From a virus, in IMG/VR virus record IMGVR_UViG_3300028025_002046, positions 1 to 64,000 of that record: a stretch of 64,000 nt of DNA, one strand, 5' to 3'. This document shows, in pieces, positions 1 to 64,000 of the stretch. Numbering within the stretch: position 1 is the first letter of the stretch; every line of letters begins with the position of its first letter. The position numbers and the translations under genes were made by a program. The notes beneath the pieces are model-generated. The model was not told the DNA's origin and made no database searches. It was given only the letters and a program-made list of their open reading frames with translations.

Positions 1-203
1 CAGCAAAGCCTTCCTCTTTCAACCATATCTTTTCCAGGTGGTCTTTTAGATCTTTCAAACCTGTCTTGAGTTATTGGTGGCTTGTAGTTATCGTAAGCGA
101 TTTTTCTTTTTTTCCAAGCTTCCCATTCTGAACTTGTTCCCATGTATGCCATACCCATGTTATACTGCATAGGCTCTGGTCCTGGTGGTGGCGGCTTTGG
201 CAT
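1..203 (-). CDS. hypothetical protein, 5' part only (runs off window)
   Basis: ATG at 203-201 just after the stop of the tail protein; open to base 1 (MPKPPPPGPEPMQYNMG...). Confidence 0.6.
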   Translation of the reverse strand, partial: MPKPPPPGPEPMQYNMGMAYMGTSSEWEAWKKRKIAYDNYKPPITQDRFERSKRPPGKDMVERGRLC

Positions 204-204
204 A

Positions 205-3200
205 TTAGATTACCTCACTTACATAGATTGTCATGTCTGGTCCATTAGATGACTTTGAATATTCTACGTGATAAACAACGTAAGAACTAGCTGTGTCAGA
301 TATGACGTTTTGACTATTAGCATCGTTTGGATCTGACTTTTCCTTATAGTCTATCTTAATCATATCACCAACTTGAATAAGAGAGTTGGCAAAGATTTTT
401 ATACCCATCATTTTCCTAGGTTTCATAATCTTTGAGATGATCCATTCCATCATATTGTTTGCAGAGTCCTGGCTTTGAATATATGGTGCTGCTAACGTAA
501 AGTCTTTCTTTCCGTAAGTAATTCTACTATCTTTAATTTGAGAGAGGGTATTCCCTGCCTCAGTAGCTGCGGACAGCCCATTGGATCCAAATGAAATACT
601 ATTAAAATCACTCTTCTTTTTCATATACTCATCTACCGTTAGGTCGTGGTCGGACTGCTGAGTAAATGTAACGCCCTGAATTCTTAAGTAATTTCCACTA
701 GTGCTATCTAGCACAATTGTCGAATCGCTAGTATTGAATATCATAAACTCTGCACCATAGGCATTAGCAGTAAAACCAGACACAGAGTATCCCTGGAAAG
801 CATTAAAGGTTGGTGATAGTTTTGCGTAAAGTGCAGGATACGCCTTATCATACTTAATGTTAAACATTGCACACTCACGCATGATTGAGCCAAACTCTTC
901 AAAGTATATATCATAGTTTGGAACTCCAGAAAAGCTTATTCCAGACAATGCTGTATCTTTAATCAAACCGCTCATAGAATATTTTCTAAGGCTTCCATTT
1001 AAAGACTCTCTGCTGTTTACACCAAATACCTCGCTAATTGCTGGTGGCGTATCGAATCCTCTTTGCTCTCCCTTATCGTCAAATCTACTCTTAATAGCAT
1101 ATACGTTTTCAAACATGCACTTTGAAGATCCTCTAACAAATAGTGCTATGTTTTGAGTTACTGGCAAAGCCTCTGTGTCTGTTACCTTGGCTACAAACTT
1201 ATCGTTAATATATAGGTAGAACTCTATCTGATTCTTCTTATCCTTTACTTCTCTATACTCTACCGCAATATCGTTAACAGCAGCATTAGGTTCACCTGTC
1301 ATCTTGTATTGACCAGTAAAGCCTCCGTCGTCAACGGTTATTTGGGTTTTTCCTTTCCAAAGAACAATTGGGATTGCATCGGCGGTGCGAGTTTTCCCCT
1401 TTTCTCTTTGAATCTTGTAAAAGAAAACATTGTAGATTTCTGTATCCTTATTATCGCTTGTGTATAAGCTGTCATAGGCGAGTAGGCTGTTGTCTGTTAG
1501 TGCCACTACCTCCATGTAGTATCCCCTGTTTGTCGCTGGATCAACCATAATTCCAAGACCGCCAGAAGATCCAGCCACAGATGTAACATTCTTTAATCCA
1601 GTATCCGCTTTAACGTCTAAGAAATTCATGGCACCTGTAGGATTTTGAGTTCCATCACTACTTCCAAGCTCTCCCACAACTCTCATTCTAGTTCCAAAGT
1701 GTCGGTAAGAGCTTTCTGTTCCCATATTCTTGTGAACATAAGAAACATATTTAAGTGGTTTTTCTGATGTTCCAAATACTGGTCCACTCATTACCAAGGC
1801 AGATGCCTGAACTGTTCCAGTAATAGATATGTCATTCTTATTTAGAACATCTTCTGAAATATTTCTTGAAGACCCGATTGATCTAATTATTCCTGTCACA
1901 TATGGCTTTTTGTCTAGAACTTGTCCAACTGGAACCAGGTCATCAACCACTGTGTCTGGAACTGTTCCGCCAGCAAACAGAAGTTTTGTGTTCATCTGGA
2001 AAGCTTTCTTTGCGGCATCAGTAGTCCATTCTTCTTTAAGACCTGCTGAATGATAGGCGATTGGTGTGGAGAACTGCATACGACCATGCCTAGCAACAGC
2101 AGCCATATTGACATAAGGATTAACCTGATTCATGCTGGCTCTTCTAACAATGGGAACATCTGTATTTGGATAATATGGCTTTGACGTATCTATAGAACCA
2201 TCTTTATTATAATATGGCTCTACAAATATTCGGACCTCTCCTGTTGGATACATTTTTCCACCAAACGGCATTTTGCTAAAATAGTTAGAGTATTCTTCGG
2301 CATCACGAATCCAGAATAGGTTGGATCTTTCTTTTGCGTTAAAGTTTATTTCGCCTGAGATTAGATGTGGCGAGCTTACGGCAAATGTGGTTGAGTTGTA
2401 TATTTCAGTAACTACAGCGTCTGAGACAAAGCATCCAAGACCAGCATCTCCATCGTCTTTAGTAAGCACTTGACCAATGGACATTTTTGATGTTGTTCCA
2501 TAACTAAGAGTTACTGTACTTTGTCCAGCAACAATGGTAGCCTCAAGATTAGTCACTGGCATTGTTGGAATGTTATATCTAACAGCATCATACTTAATAA
2601 CCTCTCCAGCAGAATAGAAATATCCATTGTATCTTGGAAGCCAATATACAGCCTCTCCAAGATCAATGGTGTTATTCTCTATTTCTCCAGTTGTTTTATT
2701 TACTCCTGGTACAGCATTTGTCAAATCTGTCTTTAGTGGGATAGCGGCTAGTGAGTATTTAGACTGAACTCCACCATTATCGTTGAGTGGTCTAACCTGT
2801 TCTTGTGGTGCTACCTCCCAAAGAAGAACAGGCTGATAGTACCAAATCTTTTCTGAGTTTAGCAAGCTTGCTTCCTGTAAGCTTCCATAGCTTCTCTGAA
2901 TATACTTTGTCGAATACTGAATCTTTCCATCGTTAAACGATTCGGAGTTTTCTGAAGATATGTCAACAATATTGGCAGGAAGAACAGGATTCTCACCATT
3001 CAAAATTCTGCTGTTCTTAATGATTCCAGACTGCTCTGAGTCAGCAGATCCTCTGATTGTGATTGTTCCTGCCTGAGATGCTCTTCTTGAGGATAGCATG
3101 TATTCTCTACTCATAACAACGAAGTTATTGTATTCGTCAAAGAACATTGCTGACTGTGTTGATATTGCAAGTGCCTCTAATACCTGGACGATATTCTGAT

Positions 3201-5511
3201 CTGGACCTACAAAGAAGTATGGAATTACTGCCTCTACCTCATCTGGCTCTCTGTAGAATATGTAGTTTGAGAATCCAATTGAGTCTAGCAATGATGCAAC
3301 AGCAAAACTTACGGATGCGTTTGGCACTAAGACTTGAGGAGAGTTTGAAGACTCAAACAAGAAGAATAAATCTCTTAGACTTAGGCTAACAGATCTTTCT
3401 GTATGGTTGGTCTGAGGAAGTCCGTCAATATACATTGTCTTAAGTGGAACGTGATAGCTAATTCCATTATCGTCGTAGATAACGTCGTATATCTTAATCT
3501 GTAGGTTGTTTGATGGTATAGAGTAATTTCTGGTATCTCCAGAATATGTGTTTAGGATGCTGTTCTTGTTGTGAATATTAAAAGCCATGTCGTAGTCAAA
3601 TAGTGATAATGACCCTGTGGATGCCAGCAGTCTTCCAATAGGAAGTCCATCTGTTCCCAGGTCTGCAGAACTCTTATTAATAGAAAAATCTTTTGTCTTA
3701 TCTGACAGGTCAACAACTAGTCTTGGTGACATTTCGATTAGGTCGAATGGTGTGTCGGATGTATTCATTGTGTCAACCACTAAGCGAATTCCGTGAATAT
3801 ACTGAAACTCTCTGTAGATGATGTTGTCGTTTTGGTCGGTATATGATGGGGCAGAGGTTAGGTCCTTTACGTATGCCGTCTTGCTTGATGGTGTTTCTGA
3901 GCCAACATACCAGCCATATTCTGGAATAAAAGAGTAGTAGCCAGCAATTGGGTGATGACCATCTGAATTTTCATTGTCTACGCCATCCCATACATAATAC
4001 TTTCCTACAGAGTTTCCTTCTTTAACTAAATAAGTATACCCAGGAATTGACTCTACAGGCAAGGAGTTAACTGAGGAATACTCTTCTGCAAAGACAATGT
4101 TCATTGCTGATATGTCGTAGTTGCTAGTAGTGTATAGAAGACCATACGAAAACTCTATGTATCCATCGTCACCGATAAGTGCTGGGTTTGTTAAGGATAC
4201 TGCCGTATTCCAGTTATTTTGCTTGTCTAAATACTGAACCCTCCAGACTTTAGGAACTGTTTTATTCTCTAGACCTACAAACGGATCTTTAATATTGCCA
4301 AAAGTTTTATACTCGTCTGTTTCTTTAGCTACGTTTGTCTGCATTTTAACCACAATTCTATTAGCTGGAACATGGTTGTTGTAAACTACGAATGGGGCAG
4401 CATCGTCGATATATTTATTTGTAGCATCAATCTTTGAGATTCCTCGCTCTGCGGTGAAGTCATACAGAGCAACTACTCTACCTATTTTTGAAGCGTAGCT
4501 AGAATCTATCTTTATATTTCTCCACATCTTATCTGCGTATAGTTTATTACTAATCTTAAAATATGTGCTTGTAGAATCTGTAACAATGATTCTGTCAGAG
4601 ATAGACTCTACTGGAATGTTGGTTTCTGTTACAGTTCCGTCTTTGATTGATATTACCTGACCAACACTAAATACGTTTGAGTATCCTGTTAGATATGTAT
4701 ATTTGATGGTTCCAGTTACGCCAGTAATCTTTCCGCCAGATGTGTAGGTTGCGGTGAATGTTGTTGGTGCTTTTACAACAACTGTGGTCTTTGTTGCAGA
4801 TACTACATCTACGTTAGTGAGGTTAAATGCTGATGGGGTAACATTTGTAATTGATACCTGCTGTCCTTCGGTAAAAGTATTGTTTACGGTATAGGTAACT
4901 GTGGTTACCCCAGATGCCGTTACTGCTACTGCACCAGTGATAGTTTCTTCTTTTAGCTCTACGTCAATGCTTGCTACTTCTGCCAGAACATCTGCACCAG
5001 CATTATTGCTTTCTTTTCTAAATGAAGTCCAATACTTAAACTTGTCATCCTTGTCTGCAATATAGTATCTTGGTCTAATGAAAGTATTCTTGTCGTTTTC
5101 TATTCCAGAAATATATCTACCCTGGAACATTGTGAGCTTGTTGATACCTGAGCGTGGTCTAAACTTTTGAAAGCAGTCTTCTAGAGAATAAAGAATGTTT
5201 GTCTTTTGATTCTTAGACAGGAAGGTAATAGGGATACCTGTTTCATTATATCCTCCGTCTGTGATTACGTCAGACTCTGTGAAACCCAAATACTGCTTGT
5301 CTGCTGTAGATATAGTTTCTTCTACAAACTTGTTAGCAATAGTAAAGCCACCCTGTGACGGTCTATTCTTGTAGTTTCCAACAAGTTTGATATTGTCAAA
5401 CATGTTAAGATTCCACTCAGCAATTATTTGAGATTGTGTGTGAATAGTATTTGCAGAGTCTACGTATTCTAATAGTGTCGTTTCACTGCCAACAATGTTG
5501 GTATTAAACAT
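205..5511 (-). CDS. large minor tail / tail-tip protein
   Basis: 1768 aa, second gene after TMP, beta-rich, hub-like C-terminal motifs (IQVGDMIKI, YVVYHVEYS). Confidence 0.7.
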   Translation of the reverse strand: MFNTNIVGSETTLLEYVDSANTIHTQSQIIAEWNLNMFDNIKLVGNYKNRPSQGGFTIANKFVEETISTADKQYLGFTESDVITDGGYNETGIPITFLSKNQKTNILYSLEDCFQKFRPRSGINKLTMFQGRYISGIENDKNTFIRPRYYIADKDDKFKYWTSFRKESNNAGADVLAEVASIDVELKEETITGAVAVTASGVTTVTYTVNNTFTEGQQVSITNVTPSAFNLTNVDVVSATKTTVVVKAPTTFTATYTSGGKITGVTGTIKYTYLTGYSNVFSVGQVISIKDGTVTETNIPVESISDRIIVTDSTSTYFKISNKLYADKMWRNIKIDSSYASKIGRVVALYDFTAERGISKIDATNKYIDDAAPFVVYNNHVPANRIVVKMQTNVAKETDEYKTFGNIKDPFVGLENKTVPKVWRVQYLDKQNNWNTAVSLTNPALIGDDGYIEFSYGLLYTTSNYDISAMNIVFAEEYSSVNSLPVESIPGYTYLVKEGNSVGKYYVWDGVDNENSDGHHPIAGYYSFIPEYGWYVGSETPSSKTAYVKDLTSAPSYTDQNDNIIYREFQYIHGIRLVVDTMNTSDTPFDLIEMSPRLVVDLSDKTKDFSINKSSADLGTDGLPIGRLLASTGSLSLFDYDMAFNIHNKNSILNTYSGDTRNYSIPSNNLQIKIYDVIYDDNGISYHVPLKTMYIDGLPQTNHTERSVSLSLRDLFFLFESSNSPQVLVPNASVSFAVASLLDSIGFSNYIFYREPDEVEAVIPYFFVGPDQNIVQVLEALAISTQSAMFFDEYNNFVVMSREYMLSSRRASQAGTITIRGSADSEQSGIIKNSRILNGENPVLPANIVDISSENSESFNDGKIQYSTKYIQRSYGSLQEASLLNSEKIWYYQPVLLWEVAPQEQVRPLNDNGGVQSKYSLAAIPLKTDLTNAVPGVNKTTGEIENNTIDLGEAVYWLPRYNGYFYSAGEVIKYDAVRYNIPTMPVTNLEATIVAGQSTVTLSYGTTSKMSIGQVLTKDDGDAGLGCFVSDAVVTEIYNSTTFAVSSPHLISGEINFNAKERSNLFWIRDAEEYSNYFSKMPFGGKMYPTGEVRIFVEPYYNKDGSIDTSKPYYPNTDVPIVRRASMNQVNPYVNMAAVARHGRMQFSTPIAYHSAGLKEEWTTDAAKKAFQMNTKLLFAGGTVPDTVVDDLVPVGQVLDKKPYVTGIIRSIGSSRNISEDVLNKNDISITGTVQASALVMSGPVFGTSEKPLKYVSYVHKNMGTESSYRHFGTRMRVVGELGSSDGTQNPTGAMNFLDVKADTGLKNVTSVAGSSGGLGIMVDPATNRGYYMEVVALTDNSLLAYDSLYTSDNKDTEIYNVFFYKIQREKGKTRTADAIPIVLWKGKTQITVDDGGFTGQYKMTGEPNAAVNDIAVEYREVKDKKNQIEFYLYINDKFVAKVTDTEALPVTQNIALFVRGSSKCMFENVYAIKSRFDDKGEQRGFDTPPAISEVFGVNSRESLNGSLRKYSMSGLIKDTALSGISFSGVPNYDIYFEEFGSIMRECAMFNIKYDKAYPALYAKLSPTFNAFQGYSVSGFTANAYGAEFMIFNTSDSTIVLDSTSGNYLRIQGVTFTQQSDHDLTVDEYMKKKSDFNSISFGSNGLSAATEAGNTLSQIKDSRITYGKKDFTLAAPYIQSQDSANNMMEWIISKIMKPRKMMGIKIFANSLIQVGDMIKIDYKEKSDPNDANSQNVISDTASSYVVYHVEYSKSSNGPDMTIYVSEVI

Positions 5512-6140
5512 TATGCCTCTTCCAGCGTAAGGCTAATGTTCCAGAAGTCATAGCTGTTCTGAGTAGTTCCTCCACGCTTTTCAATAGAGTAGTTGAAGTC
5601 AGATATATACATTTCGATTACCTGACTGTATTGCTTCATGTGGGCATAGGATGTAACGTCATCTCCGAATGCTGGATGGTTATCGTATGCCAAGTAAACC
5701 CAGAATGGTCCAATGTGATTATTATACCAATCTAAGATTTCTGCACCTGCAGCACCATTATCTGTTGTGTGTGATAGATATGGAAGCTCTTCTGTTCCTG
5801 CCCCTGGTTTTCCAGTAGAAGAATTGAACGCTGTAGGTCTATTAGATGCCCTTGATGGCAACATGTCCCAAGATACGCTGATGTTTAACTTGTCTGCAAC
5901 ATGGTATGAACGCATACGACCATTAATCATACGCTCACGCTTTTCAATACGGTTGACTTGAAATGCCATTGGAGATCTATTGTCATCTGTCAGAATAATG
6001 AAGTCTTGGTATTCTGTGCCATCTGGAACATATACCTGGGTCTCTCCAAGGGTCTGAAGAGTTCCAGAATTGTCTGCCCAGAGCATTCCTTGCGGACGCT
6101 GGTATTTAATTCTACCATTCATGTAAGCTGCTGAAGCCAT
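5511..6140 (-). CDS. minor tail protein (distal-tail-like)
   Basis: 209 aa directly after TMP, translationally coupled, ends WNISLTLEEA. Confidence 0.6.
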   Translation of the reverse strand: MASAAYMNGRIKYQRPQGMLWADNSGTLQTLGETQVYVPDGTEYQDFIILTDDNRSPMAFQVNRIEKRERMINGRMRSYHVADKLNISVSWDMLPSRASNRPTAFNSSTGKPGAGTEELPYLSHTTDNGAAGAEILDWYNNHIGPFWVYLAYDNHPAFGDDVTSYAHMKQYSQVIEMYISDFNYSIEKRGGTTQNSYDFWNISLTLEEA

Positions 6141-9100
6141 TAGTATCTATTACTCCTTGTTGTCTGGGCATCAATTCTCTGAATTTGAGCCATAACAGTT
6201 CTAGCAATATCATTAGGGTCTGATGCAGAGCTAACGTTTACGCTGATACTGTAACTATTACTATTATACACGGAATCGCCTACGGATGTTTGGCTGTTAG
6301 CTGAAGCACTCTGTAGTGCCTGACCACTGTTAATTGCCTTTAGATTATCTACCCCAAAGTTTTGAACAGCAGAGCGACTCATAACAAATTCACCAGGGGT
6401 AAGCATAGCAGGAATAGTGTCTGTTCCACTAGCATATCCACCAGCATTAAAATAGGAAGGCTTAATCTTAGAAACCATTCCACCATTAGCAAGGGTAGGT
6501 CTTCCTTCGGAATCGAATGTTTGAAATCCCTTAGATCCTAATGGGTTTCTGAAGTCCATTCCTGTCATCTCTTGCAGATAACTTGTTCCAAATAGATAAT
6601 CTGAAATTGCAGCAAACTCTGGACCACCCAATACGCTAAAAGCTCTTCCAAATCTTGAAAATAACTTTGATACTGATTTCCACATATTTGGTGATGTTGG
6701 ATCTATTCCAGGAGCGGCTTCATAGGTTCTTCTTCTTTGAATGTCTTCTAAGAATGATTGTGGAGATGATGACTTTGAGTAACCCCTAGCCTTATCTATT
6801 TCTCCATTTTTTTCTTCATTTCTAATTTTTCTATAGGTTTCAGCCCTCTCCGATCCCCAAAGAATTTCATTCAAGCCTAGGCTTGCCTTGTTCTTACTGT
6901 CAAGGTCTATGTGGTATGTCTTAGAGCCGTCTTTAGCAGTTGAAACCTTTCTAAGTTTTATGACTTGACCTCTAGCAAGTAAGCCGTCCACTACATTTGA
7001 CTCTGGAGAATCTAGCAGAGGGTTCATGTCTAGAATTCCAGGAACATCACTCTTTACATTAAATTTAATTAATGGAGATTTGTTAGATGGATCATAGTAT
7101 CTTCCACCAGTATTAATTGTTCCATCTCTCATACCCTCTACAAAATCTACAAAAGTTCCATTTCCAATATCCGCCTTTTGGTTTGGTGTGGTAATTGACA
7201 GGAACTGGTCAAGAATCGCACTCTGACCAGGCTTTAGCAATGACAGAGCCTTAGCGTCATGTGTATTTGCTACCCTAAGAATGCTAGACCCAGCAGGAAT
7301 GGATAACTTGTTTCTGGATATAAGGTTATCTATTCTTTTTCGAGCCATATCCTGAGTACTATTGTGAAGGGTAAGTGGTCTCTTGATGTACTCCGCCATA
7401 GTCCATTTTTCATCAGCATCTGCGGAACCAGGTCCAACCCTGCCACCATCTGCATACTTTCCAACCATGCCACCCATGGCATAAGCTCCGCTTGCAAATG
7501 GAGACCTGGATTGTCCAGGAAGGTTAGGCATTCCCATACTGCTTGTTCCAAGTAGAGCGTCAGCAAGGAACATTCCTTCTGGACCGCCAATTCTTCCAAG
7601 GGTTCTTAGTAATCCAGAAAGCATACCTCCACGCACTCTACCACTTGGTCCATAAACCTTTGTCTTTATTCCAGAGTTACGCAATTCATTGAAAACATCT
7701 CGTGCGGCATCGTCTGAACTGTGGACACGAATCTTTGCAATTTCGTCTAGAGTAAATCCACCAGGAGTCTGTGTTTCAAAATATCTTGGCTTGTTGTTAA
7801 TAGAATATGCGTTTTCGCCTATCTTGTTTGTGCCAAATCTCATGTTAAGTCTATCCAGAGCTGCTCTCTTAAGAATGTCTGATTTCTTTCCAGATATTGG
7901 CACTGGACCAAAGTTATCTCTTCCAAACAATCCATTTCTAGCATATGTCTCTAGGGTATCGCCAGTATAGAATGTTGATCTATTTTTTACTCTGTTTTTA
8001 GTGATAAGAGATATGTCACCATATCTGTCTAGCTGATCTGAGTTAATATCTGATACTAGGTTAAATCTCTTTCCAGTTTTTCCTCCTAGTGTTCTGTTAA
8101 GGCTTTCCAAAATCTTTGAGTCTGTAACCAATGACCCATACGTTGGTCTTGCTTGTGGTTTAGCTGATTTAGGTATTCCAAGAGCATCTGCCTCCATATT
8201 AAGTCTGGTCCACTTAGCTCTTGAGTTTTCGTTTACATCTTTAAAGTCTTCTCCAGAACCAGTTTCAAATGCGTTCTTGTATCTTCCATCTCCAGCAATC
8301 ATAGACATAAGAGCATCTTGGGTTGTTCTTGCTGCAAGCTTTGTTCTCTTTAGCATTTGTGGTAGAAGTAGGGATGCAGACTTAGATGGCTGTATGAATT
8401 TTTTACGTTCATTATTTCTGAAAGCACGTAGACGTTCTACTATACCACCATCTGCAAAGTGAAGTCTAGTAGAGGTGTTGTTAGAAAGCGTTGGATAGAT
8501 ATGACCATCCATTATTATCTTTTCAATTCTCTTCTGTTCTTTATCTAACTTAATTGGCTTATCAGATAGCAAGCTATCATCTAGTCCAAATGACTTCCAA
8601 ATACTGTCAAAAGCTGCTGGTCCGTATAGAGACTTAATTGATTTTGCAAATGTTTTAGCTTCTTTTTGATCAAGACCATTCCATGGTCCGTATGTTCTAT
8701 TTTGAATAAGTTCTTGCTGTGTAAAGTTGTGTGCTCCTTCGATAGATATAAAGTCTTTTTCTCTATAGTCATTCGCTGGACCCTTGATGAAACTTTCTAA
8801 CTTTCTTCTATTTTGCATAAGAACCTTGTAGTAGACAAAAGCATCTTGTGCCGAGTGGAAGGCATATTTACCTGGACCTATTTCTCTAAATGCATTAGTT
8901 GGCTCATATGAGTCCGTAAAACTATTATAGATAGCACCTGGCAATGCACTTACCTCTTTATAGTTTCCATCATAATTAAAGTAGTCTGGAGTCATGCCCT
9001 CATTGGTTTTAACATTTGGAACATTATAAAATAGTGAAGCTTTATGTTCGCCAAGCCTAAACTTGCTTAGTTTCTTTTTATCGCTTCTATCTACAACAGG

Positions 9101-12100
9101 TCCTGGCAAAAGACCCTGCCTGATTCTATCTGCTCTATCTGCCATCCTAGCATTTCTAGGTACTACCTTGCCACCCTTAGCAAATCTTCTAGCGAATCCA
9201 CCAATACCAAACTTTTCAGCGTGGTTCATTCTGTCAAGGGTATCTACACCAAGAGCCTTTACAGCCTTTGCTCTAATTACATATTCTCCATTAGAAAGCA
9301 TAGCTGGAATATCATCGCTAGTTCCAGTTCCTGGACCCATTACGCTACCGCCTGGACGATAGTGGTTAATCATTCCACCAGTAGCAGCGTTCTTTGGCTT
9401 CTTGTTTACAGCCCAGAAATTAATTTTTGCAATCTGCTCTTCTAGAACTGCAATCTTTCCCTCAAGGTATGAACGTGTTCTTCCTAGTGGGTCGGTAACC
9501 GCATCTAGTTCCATCCGACGTGCTGCATCAAGGTTGTCTCTCTGTCTTTGAATCTGTAAGTTCTGTTCGTTAGCTCTCATTGTTTGTGCTGCACTAGCCG
9601 CTGCACCAATATCACCACGAGATAGAGCATCTGCTAGGTCTAGTTGGTCACGCTGTTGCTGAGAGATCTGATCATTAAGTTCTTGAACTTTATCAAGTGC
9701 TTCAATACGCTTGTCATATTTTTTATTAATTTTTTCTTCTGCAATAGCTATTAGGTCTATTCCTGCCTGATACTTGTCAATCTTTTTATTAGCTGCAGTT
9801 ATTCTTGGATTTTCTCCGTCACCAGGTGGTGGAACTACCTTTTCGGCTGCAGGAATATTTCCTATTAGAGCCTGTAGATCAGCCTCAAGTTTATTTGTTG
9901 GCAAACCAAGAGTTTCTGCTGACTTGATAGCATTTATCAGTGCTAGGACTTTTTCTACGTTTGCTCCGCTTGCAAGTGCCAGAACTCCAGCAAGCTGACC
10001 CCTAACGCTTTTTATTCCAGATATTGTCTTAGCAATTTCTGGGTTAGTTACTGAAAGTTGACGAATTAAAGTTTCAACCAAAAGTGGTCCCTGGTCAGAT
10101 CTACTAACTGTATTAATTAATTCGTTTACTCTATCCTGATATTGAGTCATTGTTATATCTCCACGGTCCAGTGCAGACTCTAGTGCATCAAATGTTGAAG
10201 ATATAGACCCAGACGCAGTGCTTAGGGCATCGGTAAATGCTGGATTATTCTTTAAAAAGTTTTCAATATTGGTGTTTACTTGTTTAAGATATCCTGAATA
10301 CTTGGCAATTGCTGTATCATCTCCAGCAGCCATTGATTCTTCTAGCTTGCCCTGTATGCCGCCCTTGATCTCTAGAAATTGTTTATAGGCATCTTGCATT
10401 CTATATTGTGGCAACATGTCAAGAGCACTTACTGGTGAGATGTTGTCTATTGGTGTAACATTTACTCCAGCAAGCATGGCTTGTTCGTTTGCAACGTATA
10501 GATCTCTAATTATACTGCTTTCAGTATAGGTCTGACTAGAGAATGATTTTAGCATAGCTAGGCTATCCTCAACAGCCTTTTGTGCTGCTTGTCTTCCAAC
10601 ATCTGTAGTTACGTCAACAACGGCAAATTGAAGGTTTATGTCTGTTCTTCCTGCCTCGTCTTGAAGAGCTTTTACAATTACAGAAATCTCATCTTTAGCA
10701 AAATCTTTAGAAAGACCTAATGAAAGATTGCTAATTAGTAGATTTGCATTATCTGTGCTGGCTGTTTTTAGTTCATCAATAATTTCTTTGTAATTCTTTT
10801 TAAAGTCTTCGCTTTTTCTCATCTCTGATGCTGCCATTGACATTGGGTCTGTGATTCCTTGGTCTGCCGTGGCAGTGATAGATGATATATAAGAACTTGT
10901 TGTTGCTTTTCCAAAAAAGTCTCCAAAGAATGATTTATCTTCTTTAGACATATTTGCAGCTTTTGCCTGTGCTTTTATCGACTTGGCTCTTTGTCTTTCA
11001 GCCTCTCCCAGTTTATCAACAACAAAGGCGAGTCCTGTAAGTGCAGTAACAGCAATACCTATACCTGGCAAGAATCTCGCAATCCCCAATGCAAGTTTTG
11101 GAAACATTGAAGCTACTCCAGCAACTTGTGCTCCAATTCCAACCATATTTGCAACATTCTGATCTGGAATAACAGATGCAGCGAGACCACCAGCCATTGC
11201 AATTCCAGTTCCTACTCCAAAACCTCTCATGCCACCGACATACTTGGCAGCTCCTGCGGTACGTCTATTTTGAGAGGCTTTTCCAAATCCAAACAAAGAT
11301 GGCTTCTTGTTCATAGATGCTTTTCTCTCGGCACCCTTAGCCTTTCTAGCCTTTTCATCAATCTTCTTTTGGTCTCTTACTGCCTGAATTTGTTCTTGGG
11401 TAGGGTCAACAGTTCCATAGAGTCTGAGCATGTTGGCTTCTTGTGCCTGGGACTTAGACCTTTTATTTGCAATTGTTGCTCTACGTTTTTCGGCAGCCTG
11501 TGCTTGAATTGCATCATATTCTGCTAGGACACGCTTCTGCTTTACTGTTAGCTTTTTATTAAGCTTTCTTTCTTCTCTTGCTCTAGTTAAATATTCTTTT
11601 GCAGTTTCTTTAGAAGACTTGGCTACTGACTCATCAGCTTGTGCTGTTTCTTTCTTTGCCTTGGTTGAACGCCTTGTTGCTTCTATCTGCTTTTTACCCT
11701 CGGCAACCTCGGTCTGTCTCTGTCCCTGTTTTGATGCTGCAGTCTTTAAGAACTCATCTCGTTCTGACTTCTCAGCATTTGCTAGTTCTCTGGAAACACT
11801 TGAAACTGCCTGATCCTGGTATCTTCTGTTAGATTCTTCTGAGAAAGTATAGCCTCTCTTTGCTATTTCTTCCTGATTATAAAACTTTCCCTTTGCTCTT
11901 CTTTTCAGAATTCTTTGTGCACCAGTGTATTTAAATTTTTCAAGCGGTGTTGTAGCGTTTTCAACAGCAAGCCCCATGATCTTTTCTGCAACTGCTCTTT
12001 GCTTTTGAGTGACAACGTGACCACCCTTAAATATTTTCTTGGCAATGCTGTCAACCTCTTTGGGATCCATGTCCAAAGAGGTTGATATAGTTTGTAGTTT

Positions 12101-14656
12101 TTCTGCGAACTGTGCCTTAACCTTGCCGCCTGTTGAGGAAGCACTTCCGCCCATCTTAAGATCATTAATAGACTTATTAATAACTCCGTAGTCAGCGAAT
12201 AGATTCTTTGGTCTCCAGTTTTTAAACGATCTTGATGCTCCAAATCCAATGTCTCTTGATGTTGTGTCCTCGTTTAGGTGAGAGGCATCGACTCCAAGAT
12301 AATTTTCTCTGATTCTCTGCTTTTTGCTTTGCTCACTATTAAGATCGATTCCCATTTCGGCAGCTAGACTTTCTAGTATTGCAAGCTCTTCATCTCTGCC
12401 CTGCCATTTCATGTCTCTTGACTGTTTCCTAATTGCATCTGGTGCAAACTCTGTCTTGGTCTTTTTCTTTAGCCTTGCACCAAGTGCTCTTTTGCCAACG
12501 CTAAATCCAGGAATATTTCCATCAATAAGTGAGTTTACTAGGTCTGGGTATTTGGCAACATTCTTTGCAGGAATAATGGCTTCTCTATTAGATACTCTAG
12601 CAATAATAGAATCTGAGGTTCCAGTTCCAGGACCACGGATAATTCCACCATTGGCAAATTTCTTTGTAGGTCCTGCTTTACCCTTGCCACCTGTAGCGAC
12701 AGGCATTAATCTTTGAGATGCTAGAACAGCTCTTTCGTATGCTGAGGCAAGCTTGTTTACAGAACCTGCCTCTACATTAAATGTTTGAATAAGTTTTCCA
12801 TGAACCTGGTCAAGAGAGGCGGCAACAGCCTTAGCCTTGATCTGCTCTTCTGTCATGTATCGTGTTTCTTGTCCCAGGATTTCAGACGACGTTTGAACTC
12901 TATTAAACATGCTCTTTAAAGCAGCAAAACCTTTAATAAGGTTGGCAAAGCCGTTGGCTACAAGACCAAAGGTCATTAGCAATACTGGACCTAGACCTGC
13001 AACAATGCTAGTAAATCCAACTATAAATGTTTTTGTTCCATCACTAAGACCATTAAATGCTTTTAGTATACCGTTTACCCAGTCAATAATTGGTGTAACA
13101 AACTTCATAAATGCTTCACCAATTGGTGCTAATTGAGTCTGGAAGTCTTGAATTGCTTTTTGGAACTTGTATAGTGGTGAAGATGATAGCTGTCTAAGTT
13201 CTCGTGCTGCTAGAGCAGCCAACTCTATTGAAGACTTTTGAGCAAGCTGTGCCGTTGTTGCTGCTTGGCTAGAATCACTTGCAACGTTTTTCATCAGAGT
13301 GGAGATACGAGCAAACTGGAACTTGCCGAATAGTTGCTCAATCGCTTTTGCACGGTTTAGAGGATCTAACTTGTCAAGTGCTTTGGCAAACTCTGTTACT
13401 GTTCCACGAACATCTCCCTTGTTTGTTTTAACAATCTTTTCTAAGTTAATACCAAAACCCTGTAGCATTTGTTTTGCTTTACCTGTTGGATTAATCATTG
13501 CTGCAAGACCAGACTTTAGTGCGTTAGCACCTTCGGATGCATTAATGCCACCTTCACGCATAGCGGTTAGGAAGAATGCTAAGTCTTCTACGTCTCCACC
13601 AAGTTGTTTAATAACTGGACCAGCTTTTGGAATAGCGATTGTGAGGTCTTCGATGCTTACTGCTGTCTGGTTTTCTACAGCGTTTAGGAAGTTAATCTTT
13701 TTACCGAGATCTTCTGCTGCTGTTCCAAATGTATCTGTTAGACTAATAGTAGTTTGCAATGCTTGCTGTTGTTCTACCTGACCAAGTACGGCTAGTTTCG
13801 AAGCCTGTTGTACCTGACCAAGAAGGTCTGCACCAGTCTTACCCATTGCTGCAGCCTTAGATGCCATCTCCATGGTATCGCTAACTGCAAGCCCATACTT
13901 TGTAAACTCACCAGCTAGTCTTCTAATACTTTCAGCCATGGCATCTGTGTCTTTAGCACTTGTAGAGAGATCTCCGTATACACGCTTAAAAGAAATTATT
14001 TGCTTTTCCATGTCAGAGAAGGCTTGCATTGCTTTACCAGCAAAAATTCCCAAAGGAATTGTAAAACCAACCATAAGCTGACGACCAGCCCACTGAGTAT
14101 TCTTACCCCAATTGAGCATCTGGGTTGAACCCTGCTTTAGCAGTTGATTGAGAAGTTGCTGCTTCTGTGCAGCAATAGCAGTCTTGGTCTGAAGGTTGTT
14201 CATGTCAAGAGCAAGTGGTCTTACCTGAATAGCCTTCATTGCACCATTGGCATCACGACCTAGTTTAATGTATTGTGTTTGTAAACTCTTTACTCGCTCT
14301 ACCGCAACTTTTTCAATAGTTGCAAATTCTCTAGCAAAACTTCTACCAAATGATTTTGATGCTCCACCTGCATAACGGAAATACTCACCCATTGTGAGCT
14401 TGTTCTTTTCAAGTGCGTTTGTAAAAGACTCTGCAGTTGTTTTTACTGTGGTCATGCTGGCAGCGAATTTGCCAGTCGCATTAATGTTGTCGATTAGTGA
14501 TCTCTGTACCCCAGCAGCCTGTGCTCTTTGGGTTGGACCAAGCCTGGAGAGTTGTGTATGAAGGGCTGACAATTCACTCTGCAGGGCTTTAAGACCTGTC
14601 AGAGCTTTTGATGTGTCAATATTTAAGCCAATATTAGCCTGTACATCATCAGCCAT
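6140..14656 (-). CDS. tape measure protein with internal cargo domains
   Basis: 2838 aa; TP901-type TMP core (AGPVIKQLGGDVEDLAFFLTAMREGG..GANALKS); three copies of the (GPGTGT)SD.IPAML..GE.V motif; follows tail chaperones. Confidence 0.92.
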   Translation of the reverse strand: MADDVQANIGLNIDTSKALTGLKALQSELSALHTQLSRLGPTQRAQAAGVQRSLIDNINATGKFAASMTTVKTTAESFTNALEKNKLTMGEYFRYAGGASKSFGRSFAREFATIEKVAVERVKSLQTQYIKLGRDANGAMKAIQVRPLALDMNNLQTKTAIAAQKQQLLNQLLKQGSTQMLNWGKNTQWAGRQLMVGFTIPLGIFAGKAMQAFSDMEKQIISFKRVYGDLSTSAKDTDAMAESIRRLAGEFTKYGLAVSDTMEMASKAAAMGKTGADLLGQVQQASKLAVLGQVEQQQALQTTISLTDTFGTAAEDLGKKINFLNAVENQTAVSIEDLTIAIPKAGPVIKQLGGDVEDLAFFLTAMREGGINASEGANALKSGLAAMINPTGKAKQMLQGFGINLEKIVKTNKGDVRGTVTEFAKALDKLDPLNRAKAIEQLFGKFQFARISTLMKNVASDSSQAATTAQLAQKSSIELAALAARELRQLSSSPLYKFQKAIQDFQTQLAPIGEAFMKFVTPIIDWVNGILKAFNGLSDGTKTFIVGFTSIVAGLGPVLLMTFGLVANGFANLIKGFAALKSMFNRVQTSSEILGQETRYMTEEQIKAKAVAASLDQVHGKLIQTFNVEAGSVNKLASAYERAVLASQRLMPVATGGKGKAGPTKKFANGGIIRGPGTGTSDSIIARVSNREAIIPAKNVAKYPDLVNSLIDGNIPGFSVGKRALGARLKKKTKTEFAPDAIRKQSRDMKWQGRDEELAILESLAAEMGIDLNSEQSKKQRIRENYLGVDASHLNEDTTSRDIGFGASRSFKNWRPKNLFADYGVINKSINDLKMGGSASSTGGKVKAQFAEKLQTISTSLDMDPKEVDSIAKKIFKGGHVVTQKQRAVAEKIMGLAVENATTPLEKFKYTGAQRILKRRAKGKFYNQEEIAKRGYTFSEESNRRYQDQAVSSVSRELANAEKSERDEFLKTAASKQGQRQTEVAEGKKQIEATRRSTKAKKETAQADESVAKSSKETAKEYLTRAREERKLNKKLTVKQKRVLAEYDAIQAQAAEKRRATIANKRSKSQAQEANMLRLYGTVDPTQEQIQAVRDQKKIDEKARKAKGAERKASMNKKPSLFGFGKASQNRRTAGAAKYVGGMRGFGVGTGIAMAGGLAASVIPDQNVANMVGIGAQVAGVASMFPKLALGIARFLPGIGIAVTALTGLAFVVDKLGEAERQRAKSIKAQAKAANMSKEDKSFFGDFFGKATTSSYISSITATADQGITDPMSMAASEMRKSEDFKKNYKEIIDELKTASTDNANLLISNLSLGLSKDFAKDEISVIVKALQDEAGRTDINLQFAVVDVTTDVGRQAAQKAVEDSLAMLKSFSSQTYTESSIIRDLYVANEQAMLAGVNVTPIDNISPVSALDMLPQYRMQDAYKQFLEIKGGIQGKLEESMAAGDDTAIAKYSGYLKQVNTNIENFLKNNPAFTDALSTASGSISSTFDALESALDRGDITMTQYQDRVNELINTVSRSDQGPLLVETLIRQLSVTNPEIAKTISGIKSVRGQLAGVLALASGANVEKVLALINAIKSAETLGLPTNKLEADLQALIGNIPAAEKVVPPPGDGENPRITAANKKIDKYQAGIDLIAIAEEKINKKYDKRIEALDKVQELNDQISQQQRDQLDLADALSRGDIGAAASAAQTMRANEQNLQIQRQRDNLDAARRMELDAVTDPLGRTRSYLEGKIAVLEEQIAKINFWAVNKKPKNAATGGMINHYRPGGSVMGPGTGTSDDIPAMLSNGEYVIRAKAVKALGVDTLDRMNHAEKFGIGGFARRFAKGGKVVPRNARMADRADRIRQGLLPGPVVDRSDKKKLSKFRLGEHKASLFYNVPNVKTNEGMTPDYFNYDGNYKEVSALPGAIYNSFTDSYEPTNAFREIGPGKYAFHSAQDAFVYYKVLMQNRRKLESFIKGPANDYREKDFISIEGAHNFTQQELIQNRTYGPWNGLDQKEAKTFAKSIKSLYGPAAFDSIWKSFGLDDSLLSDKPIKLDKEQKRIEKIIMDGHIYPTLSNNTSTRLHFADGGIVERLRAFRNNERKKFIQPSKSASLLLPQMLKRTKLAARTTQDALMSMIAGDGRYKNAFETGSGEDFKDVNENSRAKWTRLNMEADALGIPKSAKPQARPTYGSLVTDSKILESLNRTLGGKTGKRFNLVSDINSDQLDRYGDISLITKNRVKNRSTFYTGDTLETYARNGLFGRDNFGPVPISGKKSDILKRAALDRLNMRFGTNKIGENAYSINNKPRYFETQTPGGFTLDEIAKIRVHSSDDAARDVFNELRNSGIKTKVYGPSGRVRGGMLSGLLRTLGRIGGPEGMFLADALLGTSSMGMPNLPGQSRSPFASGAYAMGGMVGKYADGGRVGPGSADADEKWTMAEYIKRPLTLHNSTQDMARKRIDNLISRNKLSIPAGSSILRVANTHDAKALSLLKPGQSAILDQFLSITTPNQKADIGNGTFVDFVEGMRDGTINTGGRYYDPSNKSPLIKFNVKSDVPGILDMNPLLDSPESNVVDGLLARGQVIKLRKVSTAKDGSKTYHIDLDSKNKASLGLNEILWGSERAETYRKIRNEEKNGEIDKARGYSKSSSPQSFLEDIQRRRTYEAAPGIDPTSPNMWKSVSKLFSRFGRAFSVLGGPEFAAISDYLFGTSYLQEMTGMDFRNPLGSKGFQTFDSEGRPTLANGGMVSKIKPSYFNAGGYASGTDTIPAMLTPGEFVMSRSAVQNFGVDNLKAINSGQALQSASANSQTSVGDSVYNSNSYSISVNVSSASDPNDIARTVMAQIQRIDAQTTRSNRY

Positions 14657-14682
14657 TCATAAACACCTCTTTACTTATTTTA

Positions 14683-14997
14683 TTATAGGTTAGGACCTAC
14701 TGAACCAGTCATGTCGATTCCTGAAGCGGCTTCGATAATCTGGTATACGGTTGGGAGGTCTACTAGATCTTCCAATCCCTTTGCATCGACCACTAGGTCT
14801 GGTGCATACTGCTTTAGTGCAATGCCAACACAGTCGATCAACAGGTCCATCGACTTGTCGTTATCTTCTGCTACTGTTGCTAGTCCATCAAACTTCTTCA
14901 TAAATTCACGAAGTAGTGAGATCTTTAGTGGACGAGCTGATAATTCTGTTCCGTTGAGAAGTGTAATCTTCTTCTCTTCATTTACGGTTACTGCCAT
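14683..14997 (-). CDS. tail assembly chaperone (short, G-like)
   Basis: between major tail and TMP; SD AGGAGG; paralog of N-terminus of 15041-15727. Confidence 0.7.
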   Translation of the reverse strand: MAVTVNEEKKITLLNGTELSARPLKISLLREFMKKFDGLATVAEDNDKSMDLLIDCVGIALKQYAPDLVVDAKGLEDLVDLPTVYQIIEAASGIDMTGSVGPNL

Positions 14998-15022
14998 GAT
15001 ATCCTCCTATAGGTTATAGTTT

Positions 15023-15031
15023 ATTATACCA
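15023..15031 (-). promoter_or_regulatory. extended -10 promoter TGGTATAAT
   Basis: upstream of the short chaperone gene. Confidence 0.6.
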
Positions 15032-15040
15032 TAAATGATT

Positions 15041-15727
15041 TTACCATTTTTCGTAAGATAATCCATTACCAATACCAAAGCCAGCCTTAGCAGCGTTAGC
15101 ACCCTGTAGGGAAACAATGTCATTTGGATCTCCTGTTTGTCCTTTACTGAATACTCTAGCCTTCATTGCTTCCCATGGATTGTCTTCTTCTTTGCCAGAT
15201 TGAGCATCTAGGTCTACCCCCTGGATTGCAGCAAAAAACTTCTTTTCCTGATAATCTAGCTCTCTTTTTGCTTCAAGCGTTGCTGTTAGTTCTGGTAGCG
15301 ATAGCGACATTTCTAGTTCGTCATAGTCTTTCCAGATACCAATAAGAAACGCTTCGGACTCTAGTTTTGCTAAATCAAACTTATCCCAGGTATTGTCGCT
15401 ATTAACAGCTTGTTCTTTTACTGGCTCATCTTTCTTGCTTTCGTCAATCTTGATACCTGCTGCTGCATCTACTATCTTATAGATTGCTTTAATATCAAAG
15501 TTATCTTCTACGTCATCTACAGTTTTAAATGCTGGATGATATTGCTGCATTGCAATCTGTACACACTCAGTTAGTTGTGATATTGCTTCCATGTCGTCCT
15601 CTGACGTTTTTACAGATTGAAACTTTTGCATAAATTGTCTTAGGTATTTAATCTTAAGTGGTGCTAAAACTATCGTAAGACCATCTACTGTGTCTACGTA
15701 TTCTACTTTATATATATTAGTTGCCAT
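15041..15727 (-). CDS. tail assembly chaperone (long, GT-like)
   Basis: G-like N-terminus plus T-like C-terminus (GIWKDYDELEMSLSLPEL); leaderless, TGTTATACT 6 nt upstream. Confidence 0.7.
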   Translation of the reverse strand: MATNIYKVEYVDTVDGLTIVLAPLKIKYLRQFMQKFQSVKTSEDDMEAISQLTECVQIAMQQYHPAFKTVDDVEDNFDIKAIYKIVDAAAGIKIDESKKDEPVKEQAVNSDNTWDKFDLAKLESEAFLIGIWKDYDELEMSLSLPELTATLEAKRELDYQEKKFFAAIQGVDLDAQSGKEEDNPWEAMKARVFSKGQTGDPNDIVSLQGANAAKAGFGIGNGLSYEKW

Positions 15728-15741
15728 TAGTCTAGTATAAC

Positions 15742-15771
15742 AAAAACTACCCCCACCGAAGTGAGGGTAGT
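15742..15771 (-). terminator. intrinsic terminator after major tail gene
   Basis: ACTACCCTCAC-TTCG-GTGGGGGTAGT followed by T run. Confidence 0.85.
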
Positions 15772-15794
15772 CTTATCACTGTTTAGTTATTTGG

Positions 15795-16478
15795 TTAGAC
15801 AGCTGTTGGCTTGCCTGGGGCGTTGCTAGATGCGTTGTTTGCACCGTATGTACGGTCAACGATCTTACCGTATGAGCCAGTGTCGTTTGGAAGTAGTCGG
15901 AATGATACCTCAAACATAGTTGCCTCATCACGCTTCGCAGAGATCGTTACGTTCTCAATTGAGAGTGCACGATACGCTACGTAGATACGCTCAATTTCGT
16001 TGCCTGGTTCGCAGTCTCCTGATCCAGGACCAACTGCAACTAGACCACGCTCTACTGGGCACTCGCCTAGCTGACCTGCTGAGATATCTAGAACGTCTTC
16101 TCCGTCGAAAGCTCCTGTAGTAGGAATGCTTGCGTCAGAATCTGGACGTGCGATAGCCAATAGTAGGTTTTCTAGTGTAGCTTCAGCGAAAGCAGTGTTC
16201 AGGTTAACCTGCATACCCTGCTTGTATAGCTTTGCCACGTCAAGAACCTGATCAACTCTAACCTCACCGAAGTCAGGCTGGAACTGAAGCTCTAGACCAT
16301 TCATTGTATAACCAACGTTACGGAAGTCCGCATCGTTTGTTAGTGTGTGCTTGTAACTCTCTGTTGGAGTTGTTGGCGTTGGAAGATCGTCTTCAATCAT
16401 TTCACCACCGTTGAACGTAAATAGAGCAGCTGCACCAACGATAATGTTCTTATTTGAACCACGTGTGTAATTTGCCAT
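15795..16478 (-). CDS. major tail protein
   Basis: NIIVGAA / VGYTMNGLELQF / FAEATLENL motifs of actinophage tail tube proteins; position; own terminator. Confidence 0.85.
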   Translation of the reverse strand: MANYTRGSNKNIIVGAAALFTFNGGEMIEDDLPTPTTPTESYKHTLTNDADFRNVGYTMNGLELQFQPDFGEVRVDQVLDVAKLYKQGMQVNLNTAFAEATLENLLLAIARPDSDASIPTTGAFDGEDVLDISAGQLGECPVERGLVAVGPGSGDCEPGNEIERIYVAYRALSIENVTISAKRDEATMFEVSFRLLPNDTGSYGKIVDRTYGANNASSNAPGKPTAV

Positions 16479-16546
16479 TATTTTTCACCTCTTTTCATAA
16501 AATAATGGGTGTGTTTCCTCTTTATAAGTATAACACTCATTTTGAA

Positions 16547-17071
16547 TTAATCTTGATTGACGATGTGGTAGTCAAACTCTACAATCATCTTGTTACCGCC
16601 ATAGGTTCTGGCTGTTCCAAAGTCGATAATATCTCTGACTTCCTGTAGCTGATAAAGCTTAAAATTGTGAAAATAGAAGTTAGGCTCTAGGGTTTCGCCT
16701 TCTACTATAATGGATCCTTTTTCTTTGCACCAAGCATTTAACTCTTCTGCGGTTTCATCTGCTCTGTCCATCAGACGTAGCACCTTTTCGGTAACCTTAA
16801 CCATATTAATAATTGAGTTTTCTGCAGTTGCATAGAAGTAGTAAACAAGTTGCTCGCACTTGATGTGTGGGAAAGGCTTTCTACGCATACGAATAAGTCT
16901 GTCGTATGTACACATTACACCACCTACTGGAAAGTATTCTGTTAAGTCATTAATTGTAGATGGGGTGGTTGGAAAAAATGGCACTGTGCTAAACCCCAGG
17001 TCTTGCAACTGCTCCTGCAGGTATGCGTTTACCCATAGGATTGGCGTATTTAAAATTGATGTTTGACTCAT
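16547..17071 (-). CDS. tail terminator / neck protein
   Basis: synteny upstream of major tail gene. Confidence 0.5.
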   Translation of the reverse strand: MSQTSILNTPILWVNAYLQEQLQDLGFSTVPFFPTTPSTINDLTEYFPVGGVMCTYDRLIRMRRKPFPHIKCEQLVYYFYATAENSIINMVKVTEKVLRLMDRADETAEELNAWCKEKGSIIVEGETLEPNFYFHNFKLYQLQEVRDIIDFGTARTYGGNKMIVEFDYHIVNQD

Positions 17072-17748
17072 AGGTCTATCCTTCCTGCGTTACTTATCCA
17101 GCGATACCCTGCCTTGTAGCCAATAGACTTTCCAGCCTTTGAGCCAGTTGACAGGTATCTTTTGAAAAGTGACATATCTTTAATACTATCAGATATTCCA
17201 GTAACTTGCAAGAATGACTGGTTAAAGTATCTGTCAAAGAACATGTTAAATGTTTCTTCGTATCCGTTTTGCACGGCATCTCCACCTGGGTTCTCTATGT
17301 ATACTGGATTCTTTGTAAAAACTTTTTCTCCGTTGTCGTCAAATGCTAGGACGGAAGCCCTCTTGGGTCTAATAACTACTGGGATGCCGTTTTCCATAAT
17401 CCTAGCCTTGTCGTAAAACGGTGTTGACGAACCAGCCTTTACTGAAGAAGATTGTCTGAATGATGAGTTTATGCTAAGACCAGAGCCAGTTGCTGTATAC
17501 TCAATGTCGAATAGTCTTGCATCTGGTGAGCCAGTCTGATACCATTCGTATACGTGATGTAGCTTCTGTGGATCCATTCTGGCATTTAGGTCTATAAAGT
17601 CTTTTAGCATCTCTACTGTAGTCTTACCAATATTATCAATCATTGCTTGCTTACCAGCTTTGGTTCCGTCTAGAAAGCCAATTGAATAGTTTATGACATT
17701 CTTCATTTCATTCATAAACTGCTTGTCGTCAAACTTGATTGTTATCAT
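17068..17748 (-). CDS. neck / tail completion protein
   Basis: synteny; KARIMENG motif. Confidence 0.5.
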   Translation of the reverse strand: MITIKFDDKQFMNEMKNVINYSIGFLDGTKAGKQAMIDNIGKTTVEMLKDFIDLNARMDPQKLHHVYEWYQTGSPDARLFDIEYTATGSGLSINSSFRQSSSVKAGSSTPFYDKARIMENGIPVVIRPKRASVLAFDDNGEKVFTKNPVYIENPGGDAVQNGYEETFNMFFDRYFNQSFLQVTGISDSIKDMSLFKRYLSTGSKAGKSIGYKAGYRWISNAGRIDL

Positions 17749-18188
17749 ACATCTACCGCCTGGTTTTCAGATCTACGGATAACAACGTTGTAGTATTCTG
17801 TTCCACCAAACGGACCGACAATCGGAGTGCTAGTTGCAATCTCAAAGATAGTTGACTTACCAGAACGAATTCCTGCAGACTCATTGTAAATACTGTTACC
17901 CTGAGCATCTCTAATGTTTGCCAAGACTACGTTCGTCATTGAGTATGACTCATTTTCTGATTGAGTTAGGTCGTTTCTAACTCTTCCAATAAGAACTGTA
18001 TCGATGCTTATGTTTGCGTTTGTGGTGATATCTTCTTTGTATTTTCTACCTGCTGGTCCGAAGAAACAGGAAATGGTTCTGTCTAGGACCCATTGCTTTT
18101 TAAGATTGCCATAGCCACCAACCTCAACGATTGGATAATAAACGTCTACAAGTAGTGGATAAATAAAGTCTGTTGATTCGCATAGCAT
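17745..18188 (-). CDS. head-tail stopper / closure protein
   Basis: synteny, size, beta-rich. Confidence 0.55.
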   Translation of the reverse strand: MLCESTDFIYPLLVDVYYPIVEVGGYGNLKKQWVLDRTISCFFGPAGRKYKEDITTNANISIDTVLIGRVRNDLTQSENESYSMTNVVLANIRDAQGNSIYNESAGIRSGKSTIFEIATSTPIVGPFGGTEYYNVVIRRSENQAVDV

Positions 18189-19342
18189 TATAGAATTCCT
18201 GGCTTGAATACATTACCCTTGTAGTTATCAAGGATTCTGTCTACCATCAAGTTTCCAGTGCCTCCTAAAAATGCTGGTGCGAATTTAATATCGAACTGAT
18301 CGGTATTATATTGAGTAACAAATCTCTTCCAGTATTCATTGCGTCCACACTTTAGGTCGTCAATAAGCATAATTGCTGCTTGCTCTACATCTGGTGGAAC
18401 AGCCTTATAGCCTACGTCAAGAATAAAGGTGTAGTCATACCCATTTGGGAATACGCTTCCTTTTCTGCCATAGAATCCTAGGTCTCCTGCACCAACTGGA
18501 ATTCTTGGGGCAGCACTTTCTAGTCTATTAAATGTTCCTGTTTGTCCACGATAGATTGCTGAGTTATCTAGTGTAATTGCAAATGTTGTGTCCCAGATTC
18601 TTTGTACCGTTCCAAACTCTGTGCCAGGTGTGCTGTATGTGTCAAGTTTGATTTTGAACTCTGTTGAATTTTCTACTGAGTCTACTTTGAAAGTTCCATT
18701 AAGAATTTCTGGTGTAAATCCAGAAAATGTGATGCTGTCTCCTACTGCAAAATTATGTGGGGCAGTTGTCACGATTAGCGTATAGCCACCTGGGTTAGAT
18801 GATGCTGTGTCTGTTACAGAAAGAGCTACATCTTCTCCGTTATAAACAAGAACGTTATTCTCATATGCCTTTAGGACTCTCTTGGCATTATGCCAAATTG
18901 GGAAATAGTCTGTTCCCTGACCTACCTGCATAATTACCTGCTTGTGATTATAGAACCCTTCTCCTGTTGCAGAATCATTGCTAAGATAAGCATCCATCAT
19001 TGCTCTTGCAATAATTTCTAGTCTTTTATATTCTGCAATCTCTGATGCAGTTGTTCCCAACATAGATGGGTCTACATATGGTCTATAGACTGTTAGGTTT
19101 GAATCAATTACAATTTCTCCAAACAAATCTGTGTCATATACCCTGAAAACAAAGTCTCTGTCAAACTGAACCTTTGCTCTTGGTAGAACATATTCTATCG
19201 TAGAACCTACTGAAGACGTTACCTCGGTAGTTTCAAAAGAGTGGTCCACTACATCCTCAACGTAGATTACATACGTGTGGTTAGCCTCTGGTACGTCCCA
19301 GGTGGTTGTAATTGGATATGGTGGTAACCTTAATACTTCCAT
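18188..19342 (-). CDS. head-tail adaptor with inserted beta domain
   Basis: GY..VPPDVEQAAIMLI and TG..MVDRILDNY motifs; internal TTAPHNFAVGDSITFSG insert. Confidence 0.7.
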   Translation of the reverse strand: MEVLRLPPYPITTTWDVPEANHTYVIYVEDVVDHSFETTEVTSSVGSTIEYVLPRAKVQFDRDFVFRVYDTDLFGEIVIDSNLTVYRPYVDPSMLGTTASEIAEYKRLEIIARAMMDAYLSNDSATGEGFYNHKQVIMQVGQGTDYFPIWHNAKRVLKAYENNVLVYNGEDVALSVTDTASSNPGGYTLIVTTAPHNFAVGDSITFSGFTPEILNGTFKVDSVENSTEFKIKLDTYSTPGTEFGTVQRIWDTTFAITLDNSAIYRGQTGTFNRLESAAPRIPVGAGDLGFYGRKGSVFPNGYDYTFILDVGYKAVPPDVEQAAIMLIDDLKCGRNEYWKRFVTQYNTDQFDIKFAPAFLGGTGNLMVDRILDNYKGNVFKPGIL

Positions 19343-19683
19343 TAGTTGCCGATGGCTCCTCTAATTTCTTCTGGTGTTGCTAATCTAACGTGAATACGCT
19401 TTAGCCACTGATCAGCCTGATCTTTAGGCATAATATTGTATCCTCTTGATACCTTGCCAACACCTTCCCAAGAAGCTGATCTAGTTGAATAGACAGCTAC
19501 CATTCCAAGGTCTTTGGACTCTTCTTTTTTCTTGGCTGTCTTTACAGGCTTTTCCTCTGCGACAACTTCTTCTGTAGAAGCTTCTTCTACCTTTACTTCT
19601 TCTGCGATTTCCTCTACAACGGCTTCTTCAGCGATTTCTGTAGGTACTTCTGCAATGATTTCAAAATCTTCATTAATAGACAT
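19342..19683 (-). CDS. hypothetical virion-module protein, acidic N-terminus
   Basis: SD AAGGAGG and TATAAT upstream. Confidence 0.7.
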   Translation of the reverse strand: MSINEDFEIIAEVPTEIAEEAVVEEIAEEVKVEEASTEEVVAEEKPVKTAKKKEESKDLGMVAVYSTRSASWEGVGKVSRGYNIMPKDQADQWLKRIHVRLATPEEIRGAIGN

Positions 19684-19716
19684 GATATCCTCCTTGTCCT
19701 ATTATACATCATAATT

Positions 19717-19752
19717 AAAAAGTAAGAGGGCAGGAACTAGTCCTGCCCCCTC
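19717..19752 (-). terminator. intrinsic terminator after capsid gene
   Basis: GGGGCAGGA/TCCTGCCCT stem then T run. Confidence 0.75.
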
Positions 19753-19774
19753 ACGGAGTTTCTCCTTAGAAAGA

Positions 19775-20872
19775 CTACGAAGCCGACTTGGTTGCCCAAG
19801 CGATAGCGTCTTGCTCTTCCCAGTTGATTCCAAAGCGGACGAATACAGTGTATTCAATTGTGTCCTTCTTTGGAACGTAGAAACGGTTGACGGTAATGTC
19901 ACGCTGGAAGCCCCAGATACGGTTCTGTGGGAATGTAAGATCTACATAATCCGCAGGGTAGTAAGGAACTTCTAGCACTGGAATACCTAGTACACGAGTC
20001 TGACGAGCACCACCAACGGTCTGGTCAATTCCTCCTAGGTACGAACCACGAGCAGCCTCAGTCGAACCAATCGAATCCCAAACTGTACCGTTGTTCTTTA
20101 CAATGTTTGCAAAGGTATCGGTTCCAGCGTAGAACTTTAGTCCTGTCTGTAGTGCACGGTAACGACGTGGCAAAGCTAGGATTAGCTTCTGCATGTCGTC
20201 TACGGTCCAATCGGCACCTGCGTCAACAACAGCTTCGTGAGCGAAGTCGTCGTTCTGCACCTTGTCGATGAATCCAGGCATAATACCTAGGAATGCGTCC
20301 TGCGAACCCGATGCACCGTTGATCGCTAGATCTTCAATGTCGTTACCAAAAGCAGTAGTCATAAGACGTACCAAGTGGTCCTCAAGAGCACCTCCTTCAA
20401 TATTGTCCTCTAGTGCTTCTGCTGAGACTTCCCAGTCAAGGCGTAGCTTCTTTGTAGTAAGCTCAACCTTTGAGAATGTCGCACCAGCGTTGGTGAATGA
20501 AGCATCACCTTGGTTTGCTGCACGTACGACACGCTCACCTACGTTAACTTTTTCAAGTTCCATAGTGTTTGCTCGCATAGTCACACGGCGACCGTCATTG
20601 GCGAGAGTAGTTGCATCCCAAACATAGTCGATAAATCGACGAGCTTGCTCAGGACGTAGGATACCAGCACCTTCGTAACGTGGGTTTTCGGTATAAGATG
20701 GGTTAACTGCGTTTGCACCAGTTGTTAGACCTAGGTTTGCATCTCCTGTAGTTTCTCCAAGATACGCAAAGGCTGGGTCAGACACACCACCAATACCACC
20801 TGCGAAAGCTGAACCATCCGCATTTGGATAGGTAGCATTCGAAGGATTGTTTTTCTGAATTTCTTCTGACAT
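19775..20872 (-). CDS. major capsid protein (HK97 fold)
   Basis: GILRPEQARRFID, KKLRLDWEVS.EALEDNIEG, FGNDIEDLAING; start placed at ATG 20872 after SD GGAGGTG. Confidence 0.92.
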   Translation of the reverse strand: MSEEIQKNNPSNATYPNADGSAFAGGIGGVSDPAFAYLGETTGDANLGLTTGANAVNPSYTENPRYEGAGILRPEQARRFIDYVWDATTLANDGRRVTMRANTMELEKVNVGERVVRAANQGDASFTNAGATFSKVELTTKKLRLDWEVSAEALEDNIEGGALEDHLVRLMTTAFGNDIEDLAINGASGSQDAFLGIMPGFIDKVQNDDFAHEAVVDAGADWTVDDMQKLILALPRRYRALQTGLKFYAGTDTFANIVKNNGTVWDSIGSTEAARGSYLGGIDQTVGGARQTRVLGIPVLEVPYYPADYVDLTFPQNRIWGFQRDITVNRFYVPKKDTIEYTVFVRFGINWEEQDAIAWATKSAS

Positions 20873-20909
20873 ATTGTTCACCTCCATGAATTTTTTTATT
20901 TTGTCTTGC

Positions 20910-22175
20910 CTATTTTAGTAGGTCGGATGTTGTGAGGAAACGTCCACCCCATACTGATTTTTCAACCATTGCTGGTTCCTGAACGATCTCACCGAGATCG
21001 CCAGACTTACGGAAAGCGGTGTCAGCGATTACTGCGTCTACTGACTTTCCAAGATTTGAGAAATCCTTCTCTGCATCTGCAATTTTTGCATCTGTCAGTT
21101 CCTGTGATTTCTTCAGTGCATTGATTTCGTCAACTAGTGACTTAACCATTGCGGTGATTTCGCTAAAGGCTGATGTAACGGCATCCTTCAAGTCAGTAAC
21201 ATCCGTAGATGGAACCTCATCTGACTTCTTTGCCTTCTTCTCTTCCTCTTCGTCTGCTGACGATTCGGTAGCGTCCATTGAACCTTCCTCAACCTGATCT
21301 TCGTCTTCAGGCTTTGCAGCCTTCTCTACGCCATCAAGGGCTGGAGCTTCGATTTCGGCATCTGCCTCTGGAGCGATTTCAACAGCTTCTGCTACTACTT
21401 CATCGGTAGTGGCTTCGATATTATTTTCTGTCATATTATCCTCCTGTGTCATCTTAGCTACGTTAATGCCTTTAGCACTATCCACTAAGAACTTAATCAT
21501 GTCGATCTTGTCATCATCTGACTTCTCAACAAAGCCAATGTTACGCATAACGTTTCCATTGGTTGGTGCAATTTCTGTTTCATTCTTCGAAAGAAGAACT
21601 AGTCCAGAATCCTTGTCGTAAAATACGTTTTCGATTTCTACGTCTACAATGTTGCTGCCATTCTTCTCTACAGATAGAATGCTTGCAAACTGGTTAGCTG
21701 GTGTGTCTACTAGAGATAGTTCTAGTAGGTCATAATCTTTGATAATACGAATGGCTTTTGACATACCCTCGTCGTAGGCATCTTCCCACTTGTTCATTCT
21801 ACCGCCAATTGAAAAGCCTGAGTAAGTTCCATCTAGAACCTTTTCCCATGCATCCTGAGCACCCTTTGAAATGTATGTTGAAACATAAACACCTGAGTAG
21901 AATTTCTTAGTGTCTGGGTCGAAGTATTTATCTTGCTTGAATGCAACCATCTTACCAACAGCAATTGGCTGGTGCATTTCACGAATGTTGCCACGGAATT
22001 TCTCAAAAGCTTTTAGAGATGCTTCTGGTGTAACGATATCGTTTTGCTTGTCAATGTTATCAAGCGTAGCAAAACCAGATACGATTCTGCGTTCCTTATC
22101 GACCTTAGCGAAAGGCATACCTAGACGGACGTTATCGCCGTCGGTTTCAAAATGAGCTTTTGCAATGTTTACCAT
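20910..22175 (-). CDS. prohead protease fused to scaffold-like domain
   Basis: IVSGFAT..D...D, REMH, GFSIGG, ELSLVD.PAN (HK97-type protease); acidic coiled-coil C-terminus. Confidence 0.88.
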   Translation of the reverse strand: MVNIAKAHFETDGDNVRLGMPFAKVDKERRIVSGFATLDNIDKQNDIVTPEASLKAFEKFRGNIREMHQPIAVGKMVAFKQDKYFDPDTKKFYSGVYVSTYISKGAQDAWEKVLDGTYSGFSIGGRMNKWEDAYDEGMSKAIRIIKDYDLLELSLVDTPANQFASILSVEKNGSNIVDVEIENVFYDKDSGLVLLSKNETEIAPTNGNVMRNIGFVEKSDDDKIDMIKFLVDSAKGINVAKMTQEDNMTENNIEATTDEVVAEAVEIAPEADAEIEAPALDGVEKAAKPEDEDQVEEGSMDATESSADEEEEKKAKKSDEVPSTDVTDLKDAVTSAFSEITAMVKSLVDEINALKKSQELTDAKIADAEKDFSNLGKSVDAVIADTAFRKSGDLGEIVQEPAMVEKSVWGGRFLTTSDLLK

Positions 22176-22232
22176 GGTAATTTAATTATAGACCCTTTTT
22201 ATATAAAACTTGTTATTACATTATAACATAAT

Positions 22233-23834
22233 TTATTGAGAAGATCTACCTTCACCTTTCGGATTTCTTCCAGATGTTGTGGATGTACTGTCAGAGTTGT
22301 TGGCAGTTCTCTCTGCATCTCTGGTTCTACCCTGACGAGTATTGGCAGAAGCATCTGCCGCACCTCGTGCTGTAAGCTCTACAGGCTGGTCTCCACCCTC
22401 AATTTGAGGTAGGTTAATAACTTCACGAGCTTCATTTGGAACCATAATCTTGTTACGAACATAGCGTTCAAGAATCTGTGACTGTGCAACTTCATCTGTA
22501 AGTGTAAGTTCATTGAACTTGAACTCTAGAATATCTGTCTTCTCACGGATGATCTTGTTTAGAATCTTTTCTAGGTTACGCTGTGCTGGACGTGCTACCT
22601 GCTCCTTGAACGTGCGGTCCTGAGCCAGCGATGCTGCGATAGCAGACGACTCAGAGCCGCCTAGCTTTGATAGAGGAACCTGGTGAGCAACTAGAATATC
22701 GTCACGGTTTTGCTTGCGGTATGCTGAGAACGAACCTTCCTGCACACCACTCTCAATCGCTTCCATCTTAAAGTCAACCTTGTTAGTCTCTGAGTCTCCA
22801 GGAAGTGGAATGTAAAGTGTTCTGTGATTCTGTCCCTTAAGACCAGTCTGAAGGAATCTGAATAGTCTATCCTCTGACTCGGTAGATAGTTGAGCACCCT
22901 TTAGGGTAACAACGTAGCGAGGCACAGCCTTGTTCTGGAAGTAGTCAATGTTGTATTGCGATGCAAGCTGGTCACCAAGTAGCGATGGCATTGCGGCAAT
23001 TACGTCAGGCACTCCGTAGAAAGTATTTAGTGGAGAGTATTCCTTGATGTGAATAATCTCATTAGGACGATTATCTACCGTGATTGGGTTCTGGTTGGTA
23101 GCACCAAAGTTGCGGAAGTATGTAACCTTGTTTCCAACAATCTGAACAAAGCCATCGTGTAGGCGACGGACACGCATTGTGGTAGCAGGAATGTGACCAA
23201 CATATCCGATCTCTCCGCTTACAGTTCTACCAACTTCAATGTAGGCGTTTCCTGTTGCGTAGAAGTCTGTGTCAACCTTCTCCATGATGCTAGTAAAGCT
23301 TTCATCCTGGTTTAGGTTTTCTAGCCAGTCACGAAGCTGAATCTTTAGTCTTTCAATACGCTTGCGAGCACGACCTACCGCCTCTGGGTTGTCCGAAGCC
23401 TCTAGCTTTAGCATGGTCTTGTCAGATACAACGAAGTCATATCCTAGACCAACAATGTTCTCAACCTTAGCGTCAATAGCTGCGTGGTTTGCAAAAGATG
23501 TGTCATAGTAGCTTGAAAGTTCGTATAGGTCGTATGGAGGTGTGATAACGTCAAATAGACCATAAGCGTTTCTGTATACTACACCTGGGTTAATTGCTTT
23601 TGACTTTGCATCTCCAGTACCGCTCTGGATTGCGTTAGCAGAGTCCATGTAAGCGTCTGAGTATTCTGCCTTTACTAGGCGAGAAGCACGTCTCTTAAAG
23701 TTTGTGTCAAGACCGTCTAGGTTTCTTAGTTCGTCCCAAGACTTCTTGAATGGATCTGAATTTGCAAAAAGGTTTTCTGACTCTGTTGCATTGTCCCACT
23801 TTACTGGAATTTCCAGTCTAGTAATTTCGCTCAT
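22233..23834 (-). CDS. portal protein
   Basis: GNAYIEV, EIIHIKEYSP..FYGVP, ILVAHQVP..LG, PNEAR motifs. Confidence 0.92.
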   Translation of the reverse strand: MSEITRLEIPVKWDNATESENLFANSDPFKKSWDELRNLDGLDTNFKRRASRLVKAEYSDAYMDSANAIQSGTGDAKSKAINPGVVYRNAYGLFDVITPPYDLYELSSYYDTSFANHAAIDAKVENIVGLGYDFVVSDKTMLKLEASDNPEAVGRARKRIERLKIQLRDWLENLNQDESFTSIMEKVDTDFYATGNAYIEVGRTVSGEIGYVGHIPATTMRVRRLHDGFVQIVGNKVTYFRNFGATNQNPITVDNRPNEIIHIKEYSPLNTFYGVPDVIAAMPSLLGDQLASQYNIDYFQNKAVPRYVVTLKGAQLSTESEDRLFRFLQTGLKGQNHRTLYIPLPGDSETNKVDFKMEAIESGVQEGSFSAYRKQNRDDILVAHQVPLSKLGGSESSAIAASLAQDRTFKEQVARPAQRNLEKILNKIIREKTDILEFKFNELTLTDEVAQSQILERYVRNKIMVPNEAREVINLPQIEGGDQPVELTARGAADASANTRQGRTRDAERTANNSDSTSTTSGRNPKGEGRSSQ

Positions 23835-24217
23835 TACTCATCACTTCCATACATGTTGAACGTATTCTTTGCGGCAATCAAAGCACCTAGGTCGTTCTGA
23901 GAAGGGATTAATCCCTGCTTCATTCTATCTAGTTGCTCGCTGTGCTCTTCGTCTGAAATCTTTCTAACATTTGGAAAGAACTCTGCAGTTCCCTCTGGCT
24001 GACCGTAGTATGCTGCAGCCTCTGTTAGCTCTTTAATCTTGGCAGGGTCATTACGCATTGACTCAATATTTAGTGCGTTACCCTCACCATCTGTAAAATA
24101 CTTGCCTGATGGCAATTTCCACACATAAATACCTGCATTTGAGAATGGCTCTTCGACCACTTGGATCTTGGTTTTACCAATTTGACCCTTCATTACTTGT
24201 CCAATGTTTTTATTCAT
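23834..24217 (-). CDS. hypothetical protein upstream of portal
   Basis: likely leaderless ATG 24217, 7 nt after TGGTATACT. Confidence 0.7.
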   Translation of the reverse strand: MNKNIGQVMKGQIGKTKIQVVEEPFSNAGIYVWKLPSGKYFTDGEGNALNIESMRNDPAKIKELTEAAAYYGQPEGTAEFFPNVRKISDEEHSEQLDRMKQGLIPSQNDLGALIAAKNTFNMYGSDE

Positions 24218-24235
24218 AACCACAAGTATACCACA

Positions 24236-27200
24236 TTATCTTGGATCTGCGGTAATTCTATCCCACTTTGTACCAAGATACGTAACATACTGATATTTCT
24301 GGAACCTAAGCACATTAGCGTTCTCATTTGCATCTGAGATTATCTTGTTTGTACCAATATAGATCTTATAGATTTCTGATGGATTGATAGGTGGGATAAC
24401 CTCAGCCTTAAAGTATAGTAGGCTCTTCCAGGTTATTGGATTTGTTTCTGCGTATTCTCTCCAGTCGTATGTGGTAGAGCCTTGCCAAGCCTGATTCCAC
24501 GTTCTCTTAACAATTTGCTGTGTCTGTGCTAGTTCGCTTAACTGATAGTAGGAAAGGTTATTCAATACAAAGTTGTTTCTTATCCTAAAGCTTCCTAGGG
24601 ATCCAGAGAAGTCAAGGAATGGGAAGAATACGAGACCTAGCATTGCCCATTCATCTATGTTTAGTACTGGATACTTAACTGTATTTCCATTTAGGAAGTA
24701 TTCTAGTGATGTGTAATCTACCTCGTCATAAACATCGTCGATCTGGTTGTATACCAGCCTCTTTGCGAATACCTTTGCTCTTGTTTGTGCAGAGTTTACA
24801 GATTCAATGTAGAAAAGTATGTGAGCCGTTCCAGATATGATTTCGAACATTTTCTCTGGTGATCCAGCGGCTGGGAATAATCCAAAATTCCAAAGAGCCG
24901 AAAACTGCAAGGAACTAATGTTGAAGAATGGGTCAATATCTTTATTGATTGGAATCATAATTCCTTTTTCAAATTCGGGGTTATATGGTGAAACCATAGA
25001 TATTCCAGAGTTGCCAGTAAGGTATAGGTATGGAGTGCTTCCTTTATATATTCTAACTGGGTTGTAATTTTTGTAGCCAACCTCATCTCCATACTGAACA
25101 TATGGATGAGCGTACTCTCCAAACCTGCTTCCAATTCCGTTGATCGGAATAGATGCTGAAACAGAGTTATCTTCAAGTGCTCTTGATGCATACTGCAATG
25201 ATCTAATATTTATTGGCTTTACTAATGAATTTGAAATAATTTCAAACAAAAGAGATATTGATAGGTTGTCAAGCGATTCTGTTTCACTAAGGCTGGGCAT
25301 TGTAATGACTGAACCATCGACTACCTCGTAAAGATCTGTCTCCCATTCATTAGTTACATCTACGTTGCCGTTTTTAGAAGCTGCCCTTCTGGTGAAGCCA
25401 GAAAGGTCTCTATGCATTCCCTCGTTCATTCTTTGCAATGAAACATAAGCCCTGACGCTTTCCTTTGAGGTATCTAAAAAGTTTCCGTCTATAATTCTAG
25501 ATTGTGGATAGTTAAAATTAACCTGGATAGTATCTATAGTATTTTTTGCTTCTCCAGAAAAGAACTTTTTGGTAGATAGATATGCCAAAGACATATAATC
25601 TTCCCAATATGAATATGATTTAACATCAAGCAGGGAAACGTCTACAATTCTATTGTGAACTAGCGTGTAGCTTGCGACTTTTTCTCTCAGGGTATCAAAT
25701 ACTGTGTAGTTACCAACTATAATTCCATTTGTCTCGTATTCTGAGTAATCTTTTGCATTTTTTTCTGTTGAAAAGCAGAAAGAGTGTATTCTTCCAGTAT
25801 ATGTATTTGACGCTAGGCTTTCTGTACCAGAATAATCCCCACCCAATAATACCTTGAGGGAATCTGGATTTCCAAAGAATCTTGCGTATTCGCTAGACAA
25901 TGATGCAAGAGTGTTGGCATTAATTCCAACCACAAATTTCTCTGTTTGATATTCCATATTTGTTATATCGAATGGCGTTATCATGTCGGATTCTTCTTCG
26001 CCGTTTTGCTTGAAGACAAGGCTAACAAAATTATTGGATAGTGATGCTTTTATATATTCGTTATTCTCGTTTTGAATCTTGAAAAGTATTTGCTCTTCTT
26101 CTACCTGAGAGCCTCCCTCAAATACTCCAAAGATTAAATCATTTCTTGGAGATACATTTTTAAATGAATCAAATATGAGGTATGAGTTGACATTATCCCA
26201 AGCTGCTGATGGCTTTAGGCAGATAAACTGTTGATCATATAGGTTTGCGTCATAGCATTCATTTAGGACTTCCTGTATGGTATTTGTTGTGCTAGAGACG
26301 TATCTAGGTAGGGTATGATTTGGAGATGATAGCAGATCATTGATTGTTATTACATTGTCAGATATTCCTTGGTCCCATTTTCCGTGATCTGGATATAAAA
26401 AGTTTCTTGCATACTCTGCTGCAGCATAGTCTACGAAGAAAGACTTTCCGTCAAATGCTACGTTTATATCTTGTGGATAGGCTACGGCTTGTCCATAGGT
26501 AAATGTTCTTTTTGCCAAATCCTCTGGCATCATGTATGGGTATAGGGCTACTGCATCTACCTCTAAAGTAGGTAAATCTGCGTAGGCATAGAAACCTAGA
26601 AAGTCCTGAGTCTTAAAGTTTTCATCTGTGGCTTGCGACTCATTGAAGAGTGACGAAGATCTGTCTAGACTTTTACCACCTACGAAAGTTCCATTAATAA
26701 ATAACCTTATGTCTGAATCTGAAATCAGTAGGTGAAGTAGCATTGGCTTAAACCATTCTCCAACGTAGTGAGAAAGAATTACGTTTCCATACCTTACGAT
26801 TAGGTGTGGTCCGTTAACATATATTCCATTATCTGAATTAAGGGGACCGATGATTTTTCTATAGTCATTTGGCGATACCCTGGAGTTGACCCTTAGCCAT
26901 GCCTCAAGTGTCATTGTAGAAGATCTAGAGTTTTCATTCATAAAGCCGTGTGCTGGCACAATTAGAGACGGCTCGTTATTGGCATTAGCAACAAGGATGG
27001 TTGAGTTTGAAGCACCGAATACCATTGGGACTGTTGAGTTTTTTGCTAAGAGTTTTTTATTTTTTATAAGATATAACCCAGAGTCTGCATTATAAGATCT
27101 TCCGTATGCTTGTGCAATAATCGCATCGTCTGCAACTGTAGATATGCCTGAGAGGTCGTAGCTAAGACCATTGACACCAACAGACACCTTGTTAAATTCC

Positions 27201-27754
27201 TCTGATAATCTTCCTACAGATAGTCCGTTCAGGTAGATTACGACATGATCTCCAGATGCCGAGCTTTCGTCGTAAGATATCTCTACCACAATCTTTGCGG
27301 TAATCGCTGATGAGTTAGTAAAAGTTTGAGACACAAAGCCCCACTTAGCAAGAGCCACGGTTGCTGAATCTGAGAATACTGGTGCACTAGAACCAATTTT
27401 ATATCCAACACGAACTCCAGTTATAGAATCAACGCCTGTTCCGTAGATGTGTAGACCGATTGTAAAGTCATCTGCTGCGGTTGTAAATGTAGAGTTGCTT
27501 GTCAGGGTTATTGCTGAGTTGCCGTCTGGGACCGACACCATGTATTTTGATGTGTCTAGAATCATTGATCTTGGAACGTTGTCTGGATCTTGAAGTGAAA
27601 AGGTAGTTCCTATAACTGATGGGGTCCATAAAGAAAAGTTTCTGTCTACCTCTGTAATGTATGACAAATAGTCAATCTTGTCGTCAAGTGTCCATAGTGC
27701 TATCGGCTGGTTAGCATATACCTTTTCTGCATATAGATTGGATGGAGTAGTCAT
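24236..27754 (-). CDS. large virion protein with LamG/concanavalin-like domain
   Basis: YA..V....PIALW.LD N-terminus, TLEAWLR, LFING, DAVALY. Confidence 0.6.
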   Translation of the reverse strand: MTTPSNLYAEKVYANQPIALWTLDDKIDYLSYITEVDRNFSLWTPSVIGTTFSLQDPDNVPRSMILDTSKYMVSVPDGNSAITLTSNSTFTTAADDFTIGLHIYGTGVDSITGVRVGYKIGSSAPVFSDSATVALAKWGFVSQTFTNSSAITAKIVVEISYDESSASGDHVVIYLNGLSVGRLSEEFNKVSVGVNGLSYDLSGISTVADDAIIAQAYGRSYNADSGLYLIKNKKLLAKNSTVPMVFGASNSTILVANANNEPSLIVPAHGFMNENSRSSTMTLEAWLRVNSRVSPNDYRKIIGPLNSDNGIYVNGPHLIVRYGNVILSHYVGEWFKPMLLHLLISDSDIRLFINGTFVGGKSLDRSSSLFNESQATDENFKTQDFLGFYAYADLPTLEVDAVALYPYMMPEDLAKRTFTYGQAVAYPQDINVAFDGKSFFVDYAAAEYARNFLYPDHGKWDQGISDNVITINDLLSSPNHTLPRYVSSTTNTIQEVLNECYDANLYDQQFICLKPSAAWDNVNSYLIFDSFKNVSPRNDLIFGVFEGGSQVEEEQILFKIQNENNEYIKASLSNNFVSLVFKQNGEEESDMITPFDITNMEYQTEKFVVGINANTLASLSSEYARFFGNPDSLKVLLGGDYSGTESLASNTYTGRIHSFCFSTEKNAKDYSEYETNGIIVGNYTVFDTLREKVASYTLVHNRIVDVSLLDVKSYSYWEDYMSLAYLSTKKFFSGEAKNTIDTIQVNFNYPQSRIIDGNFLDTSKESVRAYVSLQRMNEGMHRDLSGFTRRAASKNGNVDVTNEWETDLYEVVDGSVITMPSLSETESLDNLSISLLFEIISNSLVKPINIRSLQYASRALEDNSVSASIPINGIGSRFGEYAHPYVQYGDEVGYKNYNPVRIYKGSTPYLYLTGNSGISMVSPYNPEFEKGIMIPINKDIDPFFNISSLQFSALWNFGLFPAAGSPEKMFEIISGTAHILFYIESVNSAQTRAKVFAKRLVYNQIDDVYDEVDYTSLEYFLNGNTVKYPVLNIDEWAMLGLVFFPFLDFSGSLGSFRIRNNFVLNNLSYYQLSELAQTQQIVKRTWNQAWQGSTTYDWREYAETNPITWKSLLYFKAEVIPPINPSEIYKIYIGTNKIISDANENANVLRFQKYQYVTYLGTKWDRITADPR

Positions 27755-27784
27755 TATAACTTATTTTACCATAGATAGACAAAT

Positions 27785-27816
27785 AAAAATGCCCTGCCAG
27801 GTTAACGACAGGGCAC
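27785..27816 (-). terminator. intrinsic terminator
   Basis: TGCCCTG/CAGGGCA stem followed by T run. Confidence 0.7.
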
Positions 27817-27827
27817 TTAGATTATAA

Positions 27828-28043
27828 TTAAGCGATAGTTGCTAGTTCGTCTTTGTAGATTCCAATAGCTACCTCTAGCATAGCCAGGGCATTCTGAGAT
27901 TGCTGGATTCCGTCTACGTCGTTGACAGTCTCTGCTACCTTCTTGTTTAGACTTACTTGATAAGCCTCTACGCTAAACCCAAGAATCCTGTTTTCCAGGA
28001 CCTCTTTGCGTTGATCTGCTGTAAGCAGTTCTTCAAAATTCAT
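27828..28043 (-). CDS. small helical hypothetical protein
   Basis: SD GGAG, own TTGACA-17-TATACT promoter, terminator. Confidence 0.75.
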   Translation of the reverse strand: MNFEELLTADQRKEVLENRILGFSVEAYQVSLNKKVAETVNDVDGIQQSQNALAMLEVAIGIYKDELATIA

Positions 28044-28064
28044 AATTTCTCCAATGTTTATATT

Positions 28065-28115
28065 AGTATAACATATGCCAAAAGACTTGTCAAATGGTAT
28101 AAATGATGCTATAAT
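28065..28115. promoter_or_regulatory. divergent sigmaA-type promoters sharing one -35 site
   Basis: + TTGTCA(28087)-17-TATAAT(28110); - TTGACA(28093)-17-TATACT(28070). Confidence 0.75.
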
Positions 28116-28243
28116 TGTAGAACAACTTCTCCCAAAGAGAAGTTTTTGCTTTACAAGACTCTACTTCATAAAGAATACTGTCTGCCAGAATACCGCCAAG
28201 TTGGTGGTAGAGTAACAACATAAAAAATAAGGAGGTAGCAAAA

Positions 28244-28795
28244 ATGAATAAAAAATTTGCTGCTGTAGGTCTAGGCTTAGTTCTAGTTCTTACAAACTGT
28301 ACTGGCGTTGGTGCCAGTGCTTCACAACTAAAGACAAATCCTGAAGTTGAAAAATATCAGGTAACACTCACATCTATCTTAATCCCAAGCATTGAAAAAA
28401 CTGTGCTAAACAACAATACCGAAAAGATGACTAGTGTTGTAAAAAAATTAAAGAAGCGTGTCAATAAAACATGGTATGCATTTGGAGGTGAGACTCCAAG
28501 AGGTTGGGACTGCTCAGGTTTAGTGATATGGGTATACAAGCATTTTGGGATTAAACTTTATCACAAAGCATCTTCACAAAAGTATGCAGCCAAGCCTCGT
28601 AAATACGTTGAGTCAAAGGTGAAGGCTGGCGACATTATTGCTTGCTATGGTCCTGTTGGAGTTCATGTTGGAATTGCTTCTGACAGAAAAGGATACATGA
28701 TTCATTCTCCTAGACGTGGAGTAACGACTAAAGAAGATAAGGTTTTAGATTTGTTTTCTAGTTGTACGTATACTAGGTTAATACAAACCGCCTAA
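28244..28795 (+). CDS. secreted NlpC/P60 (C40) peptidoglycan endopeptidase
   Basis: signal peptide; Y.FGG..PRGWDCSGLV, GDII, HVGI, MIHS catalytic Cys/His motifs. Confidence 0.9.
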   Translation: MNKKFAAVGLGLVLVLTNCTGVGASASQLKTNPEVEKYQVTLTSILIPSIEKTVLNNNTEKMTSVVKKLKKRVNKTWYAFGGETPRGWDCSGLVIWVYKHFGIKLYHKASSQKYAAKPRKYVESKVKAGDIIACYGPVGVHVGIASDRKGYMIHSPRRGVTTKEDKVLDLFSSCTYTRLIQTA

Positions 28796-28797
28796 AG

Positions 28798-28830
28798 AAA
28801 TGCCCCTGGGGAAACCTGGGGGTATTTTTT
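28798..28830. terminator. terminator between convergent genes
   Basis: AAATGCCCC..GAAA..GGGGTATTT hairpin. Confidence 0.7.
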
Positions 28831-30136
28831 ATCTTGCTTCTAATGCAGCAAGTCTAGCTTCTAGTAATTCGATCTGAGATTGCTGAGACTTAAGAACTGG
28901 AATAACTGCTGCCACCAAACGATCGTAGGAGATACCCTCAACTTCTCCATCTACGTATGTGACGAATTCTTCTAGTCCAGCCTCTACCAAGTCTTCAGCG
29001 ATAAACCCTGGGTGTCTTATTAGCCCAGTTGCACTGTTTCCATTTTCCACATACTGTGCCTTATCAATCCAAGTTTTTGGAACAAGATTAAGTATTTGAT
29101 TTCCAAGAATCATTGGCTGAGGGTCAATCTTGTACTTACTTGCCGATGTACTTCTATAGATAAGGTTTAGTGTAGCACTTTGATATAGGTTTGCACTTGA
29201 TGAAACAGTAGTGGTTGCTGGAGCAACCCCACCAGAGCTGTATATGATATATGATCCAGCATCATTTAGATATCCTTCTGCTCTTATGTTTCCATCTGTA
29301 GAAATTCCTCCAGATGAGGATAATGATGTTCCATTCGATCCATATCCTCCAGCAATGGTAAGAGACGTAAAGTCTGGGGTTGAGTCAAAGGTCCACTTGC
29401 CGTCTGCAAGGTTGTATGCTGTTCTAACTGCACTTGCAGTGGCAGCCAGAGTTGTGCTTGTGCTGCTAACGCTTGTACTTAACTGAACAATACCTGCAGA
29501 TGTTGTGGTTGCTGCATCGGTTGTTGCTAATGTTTTTCCAGCAGTTGAAGGTATGAGTGTTCCATTAATACTTGTAGCAGTTGCTACGCCAAGAACTGGA
29601 GTAACCAGAGTCGGAGAAGTATCTAGGACAAAGTTACCTGTTCCAGTTTTATCCGATACTGTTGTTCCATTAATCTTAAGCACGTTTCCATCTGCTGTTG
29701 CGGTGTCAAATGTCTTGTTAGTGAATGTTTCTGTTCCTGCACGAGTTGCTAGAAGACCAGTAGTTGGCAGGGTAACGGATGTATTTGCTGTAGAAATAAA
29801 AGTAGTTGTGTATGCTCCAGAGGTAGTTAAGTTTCCACCTAGAGTAATAGTCTTTCCTGTATTTGCAACACCAGTTCCACCATCATCTCCAGAGATAGGA
29901 TTTGTTAGGGATAGTGTTGGAATTGTTACTGTTCCTGTAAAAGTTGGGTTGTTGATTGGTGCCTTTAGGGTGTTTAGGCTGTTAAGATGACCAAGGATTC
30001 CAGTAGTATGTGGATCTGATTCAGTACCTGAGTTAGTTCCATAGTGATATAGCTTGAGGGCTACCTGAATATTAGCTGCATCATCTAGTGATGGGATTAG
30101 TGTTGTGTACGTCGTACTTTCGATATCTACTGGCAT
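28829..30136 (-). CDS. tail fibre with C-terminal intramolecular chaperone (peptidase S74-like)
   Basis: KAPINNPTFTGTV, ATT..AGIVQLS fibre repeats; S.SKYK..GFIAEDL..ISYDRL plus coiled coil. Confidence 0.8.
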   Translation of the reverse strand: MPVDIESTTYTTLIPSLDDAANIQVALKLYHYGTNSGTESDPHTTGILGHLNSLNTLKAPINNPTFTGTVTIPTLSLTNPISGDDGGTGVANTGKTITLGGNLTTSGAYTTTFISTANTSVTLPTTGLLATRAGTETFTNKTFDTATADGNVLKINGTTVSDKTGTGNFVLDTSPTLVTPVLGVATATSINGTLIPSTAGKTLATTDAATTTSAGIVQLSTSVSSTSTTLAATASAVRTAYNLADGKWTFDSTPDFTSLTIAGGYGSNGTSLSSSGGISTDGNIRAEGYLNDAGSYIIYSSGGVAPATTTVSSSANLYQSATLNLIYRSTSASKYKIDPQPMILGNQILNLVPKTWIDKAQYVENGNSATGLIRHPGFIAEDLVEAGLEEFVTYVDGEVEGISYDRLVAAVIPVLKSQQSQIELLEARLAALEAR

Positions 30137-30157
30137 ATCTAAATTATAGCATACTAA

Positions 30158-31207
30158 CTATTTCAATAGTGATGTATAGTGTGCTAGGTTTGCTACTAGC
30201 CTTGGATCATTATTTATCAGAATTGCCTGTTCTGTTTGAGCGATAGCCTCTTCGATATTCCCCAAATTATATTCTGCAATAGCTAGTAAATCGTGTGGCA
30301 AAGCACCCCAGGCGTAATCTTCGCAAAGATAGTCTAGAGGTTTTTCTTTAATGTTTAGAGCAGCCAAGGCATAGTCCTTGCACCATTCCCACTGTTCATT
30401 TTCGTAGTACCATTGGGCAAGCGAAACATAGGACTCTCTTCTGTTTGGATCTTCTGCAATAGCCTGGACAAGATATTGGTCTCCAAGTAAGGGTTGACAC
30501 TTTGCAAGATATCTGTATGCCGCTGCTCTTTCAGCACTCCATCTTGCTGTCGGTAGTTTGAGATAGCGTCTGAACTCTTCCATTGCTTTTTCATTCTGAC
30601 CATAAAAGAAAAGTTCACGAGCGTAGTAATATGCGTTTCTATCATCGTTTGGATCTTCTCTTACAGATAGTTCAAGAAGTGGTAGATATTGTGAGCGTGG
30701 CTTTGAATTGTCTGGGTGATGGTGGATTTCTAGGTCAATCCATTCCTGAACTTCTTGGAGTCTGTCAGTAGTGAGTACTTCGTGAACTGGATGTTTCCAG
30801 CGGTATCCATGACGAGCATGAATCTTGTCTCCACCATACTCTAGACCAGGTGTGCCATCTTTATTCCATGACCAAGTATATTTATAACGAGGACGAGTTG
30901 TCTCTGACTTGATGCCCTCAAGTTTTTCACGCCATCCTGGAACCAGAACTTCGTCCATGTCAAGAGAGATGCAGATATCGATATCCTTTGGTAGGGCTGC
31001 TAGTGATGCGTTACGAGCATCATCAAATCTCCAAGGGCTAATTGAAATTGTAAATACGTCAATGCCTAAGTCCTGAGCAATCTGAACGGTATTATCAGTA
31101 GAACCAGTATCAGCAATAAGTAAATAATCTGCATCCATGGCAGACTTATACCATGATTCTACAAACTGTTCTTCATTAAGTGCGATTGTATAGACCGCAA
31201 TTTTCAT
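30158..31207 (-). CDS. GT2 glycosyltransferase with TPR C-terminus
   Basis: IAVYTIALNEE, DTGSTD, FDDARN, LDMDE, W..PVHE, YYYARE. Confidence 0.9.
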   Translation of the reverse strand: MKIAVYTIALNEEQFVESWYKSAMDADYLLIADTGSTDNTVQIAQDLGIDVFTISISPWRFDDARNASLAALPKDIDICISLDMDEVLVPGWREKLEGIKSETTRPRYKYTWSWNKDGTPGLEYGGDKIHARHGYRWKHPVHEVLTTDRLQEVQEWIDLEIHHHPDNSKPRSQYLPLLELSVREDPNDDRNAYYYARELFFYGQNEKAMEEFRRYLKLPTARWSAERAAAYRYLAKCQPLLGDQYLVQAIAEDPNRRESYVSLAQWYYENEQWEWCKDYALAALNIKEKPLDYLCEDYAWGALPHDLLAIAEYNLGNIEEAIAQTEQAILINNDPRLVANLAHYTSLLK

Positions 31208-31214
31208 GTCTCTC

Positions 31215-34200
31215 CTACTTGTTTTCTAGAGCTTCTAGTCTAGCATAAAGTTCTGAGATTTGTCCAGCCTGGTGTCTGACTACCTGCTGAAGTGCTGATA
31301 CATAAAATTCGTAGTTAATTGTTTCTGGAGTTACGCCATCTTCTCCATATGAAATGTAAGCGTGTAGTCCAGCATCTTCAAGGTCTTCTACAATAAATCC
31401 AGCATGTTTAGGATTTGTGTCTGGCTCTGGATTGTATAGATACTCTACAGGCTCAATAGAAAGAATTTGTTCTGCTGTGTAGGATAGTGGCTCAATTGCT
31501 TTCTTCATTGAGCGGCTAGACGCAACATAGCCAAGTGTATCTGGAGCGGTTGCAGATGTTACATATACTGCACGGTATGAAGATGAAAGTGTATTTCCAT
31601 AAACACCAGAAGCACCGACAGTTCCAGATGGAGTAATTCCAAGACGAGAAGAGCCCTGATATCTAAAGTATGATCCAGCTGTATTGGCTCCGATCAGAAG
31701 GTCTGTGGTATTTCCAGTGGTTCCAATAACTGTTGCTTTATTATCAACGTTATTAATTCTAAGAGTTGTTCCGTCGTAGGACATGGCAGTTAGACCGTTT
31801 ACATATAGTGTGCCTGAAGTATAAATGTTTGACGATACCCTCAGAACTTCTCCAACGCTCACACCGCCAGTTACAACCAGGGCTCCAGTTCCGATAGCAG
31901 ATGCCCCAGTTGCATTTGTGACCGATGTTACACCTGTGACACCCAAAGTTCCTGCAATTGAGGTATTTCCAGATGCAGCGGTAACTACAAACTTATTTGT
32001 ATTAACCTTTAAGTCAGAAGTTACGCCAAGAGTTCCAGCAATACTTGTATTTCCAGTTGTATCAGCTACTGAGAATGCTGTTGAGTCAACAGAGAATCCT
32101 CCGTTCAAAGATACTGCACCTGTGAATGTTTTTGCACCAGCAAAAGTTTGAGTTCCAGTTGTTACTGCACCAGACAAGGTATCACTAGCATCTGTAATTC
32201 CAATTGTTTGAGCACCTGTAGGTCCTGTTACAGTAATTGGTGCTGTTGCACTTGCAATACCTGCAGGTCCCTGTGGACCTGTATCTCCAGTTGCTCCGTC
32301 TAAGCCATTGTCTCCTGGGTCACCCTTTGGACCTGTAATGCCTTGAGGTCCTGTAATGCCTTGAGGTCCTGTGGGTCCCTCTGGTCCTGTAATACCTTGC
32401 GGTCCTGTAGGACCCTGTGCTCCAGTTGGTCCTTGAGGACCTGTAGCACCATCTGCACCGTTAGTTCCATTGGTTCCGTTTGTTCCGTTAGCCCCTGTAG
32501 GTCCTTGTGGACCAGTTGGACCCTGGCTACCTGCAGGTCCTGTCGGTCCAGTAGCTCCATCGGAACCATTAGTTCCATTCGTACCATTAGTTCCAGCAGG
32601 TCCAGTTGGACCAGTAGCACCATTTGAGCCAGAGGCTCCTGTCGGTCCTGTTGGACCTTGAGAACCATTACTTCCTGCAGGACCAGTTGGTCCAGTAGCA
32701 CCTGTAGTTCCAGTTGGACCTGTTGGTCCACTTTGAGGTGACACAAATTCATAGAGACCAGACGTTGCGTTCCAAGATAGAACATATCCATCTTGCTTTC
32801 CAGTCATTGTAACATCGTGGATTTCATAGAGCTCAAATCCGTTTTGAATGTTAACAAAGATCTCACCATTGTTGCTCTGCACACGAGTAACAACACCAAT
32901 AAACACTAAGTGTGCTGGAGCTACTGGCTTATTTGTCAAACCATAAATAAGATTTCCGCTTGTACCTAGCCATACTGGGTCTCCAGCGGCAGCGGTAGAT
33001 GTGTTCAGACCAGCAAGCAAACCTTCTGTAACAACCTTAACAATATCGTTGGTTGCTCCACCAGTTTCAAGAAGACCTAGGGTCTTTGAAGATGTTCCTT
33101 CTGTAGCATTAGATGCTTTAGAAACAATCATGTTGGTTCCGTTTGCAGATGAAACATATACCGCTTGTCCCTTTGCAATTGCTTCACCGAGCTTTACCTC
33201 ATGCTTTACTTGTGTTGCATAGTTATCAATCCAGGTGGTGTTGTAGTCTGTTCCATCTACCTTGGATAAAATCTGTCCTGCTGTACCGCCAGATGCTACA
33301 CCAGCACCAGTAGCTCCTGTTGGACCTGTAGCACCAGGTAGACCAGTTCCAGTTGTCATTAATGCTGCTGAGAAGAATGTTCCCTGACCGCTAGAGCTTC
33401 CGCCCCATCGAAGAGTCTGAGATGTAGTATTTCCTGTGTAGGCAGTGAAATCTACATAGTCTGTGGATCCGTTTAGATATACCAGCTTAGTAGAGTTTTG
33501 GAAAAGTCCTTCATTAGTATTGGTTGGACTTTGGCTGATGGATACGGTGTTGCCATTTTTACGGATTTGGATATTGGTCTGGTTATTAGAAACTGCAGCG
33601 GTAGACCACCAAACTTGAAAAGTAATATTATAGTATCCAGCAATAGTTGGCAAGAACTTTTTGTCGGTAGGGTTCCACCAGCTGTTTGGATCAAAGTCAT
33701 CCACGAAAGGAATTACCGTGTCAGTGTTTGCAGTTACAGTAAGGTCTCCTGTTAAACGACCTTGCGAAACAGCATCAGTAGCAGAAATATTTGCAGACGG
33801 TCCTGTTGGACCTGTAGCACCTGTAGGTCCAGTAGCTCCTGTAGGTCCTGCAACTGTAGATGCCGCACCTGTGGCTCCTGTAGGTCCTGTTGGACCAGTA
33901 TCCCCTATAGAGCCTTGAGCACCTGTAGGTCCAGTTACTCCATCATTTCCAGCAACTCCTTGAGGACCAGTAGGACCCTCGTTTCCTTGGTCGCCTTGAG
34001 GACCTGTTGGTCCCTGTGGTCCAGTATCGCCTTGCGGTCCTGTAGGACCTAAATCTCCTTGTGGACCTGTCGGTCCTGTGTCTCCTTGTGAACCTGTAGG
34101 ACCAGTCTCACCCTGGGGACCTGTTGGTCCTTCGTTTCCTTGTGGTCCTGTAGCTCCATCGTTACCCTGGACTCCCTGATCGCCTTGCGGTCCTGTAGGA

Positions 34201-35084
34201 CCAGTATCCCCAGTAGCACCTGTTGGTCCTATTGGACCAGTATCTCCTGTTAAACCTGTACTTCCTTGAATACCTTCTGGACCTTGTGCTCCAGTTGGTC
34301 CAGTTGCACCAGCATTTCCTTGTGGACCTGTAGGTCCAGTATCACCAGTAGGTCCAGCATCTCCTTGTGGTCCTGTCGGACCTGGCACGGTAGAGTCAGC
34401 ACCAGTTGGACCAGTAGGACCTTGAGGACCTACAATCTGACCTACATCAGTCCAAGATGAGCCATCCCAGACATATAGATTTCCATCGGCATCAACAATG
34501 TATGCGTCTCCGCTTTCGTTTCCAGATGATGGAAGATTTCCTACTGTGGCTACTGAGCCTTTAAAGTTAATTGATGTACCCTGCGGTCCTGTAGGACCCT
34601 GAGAACCTGTTGGTCCAATATCTCCCTGCGGACCTGTAGCCCCTGTAGCACCTACGTTTCCTTGAGGTCCAGTCGGACCCTGAGAACCTTGAGGACCTGT
34701 TGGTCCTGTTTCTCCAGCATTACCCTGGATACCTTGATTACCCTGAGCACCTGTAGCCCCTGTTGGACCAACACTTCCTTGTGATCCTGTAGGACCCTGA
34801 GATCCAGTAGGACCTTGAGCACCAGTAGCACCGTTAGCACCAGTAGCACCTGTTGCTCCAGTAGGACCAGTAACGGTACTTGCAGCTCCTGTTGGTCCTG
34901 TAGGACCAGTGGGTCCTGCTTCTCCAGGAAGACTAGCGTATGGAAGATCTGGATAAAGATTAACGCTGTCACCAAACTTAAACAGATTTGTATCTGTCTC
35001 ATATCCAATTTCACCTTCAGCGAGAATGTATGTAGACTCAGCCCATTCAGCTGCTAATCCTCTGCGGTGTTGAATAATTGCCAT
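31215..35084 (-). CDS. collagen-like tail fibre (Mtd-N-like head, C1q-like domain, S74-like chaperone)
   Basis: [26 protein letters not shown]; long G-P-T/G-x-x tracts; C-terminal SSR.MK..GFIVEDL..INY. Confidence 0.85.
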
Positions 35085-36223
35085 TAAGGTGTTCCTCCAT
35101 CGATTATCCCATCAATCCTGATGTAGATAAGGTCAAGAATGTCTTCCAGAGCGGCTTCGTCTAAAGATACATCCTTGCTAGTATCATTATACACTATCGG
35201 ACTTGTTGCTGTTAGTATTCCAGAAGATCCAGTAGGACCTGTAGCCCCTGCACTACCTGTAGGACCAGTTGCTCCTCTTGCTCCTGCTGGTCCTGTATCT
35301 CCACGTGGTCCTGTTACACCAGTAGCACCAACTTCACCACGAAGACCCTGGATACCCTGCTCACCTTGGTCTCCTTGTGGTCCTGTAGGACCTGTTGGTC
35401 CTGGGACTGTGCTTGCAGCACCAGTTACACCTCTTGGACCTGTTGGTCCTTGTGGACCTGTCGGACCAGTTGCCCCAAGCTCTCCATTTAATCCTTGTGG
35501 TCCTTGAGGTCCATCATCGCCTTGCGGTCCTTGTGGTCCTGTATCTCCTTGCGGTCCAGGAACTGTGCTATCCAAACCTCTGGGTCCTGTCGAACCAGTA
35601 GGACCAGTTGCTCCGTTAGCCCCTGTGTCGCCCTTAAATCCTTGAGCACCTTGTTCGCCTTGAATACCTCTTGGACCAGTTGGTCCAGTAGTTCCTTGTG
35701 GTCCTTGAGGACCAGTAGCACCTGCTAAACCCCTAGGACCTAAATCTCCTTGAGGACCTTTTAGTCCTTGTGGTCCTGTATCTCCCTTTGGTCCTTGAAC
35801 ACCTTGCTGACCTGCTGGACCTGTAGGTCCGATAGAACCAACATTTCCTTCGGGACCCTGGAGTCCCTGTGGACCAGCATCTCCCTTGTCACCCTTGGGT
35901 CCTGTAGGACCAGTATCTCCGTCAGAGCCTGTTTCTCCTTGAGGTCCTGCGTCACCCTTATCTCCCTTTAATCCTTTTTCTCCAGTTAAGCCTCTAGGTC
36001 CTGTGCTTCCTGTTGGTCCCTGAATACCCTGAATACCCTGCTGACCTTGCGGTCCTGTGGGTCCAGTATTGCCAGGTATTCCTTGAGGACCTTGAGGACC
36101 AGTAGATCCAATAGTAGATATATCACCAGTAAACGGAGCAATTCTAATTACACTTTGTGTAGGCTCAACGCTAACTATTTTTACAATTATGTCTGGCTGT
36201 TCGGGATCGATGTAATTTGTCAT
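35084..36223 (-). CDS. collagen triple-helix repeat protein
   Basis: continuous G-x-x repeats; ends IDGGTP. Confidence 0.85.
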
Positions 36224-36234
36224 CTAACCCACCA

Positions 36235-37614
36235 CTAATCAGTGAGCCTTAGCCCAGAAAGAATCCACTTATCGGTATCGACCTTGAGAAGAGTTGCTGT
36301 TGAGTTAATTGGCACAATGAATGGAGACTGGTTTAAAGCTGAGTATCCTCCAGACCCCTCGCCAAAAACGTTAGTTGTTTGACCGTCTGCAACAAAAATA
36401 TGCCAAGAACTCTCATCGCTAGTAGCAAATTTGATTTCAGAGCCGATTGGGAAAGCAACGGATGCATTAGTTGGAACAGTAAACTCTGATGCAGTTTCAG
36501 TCAGGTTTGCATAAAGAAGTTTTCCAATGTGGGAAAGTGCTCCAGTTAGGGGGCTTCCATCACTTGCAAGCACTCTTGCGTGGGAACCCTTGCTGGTATT
36601 AACGTAGCCAATAGTTGCAATTTGGTTTTCTGGGTTACTTGAATCTCCTAGATATTCTCCACCGTTGTAAGAACTAATAATTACATCGTGATCACTTGAC
36701 TGAAGGTACAGATCACTTTGATTGTTAAGAATTCCTGTAACAAATAGACCACCCATTGCAGGACCAAGTAAGTATCCGTTTGAGTTAAAGTTCCAATAAT
36801 TGTTCCAGAATGGCTCATAAGTAAAAACATATGAGGCTCCTGCTGTAAAGACTGCTCCTGATGCTGTAACACTTGTCAATCCCTCTGATGGGGAATTACT
36901 GTTTACAGAATCAACAGTGTAATCAGTTCCGTCAACATTCACAACGTAGTCTGTGCTAATGTCTGATGCAGTGGTTGTGAGAAAGGTTGTAGAGCTTGTC
37001 AAATTGTCGTTTACATACGTATTTTCAATTCTTGTTGGTCTTGTAAAAATGCTAACGCTTCTTGCGTCATCTTCAATGTAGACATTGTTTCTTTCGCCAC
37101 CAAGAATAAGGTCAGCGTTTGAATCATCTTGTGTTCCACCAGCACGAATGTGAATGTGGTTTGGATTGGTTGGGTCAATGATTAGGTACTGGTCGTTAGC
37201 ATACAAGTCTGCATCTGGCACTATCTCTATAGTGCTATTTGATTGACCGTCACCAGATGCTGTTCCAGCACCGATAATCTGAACACCGTCAAAAGTAATG
37301 TCTCCAGTAGTGCCTGACTCAATATCGCCAATAGTTGCTACCCTATTGCTGGAGTTAGGTGTCATTTCTGCATCTCCCCAGTTGATGAAAACATTTCCAG
37401 GTCCATCATCGCCAGGGTATAGGATAATGTCTCTAGCAGAACGAAGAGCAAGGTCGTCTTGAGGAGCAGTGATACGAGTAGTACCAGTTCCACTCTTAGT
37501 AATGCTTAGAAGAAGATTGTCGCTAGTATCATTTAGCTCAAAAGGAACTGTAGAACTTACACCTCCGCCAGTACCAGATGGACCAGGCATTGGAACAATT
37601 TTAATAATTGGCAT
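36235..37614 (-). CDS. virion structural / fibre-associated protein
   Basis: VP.NASVAFPIG..ATLLKV.TD.WILSG C-terminal domain; repeated IATIG motif. Confidence 0.6.
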   Translation of the reverse strand: MPIIKIVPMPGPSGTGGGVSSTVPFELNDTSDNLLLSITKSGTGTTRITAPQDDLALRSARDIILYPGDDGPGNVFINWGDAEMTPNSSNRVATIGDIESGTTGDITFDGVQIIGAGTASGDGQSNSTIEIVPDADLYANDQYLIIDPTNPNHIHIRAGGTQDDSNADLILGGERNNVYIEDDARSVSIFTRPTRIENTYVNDNLTSSTTFLTTTASDISTDYVVNVDGTDYTVDSVNSNSPSEGLTSVTASGAVFTAGASYVFTYEPFWNNYWNFNSNGYLLGPAMGGLFVTGILNNQSDLYLQSSDHDVIISSYNGGEYLGDSSNPENQIATIGYVNTSKGSHARVLASDGSPLTGALSHIGKLLYANLTETASEFTVPTNASVAFPIGSEIKFATSDESSWHIFVADGQTTNVFGEGSGGYSALNQSPFIVPINSTATLLKVDTDKWILSGLRLTD

Positions 37615-38003
37615 TATGGACCACCTACTGGAGTAACGTCAGATAGAACTACGATAGTTCCAATAATTGGTGTCCAAATGGTATTCTCGTCGATAGTTAC
37701 TTGAAGGTCGAAAGATAGTTCGGCGGCGACAGCATTGTAGCCAGTTCCCCAAGTAGAAGTAATTTCTGGAGTAGCTACGATATCTACATAGCCAACTCCT
37801 GGTGTAACTACGAGTTCATCAAGAACTTCGCCTTTTGCATTATAGGCACTTGACAAATACGTCCAAGCAGATGTATCATACTTAGTAGTTTCATCGTTTT
37901 GCCAAAACTCAACACGGAGTCCAGCGGTATCACCACGGACAATCTTCCATTTAACTGGAACTGGTTCTGCACCAAAGGATTCGGGGATAGTAGGAATGGT
38001 CAT
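37614..38003 (-). CDS. BppU-like / Ig-like structural protein
   Basis: IVRGDT..FDLQV..TPIIGTI motifs; start at 38003 downstream of TATAAT. Confidence 0.55.
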   Translation of the reverse strand: MTIPTIPESFGAEPVPVKWKIVRGDTAGLRVEFWQNDETTKYDTSAWTYLSSAYNAKGEVLDELVVTPGVGYVDIVATPEITSTWGTGYNAVAAELSFDLQVTIDENTIWTPIIGTIVVLSDVTPVGGP

Positions 38004-38035
38004 AGTAGTATAATTATACACTAATTGTTTAAATT

Positions 38036-38090
38036 AAAAAGCCAGTATCCAAGGTGGTGGGTATGAGAGAGACGACCCTGGATACTGACA
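38036..38090 (-). ncRNA. putative small hairpin RNA
   Basis: TGTTATACT promoter at 38104-38096, long stem with pyrimidine-rich loop, T5 tail, no ORF. Confidence 0.4.
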
Positions 38091-38109
38091 AATATAGTAT
38101 AACATAACC

Positions 38110-38130
38110 TGTGGATAAGTCTGTGGATAA
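38110..38130 (-). promoter_or_regulatory. two DnaA boxes
   Basis: TGTGGATAA at 38110 and 38122. Confidence 0.7.
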
Positions 38131-38283
38131 CTTTATTTTTATTTTTTATTTGACAAAACACCAAAAGTGTGATACCCTCTAAATATTAGGATTTAGGGCT
38201 ATTATTTATATACTATATAGTATTATAATAATAAATAACTAATAAGGGCTTGCATTTTATTTAATATATGGTATTATGTATAT

Positions 38284-38733
38284 ATGAAACTATGTAAAGA
38301 TTGTGGTGTGAATGAGAGATACTCTTCACAAAAAACTGGTAAAGTATATTCCTATTGCAAAGCATGTCAGGCTGTTCGTGTAACACAGCATCAGCGTACT
38401 GAAAAAGGTAAAGCCACTTTAAAAAGAAGTTTAAAGAGATATGCTAAAACTGAAAAGGGCAAGGCTGCAATAAGAAGAAGTAACAGAAATCAGAATCGTA
38501 AGAAAAATGGGTTCACTCAAGAAATGTTTAATGATATGCTATTTAACCAGGATTTCAAGTGTGCACTTTGCTATGCTGAAATAAATATTTCTTCTCATGC
38601 TGACCATGATCATAAAACTGGTAAGGCTAGGGCAATCCTATGTCATTCATGTAATACCCTTTTAGGAAGAATAGAGAACAAGGGTTTTGATTGGGTAGAC
38701 AAAGCAAAACTGTACGTTGATAGTTTTAGATAG
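38284..38733 (+). CDS. endonuclease VII-family (HNH) nuclease, probable homing endonuclease
   Basis: Q..KCALC..HADHDHKTGKARAILCHSCN.LLG; opposite strand to neighbours. Confidence 0.88.
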   Translation: MKLCKDCGVNERYSSQKTGKVYSYCKACQAVRVTQHQRTEKGKATLKRSLKRYAKTEKGKAAIRRSNRNQNRKKNGFTQEMFNDMLFNQDFKCALCYAEINISSHADHDHKTGKARAILCHSCNTLLGRIENKGFDWVDKAKLYVDSFR

Positions 38734-38738
38734 ATAAT

Positions 38739-39029
38739 TTACTTTCCAGAACGAGTAATATACTCTACAAAAAGTTTAGTTAAGTTCTCGATTTTTAAAT
38801 CCAGCTTTTCGTGATATTCTTCACCTTTATGATTCTGAGATTTTAAATCTAAGATATCCTGTTCCATTCTGTTTACTTGATCTTTCATTGATTGACCACC
38901 ATTAGGTTTCATTTCATGCTTGATCTCTTCAAAATAGTGTTTGGTTAACCATCTGACTCCTAGAGCCACTGATGTAATAATTGTAATAAGGCTAATAGTG
39001 ATAGCTAAGATAGATTCTACTAATGTCAT
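38739..39029 (-). CDS. membrane protein, holin-like
   Basis: N-terminal TM helix, KPNGG.S.KD motif, coiled coil. Confidence 0.5.
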   Translation of the reverse strand: MTLVESILAITISLITIITSVALGVRWLTKHYFEEIKHEMKPNGGQSMKDQVNRMEQDILDLKSQNHKGEEYHEKLDLKIENLTKLFVEYITRSGK

Positions 39030-39282
39030 AACATTTATAATTATATATGATATTTTAAAATCGGCGGTAAAAAGTTCGACGAAAAAGTTCGCTTTTTAGC
39101 ACGGCGGCGATAATAGAGAACCCCACATCCAATATGCATTTCCAATGCCGCTGGATGAAATAAAAAACATAGCCCAGGAAGCCCCAGAATGCCCCTAGAA
39201 TCGATTGAGATGGTATCCGACGAACTCTACTATGGTCTAAAATGAACAACCCTTATTTTATAAGGATATGGTAGAATAAAAT

Positions 39283-39489
39283 ATGAAAGAAAACGGAGAT
39301 GTTGAGTTCCTGGATCTATTCGATCCGTCTCAACCTAGATCAGATAAAGAGCTTATCGAAGAAAGACTCGCTATCTGCAATCAATGTCCATGGCTTCAGA
39401 AGAATTTGATGAAATGTAGACAATGTGGTTGTTATATGAAGCTAAAATCTACTTTGCGTCAAGCTAAGTGTCCTCTAGGACATTGGTAA
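39283..39489 (+). CDS. small Cys-rich protein (DUF6171-like)
   Basis: ERLAIC..CP..C..CGC.M..K..L....CPLG.W; leaderless after TGGTAGAAT. Confidence 0.7.
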   Translation: MKENGDVEFLDLFDPSQPRSDKELIEERLAICNQCPWLQKNLMKCRQCGCYMKLKSTLRQAKCPLGHW

Positions 39490-39582
39490 GATACTTTTGC
39501 TTCAATCAAGACAGGCTTTGCCTGTTGTATACCGTTCGATTTTATGTTATACTATAGTTCTACATATTTAGGAGAGAAATAT

Positions 39583-39759
39583 ATGTCATTTTACGACGAA
39601 AGAGCATATCAGAACAAAGATATCCTCGAAAAGATGTTCCTACAGGGACTTTCATCCAAACAAATTGCAAAACAGTTGCATATTTCGTATAAATTAGTCA
39701 ATCTCTGGCTTGTTAAGCATAATTTAGTCACTCGTAACTCAGAAATGAGTTTTCCATAA
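39583..39759 (+). CDS. small HTH DNA-binding protein
   Basis: LS.KQIAKQLHISYKLV..WL; SD AGGAG. Confidence 0.7.
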   Translation: MSFYDERAYQNKDILEKMFLQGLSSKQIAKQLHISYKLVNLWLVKHNLVTRNSEMSFP

Positions 39760-39854
39760 TGCTTAAAAAGATTGGTTGGCTTATTTTGTTATCTTTATGC
39801 TTATTTAGCTTTCAAGCACTGTTCTTTGCTGTCATTTCTACGTTATTTCTGTAA
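39759..39854 (+). CDS. 31-aa membrane peptide
   Basis: TAATG coupling; MLKKIGWLILLSLCLFSFQALFFAVISTLFL. Confidence 0.5.
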   Translation: MLKKIGWLILLSLCLFSFQALFFAVISTLFL

Positions 39855-40109
39855 TACCTGGCAAAATAGCAAATCTGAAAAAATTTTTATTTTCCATATT
39901 GGAGAAAATCTGAATATTTTGAATAAGTGTATGATACATACCCTAGGGTAGTGCTACCAGGGTTTCGTAGTGAGCACACATCCCCCTACTACCAGCTAAA
40001 TACAGAGCTTCGATCTGTTATCAATTCGTTACACAAATAAGCGTGTTTGTGCTTGCTAAATGTCTGCCTACTACCCTATAATTAATACATAAAGAGAAAA
40101 GGAAAACAA

Positions 40110-40283
40110 ATGACTAAGGTTCTATCGGTTCTATCACTAATCGCTCACGCAGTAGCATTTCTAGTTGCTGTCTATGTAATGGTTCTAGACAAAGAAGGTA
40201 ACTATGGTTATCTACTTGTTTTGGCAACCTTCGTTACCCTGCCAGTAACCATAATTCTAGTAGCAAACAAACTAAGCAAGTAA
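40110..40283 (+). CDS. 57-aa two-TM membrane protein
   Basis: SD AAAGGAAA; hydrophobic. Confidence 0.7.
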   Translation: MTKVLSVLSLIAHAVAFLVAVYVMVLDKEGNYGYLLVLATFVTLPVTIILVANKLSK

Positions 40284-40293
40284 AGGAAAACAA

Positions 40294-40419
40294 ATGAGCA
40301 ATTTCAAACTATACCTATACACCGTTGATGGCGATGCCGTTACCTCAATGATTCACGTTGATGATGTTGAAGAATTCTTGCTTGAACATCCTGATGCCGT
40401 GCTAACTAACCGTAGATAG
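40294..40419 (+). CDS. 41-aa protein, paralog of 41494-41631
   Basis: YTVDGDAV..EFL.EHP.AV.TN. Confidence 0.75.
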   Translation: MSNFKLYLYTVDGDAVTSMIHVDDVEEFLLEHPDAVLTNRR

Positions 40420-40449
40420 TTATCCACAGGATAGCAATAGTTATCCACA
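40420..40449 (+). promoter_or_regulatory. DnaA box pair
   Basis: TTATCCACA at 40420 and 40441. Confidence 0.75.
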
Positions 40450-40531
40450 GGCGGTACCCAAAAATAACGGTTTGGTAACGAAACGTGTTATGTGTCGTTA
40501 TAATGTCTGCCTATGTGCTTATAATTGACCT

Positions 40532-40681
40532 ATGAACGAAATCAAATGTGTAGTATGTGAAGACAAAGCAACCGAACTAGCCCTTGATGTTTGGGGAGCA
40601 GACTTAGAGATTTGCGACAAGCAAGAGTGCTATGACGAAATTGCTGATGGTGATTGGATACACACAAAGCCACTGGCATAA
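40532..40681 (+). CDS. 49-aa Cys-containing acidic protein
   Basis: leaderless 6 nt after TATAAT; CVVC..CDKQEC. Confidence 0.7.
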   Translation: MNEIKCVVCEDKATELALDVWGADLEICDKQECYDEIADGDWIHTKPLA

Positions 40682-40728
40682 TGTCTGCCCTATCAACTAA
40701 ACTAATAACATCTAACAAAGGAAACTAA

Positions 40729-40851
40729 ATGGCTAACTACTCAGTATCAAGATTCAACGAACTAATGCGTATCGCTAAGAGTGATGAGTATATGAGTGAG
40801 AGTGAGTTCAATGAACTAATGGCTATCTTCAAGATTCGTGGGTATCACTAA
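40729..40851 (+). CDS. 40-aa protein, paralog of 42806-42928
   Basis: MANYSVSRFNELMRIAKSDEYMSESEFNEL..KIRGYH. Confidence 0.8.
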   Translation: MANYSVSRFNELMRIAKSDEYMSESEFNELMAIFKIRGYH

Positions 40852-40913
40852 TGGTTGAATGGATCATCTACCTATTTGGCTTATGGCTAATAGCGGTTAT
40901 TCTTACTCAGTAA
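40851..40913 (+). CDS. 20-aa hydrophobic micropeptide
   Basis: TAATG coupling; MVEWIIYLFGLWLIAVILTQ. Confidence 0.55.
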   Translation: MVEWIIYLFGLWLIAVILTQ

Positions 40914-41050
40914 ACTAATCGGCGTGTCGTCTTGACAAATGCCCCCGAAAGGGGGTACCAAAAATAACGGTTTGATAACGACACTACGATATGACTTGCA
41001 TAATGTCTGACCCTGTGCTTATAATTGAGGTATAAAGAAAGAGGTTCCAA

Positions 41051-41332
41051 ATGACTTACTACAACTACCGCCAAAACAACTCGGGTGGCTCGTTCTCTGA
41101 CCCTGCCCTAAATGTTGTCGTCAAGGCAAATAGCCCTGCTGAGGCAGATGCGATTGCCATCACTAAGGGTATCTACTTTGACCCTGAGTTTGAGATTGAT
41201 TGCGATTGCTGTGGTAACCGCTGGTATCCTGCTACTGAATACACTGCCTCAGATACCATTCCTGCTGTATCAGATTGGGATTGCCAATGGGCTATCTCTG
41301 ATGGTGTGTTTGCTCAGATAGTTGTTGAGTAG
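41051..41332 (+). CDS. hypothetical phage protein (QNNSGG / DC.CCG.RW motifs)
   Basis: motifs recurrent in phage early genes; SD GAGG. Confidence 0.8.
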   Translation: MTYYNYRQNNSGGSFSDPALNVVVKANSPAEADAIAITKGIYFDPEFEIDCDCCGNRWYPATEYTASDTIPAVSDWDCQWAISDGVFAQIVVE

Positions 41333-41493
41333 GGGAAACCCTACTTGATACACACCTAAAAATGTGGGTACCCAAAAATAACGGTTTGATAACGAAGCTT
41401 AATAAATGTGTAAAATACGGCGTGTCGCTACCTAAAATGTCATACCCCCTTGCTATGCTTACAGGGTAAGCAAAAAAGAAAAGGAAATTGAAA

Positions 41494-41631
41494 ATGAAAA
41501 ACGAACTAAAGAAGTGGCAACTATTCGAATACACCATTGACGGAGATGCTGTCGTTTCGTCAATCTACTACCTAGACATTGCGGAATTCCTAAAGGAACA
41601 CCCTGAAGCAGTGCCAACTAACCACCGCTAA
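41494..41631 (+). CDS. 45-aa protein, paralog of 40294-40419
   Basis: YTIDGDAV..EFLKEHPEAVPTN. Confidence 0.75.
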   Translation: MKNELKKWQLFEYTIDGDAVVSSIYYLDIAEFLKEHPEAVPTNHR

Positions 41632-41649
41632 AAGAAAAGGAAATTGAAA

Positions 41650-41748
41650 TTGATAACACTAACTTTTGAAACTTGGGAAGAATTTGATAACGCTCTAAGC
41701 GGTATCACTAGCCTAGTAATCGCTACTAATCCAGACCCTACTAAATAG
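41650..41748 (+). CDS. 32-aa peptide
   Basis: TTG start after AAAAGGAAA; ITLTFETWEEFDNAL. Confidence 0.5.
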   Translation: MITLTFETWEEFDNALSGITSLVIATNPDPTK

Positions 41749-41780
41749 TTATCCACAACTACTTATCCACCTGTGGATAA
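41749..41780. promoter_or_regulatory. DnaA box cluster
   Basis: TTATCCACA 41749, TTATCCACC 41763, TGTGGATAA 41772. Confidence 0.7.
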
Positions 41781-41909
41781 CTTTGGTACCCAAAAATAAC
41801 GTTTTGGTAACAAACTTAAAAAGACCTACGATTTACGGCGTGTCGTTCCCTAAAATGTCCTACCCCTATGCTATGCTGAAAGCATAAAGAAAAAGAAATG
41901 AGAAATCAA

Positions 41910-42044
41910 ATGGCAGTAACAATCAAACTAACCCCTAGCGAATCAAACCTATTCAACTGCGAAATCTGTGGCAACCCTGCCAACAAGATGAAACTAATGA
42001 ACAGCGGTTACTGCCAATACACTTGTGCCAGATGTGCCAAGTAA
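41910..42044 (+). CDS. 44-aa zinc-ribbon protein, paralog of 43427-43555
   Basis: CEIC..CARC. Confidence 0.7.
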   Translation: MAVTIKLTPSESNLFNCEICGNPANKMKLMNSGYCQYTCARCAK

Positions 42045-42089
42045 AATGTCATAGCCTACTGATAAACTAAATATATAAACAAAAGGAAA

Positions 42090-42135
42090 TGAGCCTTAGC
42101 AAATAAACGAGTAATCGGTGAGCCTAAGCAAATAA
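42090..42135 (+). repeat. tandem TGAGCCTNAGCAAATAA element, copy 1
   Basis: near-identical 46-bp element at 43809-43854. Confidence 0.8.
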
Positions 42136-42167
42136 GTTCCACTAACAAAAAAAGAAATGAGAAATAA

Positions 42168-42431
42168 ATGAACATCAACGAAATTCGCGAACAAGGTATC
42201 GGTTCAAACTTCAAGGTTATCAACCAAGCAGACGGATACCAAAAGAATAACCGCCTATGGTTTGGTGAGTGTGTTGAGTGTGGTGAGAGAGTAACCAATT
42301 CAAACCTAAAAGGTGTTTGGGTTCACACAATAATCTTAGAGCGTGACGGCTTGTCTACTAGGTCTAGAGATGTTGATTACTGCCCTACCGCTCAAATTCA
42401 GGGTAACCTAGTTCAAGAGATTTCAATCTAG
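42168..42431 (+). CDS. hypothetical protein with CxxC
   Basis: ORF track; promoter at 42045. Confidence 0.7.
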   Translation: MNINEIREQGIGSNFKVINQADGYQKNNRLWFGECVECGERVTNSNLKGVWVHTIILERDGLSTRSRDVDYCPTAQIQGNLVQEISI

Positions 42432-42493
42432 GCAAAAACTTTTTGCGACACGCCAGGGATAACTTGACAAATCGCAAAAATTTTGGTACCCGA

Positions 42494-42509
42494 TCGAACA
42501 CTTGTTCGA
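42494..42509. promoter_or_regulatory. LexA (SOS) box, actinobacterial type
   Basis: TCGAAC-ACTT-GTTCGA, perfect match. Confidence 0.75.
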
Positions 42510-42608
42510 ATGTAACGATTAGGTTACGGAAGCTCAGAAACACCCCTAAATCTAACTAAAATGTCAGACCCCCCTGTTACAATGAATACATAAACGAAAG
42601 GCAAACTA

Positions 42609-42758
42609 ATGAAAAGAATTCACACAGTAATGGCGTTCCTACCAAACAAGAAGAAGGTTATTGACCTAACCTATGACGCAGACAATTTTACAGTAGAGCA
42701 AGCAATCAAGTCTGTGGAAGACAAGGGCTTGACAGTAATTTCGGTTTACACAAACTAA
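42609..42758 (+). CDS. 49-aa hypothetical protein
   Basis: SD GAAAGG; promoter at 42560. Confidence 0.7.
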   Translation: MKRIHTVMAFLPNKKKVIDLTYDADNFTVEQAIKSVEDKGLTVISVYTN

Positions 42759-42805
42759 AATGTCTGACCCTACTGCTAAAATGAAATCAAACGAAAGGAA
42801 GTCAA

Positions 42806-42928
42806 ATGGCTAACTACAATGTTGCGAGATACAACGAACTAATGAGAATTGCTAAGAGCAACGAATTTATGTCTGAAAGCGAATTCAACGAATTGGTTGG
42901 AATAATGAAAATTAGGGGATACCACTAA
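42806..42928 (+). CDS. 40-aa protein, paralog of 40729-40851
   Basis: MANYNVARYNELMRIAKSNEFMSESEFNEL..KIRGYH. Confidence 0.8.
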   Translation: MANYNVARYNELMRIAKSNEFMSESEFNELVGIMKIRGYH

Positions 42929-42929
42929 A

Positions 42930-42989
42930 ATGGAATTCCTATCCCTAGCCCTAATCGCTTTCGCAATCTATCTATTTATCAATCAGTAA
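42930..42989 (+). CDS. 19-aa hydrophobic micropeptide
   Basis: MEFLSLALIAFAIYLFINQ, same position as 40851 peptide. Confidence 0.55.
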   Translation: MEFLSLALIAFAIYLFINQ

Positions 42990-42999
42990 AGGAAATCAA

Positions 43000-43200
43000 A
43001 TGTCTGTAACTATCAAGCGTAATGTAATTCTATCGGTTCTAGCAACCATCTTCTTCTTCGTGGCTAAGTCTGGTCTTGATGAAATGGCTAAGTCTGGTCT
43101 TGACGGCTTGGGAATGTTCCCTTTCCTAATCGGTGGCTTTGGCTTTCTAGGCTTCTCTATCGGTCTGGTTATTCGTCTATGGGGGAATGAGAAAGAGTAG
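43000..43200 (+). CDS. two-TM membrane protein with in-frame 24-bp duplication
   Basis: TGGCTAAGTCTGGTCTTGA at 43061 and 43085. Confidence 0.7.
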   Translation: MSVTIKRNVILSVLATIFFFVAKSGLDEMAKSGLDGLGMFPFLIGGFGFLGFSIGLVIRLWGNEKE

Positions 43201-43203
43201 GAG

Positions 43204-43312
43204 TTATCCACACCCTACCCCAAGTTATCCACAGGGGGTACCCCCCGAACACTTGTTCGAATTTACGTAGCTTACGTAGCTCCCCCCCAGCTTTTTTCGA
43301 ACAAAAGATCGA
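43204..43312. promoter_or_regulatory. DnaA box pair plus two LexA-like boxes
   Basis: TTATCCACA 43204, 43225; CCGAAC-ACTT-GTTCGA 43245; TCGAAC-AAAA-GATCGA 43297. Confidence 0.7.
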
Positions 43313-43426
43313 ATGTAACGAATTGGTAACAAAATGCGACACACCCCCTAAAAGCCTATAAAAACTAACTAAAATGTCAGACCCCCCTGCTATGCTTACT
43401 ATGTAAGCAAAAGAAATGAGAAATAA

Positions 43427-43555
43427 ATGAAATACCTACTAAGCCCAGCCGAATCAGCAAAGTTTCCTTGCGACCTTTGTGGCAAGCCAGCAACTAACGC
43501 CTATGTAATGCGTTCAGGATTCGTTCGTTACAATTGTAATCGCTGTGTGTCGTAA
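43427..43555 (+). CDS. 42-aa zinc-ribbon protein, paralog of 41910-42044
   Basis: CDLC..CNRC. Confidence 0.7.
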   Translation: MKYLLSPAESAKFPCDLCGKPATNAYVMRSGFVRYNCNRCVS

Positions 43556-43616
43556 CGCTAAAATGTCTTACCCTAATGCTAAAATAAATTATCAAACAAA
43601 AAGAAAGAGCAACTAA

Positions 43617-43796
43617 ATGCCAAAGCCAAGAATGACCAAAGCCGAAAAAGCAATCGTGAAAGCGGTGAACGCAATTGTGTTCGCAAATCCAGAAATCCGT
43701 AATGGCGGAAAATTCCTAGACAGAGCCGCTTTCCAAAAGTTGCCAGACCAGACCCAGAAAATCTATCTGGATTTGGTAATCAACAAAACATTCTAA
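43617..43796 (+). CDS. 59-aa basic protein
   Basis: promoter at 43562. Confidence 0.65.
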   Translation: MPKPRMTKAEKAIVKAVNAIVFANPEIRNGGKFLDRAAFQKLPDQTQKIYLDLVINKTF

Positions 43797-43808
43797 AACC
43801 AAATGGCG

Positions 43809-43854
43809 TGAGCCTGAGCAAATAAACGAGTAATCGGTGAGCCTCAGCAAATAA
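43809..43854 (+). repeat. tandem TGAGCCTNAGCAAATAA element, copy 2
   Basis: matches 42090-42135. Confidence 0.8.
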
Positions 43855-43875
43855 AGCCCTAACGAAAGGAAAACT

Positions 43876-44037
43876 ATGACAGCCAAAGAAAAAATCGAAT
43901 TGCTTACTCGCAAGCACGAAAGAGGTTTGGTTATCTCTAACCTCTACTCTGCCATTCTCGCCTGTGATGAGGATGCCGATGAATGTGATGTTTGTCTAGG
44001 CTTGAAATACGCAATTCAGCGGATAGAGAAAATGTAG
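43876..44037 (+). CDS. 53-aa hypothetical protein
   Basis: SD GAAAGGAAA. Confidence 0.65.
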   Translation: MTAKEKIELLTRKHERGLVISNLYSAILACDEDADECDVCLGLKYAIQRIEKM

Positions 44038-44067
44038 TTATCCACAGGTAACCAAAAGTTATCCACA
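44038..44067 (+). promoter_or_regulatory. DnaA box pair
   Basis: TTATCCACA at 44038 and 44059. Confidence 0.75.
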
Positions 44068-44161
44068 GGGCGTACCCACCCCCCTAGATCATTTACGTAA
44101 CCAATTAAATACCCCCCAGATTATTTCCCATAATGTCCGACCCCCTTGTTATACTTATCGT

Positions 44162-44305
44162 ATGAACGATAAGACGACTTGCTACCACTGCCAGAAGAAC
44201 AACACCTACGCTTTGGCTACCCTAAAAAATGGCAATGTTATGCGTGTGTGTAACCTATGCTCATTTTACCTTGACGACCTAATCACCAACCTAGTAATTC
44301 TCTAA
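44162..44305 (+). CDS. 47-aa zinc-ribbon protein
   Basis: leaderless; CYHC..CNLC. Confidence 0.65.
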   Translation: MNDKTTCYHCQKNNTYALATLKNGNVMRVCNLCSFYLDDLITNLVIL

Positions 44306-44320
44306 GAAAGGAAAATCCCT

Positions 44321-44383
44321 ATGGATGACGACTATGTAGAATATGATGAGTGCTATGAAGAGCCAGGTGACTTCTTTTCATAG
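44321..44383 (+). CDS. 20-aa acidic peptide
   Basis: SD GAAAGGAAA; MDDDYVEYDECYEEPGDFFS. Confidence 0.5.
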   Translation: MDDDYVEYDECYEEPGDFFS

Positions 44384-44469
44384 CACCACCCTTCGGGGGG
44401 TACCCCCAGCTCCGCTGGGTCGTTTACGTTAAGAAGTATAATGTCTGACCCCCCTGCTATACTTGAGGT

Positions 44470-44661
44470 ATGAATTCACGAAAGGCTAACTCTATGACCA
44501 CTCCTAACCCTAACCCTAATGTCGTTGGCTATGTCTGCGTTTACTGCCAGAAACTCTACCTGCCAGAAGAAACCATCTGCCTAGATTGTAACGAGTATGA
44601 CGGAATGGTGGCTCTAACCAAGAACATCTTGGCTATGTTTGCTGACCCTGTTGTTTCATAA
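44470..44661 (+). CDS. zinc-ribbon protein
   Basis: CVYC..C..CNEYDGM. Confidence 0.7.
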   Translation: MNSRKANSMTTPNPNPNVVGYVCVYCQKLYLPEETICLDCNEYDGMVALTKNILAMFADPVVS

Positions 44662-44716
44662 TGTCTGTGGCTACTGCTAAACTTACCCTATAAACCCTAT
44701 CGAAAGGCTATCCCCT

Positions 44717-44812
44717 ATGTGCGATTGCGAAGACCGTCCTTGCTGTGGCTGCTACTCTATGGCTGACCTATACTCCAACTCTGGAGACCCCTATGACCCT
44801 AACAACTGGTAG
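44717..44812 (+). CDS. 31-aa CEDxPCCGC peptide
   Basis: SD GAAAGG; MCDCEDRPCCGC. Confidence 0.65.
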   Translation: MCDCEDRPCCGCYSMADLYSNSGDPYDPNNW

Positions 44813-44917
44813 GTAACTACCCCCCCTGGGGGGTACCCCCAGATCTAGCTCTTTTACGTTAAGAACTATAATGTCCTACCCCCAATGTATAATTGTATTA
44901 TCAACGAAAGGTAAACT

Positions 44918-45184
44918 ATGTTAGAAATCGCATTTGGAATGAAGCAGGTTCAGAAGAACTCAACCGAGAACCCTATGGTCGCTATGATGGCTCTGGAACT
45001 GGAAGACACTCGCAACAACCTAAGCGAAGATGAGTTTTTAGAGTTTCTTGCTAAGTTTGCTCTCTCTATCTCTGCTATGGCTATCTCTCAAACTGTTCAG
45101 TTGTGTCTTGATGAAACCACGCAAGATGAGTTGGAGAAAACCATTTTGGAACTAATGGAAATGGAAGATTTAGGTAAGGAGTAA
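44918..45184 (+). CDS. acidic helical hypothetical protein
   Basis: ORF track, SD, promoter 44870. Confidence 0.75.
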   Translation: MLEIAFGMKQVQKNSTENPMVAMMALELEDTRNNLSEDEFLEFLAKFALSISAMAISQTVQLCLDETTQDELEKTILELMEMEDLGKE

Positions 45185-45323
45185 TCTCCTACCCCCGAAA
45201 GGGGGTACGCCCAGCTCCGCAGGGCTGGTTTACGTAGCTAATTAAAAAGCTCCCAAACCTTTTTGCTAAAATGTCAGACCCCCTTGCTATAATTGTATTA
45301 TCAACCAAAAGAAATGAGAAATA

Positions 45324-45524
45324 ATGAACGACACTCCGCTAGTAATCCGCTCTAATGAAGTTGTAAACAACCTACGAGATGAGAAACTAAACTACGACAC
45401 CTCCTACGCAAAAGCGTTTGGTGCTTGCTGGGGAGTAATGACCGACGAGCAACGACTAATCGTTTTGGAATACTCGCAACGCCAAGCAATAATTATCAAC
45501 ACACTAGGAGAAGAAATAAACTAA
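45324..45524 (+). CDS. hypothetical protein
   Basis: ORF track, promoter 45270. Confidence 0.7.
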   Translation: MNDTPLVIRSNEVVNNLRDEKLNYDTSYAKAFGACWGVMTDEQRLIVLEYSQRQAIIINTLGEEIN

Positions 45525-45703
45525 TGATGACACGCAAAGACTATGTAGCAACCGCAGAAATTCTAAATTCTTATGTTCACAATTTAGACGCTCCAATTTT
45601 TGATTGCCTAGTTCAAGATTTTGTGGCTATGTTCGCAGAAGATAACGACCGCTTTCTAATTGATAAGTTTGAAGACGCTTGTTGGGGAACGGCTAGGGAG
45701 TAA
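45524..45703 (+). CDS. hypothetical protein (MTRKDY..F..DN.RF..KF..AC family)
   Basis: motif common in phage early genes; SD AGGAG. Confidence 0.75.
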   Translation: MMTRKDYVATAEILNSYVHNLDAPIFDCLVQDFVAMFAEDNDRFLIDKFEDACWGTARE

Positions 45704-45812
45704 TCCCTGCTCCCCTGGGGGTACGCCCCCACCCCTAGCTCGTTTACGTAACGCATTAAATTTACCCTAGATTTATTCCTAAAATGTCTTACCCCTGATG
45801 TATAATAAAACT

Positions 45813-45983
45813 ATGAAGAAAAAGAAACCACCACTAGGCAAGGTCGCCAACGCTACTCGCAAGGCTCACGCCAAGGAATTGTTCCAGAGCCTTTTACTCA
45901 ACAAGCACTTAGTCGTTACCCCTGCCAACCGCAAGGGTTCACGACAGAGCAACAACCAAAAAGCAATTAGGGAGAGTTACTAA
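45813..45983 (+). CDS. basic 56-aa protein
   Basis: leaderless; RKGSR..KAI.E motif. Confidence 0.7.
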   Translation: MKKKKPPLGKVANATRKAHAKELFQSLLLNKHLVVTPANRKGSRQSNNQKAIRESY

Positions 45984-46239
45984 TGGATGAACTATTTATT
46001 GTAATCAACGACAAGGGATACGCTGTTGAGATGTGTCTTACCGAGCAAGAAGCGTTAGAGTGGATTGCTAAATTTGGTAACAAAAACTATTCTATCGATT
46101 TGGATGTGGTGTGCTAATGAAAGTTTATGTAGTTATTGAGACTTGTTGTATGCACTTTTGTGGAGTATACAAGGACAAGGCTGAGGCTGATGCCTATGCC
46201 GAAGAGAATGACTATTCCGTCTATGAGTATGACCTTTAG
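45983..46239 (+). CDS. two small coupled ORFs (about 44 and 40 aa)
   Basis: MDELFIVINDKG.. then MKVYVVIETCC..GVY; TAATG overlaps. Confidence 0.55.
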
Positions 46240-46288
46240 TGTCATACCCTCACGCTATAATTGAAACACCCTAACGAAAGAGAAACTA

Positions 46289-46756
46289 ATGAAAGCAATT
46301 ATCGAATCTAACTGTGTTTGTGAACCAGACGAAGAAAACCCTGAAAGCCTAAATTGCTACGGTGACTGCTGGGAATGGCAGAAAGAAGACGTTCAGTGGA
46401 TTATCGGTGAATGGGCAACTAAGAATGAAGTAGCCGAAGGACAGCCAATTCTAATTACTGGCACAAACATGAACTGGAACCATGTTTCAGGCTGGGCAAC
46501 CGCAACACCAGAAACCATTCTCGATAAACTAACCTTGAACGGTGATTTTAGTTTAGAGTTTGACTTTGACCCTGATGAAAATACTTTCAATGTTGTTCGT
46601 CGTTCTCACGATGAAATGGGAGCGTTGTTTACTTTTGTAATCATGGAGCCATGCAACCAGTGTGGAGTAGGAATTCCACGAGAGATTTATAACGAAGAAC
46701 TAGGCATGTGTCTTGAATGTTCAAATGCTTACTTCAACCATGAGGATGAAGAATGA
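46289..46756 (+). CDS. acidic Cys-containing hypothetical protein
   Basis: ORF track; promoter 46238. Confidence 0.75.
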   Translation: MKAIIESNCVCEPDEENPESLNCYGDCWEWQKEDVQWIIGEWATKNEVAEGQPILITGTNMNWNHVSGWATATPETILDKLTLNGDFSLEFDFDPDENTFNVVRRSHDEMGALFTFVIMEPCNQCGVGIPREIYNEELGMCLECSNAYFNHEDEE

Positions 46757-46812
46757 TAGAGTTTGGAGTTATCCTAATAGCGATAGGTTTGGTTATCCTA
46801 CTGAATCAGTAG
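46753..46812 (+). CDS. 19-aa hydrophobic micropeptide
   Basis: ATGA overlap; MIEFGVILIAIGLVILLNQ. Confidence 0.5.
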   Translation: MIEFGVILIAIGLVILLNQ

Positions 46813-46912
46813 ATACCCCCCGAAAGGGGGTACGCCCTATCGATCAGCTGCTTTACGTAGCCATAATGTCAGACCCTAAATGTATAATGGTATTATCAAA
46901 GAAAAGGAAACT

Positions 46913-47632
46913 ATGTCACTCATTCGCTCTAAAGACCGTAAAGTTGCTAACCAAGTAAACAAGGCTGGCAGTCAGGCTTCAATGGCTAACACTTTTGGAT
47001 TACCTAGTGGCAAGGCTTTTTCCTGCCCTGGGGCTACCTCGGTTTGTGAGACTATTTGTTACGCTGGCAAACTTGAAAAGGTATTCAAGGGTGTTCGCAA
47101 TGTTTTGGTATCTAACTATGAGCAACTACTGGCAACCGATACTCTAGGCATGATTGCTTTGATTGACGAAATGATTCAAGACTTCAAGCAGGAATGTGAA
47201 AAGCGTAATGCCGATAAGTTATTCCGTATTCACTGGGACGGAGACTTCTTTAGCGAGGACTACACTAGAGCATGGAATTTTGTTATCCGCCTAAACCCTG
47301 ATGTTCAATTCTGGGCTTACACTCGTTCAGACTTTGCTGTTCCAATTCTAATTGACATTCCTAACCTAGCCCTATACTTCTCTGCTGATTCTGCTAACAA
47401 GACTTTGGCATGGGAACTAAAGCGTAAGTATGGTGTGAAACTTGCTTACCTCGCCAAAGACTTTGCTACAGGCAAGAGTGACTTCAATGAGCAACAGGAA
47501 AAGTCTGCTGTTCCCTGCCCTGAAAACAACAAGAAGATTCCAATGATTAGCGAAAAGGGCAGTGCTTGCGTGATGTGTTCGCAGTGTGTGTTTGCTCGCA
47601 ATGACATTCTGTTTAGTGCTACTAAAAAGTAG
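46913..47632 (+). CDS. GP88-family protein (radical-SAM-like, phage gene 88)
   Basis: FGLP..SCPGAT..C..ICYA, FRIHWDGDFF, FWAYTR, C-terminal CP..C..C..C. Confidence 0.8.
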   Translation: MSLIRSKDRKVANQVNKAGSQASMANTFGLPSGKAFSCPGATSVCETICYAGKLEKVFKGVRNVLVSNYEQLLATDTLGMIALIDEMIQDFKQECEKRNADKLFRIHWDGDFFSEDYTRAWNFVIRLNPDVQFWAYTRSDFAVPILIDIPNLALYFSADSANKTLAWELKRKYGVKLAYLAKDFATGKSDFNEQQEKSAVPCPENNKKIPMISEKGSACVMCSQCVFARNDILFSATKK

Positions 47633-47774
47633 TGCTAGGCAGGGTACCCCCCACCCCATAGCTGCTTTACGTTACGATGCTAAAATGTCCTACCCCCCCT
47701 GTATAATATATACATAAGCAGGAAACGCAGCCCCCAAACAGAAAAAAATAATTGAACAAGTTTGAAAAATGTGC

Positions 47775-47803
47775 TTGACAATCTCCTGCTTATGCCTTAT
47801 AAT
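47775..47803 (+). promoter_or_regulatory. consensus sigmaA promoter
   Basis: TTGACA-17-TATAAT. Confidence 0.8.
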
Positions 47804-47852
47804 AGATACATAAGCAAAAATGTTTATGTAAACCGAATAGAAAGAAGCAAAA

Positions 47853-47999
47853 ATGACCGAAGTTACTGTTGGCTCACAGTTCGCAACCCAGAAGTCTGGC
47901 GTTGTTGGTATTGTTCAGGAAGTTGTAATCAACAAGAACGGCTCTCAGCGTGTTCGCCTTGATGTAAACGGAACTGACCGCTGGACTACTGTAAAGTAA
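47853..47999 (+). CDS. 48-aa beta (SH3-like) protein
   Basis: MTEVTVGSQFATQKSGVVGIVQEV..RWTTVK. Confidence 0.75.
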   Translation: MTEVTVGSQFATQKSGVVGIVQEVVINKNGSQRVRLDVNGTDRWTTVK

Positions 48000-48005
48000 T
48001 TCACC

Positions 48006-48033
48006 AATCCTGAGTATGATTTCAAACTGCTCA
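48006..48033 (+). ncRNA. H-type pseudoknot element
   Basis: AATC-CTGAGTAT-GATT..AAAC-TGCTC; homologs at 48606, 48687, 50855. Confidence 0.6.
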
Positions 48034-48162
48034 CAACATTGTAAATAGGTTCGTTATCCATAATTGTGGCTCGTAGAGATAACCAATAAGCACCCACTCC
48101 CTATCTATAATGTCTTACCCCCACGCTATAATAGAGTTACAACCCAAACAAAGGAAGATAAA

Positions 48163-48600
48163 ATGGCAAGAGCCGTATCAGTAAAAATCCCAACTATCAA
48201 AGTCATTGAGATGATTGAGAACAAGTTGGCAGAGATGAACAAGGTAGTCAAGGAATACCCTGCCCTACTAGCAACCTACAACAAGGCTAACAAGGAATAC
48301 ACCAAAGCCCTTGCTGAGTTGGTTGGCAAGAACTCTAACAAGATTGTTGCTTATCGTGATTTCGATTGGACTAGCGACCAGATTGCTCTGTCTAGCGACT
48401 ATCGTGGCTCTGCCCAGATTTATGTTGGCAAGGGTCTAACAAGCAAGATTGGCGACAAGCCAGAAAAGCCAGAAGACCCAGACAACTACACTTTCAAGCA
48501 GAACTTAGAGCAGTTGGAAAAGACCTTGAAGTTGCTTCGTATGACCGAACAGGAAAGCGTTTCTGCCTCAACCTACAACTCTGTCTTAGACCTAATCTAA
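48163..48600 (+). CDS. coiled-coil hypothetical protein
   Basis: SD AAGGAAG; promoter 48109. Confidence 0.8.
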   Translation: MARAVSVKIPTIKVIEMIENKLAEMNKVVKEYPALLATYNKANKEYTKALAELVGKNSNKIVAYRDFDWTSDQIALSSDYRGSAQIYVGKGLTSKIGDKPEKPEDPDNYTFKQNLEQLEKTLKLLRMTEQESVSASTYNSVLDLI

Positions 48601-48605
48601 GATAA

Positions 48606-48762
48606 GCACCTAAGCAAGTGTCTAAAAGGCTTAGTAAACACCTTACTCTCTGTTGCTCGCAAGGGTATTCATAATAAGGTTTTTATACACCTAAGCAAGT
48701 GTCTAAACTGCTTACAATCCCCCTGTGAAGTATCTGGATAGATACTGGTTAGCAGGGGGATT
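48606..48762 (+). ncRNA. structured intergenic RNA: two pseudoknots plus terminal hairpin
   Basis: CACCTAAGCAAGTGTCTAAA..GCTTA twice; AATCCCCCTG/CAGGGGGATT stem. Confidence 0.5.
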
Positions 48763-48869
48763 CTTGCTACCCCAGGAGCTGGGGGTACCCCCCCTACCCA
48801 CTAAGCCCTTTACGTTATAATGTCTTACCCCCCTGTTATAATTGACCTATCACAAAGAAAAGGAAAACT

Positions 48870-49508
48870 ATGAAACACGAAACAACCCTTTACACCTACA
48901 CCAACAAAGCCTATGTTACTGAGTATGGCGATTTCGCAGCCGAAGGCTCTTGCCTTACTTTTGATTCTTCACTACTCTCTAACTCACAATGGCAGTTAGT
49001 AGATGAGTTGCCAGATTCACAAAAGTTTGAGTATGTCTTGGCTATCCTTGACGGAGAAGAAGATGTTATTCGTGAGATTGAAAGCGAGAATAAATAATGT
49101 TTGATGATGTAATCGCTATGGACATAGTGGAACAACTAACCGAAGAACAACTAGACCAACTAATCGCAATACTAGAAGGAGCAGGTTACTAATGTTTATT
49201 CCAAACTTAGCAATACTACTAGACGAAATCAAACAGGCAGAGAAATCTTCCAAACTTGAAGGTGTTGTGTCTTACGCTAGTGGCTATGAAGATGGCTTGC
49301 GTATGGCATTAGACATTTTGGAAGGAAGGGTAGAGTAATGGAAAAGATTACTGTTAGTCTTAGGTTTGAATACTACCCTGAAGAAGACCACGCAGAATTG
49401 TTTGAAGACATGACTGAAGATGAAATGATTCGCTATGCTAAAGAAATGGCTTGTGAAGATATAGTCAGTGGAGATGTTTGGGAATGGCTAGAAGTTTCGG
49501 TAGAGTAA
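48870..49508 (+). CDS. operon of four small acidic ORFs
   Basis: 48870-49097 in ORF track, then MFDDVIAM.., MFIPNLAI.., MEKITVSL.., closely coupled. Confidence 0.65.
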
Positions 49509-49558
49509 AATGTCAGACCCTACCAGTATAATTAGACTATCAACGAAAGGAAACACTA

Positions 49559-50050
49559 ATGGGAACTCGTAATCTAACTAAGGTAATTGACAAAGACGGA
49601 GTAACTAAGGTTGCTCAATACGGACAATGGGACGGCTACCCTAGCGGACAGGGTATCAACGCTCTTCTACACGCCTACAATCACAGGCAGATTGAAAGCA
49701 AGTTGCCTAGACTACACTTTCTAACCGACAGCGAGATTGAGAACATCAACTCACTACTATCGGCAAGCGGACAGCCAATTAGCGAAGTCTATCCTACCCT
49801 ATCTCGTGATACCTGTGCGGACATTCTAGGCTATGTCGCTTGGTCTAATGATGTATTCCTAGTGGATAGTAGCGACTTTGAGAATGACGAATTGTTTTGT
49901 GAAGCAGTTTACACGCTAGACTTTCAAAAGAAAAAGTTTATCTCTACTTATGGTGGACACACCTTAGAGTTTGAGTTGGACGACCTACCAGAACCGAAAG
50001 AGTTTTTGGCAGATTGGGCGTATGAACTAAATCCTGGTGTGGTGGGCTAA
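49559..50050 (+). CDS. hypothetical phage protein (MGTR..QWDGYP family)
   Basis: N-terminal MGTR and Y.QWDGYP.G.G motif. Confidence 0.8.
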   Translation: MGTRNLTKVIDKDGVTKVAQYGQWDGYPSGQGINALLHAYNHRQIESKLPRLHFLTDSEIENINSLLSASGQPISEVYPTLSRDTCADILGYVAWSNDVFLVDSSDFENDELFCEAVYTLDFQKKKFISTYGGHTLEFELDDLPEPKEFLADWAYELNPGVVG

Positions 50051-50147
50051 CGCTCACCCCTAGGGGGTACCGCCCAAGATCCAAGCTGTTTACGACTATA
50101 ATGTCAGACCCCCAATGTATAATGGAACTATCAACGAAAGGGAAACA

Positions 50148-50309
50148 ATGAGCGAGTATGTAGCAGTAGACATTTATGACCGTATGGAGGCTAACGCCAA
50201 CGACCTTGGTGGTAGCGTTGAGGAAGACCTAGCAGAGATTCTTGCGTCTGGTGACCTAAGTGCTTTTGAAGACTACTTTGGCGACACAGACCCATTTGAA
50301 TTCCTATAA
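50148..50309 (+). CDS. small acidic protein
   Basis: SD GAAAGGG; promoter 50100. Confidence 0.7.
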   Translation: MSEYVAVDIYDRMEANANDLGGSVEEDLAEILASGDLSAFEDYFGDTDPFEFL

Positions 50310-50355
50310 TGTCCTACCCCACCTGTATAATAGAAACATCAACGAAAGGTAAAGA

Positions 50356-50835
50356 ATGAACGAGAATGAAAACACAGATAACATTGGCAATTTTGGTGAG
50401 TATAATGCTGTTCCTGTTGAACCAATAGTCCACCCTTCCCTAGCAAAATTGTATGACGAGATTGCTGACCTAAAAGAAAAGTTGGTTCACTCAACTACCA
50501 TTGCGAGCGAAGCACAAACTCGTTTGCGTGAACAGCAGAGCGAGTATCGTGAGAACGAGGGCAAACTTCAAGACATTCTAATTGAAGCACTTGGAGATGA
50601 AGAAATTGACAAAGATGTAGCAGACAAGATTGCCGAACTCTATGGTCTTGACCTACGCAAGGTATTCTCTATCAACATTCAGGTTGTTGTAAATGTTGAA
50701 GTGTCTGCTCCTGTTGGAACTGACCCTAGCGACATTGTAGATAATGTTGGCTTTGGCTATGGCGGTATCACCTACTCTGGTATTGGTGATTTGGAAAGCG
50801 ACCATTGGGAAATTGACGACTGGGAAGAAGTGTAG
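50356..50835 (+). CDS. acidic coiled-coil hypothetical protein
   Basis: ORF track; promoter 50308. Confidence 0.8.
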   Translation: MNENENTDNIGNFGEYNAVPVEPIVHPSLAKLYDEIADLKEKLVHSTTIASEAQTRLREQQSEYRENEGKLQDILIEALGDEEIDKDVADKIAELYGLDLRKVFSINIQVVVNVEVSAPVGTDPSDIVDNVGFGYGGITYSGIGDLESDHWEIDDWEEV

Positions 50836-50974
50836 GGTAAACCTTTCCCCTACCAGTGCTGGGTATCACTATAAACTACCCCCACATGGGCGTACCCCTC
50901 CCTGCCCCAAGATCCATTTACGATAGCTTTAAGAAATCTCCAGAAAATTCCCCAAAACTTTTTGCTAAATAGTA

Positions 50975-51003
50975 TTGACAAACAGAGTGTTTGCCTGTAT
51001 AAT
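50975..51003 (+). promoter_or_regulatory. consensus sigmaA promoter
   Basis: TTGACA-17-TATAAT. Confidence 0.8.
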
Positions 51004-51045
51004 TAGACTATACACAAATCAACCACTAACAGAAAGAGAACCCCT

Positions 51046-52062
51046 ATGGCTCACGAACTAGAACAAGGCGAGAATGGCGAAGTTGCTTTTGCTTCGCTAC
51101 GCCAACCTGCTTGGCACAATCTAGGCACTGTCTTTGAAGAGCAGGTCAATACAGCAGAGATGCTGAAACTTGCTCACCTTGATAATTGGAATGTTCGTCT
51201 TGAAGATGTAACCATTCCAGAAAACTTTGAGAGCGACAAAAACTATTCGTTCGTTACTCGCACTAACCCTTTTGATAACACCAAGAATGATGTTCTCGGC
51301 GTTGTCGGTGAGCGTTATGTTCCCCTACAAAACGAAGACCTATTTTCGTTTGGCGACAACCTGCTAGACGGCGGTGGTCGTTGGGAAACCGCTGGCTCAA
51401 TCAAGGGTGGTCGTCAGGTGTTCGGCTCTATCGCTTTGGCTGATAGCATTACCCTAGACCCTAATGGTCGTGCTGATAAGATTGATAACTATCTTCTAAT
51501 CAACACTTCTCACGACGGAAGCATTGCTATTCAGGCAAGTATCACGCCTGTTCGTGTTGTATGTGCTAACACTCTCAACCTTGCTCTATCTTCATTCAAG
51601 GGCAAGAAAGCAGCGAAGCAGACTTTCAAAATCCGCCACACTTCAACTGCCGAAGGTAAAATCGCAGTTGCTCGTGAAGCACTAGGTCTTGCCAAGACTT
51701 ACCTAGACGAGTTTTCTCTTATGGCTAACGCTATGATTGAAAAGGAAATCACTAAGGCTGACTTTGATAAGATTGTCGCTCTTGCTTACCCTGCTCCTGA
51801 AAAAGACGCTAAGGGTTCATTCAAGAAATACGACAGCAAGATTGACCTGCTAAACGACATTTATGTTGGGCAATTCAATGACACCATTTCTGGAACTGCT
51901 TGGGGAGCATACAACGCTCTAACCGAACGCCTAGACTGGTATCGCTCTGCTCGTGGTGGAAGCAACGAGAGTATCTACGCTTCTGCTTCTGGCTTTGACC
52001 CTGTAATCAACGCAGAGAAGAACCGCTTGATGAAGATTGTTCAACAGGTTGTAATGGCGTAA
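51046..52062 (+). CDS. DUF932 / TIGR03299-family phage-plasmid protein
   Basis: PAWH.LG, Y.PLQN, ETAGS..GGR, SHDGS, TPVRVVCANTL, IRHT, GTAWGAYNA.TE. Confidence 0.9.
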   Translation: MAHELEQGENGEVAFASLRQPAWHNLGTVFEEQVNTAEMLKLAHLDNWNVRLEDVTIPENFESDKNYSFVTRTNPFDNTKNDVLGVVGERYVPLQNEDLFSFGDNLLDGGGRWETAGSIKGGRQVFGSIALADSITLDPNGRADKIDNYLLINTSHDGSIAIQASITPVRVVCANTLNLALSSFKGKKAAKQTFKIRHTSTAEGKIAVAREALGLAKTYLDEFSLMANAMIEKEITKADFDKIVALAYPAPEKDAKGSFKKYDSKIDLLNDIYVGQFNDTISGTAWGAYNALTERLDWYRSARGGSNESIYASASGFDPVINAEKNRLMKIVQQVVMA

Positions 52063-52209
52063 GCCATTCTCCCTTGCTCCTGGCAGTAAAATGTCAGGGG
52101 TATAGGGGGTACCCAGCTATCGATCTTATTTACGACACACCTTACGATATCCCTATAATGTCATACCCTACCCTTATAATAGATACATAACCCGAAGAAA
52201 GGAAAAGCA

Positions 52210-52395
52210 ATGCCTAAATACCAAATAGAAATGATGATTGAATTCTCTGGTGAGATTGAAGCAGACAACGAAGAACACGCAGAACAACTTGCTTGGACGA
52301 GTTGGGGAGATACAATGGATAGCCCTATCGTTTATGACGGTGTTTATTCAATTGAAGTAGAAGCAGTAGACGAAGAAGAAGACGAGGAAGACTAA
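52210..52395 (+). CDS. small acidic protein (EA.N.E.A family)
   Basis: ORF track; promoter 52157. Confidence 0.75.
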   Translation: MPKYQIEMMIEFSGEIEADNEEHAEQLAWTSWGDTMDSPIVYDGVYSIEVEAVDEEEDEED

Positions 52396-52640
52396 TGGGA
52401 GCAAGAATAAATCCAGACGACATTCAGTTTCGTAAAGACGCTGACTACTATATGGACCCTATCGGTCTAGCAGTCATCCTTATTGAAGAGATGATTGACT
52501 GGGGTATTGAACGAGACCGAATGATTGTTGAGAAACTACCAGAAGAACACATTTGGTATTTTGATGGTCTACTCCGTCGAACAGAAACTATCCTAGACAG
52601 ACTAGGTGTAGAGAACATTCCAGTAGTAGGTGATTGCTAA
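52395..52640 (+). CDS. hypothetical protein
   Basis: TAATG coupling. Confidence 0.7.
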   Translation: MGARINPDDIQFRKDADYYMDPIGLAVILIEEMIDWGIERDRMIVEKLPEEHIWYFDGLLRRTETILDRLGVENIPVVGDC

Positions 52641-52739
52641 TGAGTGATTGTATTGAGAATGATAACGGACGTTGTATGTTCTGTGGTGCTATAATGTCTG
52701 ACCCTACCGCTATAATTGAAGCCTAACCAAAGGAGAACA

Positions 52740-52913
52740 ATGTCTAAAACCTATCAAGTAGAATACAATGCTGTCTATTGGGTAACTGCCAATAGCGAAG
52801 AAGAAGCAATTGAGTTGGCTATTGAAGAACACGAACAAATGCCTAATGGCGATTGGGAAGCAATGATAGACCCTTATGACAGCGACAACTTCAACACACT
52901 AGGAGAGAAATGA
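52740..52913 (+). CDS. small acidic protein (EA.N.E.A family)
   Basis: SD AAGGAG; promoter 52693. Confidence 0.75.
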   Translation: MSKTYQVEYNAVYWVTANSEEEAIELAIEEHEQMPNGDWEAMIDPYDSDNFNTLGEK

Positions 52914-53833
52914 CACAACTAGAAAGCCTACTAGAAGAAAAGGCAGAACTGCTTCAAGACTTTGAAGATGTAAAGAATATGCTAAGTGATTCAGGACACG
53001 ACCTATTCCTAAACAGGATAGATATGCTTGACAGTATGATTGAGATTGAGTTGAACAATGCCTAATTACATTATTGTTGCTACTAGAAAACAAGAGTTTG
53101 AGATTGATGCTGTTGATTTTCCAGATGAACAGGCTGCCCTTGCTTCTTTGGATAATTGGATTGCTGATGACTTTGAAGCATTTGCTATTCAGGCAACTTG
53201 GGATTTTGAGGTGTTAGCAAATGACTAGACCTGCTTGTGCTTGGTGTGGTATGGATGAAATGGATGAGTATGCCTCATTCAACGGTAAAGATATTTGTAT
53301 AGATTGTGCAGGAGAATAATGAGTTATAGCACTTGTAGAGAATGTCTTGAAGACTACCTAGATGAAGACCTAAATGATTTTATGGTTTGTTATGTATGTG
53401 ACCACGAATGTGACGAAACCTGTAATAATCCCTGTAATGTAAAGGAAGCAAATGAGTAAAAAGATAAACATCAAATTTGAATTGAACTATGATTTGGAAG
53501 ACCTACGCTTTATGGTGGGGGAAGACTTTCCAGAAGAACAATTTCGTGAACGAGTAATTGAATATGCTTTCCACGACCTACACGAAATGTTGCGTAGCGA
53601 TAGCGTAGATGCTTGGGCAGATGTGGAAGAAATCAATGAGTAACGCTATGGGAGAAATCACAGTAGGCGAAGCGTATGAAGAAGGTTTCTATGATGCTAG
53701 GGCAAGTGTATTAGAACTAATAGATGAGTGGTATACGGAGTATAAATCAAGTTTAGACTTGCTACCCTTGCCAGTTGCGATTGGCTTTTTGAAACAGGCT
53801 ATCTTAGATGCCGATGTTTTAGATATGGAGTAA
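52910..53833 (+). CDS. run of about six very small acidic or Cys-rich ORFs
   Basis: overlapping stop/start codons with SD sites; includes 53452-53643 and the ORF ending at 53833. Confidence 0.55.
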
Positions 53834-54007
53834 CATCCACCCGAAAGGGTGGGTACCCCCAGTTAACATAATATAGTTAAACTAAATAATTAATTACGAA
53901 AGCGGATTAAGATCCCCGAAATCTTTTCCCAGAAATTTAGCTTTTGCTATTGACAAATGAGGCGTTATGCCTTATACTTGTAATACAACCCAAAAGAAAG
54001 AGAACAA

Positions 54008-54519
54008 TGCATACCCTACAATACATTGCAATTCAATCAGAAGATAAAGAGAGTGCAGCCAACACAGTAAAGAACCTACTAGAAGAAGAACTAAATCCTG
54101 GTTCGTCTTGGTATGACTGGTTCGTTGTAGGTGGAGGTCGCTTTGCTCCTAATCCAGAAGACCAGTATGATGACACCCATGAGACTGTTATCTCCTATGC
54201 AGATACCCCTGACATTTTTGATGAGAAAGTTGGAGACTGTATGAAATCCAAAGGTCGTGAGTATCAGGAACTCTATACAGATTACAAACTAAATAAAGAA
54301 GAAATAGAGAAGACCTTTGAGGCTTGGAATGGCAACATGGAATTCTCTATGGCTCTCTATCCACTACGGAAGATGTTGGACATTGTTCAAGGACATTGGG
54401 ATTACACATCTCGTGTATACGACATTACCAATTGGTCTACCAATACCCACCACATGAACAGAAGTCTAGCAGACGGAAACAAAAATTGGTTCCTTGTGCC
54501 TGTTGACTTTCACTTCTAA
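54008..54519 (+). CDS. hypothetical phage protein (WYDW..VGGR..VDFH family)
   Basis: motifs; TTGACA-17-TATACT at 53950; start approximate (MHTLQY). Confidence 0.75.
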
Positions 54520-54558
54520 ACCTGCTATACTTATACTCCCACAAACAAAGGAAACGAA

Positions 54559-54759
54559 ATGGCTACATTTGAAGTCACTGTGACTTATCACTTCGACACA
54601 ACTTACGAAGTCGAAGCAGACAACTATGAACACGCAGAATACAAAGCCCTAGAAGAAGCAACCGAATGGAAGCCTTACTCATCTGAAAAGGGATACACCG
54701 AAGACTGGTATCAGGTAGAAGTTGAGCCAGCCCTGATTAGCGGAGAGATTGAAGACTAA
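54559..54759 (+). CDS. small acidic protein (EA.N.E.A family)
   Basis: TTGACT-17-TATACT at 54503; SD. Confidence 0.75.
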   Translation: MATFEVTVTYHFDTTYEVEADNYEHAEYKALEEATEWKPYSSEKGYTEDWYQVEVEPALISGEIED

Positions 54760-55184
54760 TGATATTAGTAGACAATTGGGTAGACACCTACAAGCCAATC
54801 AAGAATGAGAATAACGACTGGGGTGGAACCTACTCTGCCTTTGAAACCTATGGAACAGAACTAGACTTCGTATGGTCTAAGCCTAACAATCTTGTTTGGA
54901 CTGAGATTGACGGTGACGAGGGTAGTTACATTATCGCTGGCAAGCACATTGTAAATCGCCTACAATACTTTGTATGCGAAGTGCCTTGGGAAGATGAGAA
55001 CCTTATGGTCGCTATCTCTGTTGAGCAAGAGTGTGAACTCTGTGGCGGAACAGGCGAGCAACCACTTGGAGAAGATGAAGTAGAAGACTGCGACACCTGT
55101 GGTGGTCGTGGCTACTGGCAGGTCTATCCAGACACTATGGAAGAACTAGAAGCACTAATCGGGAAAGAGAGAGCAAATGGCTAA
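54759..55184 (+). CDS. acidic protein with DnaJ-type CxxCxGxG zinc finger
   Basis: CELCGGTG..CDTCGGRG. Confidence 0.75.
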   Translation: MILVDNWVDTYKPIKNENNDWGGTYSAFETYGTELDFVWSKPNNLVWTEIDGDEGSYIIAGKHIVNRLQYFVCEVPWEDENLMVAISVEQECELCGGTGEQPLGEDEVEDCDTCGGRGYWQVYPDTMEELEALIGKERANG

Positions 55185-55868
55185 ATACGTCAAGCACCTA
55201 AGCAACGAAGAACTAATGGCAAGAATAGCAGATGACCTAGTTAGTATGCATAATGATACTGGTATTCATCTTGGATACTGGGAGACGGCTATGGAACTTG
55301 TAGAACGTTTTTACCACGTAAATGTTGAAGTAATCGTAGGAGAGAAGAAGAACTATGAAAGCGTTTGAGAACCTTGCCTTTGACAGGGAGAACTTTGAGA
55401 GTTGGGTAGATGAAAGTCTACAGACCAGGCTTACTGATGAGCAGTGGGAGCGTGTCAAGGATGAACTTGACGGACGTGTAGAGAACTACTTGGACCAGAT
55501 GATTTACGACGTTGTGCTAGAGTTTAGGGAGGGAGCCTTCGATGAATAAGGACTGGGACCTAAACATCTTCTTCAAAGAAGTATGGGATGAGAACGTAGA
55601 AGAGTATGTGCTTGAAGATGTGTTGACTATCAATCCTGTAGTCTACATGTATGACAGTAATGGTTCTAATAATCATTATTCAGATATCATCTGGACCACT
55701 ACCTTTGCAGAAGCACGTTACCTACGGAGCCAGTATCCAGAGAAAGAATACGGCTACGACTGGACTGACACCATTAGCAACTTCATAGAGATTGCACCAC
55801 CTAGGCTGAAGTCTCTAGCCATGGCATTACCCAGTGCCTACGATTACAAGATAGACTTGGTGGGTTGA
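55177..55868 (+). CDS. three coupled small hypothetical proteins
   Basis: 55177-55368, 55355-55549, 55542-55868. Confidence 0.7.
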
Positions 55869-55883
55869 GACTACTCCTCATCA

Positions 55884-55956
55884 GGATACGCTAAGGGGTT
55901 GGCGTATTCGGTGGTAGGTTGAGAGACGTTATTTCCTTTCACTCTTGACCTACCAC
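55884..55956 (+). ncRNA. double-hairpin RNA with anti-SD loop
   Basis: 11-bp and 15-bp stems with G-U pairs favouring + strand; loop ACGTTATTTCCTTTCA. Confidence 0.5.
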
Positions 55957-56001
55957 CACAATTTTGGTATAATAGAAGTTACAACTAAATACGGAGAACA
56001 A

Positions 56002-56196
56002 ATGACAAACGACGAAAACAAAGTAGCAGACAAGATTGGAAAACTTGTATCAGACCTAACATTAGACATTGAGCAGGTAGGACTTTACATTGGACGACAA
56101 CCGAATGTAATTCTAAATAGATTAGAAATCATTACCGAGACAGCACGAGAAGAAAAGGAAGACCTACATTTGACCATTGACAATGATTGGCGGTAG
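56002..56196 (+). CDS. hypothetical protein
   Basis: SD GGAG; TTGACC-17-TATAAT at 55945. Confidence 0.7.
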   Translation: MTNDENKVADKIGKLVSDLTLDIEQVGLYIGRQPNVILNRLEIITETAREEKEDLHLTIDNDWR

Positions 56197-56211
56197 GTGT
56201 ATAATAGAACT

Positions 56212-56502
56212 ATGAACGAAACCACTATAGATAACAAATGTAACATCCTAGCAGAACTATGGATGGACTACCGAGATGATGTAAACTTTGATGACTTCAT
56301 CAACTACGCTGACTTAGGTTTGCCATTGGCATACGCTATCAGTAATGAGATAGTCAAACTTACTCCACAGGCAGAGAAGTTTATCACGGAGGCTTTTGAT
56401 TTGCTAGTAGCAAGTATGGGTCTAGAAGATACAGGCTTTGAAACTCTGGATGACATTTTCATGGAAGGCGATTTAGAAGCTTTCGAAGATCCAGAAGAGT
56501 AA
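56212..56502 (+). CDS. acidic hypothetical protein
   Basis: leaderless after TTGACA-17-TATAAT at 56177; DLGLPLAY motif. Confidence 0.75.
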   Translation: MNETTIDNKCNILAELWMDYRDDVNFDDFINYADLGLPLAYAISNEIVKLTPQAEKFITEAFDLLVASMGLEDTGFETLDDIFMEGDLEAFEDPEE

Positions 56503-56579
56503 CCAGTGGATCCCCTGCAAAGGGGAGACCTGGGGTACCACATCTTATTCAATTTGTCAATAGCCAATTTATCCAATAT

Positions 56580-57340
56580 AAAAAAGTATTACGATAGCTT
56601 CAAATTTTCCCCATATTCTTTATATATATCACTATCAAAATAGATTACGATAGATCATATATTTTCCCATATTCATGTATCAGCCTATATAGTGTATATA
56701 CCTATAGGGATATTACGATAACCTTTAGCTACCCCCGAAGGGCTGGCAGAGCCAGGGTATTACGAATGATAAGCAAAATCCCCTATATAAGATACAACAC
56801 CATATCGTTTGATATTGATTGATTATCTTTATTTATTTAAAAAAACATTACGATATTCGTTTATTTTTCCCCAAAATTGATATATTATTGAGAATAATTA
56901 TCATTAAGAATATACTTGACAAATGTGGATATATGTGCTAGGGGATAGGGGGCTATGGGAAAATGATTACGAGGCTTAAGATACATGAGCTCTATTACAC
57001 ATATATATTTCCCAAATCCATCTTATTGAGAATGAGTATCAACAACAGTAAGATCTTTGTGGATAACTCTGTGGATAAAACCTATCCAAAATAGCCTTTA
57101 AAGGGGGTATAGAGAGACTTTAATCTGTCTCTGAATGTTCTGGGGTATCGAATATTTGCTGTATCAGATAGGCTTGCAAAAGATCTTTTCCTAATACATC
57201 CCTATACTCTCCAGCTACATTTATTAGATATGTGGCATCAGGGAATATGATGTATTTGCTTTTATTAGCCATGTGTTTCTCCTTATAGGTTTATTATGTT
57301 ATATAGGTATTACGAAGCTTCTTCGTTGTTCCCCGAAATT
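56580..57340. repeat. AT-rich non-coding region with ATTACGA-N-CCC repeats and DnaA boxes (candidate origin/terminus)
   Basis: TTACG at 56589,56645,56713,56760,56848,56967,57310; TGTGGATAA at 57058,57070. Confidence 0.6.
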
Positions 57341-57395
57341 TCTAGATCCAAGATCTCTTCCATAGCAGTCTCTAAAGACTTAGGAATAATCTCAC

Positions 57396-58412
57396 TCATA
57401 GCACGTTCACATCATTGACTAGGAAGATAATCTCTTCGGCTGTATCTTTGTCTAGCATAGTGTTAGCTATACGAGCAAAACGTTCTCTCTCCTGTTTACG
57501 AACGTTGTCTGCAAACTCTTTAACTGCATCAACATCTTCTTTAGTGGTGCTATTGTCTAGCACTAACATTCCGTGTTCAAAAACAATCATTAGAAAGGAT
57601 TGTCCCCATGCTCAAAGGTGTGGTCCTTGAGAGTCTTGGCTTCGTCAATAGCAGCCTGTAGGATTACGATGGCACTCTGTGCTTCTTCTAGAGTTAGCTC
57701 TACAGTTGTCCAAGTGCTAGTCTGGTGGTTTGATACGACTAGGTTTACCATAGGAACATTATCACTCCAGCTCTTGAAGCCGTCTGCCATAAATGCTGTG
57801 TATTCTTTTGTTATTCTATTAGTCATTGTTGCTCCTTATTTTCTGTATTTGTTGTTTTCAATAGCGTGAATTGTGTATAGCAATATGCCTACCGCCACTA
57901 TAAACGGTGACAGGATAATACCTATGCATAATGCCATGAATACTATACCCTCAAACATCGTTACGATCCTCTGTCCTTTTTGCCAGATCGATTAGCCATG
58001 CCAGCAGGAATGTTACTCCAAGACATACTACGCAGAGTAGTCCCAATGCAAGTTCTACCATTTAACTTTAATCTTTCCCTCGTTTACGAATGTGCTGTGT
58101 GCTTGCTCCATAAAAGCTTTCTTGGCTAATGCCTTTAGCTGTGCCTTAGTCCAGTGGCTAAGTTTATCTTCGTCGGAATCAATCTCTAATTCAACAACGT
58201 TCTTAAGAACGATCTTAACTGTTCTTGTCATCGAATACCGTTGGGTCAACGAACTCAAGGATGGCTACCACTGCCTGTAGCTGGTGTCTAGCCTGTTTAC
58301 GATATCGCCATTTACCATACTTCTCGTAGGTCTCTAGCTGGTTTCCTACACTTAGTAGAAAGTCTGCAATGCGTTCTCTTTCGGCTTTTACGCCATCTTC
58401 ATATGTTTTCAT
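57396..58412 (-). CDS. operon of small hypothetical proteins
   Basis: 57396-57590, 57590-57826, small TM ORF ending about 57836, 58055-58231, 58215-58412 (leaderless after TTGACA-17-TATAAT). Confidence 0.65.
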
Positions 58413-58426
58413 AATACAATTATATC

Positions 58427-58924
58427 CTATGCTGCTTGTTTTGTCAATAGTGGTTTGTGTGTTACCCAGAAATACTGGCAGGTATCGCAACATGGTTCGT
58501 TGTGCTTACTGCCTACTGCTTCGATAAAGTGTGAGTAGTAGATTGGATCTTTACGATGCAGGTTAGCCTTGTGGGTGGTGGTAACTCGCTTCATTACGAT
58601 GCTGTTCTCATACCACTCTGGTAGCTCGGTTCCCCAATACTTTCCCTCGGTAGCAACAAGAGCATTAATATTAGCAAGGTTCTTGTCAGTCTTAATGCCA
58701 CGGACATTTGCTTGCTTAACCATAGCCATGGTGTAGTTAAGTAAAGTAAACTCGGAGCCACGCCACATCTTAACAGCTGGGTGGTTACGCCATCCTGCAC
58801 GTGGGTCTGGATTGGATAAGACTTTAAGAATCTGGTAACATTCCAGGATCTGCTTGTTAAGTCGTTTGTTGTCTAGGGCTAGAGCAGAGTTCTCAAAATC
58901 TGCATATGGGAGAAAGGTTTGCAT
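58427..58924 (-). CDS. MSMEG_6728-family / pyrimidine dimer DNA glycosylase-like protein
   Basis: MQTFLPY..LD.KRL.KQ.LEC.QIL, GW.NHPAVKMW, H..NL..KDP.YY. Confidence 0.85.
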   Translation of the reverse strand: MQTFLPYADFENSALALDNKRLNKQILECYQILKVLSNPDPRAGWRNHPAVKMWRGSEFTLLNYTMAMVKQANVRGIKTDKNLANINALVATEGKYWGTELPEWYENSIVMKRVTTTHKANLHRKDPIYYSHFIEAVGSKHNEPCCDTCQYFWVTHKPLLTKQAA

Positions 58925-59028
58925 ACGTTCCTATCGTTTAATGGACCTTATATATCTATTATACAGGATGCTCGCTTGCTTGTCAAGCGTTTGTTCCTCT
59001 ATTTACCGCCGAGTTTTTACGCCGAGCT

Positions 59029-59923
59029 TTATTCAGCGTTTGCAATATCTCTAAATCGCTTTGGTGGATGTGCGTAGATATCTACCTGCTCAAATGGTGT
59101 CAGATAGGTAGTTGCATATTCTCCAGCAACTTCGTTGTAGAAGACTTTCTTCTGTGCTCTAGCCATGGCTACAACCTCTAGGTCTATTTCCAGGGCTTGC
59201 TTCTCAGCCAACTTTAGAACATATTCTACTGCTAGATCTTCATCTAACTCAGTAGTCACATCCCAGATAGCCCCAATTGTCTTTCGGTCTTTGTCTTGAA
59301 ACATAACGGAATATTCGACTGCGTATCTAATGTTCATAGGTTCTTCCTTATTCTTCTCTTGGCTAATCTAAGCTTCTTTAGGGTAGCCTTATCTTTGGTT
59401 TTCTTTTCAACATCCTCTATGATGGTCATCACACGGATATACTCTTCCAGGATACCTCGCTGATGTTGGTATTCGTCATCACTTAGCCAAGTATCTCTAA
59501 GTGTTTTAAGCAAGGTTTGATCCACGATTATAACCTGCTAAATATCCTGCCTTGTATGCTAGGATCTCGTCTTTGGTTGTGTCATGGTCTAGAGTTAGAA
59601 TCCACTCCAGCATATCTTTAACAGCCTTCTTTTTAAGTCTGTCAAGACTGCGTTTGACTTCTTTATTATTCTTCATTAGTTGCTTCTCTCATCCATGTAT
59701 CCATAAACTTAGCAATCTGCTTAGTTCCTAGGGTTAAAGCTTCTTGTTTCTTTTCTGCTGATAGTTCAGACAGGAATAGATCTAGAGCAAGATGTGCTTG
59801 CTGTGCCATATCTTCTCGTGCCATCATAATAGGCATTACTTTGCTTGCTGGTAGTTCATTGAACCTGGTCAATACCGCCGAGAATTCCTCAGTCTTAATC
59901 TCTACTAGAGTTGGAATATGCAT
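59029..59923 (-). CDS. operon of four small hypothetical proteins
   Basis: 59029-59337, 59334-59525, 59506-59676, 59666-59923; TTGACA-17-TATAAT upstream. Confidence 0.65.
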
Positions 59924-59997
59924 TGCTGCTCCTTATCGTTATATGTCTATTATACAGGATTAGCCTGTGTTTGTCAATGGTGTGCTACAATATTCCT

Positions 59998-60108
59998 ATG
60001 GCTAAGAAAACTGCATCTACTCGCAACTCTGAGCGTCAGAATGGTAAGGCTTTTAAGAAACACCCTAAAAAGTTTGATCCAATTAGGAGACGCTTAGTAG
60101 CTGCCTAA
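59998..60108 (+). CDS. 36-aa basic peptide
   Basis: leaderless after TGCTACAAT; MAKKTASTRNSERQNGKAFKKHPKKFDPIRRRLVAA. Confidence 0.65.
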   Translation: MAKKTASTRNSERQNGKAFKKHPKKFDPIRRRLVAA

Positions 60109-60239
60109 TCCTCATCGGAACCTATTGCTGCCACTACTATTAGTCCAGCAATTATAAATAATGCCGTAAATATTGTCTCAATCATTATCTAATTATACCA
60201 ATCTATCGGTCTTTTGTCAATAGGCATTATAATATTTAT

Positions 60240-60452
60240 ATGGAGAACATTGAAGAAATTGAGTCTAAGGTTGACGAACTCTTTCAGAAGTCTGAAGATC
60301 TTAACTCTGAAATCTATACCCTCGGAGCCATGGCTGAACGCATTGCTTTCTTTGAACACCTAAGAGAACTCATCCACGAGAAGGAATCTGAGAATGATGA
60401 AACTGCAGCGATGGTTCTAGGCTGGGCTTACGAACGTCTAGCAGAAGACTAG
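60240..60452 (+). CDS. acidic helical protein
   Basis: leaderless 6 nt after TATAAT. Confidence 0.7.
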   Translation: MENIEEIESKVDELFQKSEDLNSEIYTLGAMAERIAFFEHLRELIHEKESENDETAAMVLGWAYERLAED

Positions 60453-61882
60453 AAGGGTAGCTTAGTGCTTTGCACTAGGTTCATTATTCTGGTTGGCTCA
60501 GAGGTTCTGTTGTAGTATGTGGCAAGTTTCCTGTTATTTTCATAATTGATATCTCCCCTTTTAGCCTGATGTTCGTGATAGAACGCAAAGACTAAGCCTT
60601 CGTGCCTAACATAACTAGTTTTGTTAATGACTTCGTGGACTCTACGCATTGCGGTATCTTCAAATCCCCACCCCTTAAATTTCTCATCATTGCCACCGAT
60701 CTTCCACCATGCGGTAGGCGTAAAGACATTCACACCAGAACACGCTCCTGGAATTAGTTCGTAGCTAACGTTCTTAAAGCTAACGCCCTTCTCAACCTGC
60801 TCAATGCTTTGCTCTGTAAAGGCACGATATTCAGTGTATGGATTGTGCATCAGGTCATCAAGGAAGGCAGCAGAGATAGACTCTTGTAGTGGCTCTATCT
60901 GTGGGATAGTGTCTGCATCATTAATGATTACAACGTCACATCCGTCAGCCTCTGCCATCCTTACCCCATCATTACGAGAGCCAGACATGCTCCAGACCTC
61001 TCCAGCCCTGTCTGCTGTGTAAATCTTTGCATCTGGCAGGTTTTCTTTATACCATGATACAACCTTGTTAAAGCCAGCTACACGGCTTGGCTGTTCTCTC
61101 CAAGGTATTACGACACCAACCTTTATGTCACCGCATGGGTTGGGTAGGTGCTGTGGAAGACTATTTAGAAGAGCATTGTCCCTAATGCCAATGTGAGTAA
61201 TGTATCCGTCATAGATATTCTTTGACCACCACCCAGCAACATTCTTATTAGACTTATTATAGATATACTTTCCAAACTCATTTTCGTGATCGTTTGGATT
61301 AAAGTTTAAATAGTTTTCGTTAGTGTATTCTTTCTTAAATACTGCTGGGTTATGTGACCAGAAGTAGAATTCACCACGCCATTCATACCAGGAATCGTTA
61401 CCAAGACTATTGATCTTATAGGTTGTATTTGGTAGTCCAATGTGATACCCCAGCAAGCTACCAGCCTTTAGGTCTAGGTCGTGGCTATCCCACTGCCAAA
61501 TGGTTCTTGGAATACGCATCTGAACAATGTTCGGGCTCTTGTCTAGAACATCCATAATTGGATCAATGTTTAGTGGTCTAAATAACATCCAGTCTTCTTC
61601 AATAGACAGAACGTGGTCCACGTCAAGTGTCTGGATGTGGTCGAATATCTTTTGAACTGCGGCTGGCTGACCCATTGGCTTATCGCCAACTGCAACTATC
61701 TCAAACCTATTTCCAAAAGCATACTTAAGCCATCTGCGATATTTATCATTACCAGAATCATCAAAGATAATCTGATACTTTGGCTTGCTTTCTAGGTTAG
61801 CCTCCCAAGATGCAATGGTTCGTTCTAAGTATCCTTTACGACCATTACCTAAAATTACGAAACAAAATTCTTTGTCTGACAT
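60449..61882 (-). CDS. two-domain glycosyltransferase (GT2-like plus GT7-like)
   Basis: IFDDSG, IEEDW, HIG; VVIPWR, SRN.G, DADT, GG.DE.F.GWGFED. Confidence 0.85.
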   Translation of the reverse strand: MSDKEFCFVILGNGRKGYLERTIASWEANLESKPKYQIIFDDSGNDKYRRWLKYAFGNRFEIVAVGDKPMGQPAAVQKIFDHIQTLDVDHVLSIEEDWMLFRPLNIDPIMDVLDKSPNIVQMRIPRTIWQWDSHDLDLKAGSLLGYHIGLPNTTYKINSLGNDSWYEWRGEFYFWSHNPAVFKKEYTNENYLNFNPNDHENEFGKYIYNKSNKNVAGWWSKNIYDGYITHIGIRDNALLNSLPQHLPNPCGDIKVGVVIPWREQPSRVAGFNKVVSWYKENLPDAKIYTADRAGEVWSMSGSRNDGVRMAEADGCDVVIINDADTIPQIEPLQESISAAFLDDLMHNPYTEYRAFTEQSIEQVEKGVSFKNVSYELIPGACSGVNVFTPTAWWKIGGNDEKFKGWGFEDTAMRRVHEVINKTSYVRHEGLVFAFYHEHQAKRGDINYENNRKLATYYNRTSEPTRIMNLVQSTKLPF

Positions 61883-61913
61883 TTATATCCTATCTATCTA
61901 TAATATTATAACA

Positions 61914-61989
61914 TGGTCCCCCCAGCAGGAATCGAACCTGCGACCAAGAGATTAGAAGGCTCTTGCTCTATCCACTGAGCTATGGAGGG
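61914..61989 (-). tRNA. tRNA-Arg (UCU)
   Basis: 76-nt cloverleaf, anticodon loop CTTCTAA, GGTTCGATTCC T-arm, encoded CCA. Confidence 0.95.
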
Positions 61990-61996
61990 TATTTGA

Positions 61997-62539
61997 CTAA
62001 TGACTAGCTAAATAATTAACAGTAGCCTGTAGGTCATCTAGGCTTCCCTTGTTAAGAATGATCTGGTCGAAGAAGAATCCGTCTAGGGCTGTCTCAGAAG
62101 AGTGCCTATTGATTGGTGTTCCTCCTGGCTTCTCTACTCTCCACATGTCACCGCCAGTATCCTTGATTGCCTGATACTCATTAGGGTATCTAACATCTGT
62201 TATTACTACCTTGTCATGCTTTGCAGCAGTTGCCATAGCCTTGTCTACCCAGAAGTTTTCTCCCCATAGGTTACGACCAACCTCAGTTCCAAAACGCTGT
62301 AGTAGTCCACGAGTCTCTGGAGAGTCAACCTTTACGAACTCCCACCCCATCTTGTCCACAAGCCACTGAAGCCTAACGCCCTGTAGCTCTGGAATATCGT
62401 TAATTTTTGGGTTGAGAGCATACAGTGCTTCACGAATTGGGTCAGCAAATGCCACCCTAGTAAAGCCATGATGCTCAACAAGATAATTAGCGATAGTATC
62501 TTTGCCACTCTGGGCATACCCACTTAGTCCAATAATCAT
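61997..62539 (-). CDS. deoxynucleoside monophosphate kinase
   Basis: IIGLSGYAQSGKDT, FADPI, R.LLQ..GTE, ITDVRYPNE, HSSE. Confidence 0.92.
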   Translation of the reverse strand: MIIGLSGYAQSGKDTIANYLVEHHGFTRVAFADPIREALYALNPKINDIPELQGVRLQWLVDKMGWEFVKVDSPETRGLLQRFGTEVGRNLWGENFWVDKAMATAAKHDKVVITDVRYPNEYQAIKDTGGDMWRVEKPGGTPINRHSSETALDGFFFDQIILNKGSLDDLQATVNYLASH

Positions 62540-63060
62540 TCTTCTTCTTTCTTAAATGTAGCCCAGAATACCCCAACCACATCATAGGAGTAATACTTTT
62601 CAATATGGCTAAAGGTTTTAATAACCTCTAGTGTGCTCCAGTCATCTTTAACATGCTCTTCGTATGGATTACCGTGCTCATGTCCTTGTGGGTAGTGAAT
62701 GATTGGAATAGATATCAATGCATGTTTGGCTTGCTTAGATACCTTCTCCCACAGAGCTAGGGCATCCTCCTTTGACATATGTTCTAGAACATCTCCAAAG
62801 ATAACCAAGTCATAGTCCCAGTCTTCCCATTCCCTAGCATCAATCTTAAATAGATTGTCATACTTGTTTGTAAGATCGAACTCCTCAACGTATGGTTCCC
62901 ATGCTTCAATGCCGTCGAACTTATCCATCTGGATATTCTTTTCTTTCAGGATTACCGAGTAGGTTCCTGCTCCGACACCAACATCTAGAATAGTCTTAAT
63001 GTTGTGGTCTACAATCCATTTTGCAGATAGGTCTTTACCCTCGTATGAACTTCCTGGCAT
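62536..63060 (-). CDS. class I SAM-dependent methyltransferase
   Basis: ILDVGVGAG, YDLVIFGDVLEH. Confidence 0.85.
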   Translation of the reverse strand: MPGSSYEGKDLSAKWIVDHNIKTILDVGVGAGTYSVILKEKNIQMDKFDGIEAWEPYVEEFDLTNKYDNLFKIDAREWEDWDYDLVIFGDVLEHMSKEDALALWEKVSKQAKHALISIPIIHYPQGHEHGNPYEEHVKDDWSTLEVIKTFSHIEKYYSYDVVGVFWATFKKEEE

Positions 63061-63749
63061 TAGTTATGCAAAGCCTTAAAGGTCTCTGGAAAAGCCCCAT
63101 GTGATAAGTCTTTTACAGCCATAGCGTAGTCCTGTATCTCTTTCTGGGCATCGTGCTCTAGTCTCTGGTCAAGGAATGTCATAACGCCCTGTAGCGATAC
63201 CGTCCAACGCCAACGAACATACATACCATATGCAGGTAGGAATAGGCGAGCAATCTCTGGTGCTACGTTATCGTCCATAGCCTCATGGTATAGGTCAGTA
63301 GTTAACTTAACAATCTCTTTTAGCTTGTTTGTGTAATGACTACCAAGACTAAAATGGATAGGCTCTCCACTACCCTGCTTGCTGTTCTCTGGCTTACTAC
63401 GCCAGTTAGAAGCACTAGGAATATAGAACTCTTCGTCCTCGGTAATGTAACGGCGTGAACTTTCGTTCCAGCCATTCTGGTCGTCTACGTGTGTAGAGCC
63501 TACCGCATACTTCCACCACTGCCTTGCGACAAATAGTGGGGCATATACCTCAAAGGTGAGTGCTGCATGGCGGAAAGGACTAGTATGTCCTTCACGGATA
63601 AGGAAGTTAAGAAGTTTTCCATCTTTAGGTCCAAACTCTTCTACTTCTTTATCGTAAGATACACGAGCAGCGTTAACAATTGATAGATCGCTACCAAGCG
63701 TATCCACAAGTCTGACATAGCCTTTATCAAGAACATCGACCTTATTCAT
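63060..63749 (-). CDS. thyX: flavin-dependent thymidylate synthase
   Basis: IVNAARVSY, GHTSPF, PLFVARQW, NESSRRY, E.AR..LP, AQ.EI; start at ATG 63749. Confidence 0.93.
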   Translation of the reverse strand: MNKVDVLDKGYVRLVDTLGSDLSIVNAARVSYDKEVEEFGPKDGKLLNFLIREGHTSPFRHAALTFEVYAPLFVARQWWKYAVGSTHVDDQNGWNESSRRYITEDEEFYIPSASNWRSKPENSKQGSGEPIHFSLGSHYTNKLKEIVKLTTDLYHEAMDDNVAPEIARLFLPAYGMYVRWRWTVSLQGVMTFLDQRLEHDAQKEIQDYAMAVKDLSHGAFPETFKALHN

Positions 63750-64000
63750 CGGTATCTTCAATGACTGCAATTAGATCCTTGGTAAAGATAATGTCGTAGT
63801 CCTTACCCTCGTGCTCTACCTTTTGAGTAGCGTATGGATTAAAAGCAACCTTGTCGCCTACCTTAACATCCATCTCTGCACGTTCACCGCTTGGAAGGAC
63901 ACGTCCTAGACCTACGGCTACGACGACACCAATGTTGTTAGCGGATTCTTGAATAGCAGACAGGACTAATCCCGATGCTGATTTCTTTTCTTCTTCTTTT
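63742..64000 (-). CDS. groES: co-chaperonin GroES, 3' part (5' end outside window)
   Basis: KKSASGLVL..GVVVAVGLG..MDVKVGDKVAF..VEHEGKDYDII..DLIAVIE. Confidence 0.9.
   Translation of the reverse strand, partial: KEEEKKSASGLVLSAIQESANNIGVVVAVGLGRVLPSGERAEMDVKVGDKVAFNPYATQKVEHEGKDYDIIFTKDLIAVIEDTDE

Follow-up and report, generated by a model that had tools for sequence, protein, structure and literature searches.

A compact pseudoknot predicted behind many phage genes, with a possible role in protecting the 3' ends of upstream messages

Results

Four copies of a small motif in a phage genome

The DNA analysed here, referred to as the window, comprises positions 1 to 64,000 of the IMG/VR virus record IMGVR_UViG_3300028025_002046, which belongs to a 94.6-kb genome. 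Proteins encoded in the window have their closest relatives among actinophage proteins. A blastn search of positions 47800-51100 against cultured phages gave no match, and no relatives of a 159-aa neighbour protein were found in IMG/VR. Using a 338-aa protein as the query, we obtained 25 related phage loci, which served for comparison among relatives.

Within this part of the window there are four copies of a motif for which H-type pseudoknots had been predicted from the sequence, and both a direct reading and a pattern scan found all four to be present as described (Table 1). The original prediction also located the copies downstream of stop codons. This is correct for copies 1, 2 and 4, which lie directly behind stops, but not for copy 3, which has no ORF of its own and lies 81 nt after copy 2. 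Copies 2 and 3 share an identical 20-nt core and are therefore not independent of each other. Copy 2 is a register-shifted variant with AAAAG-G in place of AAAC-U, and its CM match is only partial (11.1 bits). Six of the related loci carry this AAAAG-GCUC variant at the corresponding gene position. At the position equivalent to copy 4, relatives have differently sequenced copies. The copy behind the gene for the 338-aa protein has been lost in this window, indicating that single copies are dispensable.

Table 1. Positions of the motif copies and of neighbouring features in the window
Feature	Position	Strand	Sequence and parts	Context or basis
Sigma-70-type promoter	47775..47803	+	consensus TTGACA-17-TATAAT	heads a short unit ending with copy 1
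Stop before copy 1	47997..47999	+	TAA	ends 48-aa gene 47853-47999; gap to copy 1, 6 nt
Copy 1	48006..48032	+	AATC CTGAGTAT GATT TCAAAC TGCTC; S1 AATC/GATT, loop CUGAGUAU, linker UCAAAC, S2 GAGUA/UGCUC	sequence read, pattern scan, CM R1 39.5 bits
Stop before copy 2	48598..48600	+	TAA	ends gene 48163-48600; gap to copy 2, 5 nt
Copy 2	48606..48634	+	GCAC CTAAGCAA GTGT CTAAAAG GCTTAG; S1 GCAC/GUGU, loop CUAAGCAA, linker CUAAAAG, S2 UAAGC/GCUUA	sequence read, pattern scan
Copy 3	48687..48714	+	ACAC CTAAGCAA GTGT CTAAAC TGCTT(A); S1 ACAC/GUGU, loop CUAAGCAA, linker CUAAAC, S2 AAGCA/UGCUU (+U-A)	sequence read, pattern scan, CM 38.5 bits
Long GC-rich hairpin	48716..48762	+	AAUCCCCCUG...CAGGGGGAUU	directly 3' of copy 3
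Small hairpin	50832..50853	+	UAGGG...CCCUA	between TAG stop and copy 4
Stop before copy 4	50833..50835	+	TAG	ends gene 50356-50835; gap to copy 4, 19 nt
Copy 4	50855..50881	+	AGTG CTGGGTAT CACT ATAAAC TACCC; S1 AGUG/CACU, loop CUGGGUAU, linker AUAAAC, S2 GGGUA/UACCC	sequence read, pattern scan, CM 37.3 bits

Two of the copies have hairpins as neighbours. The GC-rich hairpin next to copy 3 is, as modelled, likely to be a terminator-type structure with a poor U tail, and the region containing both (48676-48765) folds with -35.1 kcal/mol (z = -4.5). The small hairpin ahead of copy 4 is a typical feature of copies that follow their stop codon at a spacing of 19-20 nt.

The motif is predicted to fold as an H-type pseudoknot with covariation in both stems

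The family consensus is a 27-nt H-type pseudoknot composed of a 4-bp stem 1, a loop CUNNNNAW, the stem 1 partner, a linker NNAAAC and a 5-nt 3' arm, which pairs with loop positions 3-7. The loop starts with an invariant C-U followed by a purine at loop position 3, and the 27-nt fold contains seven invariant nucleotides that are unpaired or at the junction. As read from the sequence, loop 1 consists of 1-2 nt across a 5-6-bp stem 2 and loop 3 of 6-13 nt across the 4-bp stem 1, lengths that by the established rules for classical pseudoknots should be sterically able to cross the grooves. A single unpaired nucleotide forms the helix junction. The CU of loop 1 is probably a YUNR U-turn, and the A-rich loop 3 (NNAAAC) would run along stem 1. 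Nested MFE folding, which is unable to represent a knot, gave z-scores of about 0 for copies 1, 2 and 4.

Covariation of both stems, initially suggested by the four copies, holds in much larger alignments of hundreds of copies. When stem 1 played no part in choosing the set, all four of its pairs vary on both sides, and it is paired in 93% of cells, compared to 26-36% in slid controls. Four of the five stem 2 pairs vary on both sides. When members were chosen only on unpaired invariant letters, they fell into two clear groups: 46 of 92 retained 7-8 of the 8 remaining pairs, and the others resembled random sequence. At least 29 and 8 different pairs occur in stems 1 and 2, respectively, without loss of pairing. 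G-U (in DNA, G-T) pairs are common in both stems, and a one-base insertion in the loop is matched by compensation in the 3' arm (GAGCCA/UGGCUC). These two crossing helices, each with compensatory changes, point to an H-type pseudoknot.

The motif is widespread in phages and lies on the sense strand

Matches to the strict pattern in the window number four on the plus strand and one on the minus strand. In the 94.6-kb genome there are five (+) and two (-), whereas 60 dinucleotide shuffles gave 0.27 +/- 0.48 for each strand. Beyond the window, the minus strand has two more good copies (genome positions 67190 and 86933), and the genes around them are minus-strand genes too. All 39 matches in the 25 related phage loci are on the gene strand, with none on the opposite strand, and among 366 copies overall 300 are sense, 13 antisense and 53 unclear.

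More than 100 other contigs of IMG/VR carry the motif. It is also present in GTDB assemblies spanning many phyla and in cultured phages of Mycobacterium (phage Labelle, ON108649.1 56443-56469), Paracoccus (phage ParKuw1, OQ376857.1 about 28611-28638) and Synechococcus (cyanophage S-RIM4, MK493321.1 about 45615-45641). Carriers are viruses of Actinobacteria, Firmicutes, Proteobacteria, Cyanobacteria, Bacteroidota and candidate phyla. No family of Rfam 15 covers any copy, either at the gathering score or at E up to 10. We found no description of the motif in the literature; the thousands of unnamed IMG/VR candidates of Fremin et al. 2023 (PMC10690425) were not compared one by one.

Among metatranscriptome and metagenome contigs, strain variation occurs at the edge of the motif. 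A related strain is without exactly 48035-48815, so that the joint lies 2 nt after copy 1, and another variant has a different stretch between copies 2 and 3. An RNA contig with 100% identity over 47887-48034 also stops 2 nt past copy 1. Since a contig from the same run joins 48034 to 48816, this stop marks a strain branch point and is not evidence of an RNA end.

These joints, and the location of the motif at the ends of gene cassettes, would be compatible with an attC-like single-stranded DNA element that marks cassette ends for recombination or replication, and covariation alone cannot separate ssDNA from RNA (Weinberg et al. 2017, PMC5737381). The common G-T pairs argue for RNA instead, as do the translation-level constraint on the distance from the stop codon and the direct fusions to hammerhead stem III and to tRNA leaders, which place the knot in transcripts (see below). 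No association with an integrase was noticed. We consider a DNA element very improbable.

The distance from the stop codon has a sharp lower limit

A gap of 0-3 nt between stop codon and stem 1 never occurs and one of 4 nt occurs once, whereas 60 copies have a gap of 5 nt and 54 copies a gap of 6 nt. This floor is identical in all three data sets, and spacings of up to 60 nt are tolerated. The stop codons ahead of the knots are TAA in 66% of cases, and only 3 of 366 copies are inside an open frame. The minimum gap is a ribosome-sized floor and, as such, a constraint at the level of translation. Taken together with stem covariation and sense-strand location, it strongly supports the general prediction of a repeated functional RNA element.

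A distance of 5-6 nt is also that at which frameshift-stimulating pseudoknots touch the ribosome. Luteovirus-type knots (BWYV, ScYLV), which are built to resist ribosomal unwinding, resemble the phage knot in being compact H-type folds of less than 30 nt, in which loop 1 is two bases long and starts with C, one base at the junction is unpaired and the A-rich loop 3 ends in AAA(C). Both kinds of knot are located 5-6 nt past the codon that occupies the A site of the ribosome. By contrast, the stem lengths are reversed (4 + 5 bp in the phage knot, 5 + 3 in luteoviruses), and the phage knot occurs in DNA phages, repeated behind many genes. It follows a stop codon and not a slippery heptamer: the in-frame heptamer X XXY YYZ was found in 0 of 306 cases. 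Frames past the stop remain open for at least 40 codons in only 5-10%, and tRNAs, promoters and ribozymes lie downstream. Together with the near absence of copies from open frames, this led us to reject stimulation of -1 frameshifting or read-through at the stop codon, which we regard as exceedingly unlikely despite the frameshifter-like architecture and spacing.

The same architecture and the sharp gap could instead serve translation insulation, with the knot as a roadblock at the ribosome entrance that halts read-through or sliding ribosomes, keeps them off a downstream structured RNA or start site and uncouples neighbouring cistrons. Downstream partners are indeed often RNAs that need to fold, such as tRNAs, hammerheads and the DUF2800 RNA, another downstream neighbour of knots. 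To hold terminating ribosomes off such a fold, however, a plain spacer would suffice. The predominant stop, TAA, is the least leaky one, long spacings are tolerated, and uncoupling has no evident benefit. We therefore judge an insulator to be unlikely.

It is also conceivable, but in our view decidedly unlikely, that the knot mimics an anticodon loop on a codon at the mRNA entrance of the ribosome while the stop codon is in the A site. Equally doubtful is the corresponding activity, in which the knot would act on the terminating or post-termination ribosome to control release, recycling or sliding. Pseudoknot I of the Dicistrovirus IGR IRES likewise has a short stem and a loop that begins with C-U, ends in A-A/U and pairs through its middle with a few bases downstream, as an anticodon loop does on a codon. 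This is a resemblance only, given that the phage knot has an 8-nt loop, a 5-bp pairing, a 4-bp stem and no open frame beginning after it. Were this reading true, the motif would be a universal, host-independent element of phage translation termination and not a passive RNA cap.

tRNA genes and hammerhead ribozymes follow the knot

A tRNA gene on the same strand begins 3-12 nt after 46 of the 366 copies, and the 50 nt preceding the knot contain no tRNA in any of the 366. Eight copies are directly followed by a hammerhead core with its cut site 6-13 nt past the knot. In six loci the knot is fused with a type III hammerhead, and one of these contains two successive gene-knot-hammerhead units, confirmed by Rfam. 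The hammerhead matches begin at the last 1-2 nt of the 3' arm of the knot and extend downstream. About 100 of 335 copies are plainly intercistronic and have the next ribosome site at a distance of 15-45 nt, and about two thirds have no recognisable cutter or U-run adjoining. A T-run directly follows only 60 of 345 copies. We rejected a general intrinsic terminator because transcription has to read on into the tRNA genes that start 3-12 nt downstream and the ribosome sites at 15-45 nt.

The 3' flank is rich in A-C-C and nearly free of G (+1 A in 54-63%, +2 C in 43-80%, +3 C in 43-66%). In this phage family it is C-rich and G-free, with C in 45 of 56 cases at +2 and 37 of 56 at +3, and no G at either position. 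This flank, and the invariant C-U ahead of the purine at loop position 3, may suggest that the knot itself is cut or guides a cut. It might be recognised by RNase P as a minihelix resembling a tRNA acceptor, be targeted by a different endonuclease of the host or the phage, or cleave itself as a very small self-cleaving RNA. In the RNase P case, there is a U before and a G after the would-be site, followed by A-C-C, and the knot occupies the same kind of gap as ribozymes and tRNAs. It shares this gap with hammerheads and tRNAs rather than replacing them, however, and the coaxial helix of stems 1 and 2 would have 9-10 bp, not 12. ACCA is the commonest tetramer after the knot in IMG/VR, yet it follows only about 10% of copies, which leaves a strict tRNA-like CCA end unsupported. 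There is no known ribozyme core in the knot, and no Rfam family, including the hammerhead and other self-cleaving ribozymes, overlaps any copy. A nuclease recognition or cleavage element thus appears rather improbable.

tRNA-Asp, which carries queuosine, accounts for 36 of the 46 adjoining tRNAs, an excess that may stem from a single phage lineage. The preQ1-I aptamer (RF00522) shares with the knot its very small size, the H-type topology, an A-rich loop 3 and a 3' tail pairing with a hairpin loop, and seven invariant unpaired or junction nucleotides among 27 would suit a mini-aptamer or a protein operator regulating neighbouring genes. In the knot, a one-base junction between stem 2 and stem 1 replaces the ligand-binding loop 2 and leaves no preQ1-type pocket. 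No riboswitch model matched, even at E up to 10. The copies lie 3' of unrelated kinds of genes instead of in the 5' leaders of a single pathway, and across the phages of many phyla no neighbouring gene is shared. We consider a ligand or protein binding site highly unlikely. A preQ1 riboswitch in particular was rejected: there was no RF00522 CM match here or in 39 further loci, and the knots are not in the leaders of queuosine or transport genes. Nothing beyond the identity of the tRNA links the motif to preQ1.

Discussion

Of the functions offered by the original prediction, the genomic context favours a role in RNA processing and end protection, because the knot is followed at 3-13 nt by tRNA 5' ends and hammerhead cut sites. 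Nothing found here supports a function as an aptamer or in antitermination. What the analysis shows is the fold, by covariation, the strand, the spacing rule and the downstream neighbours. From these we infer, at slightly less than an even chance, that the knot, placed immediately outside the ribosome as it terminates, shields the upstream message at its 3' end once this message has been cut or terminated.

According to this proposal, the element would be transcribed as sense-strand RNA and fold into a compact H-type pseudoknot as near to the stop codon as possible without entering the mRNA channel of the terminating ribosome. The message would be ended or cut just past the knot. Candidate cutters are RNase P at a tRNA or a hammerhead ribozyme; alternatively, the end may arise by termination at a U-run or a later hairpin. 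In this phage, a host endonuclease could cut in the C-rich single strand after the knot; in mycobacteria, RNase E cleaves single strands on the 5' side of C (PMC10641625). After the cut, the knot would be left 0-13 nt from the new 3' end, where it would hinder 3'-to-5' exonucleases as well as cuts between the stop codon and the end, and thereby keep the upstream cistron intact and translatable.

Several observations speak against protection. A knot of 4 + 5 bp is thermodynamically weak compared to the hairpins known to stop PNPase, so that any exonuclease barrier would need tertiary contacts. The majority of copies are without a recognisable cutter or U-run, many are plainly intercistronic, and single copies can be lost. 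Nearness to the stop codon could be a mere result of genome compaction.

If confirmed, the knot would rank among the structured RNA families of phages that are smallest and most widely distributed. Its ribosome-related spacing and its association with tRNAs and ribozymes would explain the fate of the upstream product when cleavage divides a phage operon into messages of single-gene length, a question that has stood since the first description of clustered hammerheads in phages. Cleavage by these hammerheads has been shown to divide polycistronic RNA into pieces of gene length (Perreault et al. 2011, PMC3088659). As a 27-nt host-independent module stabilising or insulating a cistron, the knot could be of use in synthetic operons.

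The hammerheads (RF00008) that punctuate phage and prophage operons occupy the same kind of place as the knot, namely gaps between small phage genes (PMC3088659). Unlike them, the knot has no catalytic core, is located 5' of the cut and would stay with the upstream product. The proposed likeness to 3'-terminal stabilising structures, such as terminator and REP hairpins and viral exonuclease-resistant RNAs, is that of a folded block near the mRNA end slowing exonucleases. Terminator and REP structures are long hairpins, whereas the phage element is a pseudoknot whose resistance is a proposal. The xrRNAs of flaviviruses, unlike the phage knot, are far larger, have a ring fold and block 5'-to-3' decay. 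In their many oriented copies near stops, within short gaps of the phage genome, the knots are also reminiscent of the stoperators of cluster A mycobacteriophages. A stoperator-type repressor site was rejected, given that stoperators are fixed 13-14-bp protein-binding DNA sites, while the sequence of the knot varies freely with its pairing kept.

Results

Each of the four pseudoknots that had been predicted from the sequence reads exactly as described (table). Their proposed location behind stop codons applies to sites 1, 2 and 4, which lie 6 nt (stop 47997), 5 nt (48598) and 19 nt (50833) from the stop; site 3 lies 81 nt past site 2 instead. Because an identical 20-nt core is common to sites 2 and 3, these two are not independent, and site 2 is a member of a register-shifted variant that recurs across related loci. 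A further promoter comes after copy 1, and past copy 4 lie a C-rich stretch and a consensus promoter, in this order. The small-gene block that contains both perfect promoters also holds many promoters that look different and phage-specific (ATGTCnnACCCC...TATAAT).

Pseudoknot sites and other features of the window
Feature	Position	Strand	Sequence or remark
Site 1 pseudoknot	48006-48032	+	AATC-CTGAGTAT-GATT-TCAAAC-TGCTC
Site 2 pseudoknot	48606-48634	+	GCAC-CTAAGCAA-GTGT-CTAAAAG-GCTTAG
Site 3 pseudoknot	48687-48714	+	ACAC-CTAAGCAA-GTGT-CTAAAC-TGCTT(A)
Site 4 pseudoknot	50855-50881	+	AGTG-CTGGGTAT-CACT-ATAAAC-TACCC
Promoter	47775-47803		Perfect consensus TTGACA-17-TATAAT; drives short unit ending in copy 1
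Promoter	50975-51003		Perfect consensus TTGACA-17-TATAAT
Strong hairpin	48716-48762		Directly after copy 3
tRNA gene	61917-61989	-	Sole tRNA gene of the window; Rfam 65 bits; no knot adjoining

A strict pattern (4-bp stem, 8-nt loop beginning CT, 5-7-nt linker with AAA, then 5 nt that pair with the loop) returned sites 1-4 and no others on the plus strand of the window, which spans the initial 64 kb of an IMG/VR virus genome of 94.6 kb. Across the whole genome it matched five times on the plus and twice on the minus strand, versus 0.27 per strand in dinucleotide shuffles. Two additional, convincing copies outside the window are on the minus strand (genome positions 67190 and 86933), where the surrounding genes likewise run on the minus strand.

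Using the 338-aa protein encoded at 51046-52062, we retrieved 25 related phage loci (76-95% identity). All 39 strict-pattern matches in these are on the gene strand, and none is on the opposite strand; they represent 13 distinct pairs for stem 1 and 7 for stem 2. Non-circular selection by the unpaired invariant letters only (CT....A........AACT) gave 92 gene-strand matches; all eight remaining pairs are kept in 40 of these and seven in 6, and pair counts in the others are scattered like those of random sequence. A covariance model, R1, that encodes stem 1 only finds about 73 copies in the related loci, every one on the sense strand, including copies with linkers of 6-13 nt and three with one additional base in the loop and a matching one in the 3' arm (GAGCCA/TGGCTC). 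Among 76 distinct sequences from other phages, picked without a stem 1 constraint, 93% of stem 1 cells are paired compared with 26-36% in slid controls, and double changes occur at all four pairs, the outermost being the weakest. The proposal that the stems vary yet keep pairing thus extends to larger sets and, judged by these alignments, the motif is a real, covarying structure. Invariant or nearly so are C-U at the loop start, A followed by A/U at the loop end, and A-A-C ahead of the 3' arm. We take C-U-R-R of the loop to be compatible with a YUNR U-turn motif and would expect the AAAC loop to occupy the minor groove of stem 1.

The surroundings were tallied over 366 motif-like matches. A same-strand ORF ends at most 60 nt upstream in 306, and just 3 fall within an open frame; relative to local coding, 300 are on the same strand, 13 on the opposite strand and 53 are unclear. 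The gap between stop codon and stem 1 has a hard floor: it is never 0-3 nt, is 4 nt in one copy, and is 5, 6, 7, 8 and 9 nt in 60, 54, 17, 19 and 21 copies, respectively, with a tail beyond. This floor is alike in the phage's own family, other IMG/VR phages and GTDB matches. Copies with 19-20-nt gaps, like window site 4, have a small hairpin between stop and knot. By established ribosome geometry, a stop codon in the A site and a 5-nt spacer bring the first paired base to the mRNA channel entrance, roughly +12 counted from the P site. The knot is therefore placed at the closest distance at which it is still folded during termination. It might act there as a ribosome roadblock or insulator, which we consider unlikely. 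Frameshift stimulators also use 5-nt spacing, and luteovirus frameshift knots are closest to the motif in architecture, but the motif fails their defining tests; a recoding signal was rejected, as a slippery heptamer is present in 0 of 306 cases and the frames do not continue.

Downstream, a same-strand tRNA gene begins 3-12 nt past 46 of the 366 copies, and no copy has a tRNA within 50 nt on its upstream side. Most of these tRNAs (36/46) are tRNA-Asp (e.g. L033:794-898 and L088:327-431), an excess that may be meaningful or may stem from a single phage lineage. A hammerhead core is fused to eight copies, with the cut 6-13 nt past the knot. One locus, L169, has two units in a row, each made of gene, stop, knot and type III hammerhead, with Rfam confirmation at 50.5 and 41.2 bits. 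This region (L169:7270-7650, minus strand) lies on a contig of a Polynucleobacter MAG, and hammerhead stem III begins immediately at the knot's 3' end. DUF2800 RNA (RF02960) begins 2 nt past the knot in four unrelated assemblies (L031:257-445, L184, L205 and L249), and the two may form one unit. A T-run directly follows the knot in 60 of 345 copies. About 100 of 335 are followed, at a distance of 15-45 nt, by the next gene's ribosome site and start codon. In the phage's own family, A/C-C-C is the usual sequence at the first three positions past the knot, with no G at +2 or +3. In three other IMG/VR phages (L074, L087 and L093), TTATCCACA, which resembles a DnaA box, and GGCGTGTCG occur in gaps downstream of knots.

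A wider scan used the stem-1-free pattern CTGAGCAANNNNNNAAACTGCTC. It matches at least 119 further IMG/VR stretches; among the matches listed, stem 1 is fully paired in 111/135 and has three of four pairs in 23/135. In one-per-species prokaryote assemblies it matches 120 stretches, about 50 of them random-looking, with stem 1 fully paired in 44 and three of four paired in 24. Their labels include Saccharibacteria, Aminicenantes, Lactobacillaceae, Lachnospiraceae, Calothrix, Polynucleobacter, Omnitrophota and Bacteroidota; the motif-bearing stretches presumably come from prophages or from binned phage contigs. Among cultured phages, Mycobacterium phage Labelle, Paracoccus phage ParKuw1 and cyanophage S-RIM4 have one copy each.

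Discussion

The original prediction of a repeated functional RNA element stands as regards the element; its function is read from context only. A recurring theme is that the message would be ended or cut a few bases past the knot: by RNase P where a tRNA follows, by self-cleavage where a hammerhead follows, and by termination at a U-run or later hairpin. In these actinophage-like genomes, a host endonuclease may cut the C-rich single strand after the knot; RNase E of mycobacteria cleaves 5' of C (PMC10641625). The nearest relatives of the window proteins are actinophage proteins. The downstream product would keep its hammerhead or tRNA fold, and the upstream product would keep the knot at its 3' end, with an overhang too short for the exonucleases PNPase, RNase II and RNase R to grip. 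This recurring theme favors, tentatively and with slightly less than even confidence, a module that would protect the 3' end and define the boundary of the upstream cistron. Against 3'-end protection stand the thermodynamic weakness of a knot with 4 + 5 bp and the many copies without a recognizable cutter nearby. A rival reading is a nuclease recognition element, among them an RNase P minihelix mimic, in which the knot itself would be recognized; we regard this as improbable.

A site for binding a ligand or protein is very unlikely. A riboswitch of known class was rejected on the lack of a model match, the one-base junction and the wrong location, and a fixed protein-binding DNA site of the stoperator type because the sequence varies freely under pairing. 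The preQ1-I aptamer is closest to the motif in size, but the motif fails its defining tests. A general terminator was discarded because tRNAs and start sites are too near downstream.

Neither the copies of the window nor those in 39 other loci are covered by a family of Rfam 15, and a literature search found no description of the motif, which is an RNA family absent from Rfam. From sequence, we class it as a compact H-type pseudoknot and putative mRNA boundary or stability element. Its genomic role would resemble the punctuation of phage operons by ribozymes and tRNAs, to which it would be a new companion element. Such "punctuation" has been proposed for clustered hammerheads (PMC3088659), and a 3'-end module, if that possible reading is right, would complement it.

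In relatives (e.g. L009 and L012) a knot is found right after the 338-aa gene, often directly followed by a tRNA. This knot is absent from window positions 52063-52100, which retain only ...TAAGCCAT-TCTCCCTTGCTCC; single copies are thus dispensable. Some contigs from public runs lack a 781-nt cassette: in them 48034 is joined to 48816, at a point 2 nt past copy 1. In other contigs the stretch between copies 2 and 3 (48627-48715) is replaced. The joints of cassette changes at the strain level therefore fall at knots (48034/48816 and 48626/48716). The knot might accordingly mark cassette ends as a single-stranded DNA site, a reading to which we give very little weight.
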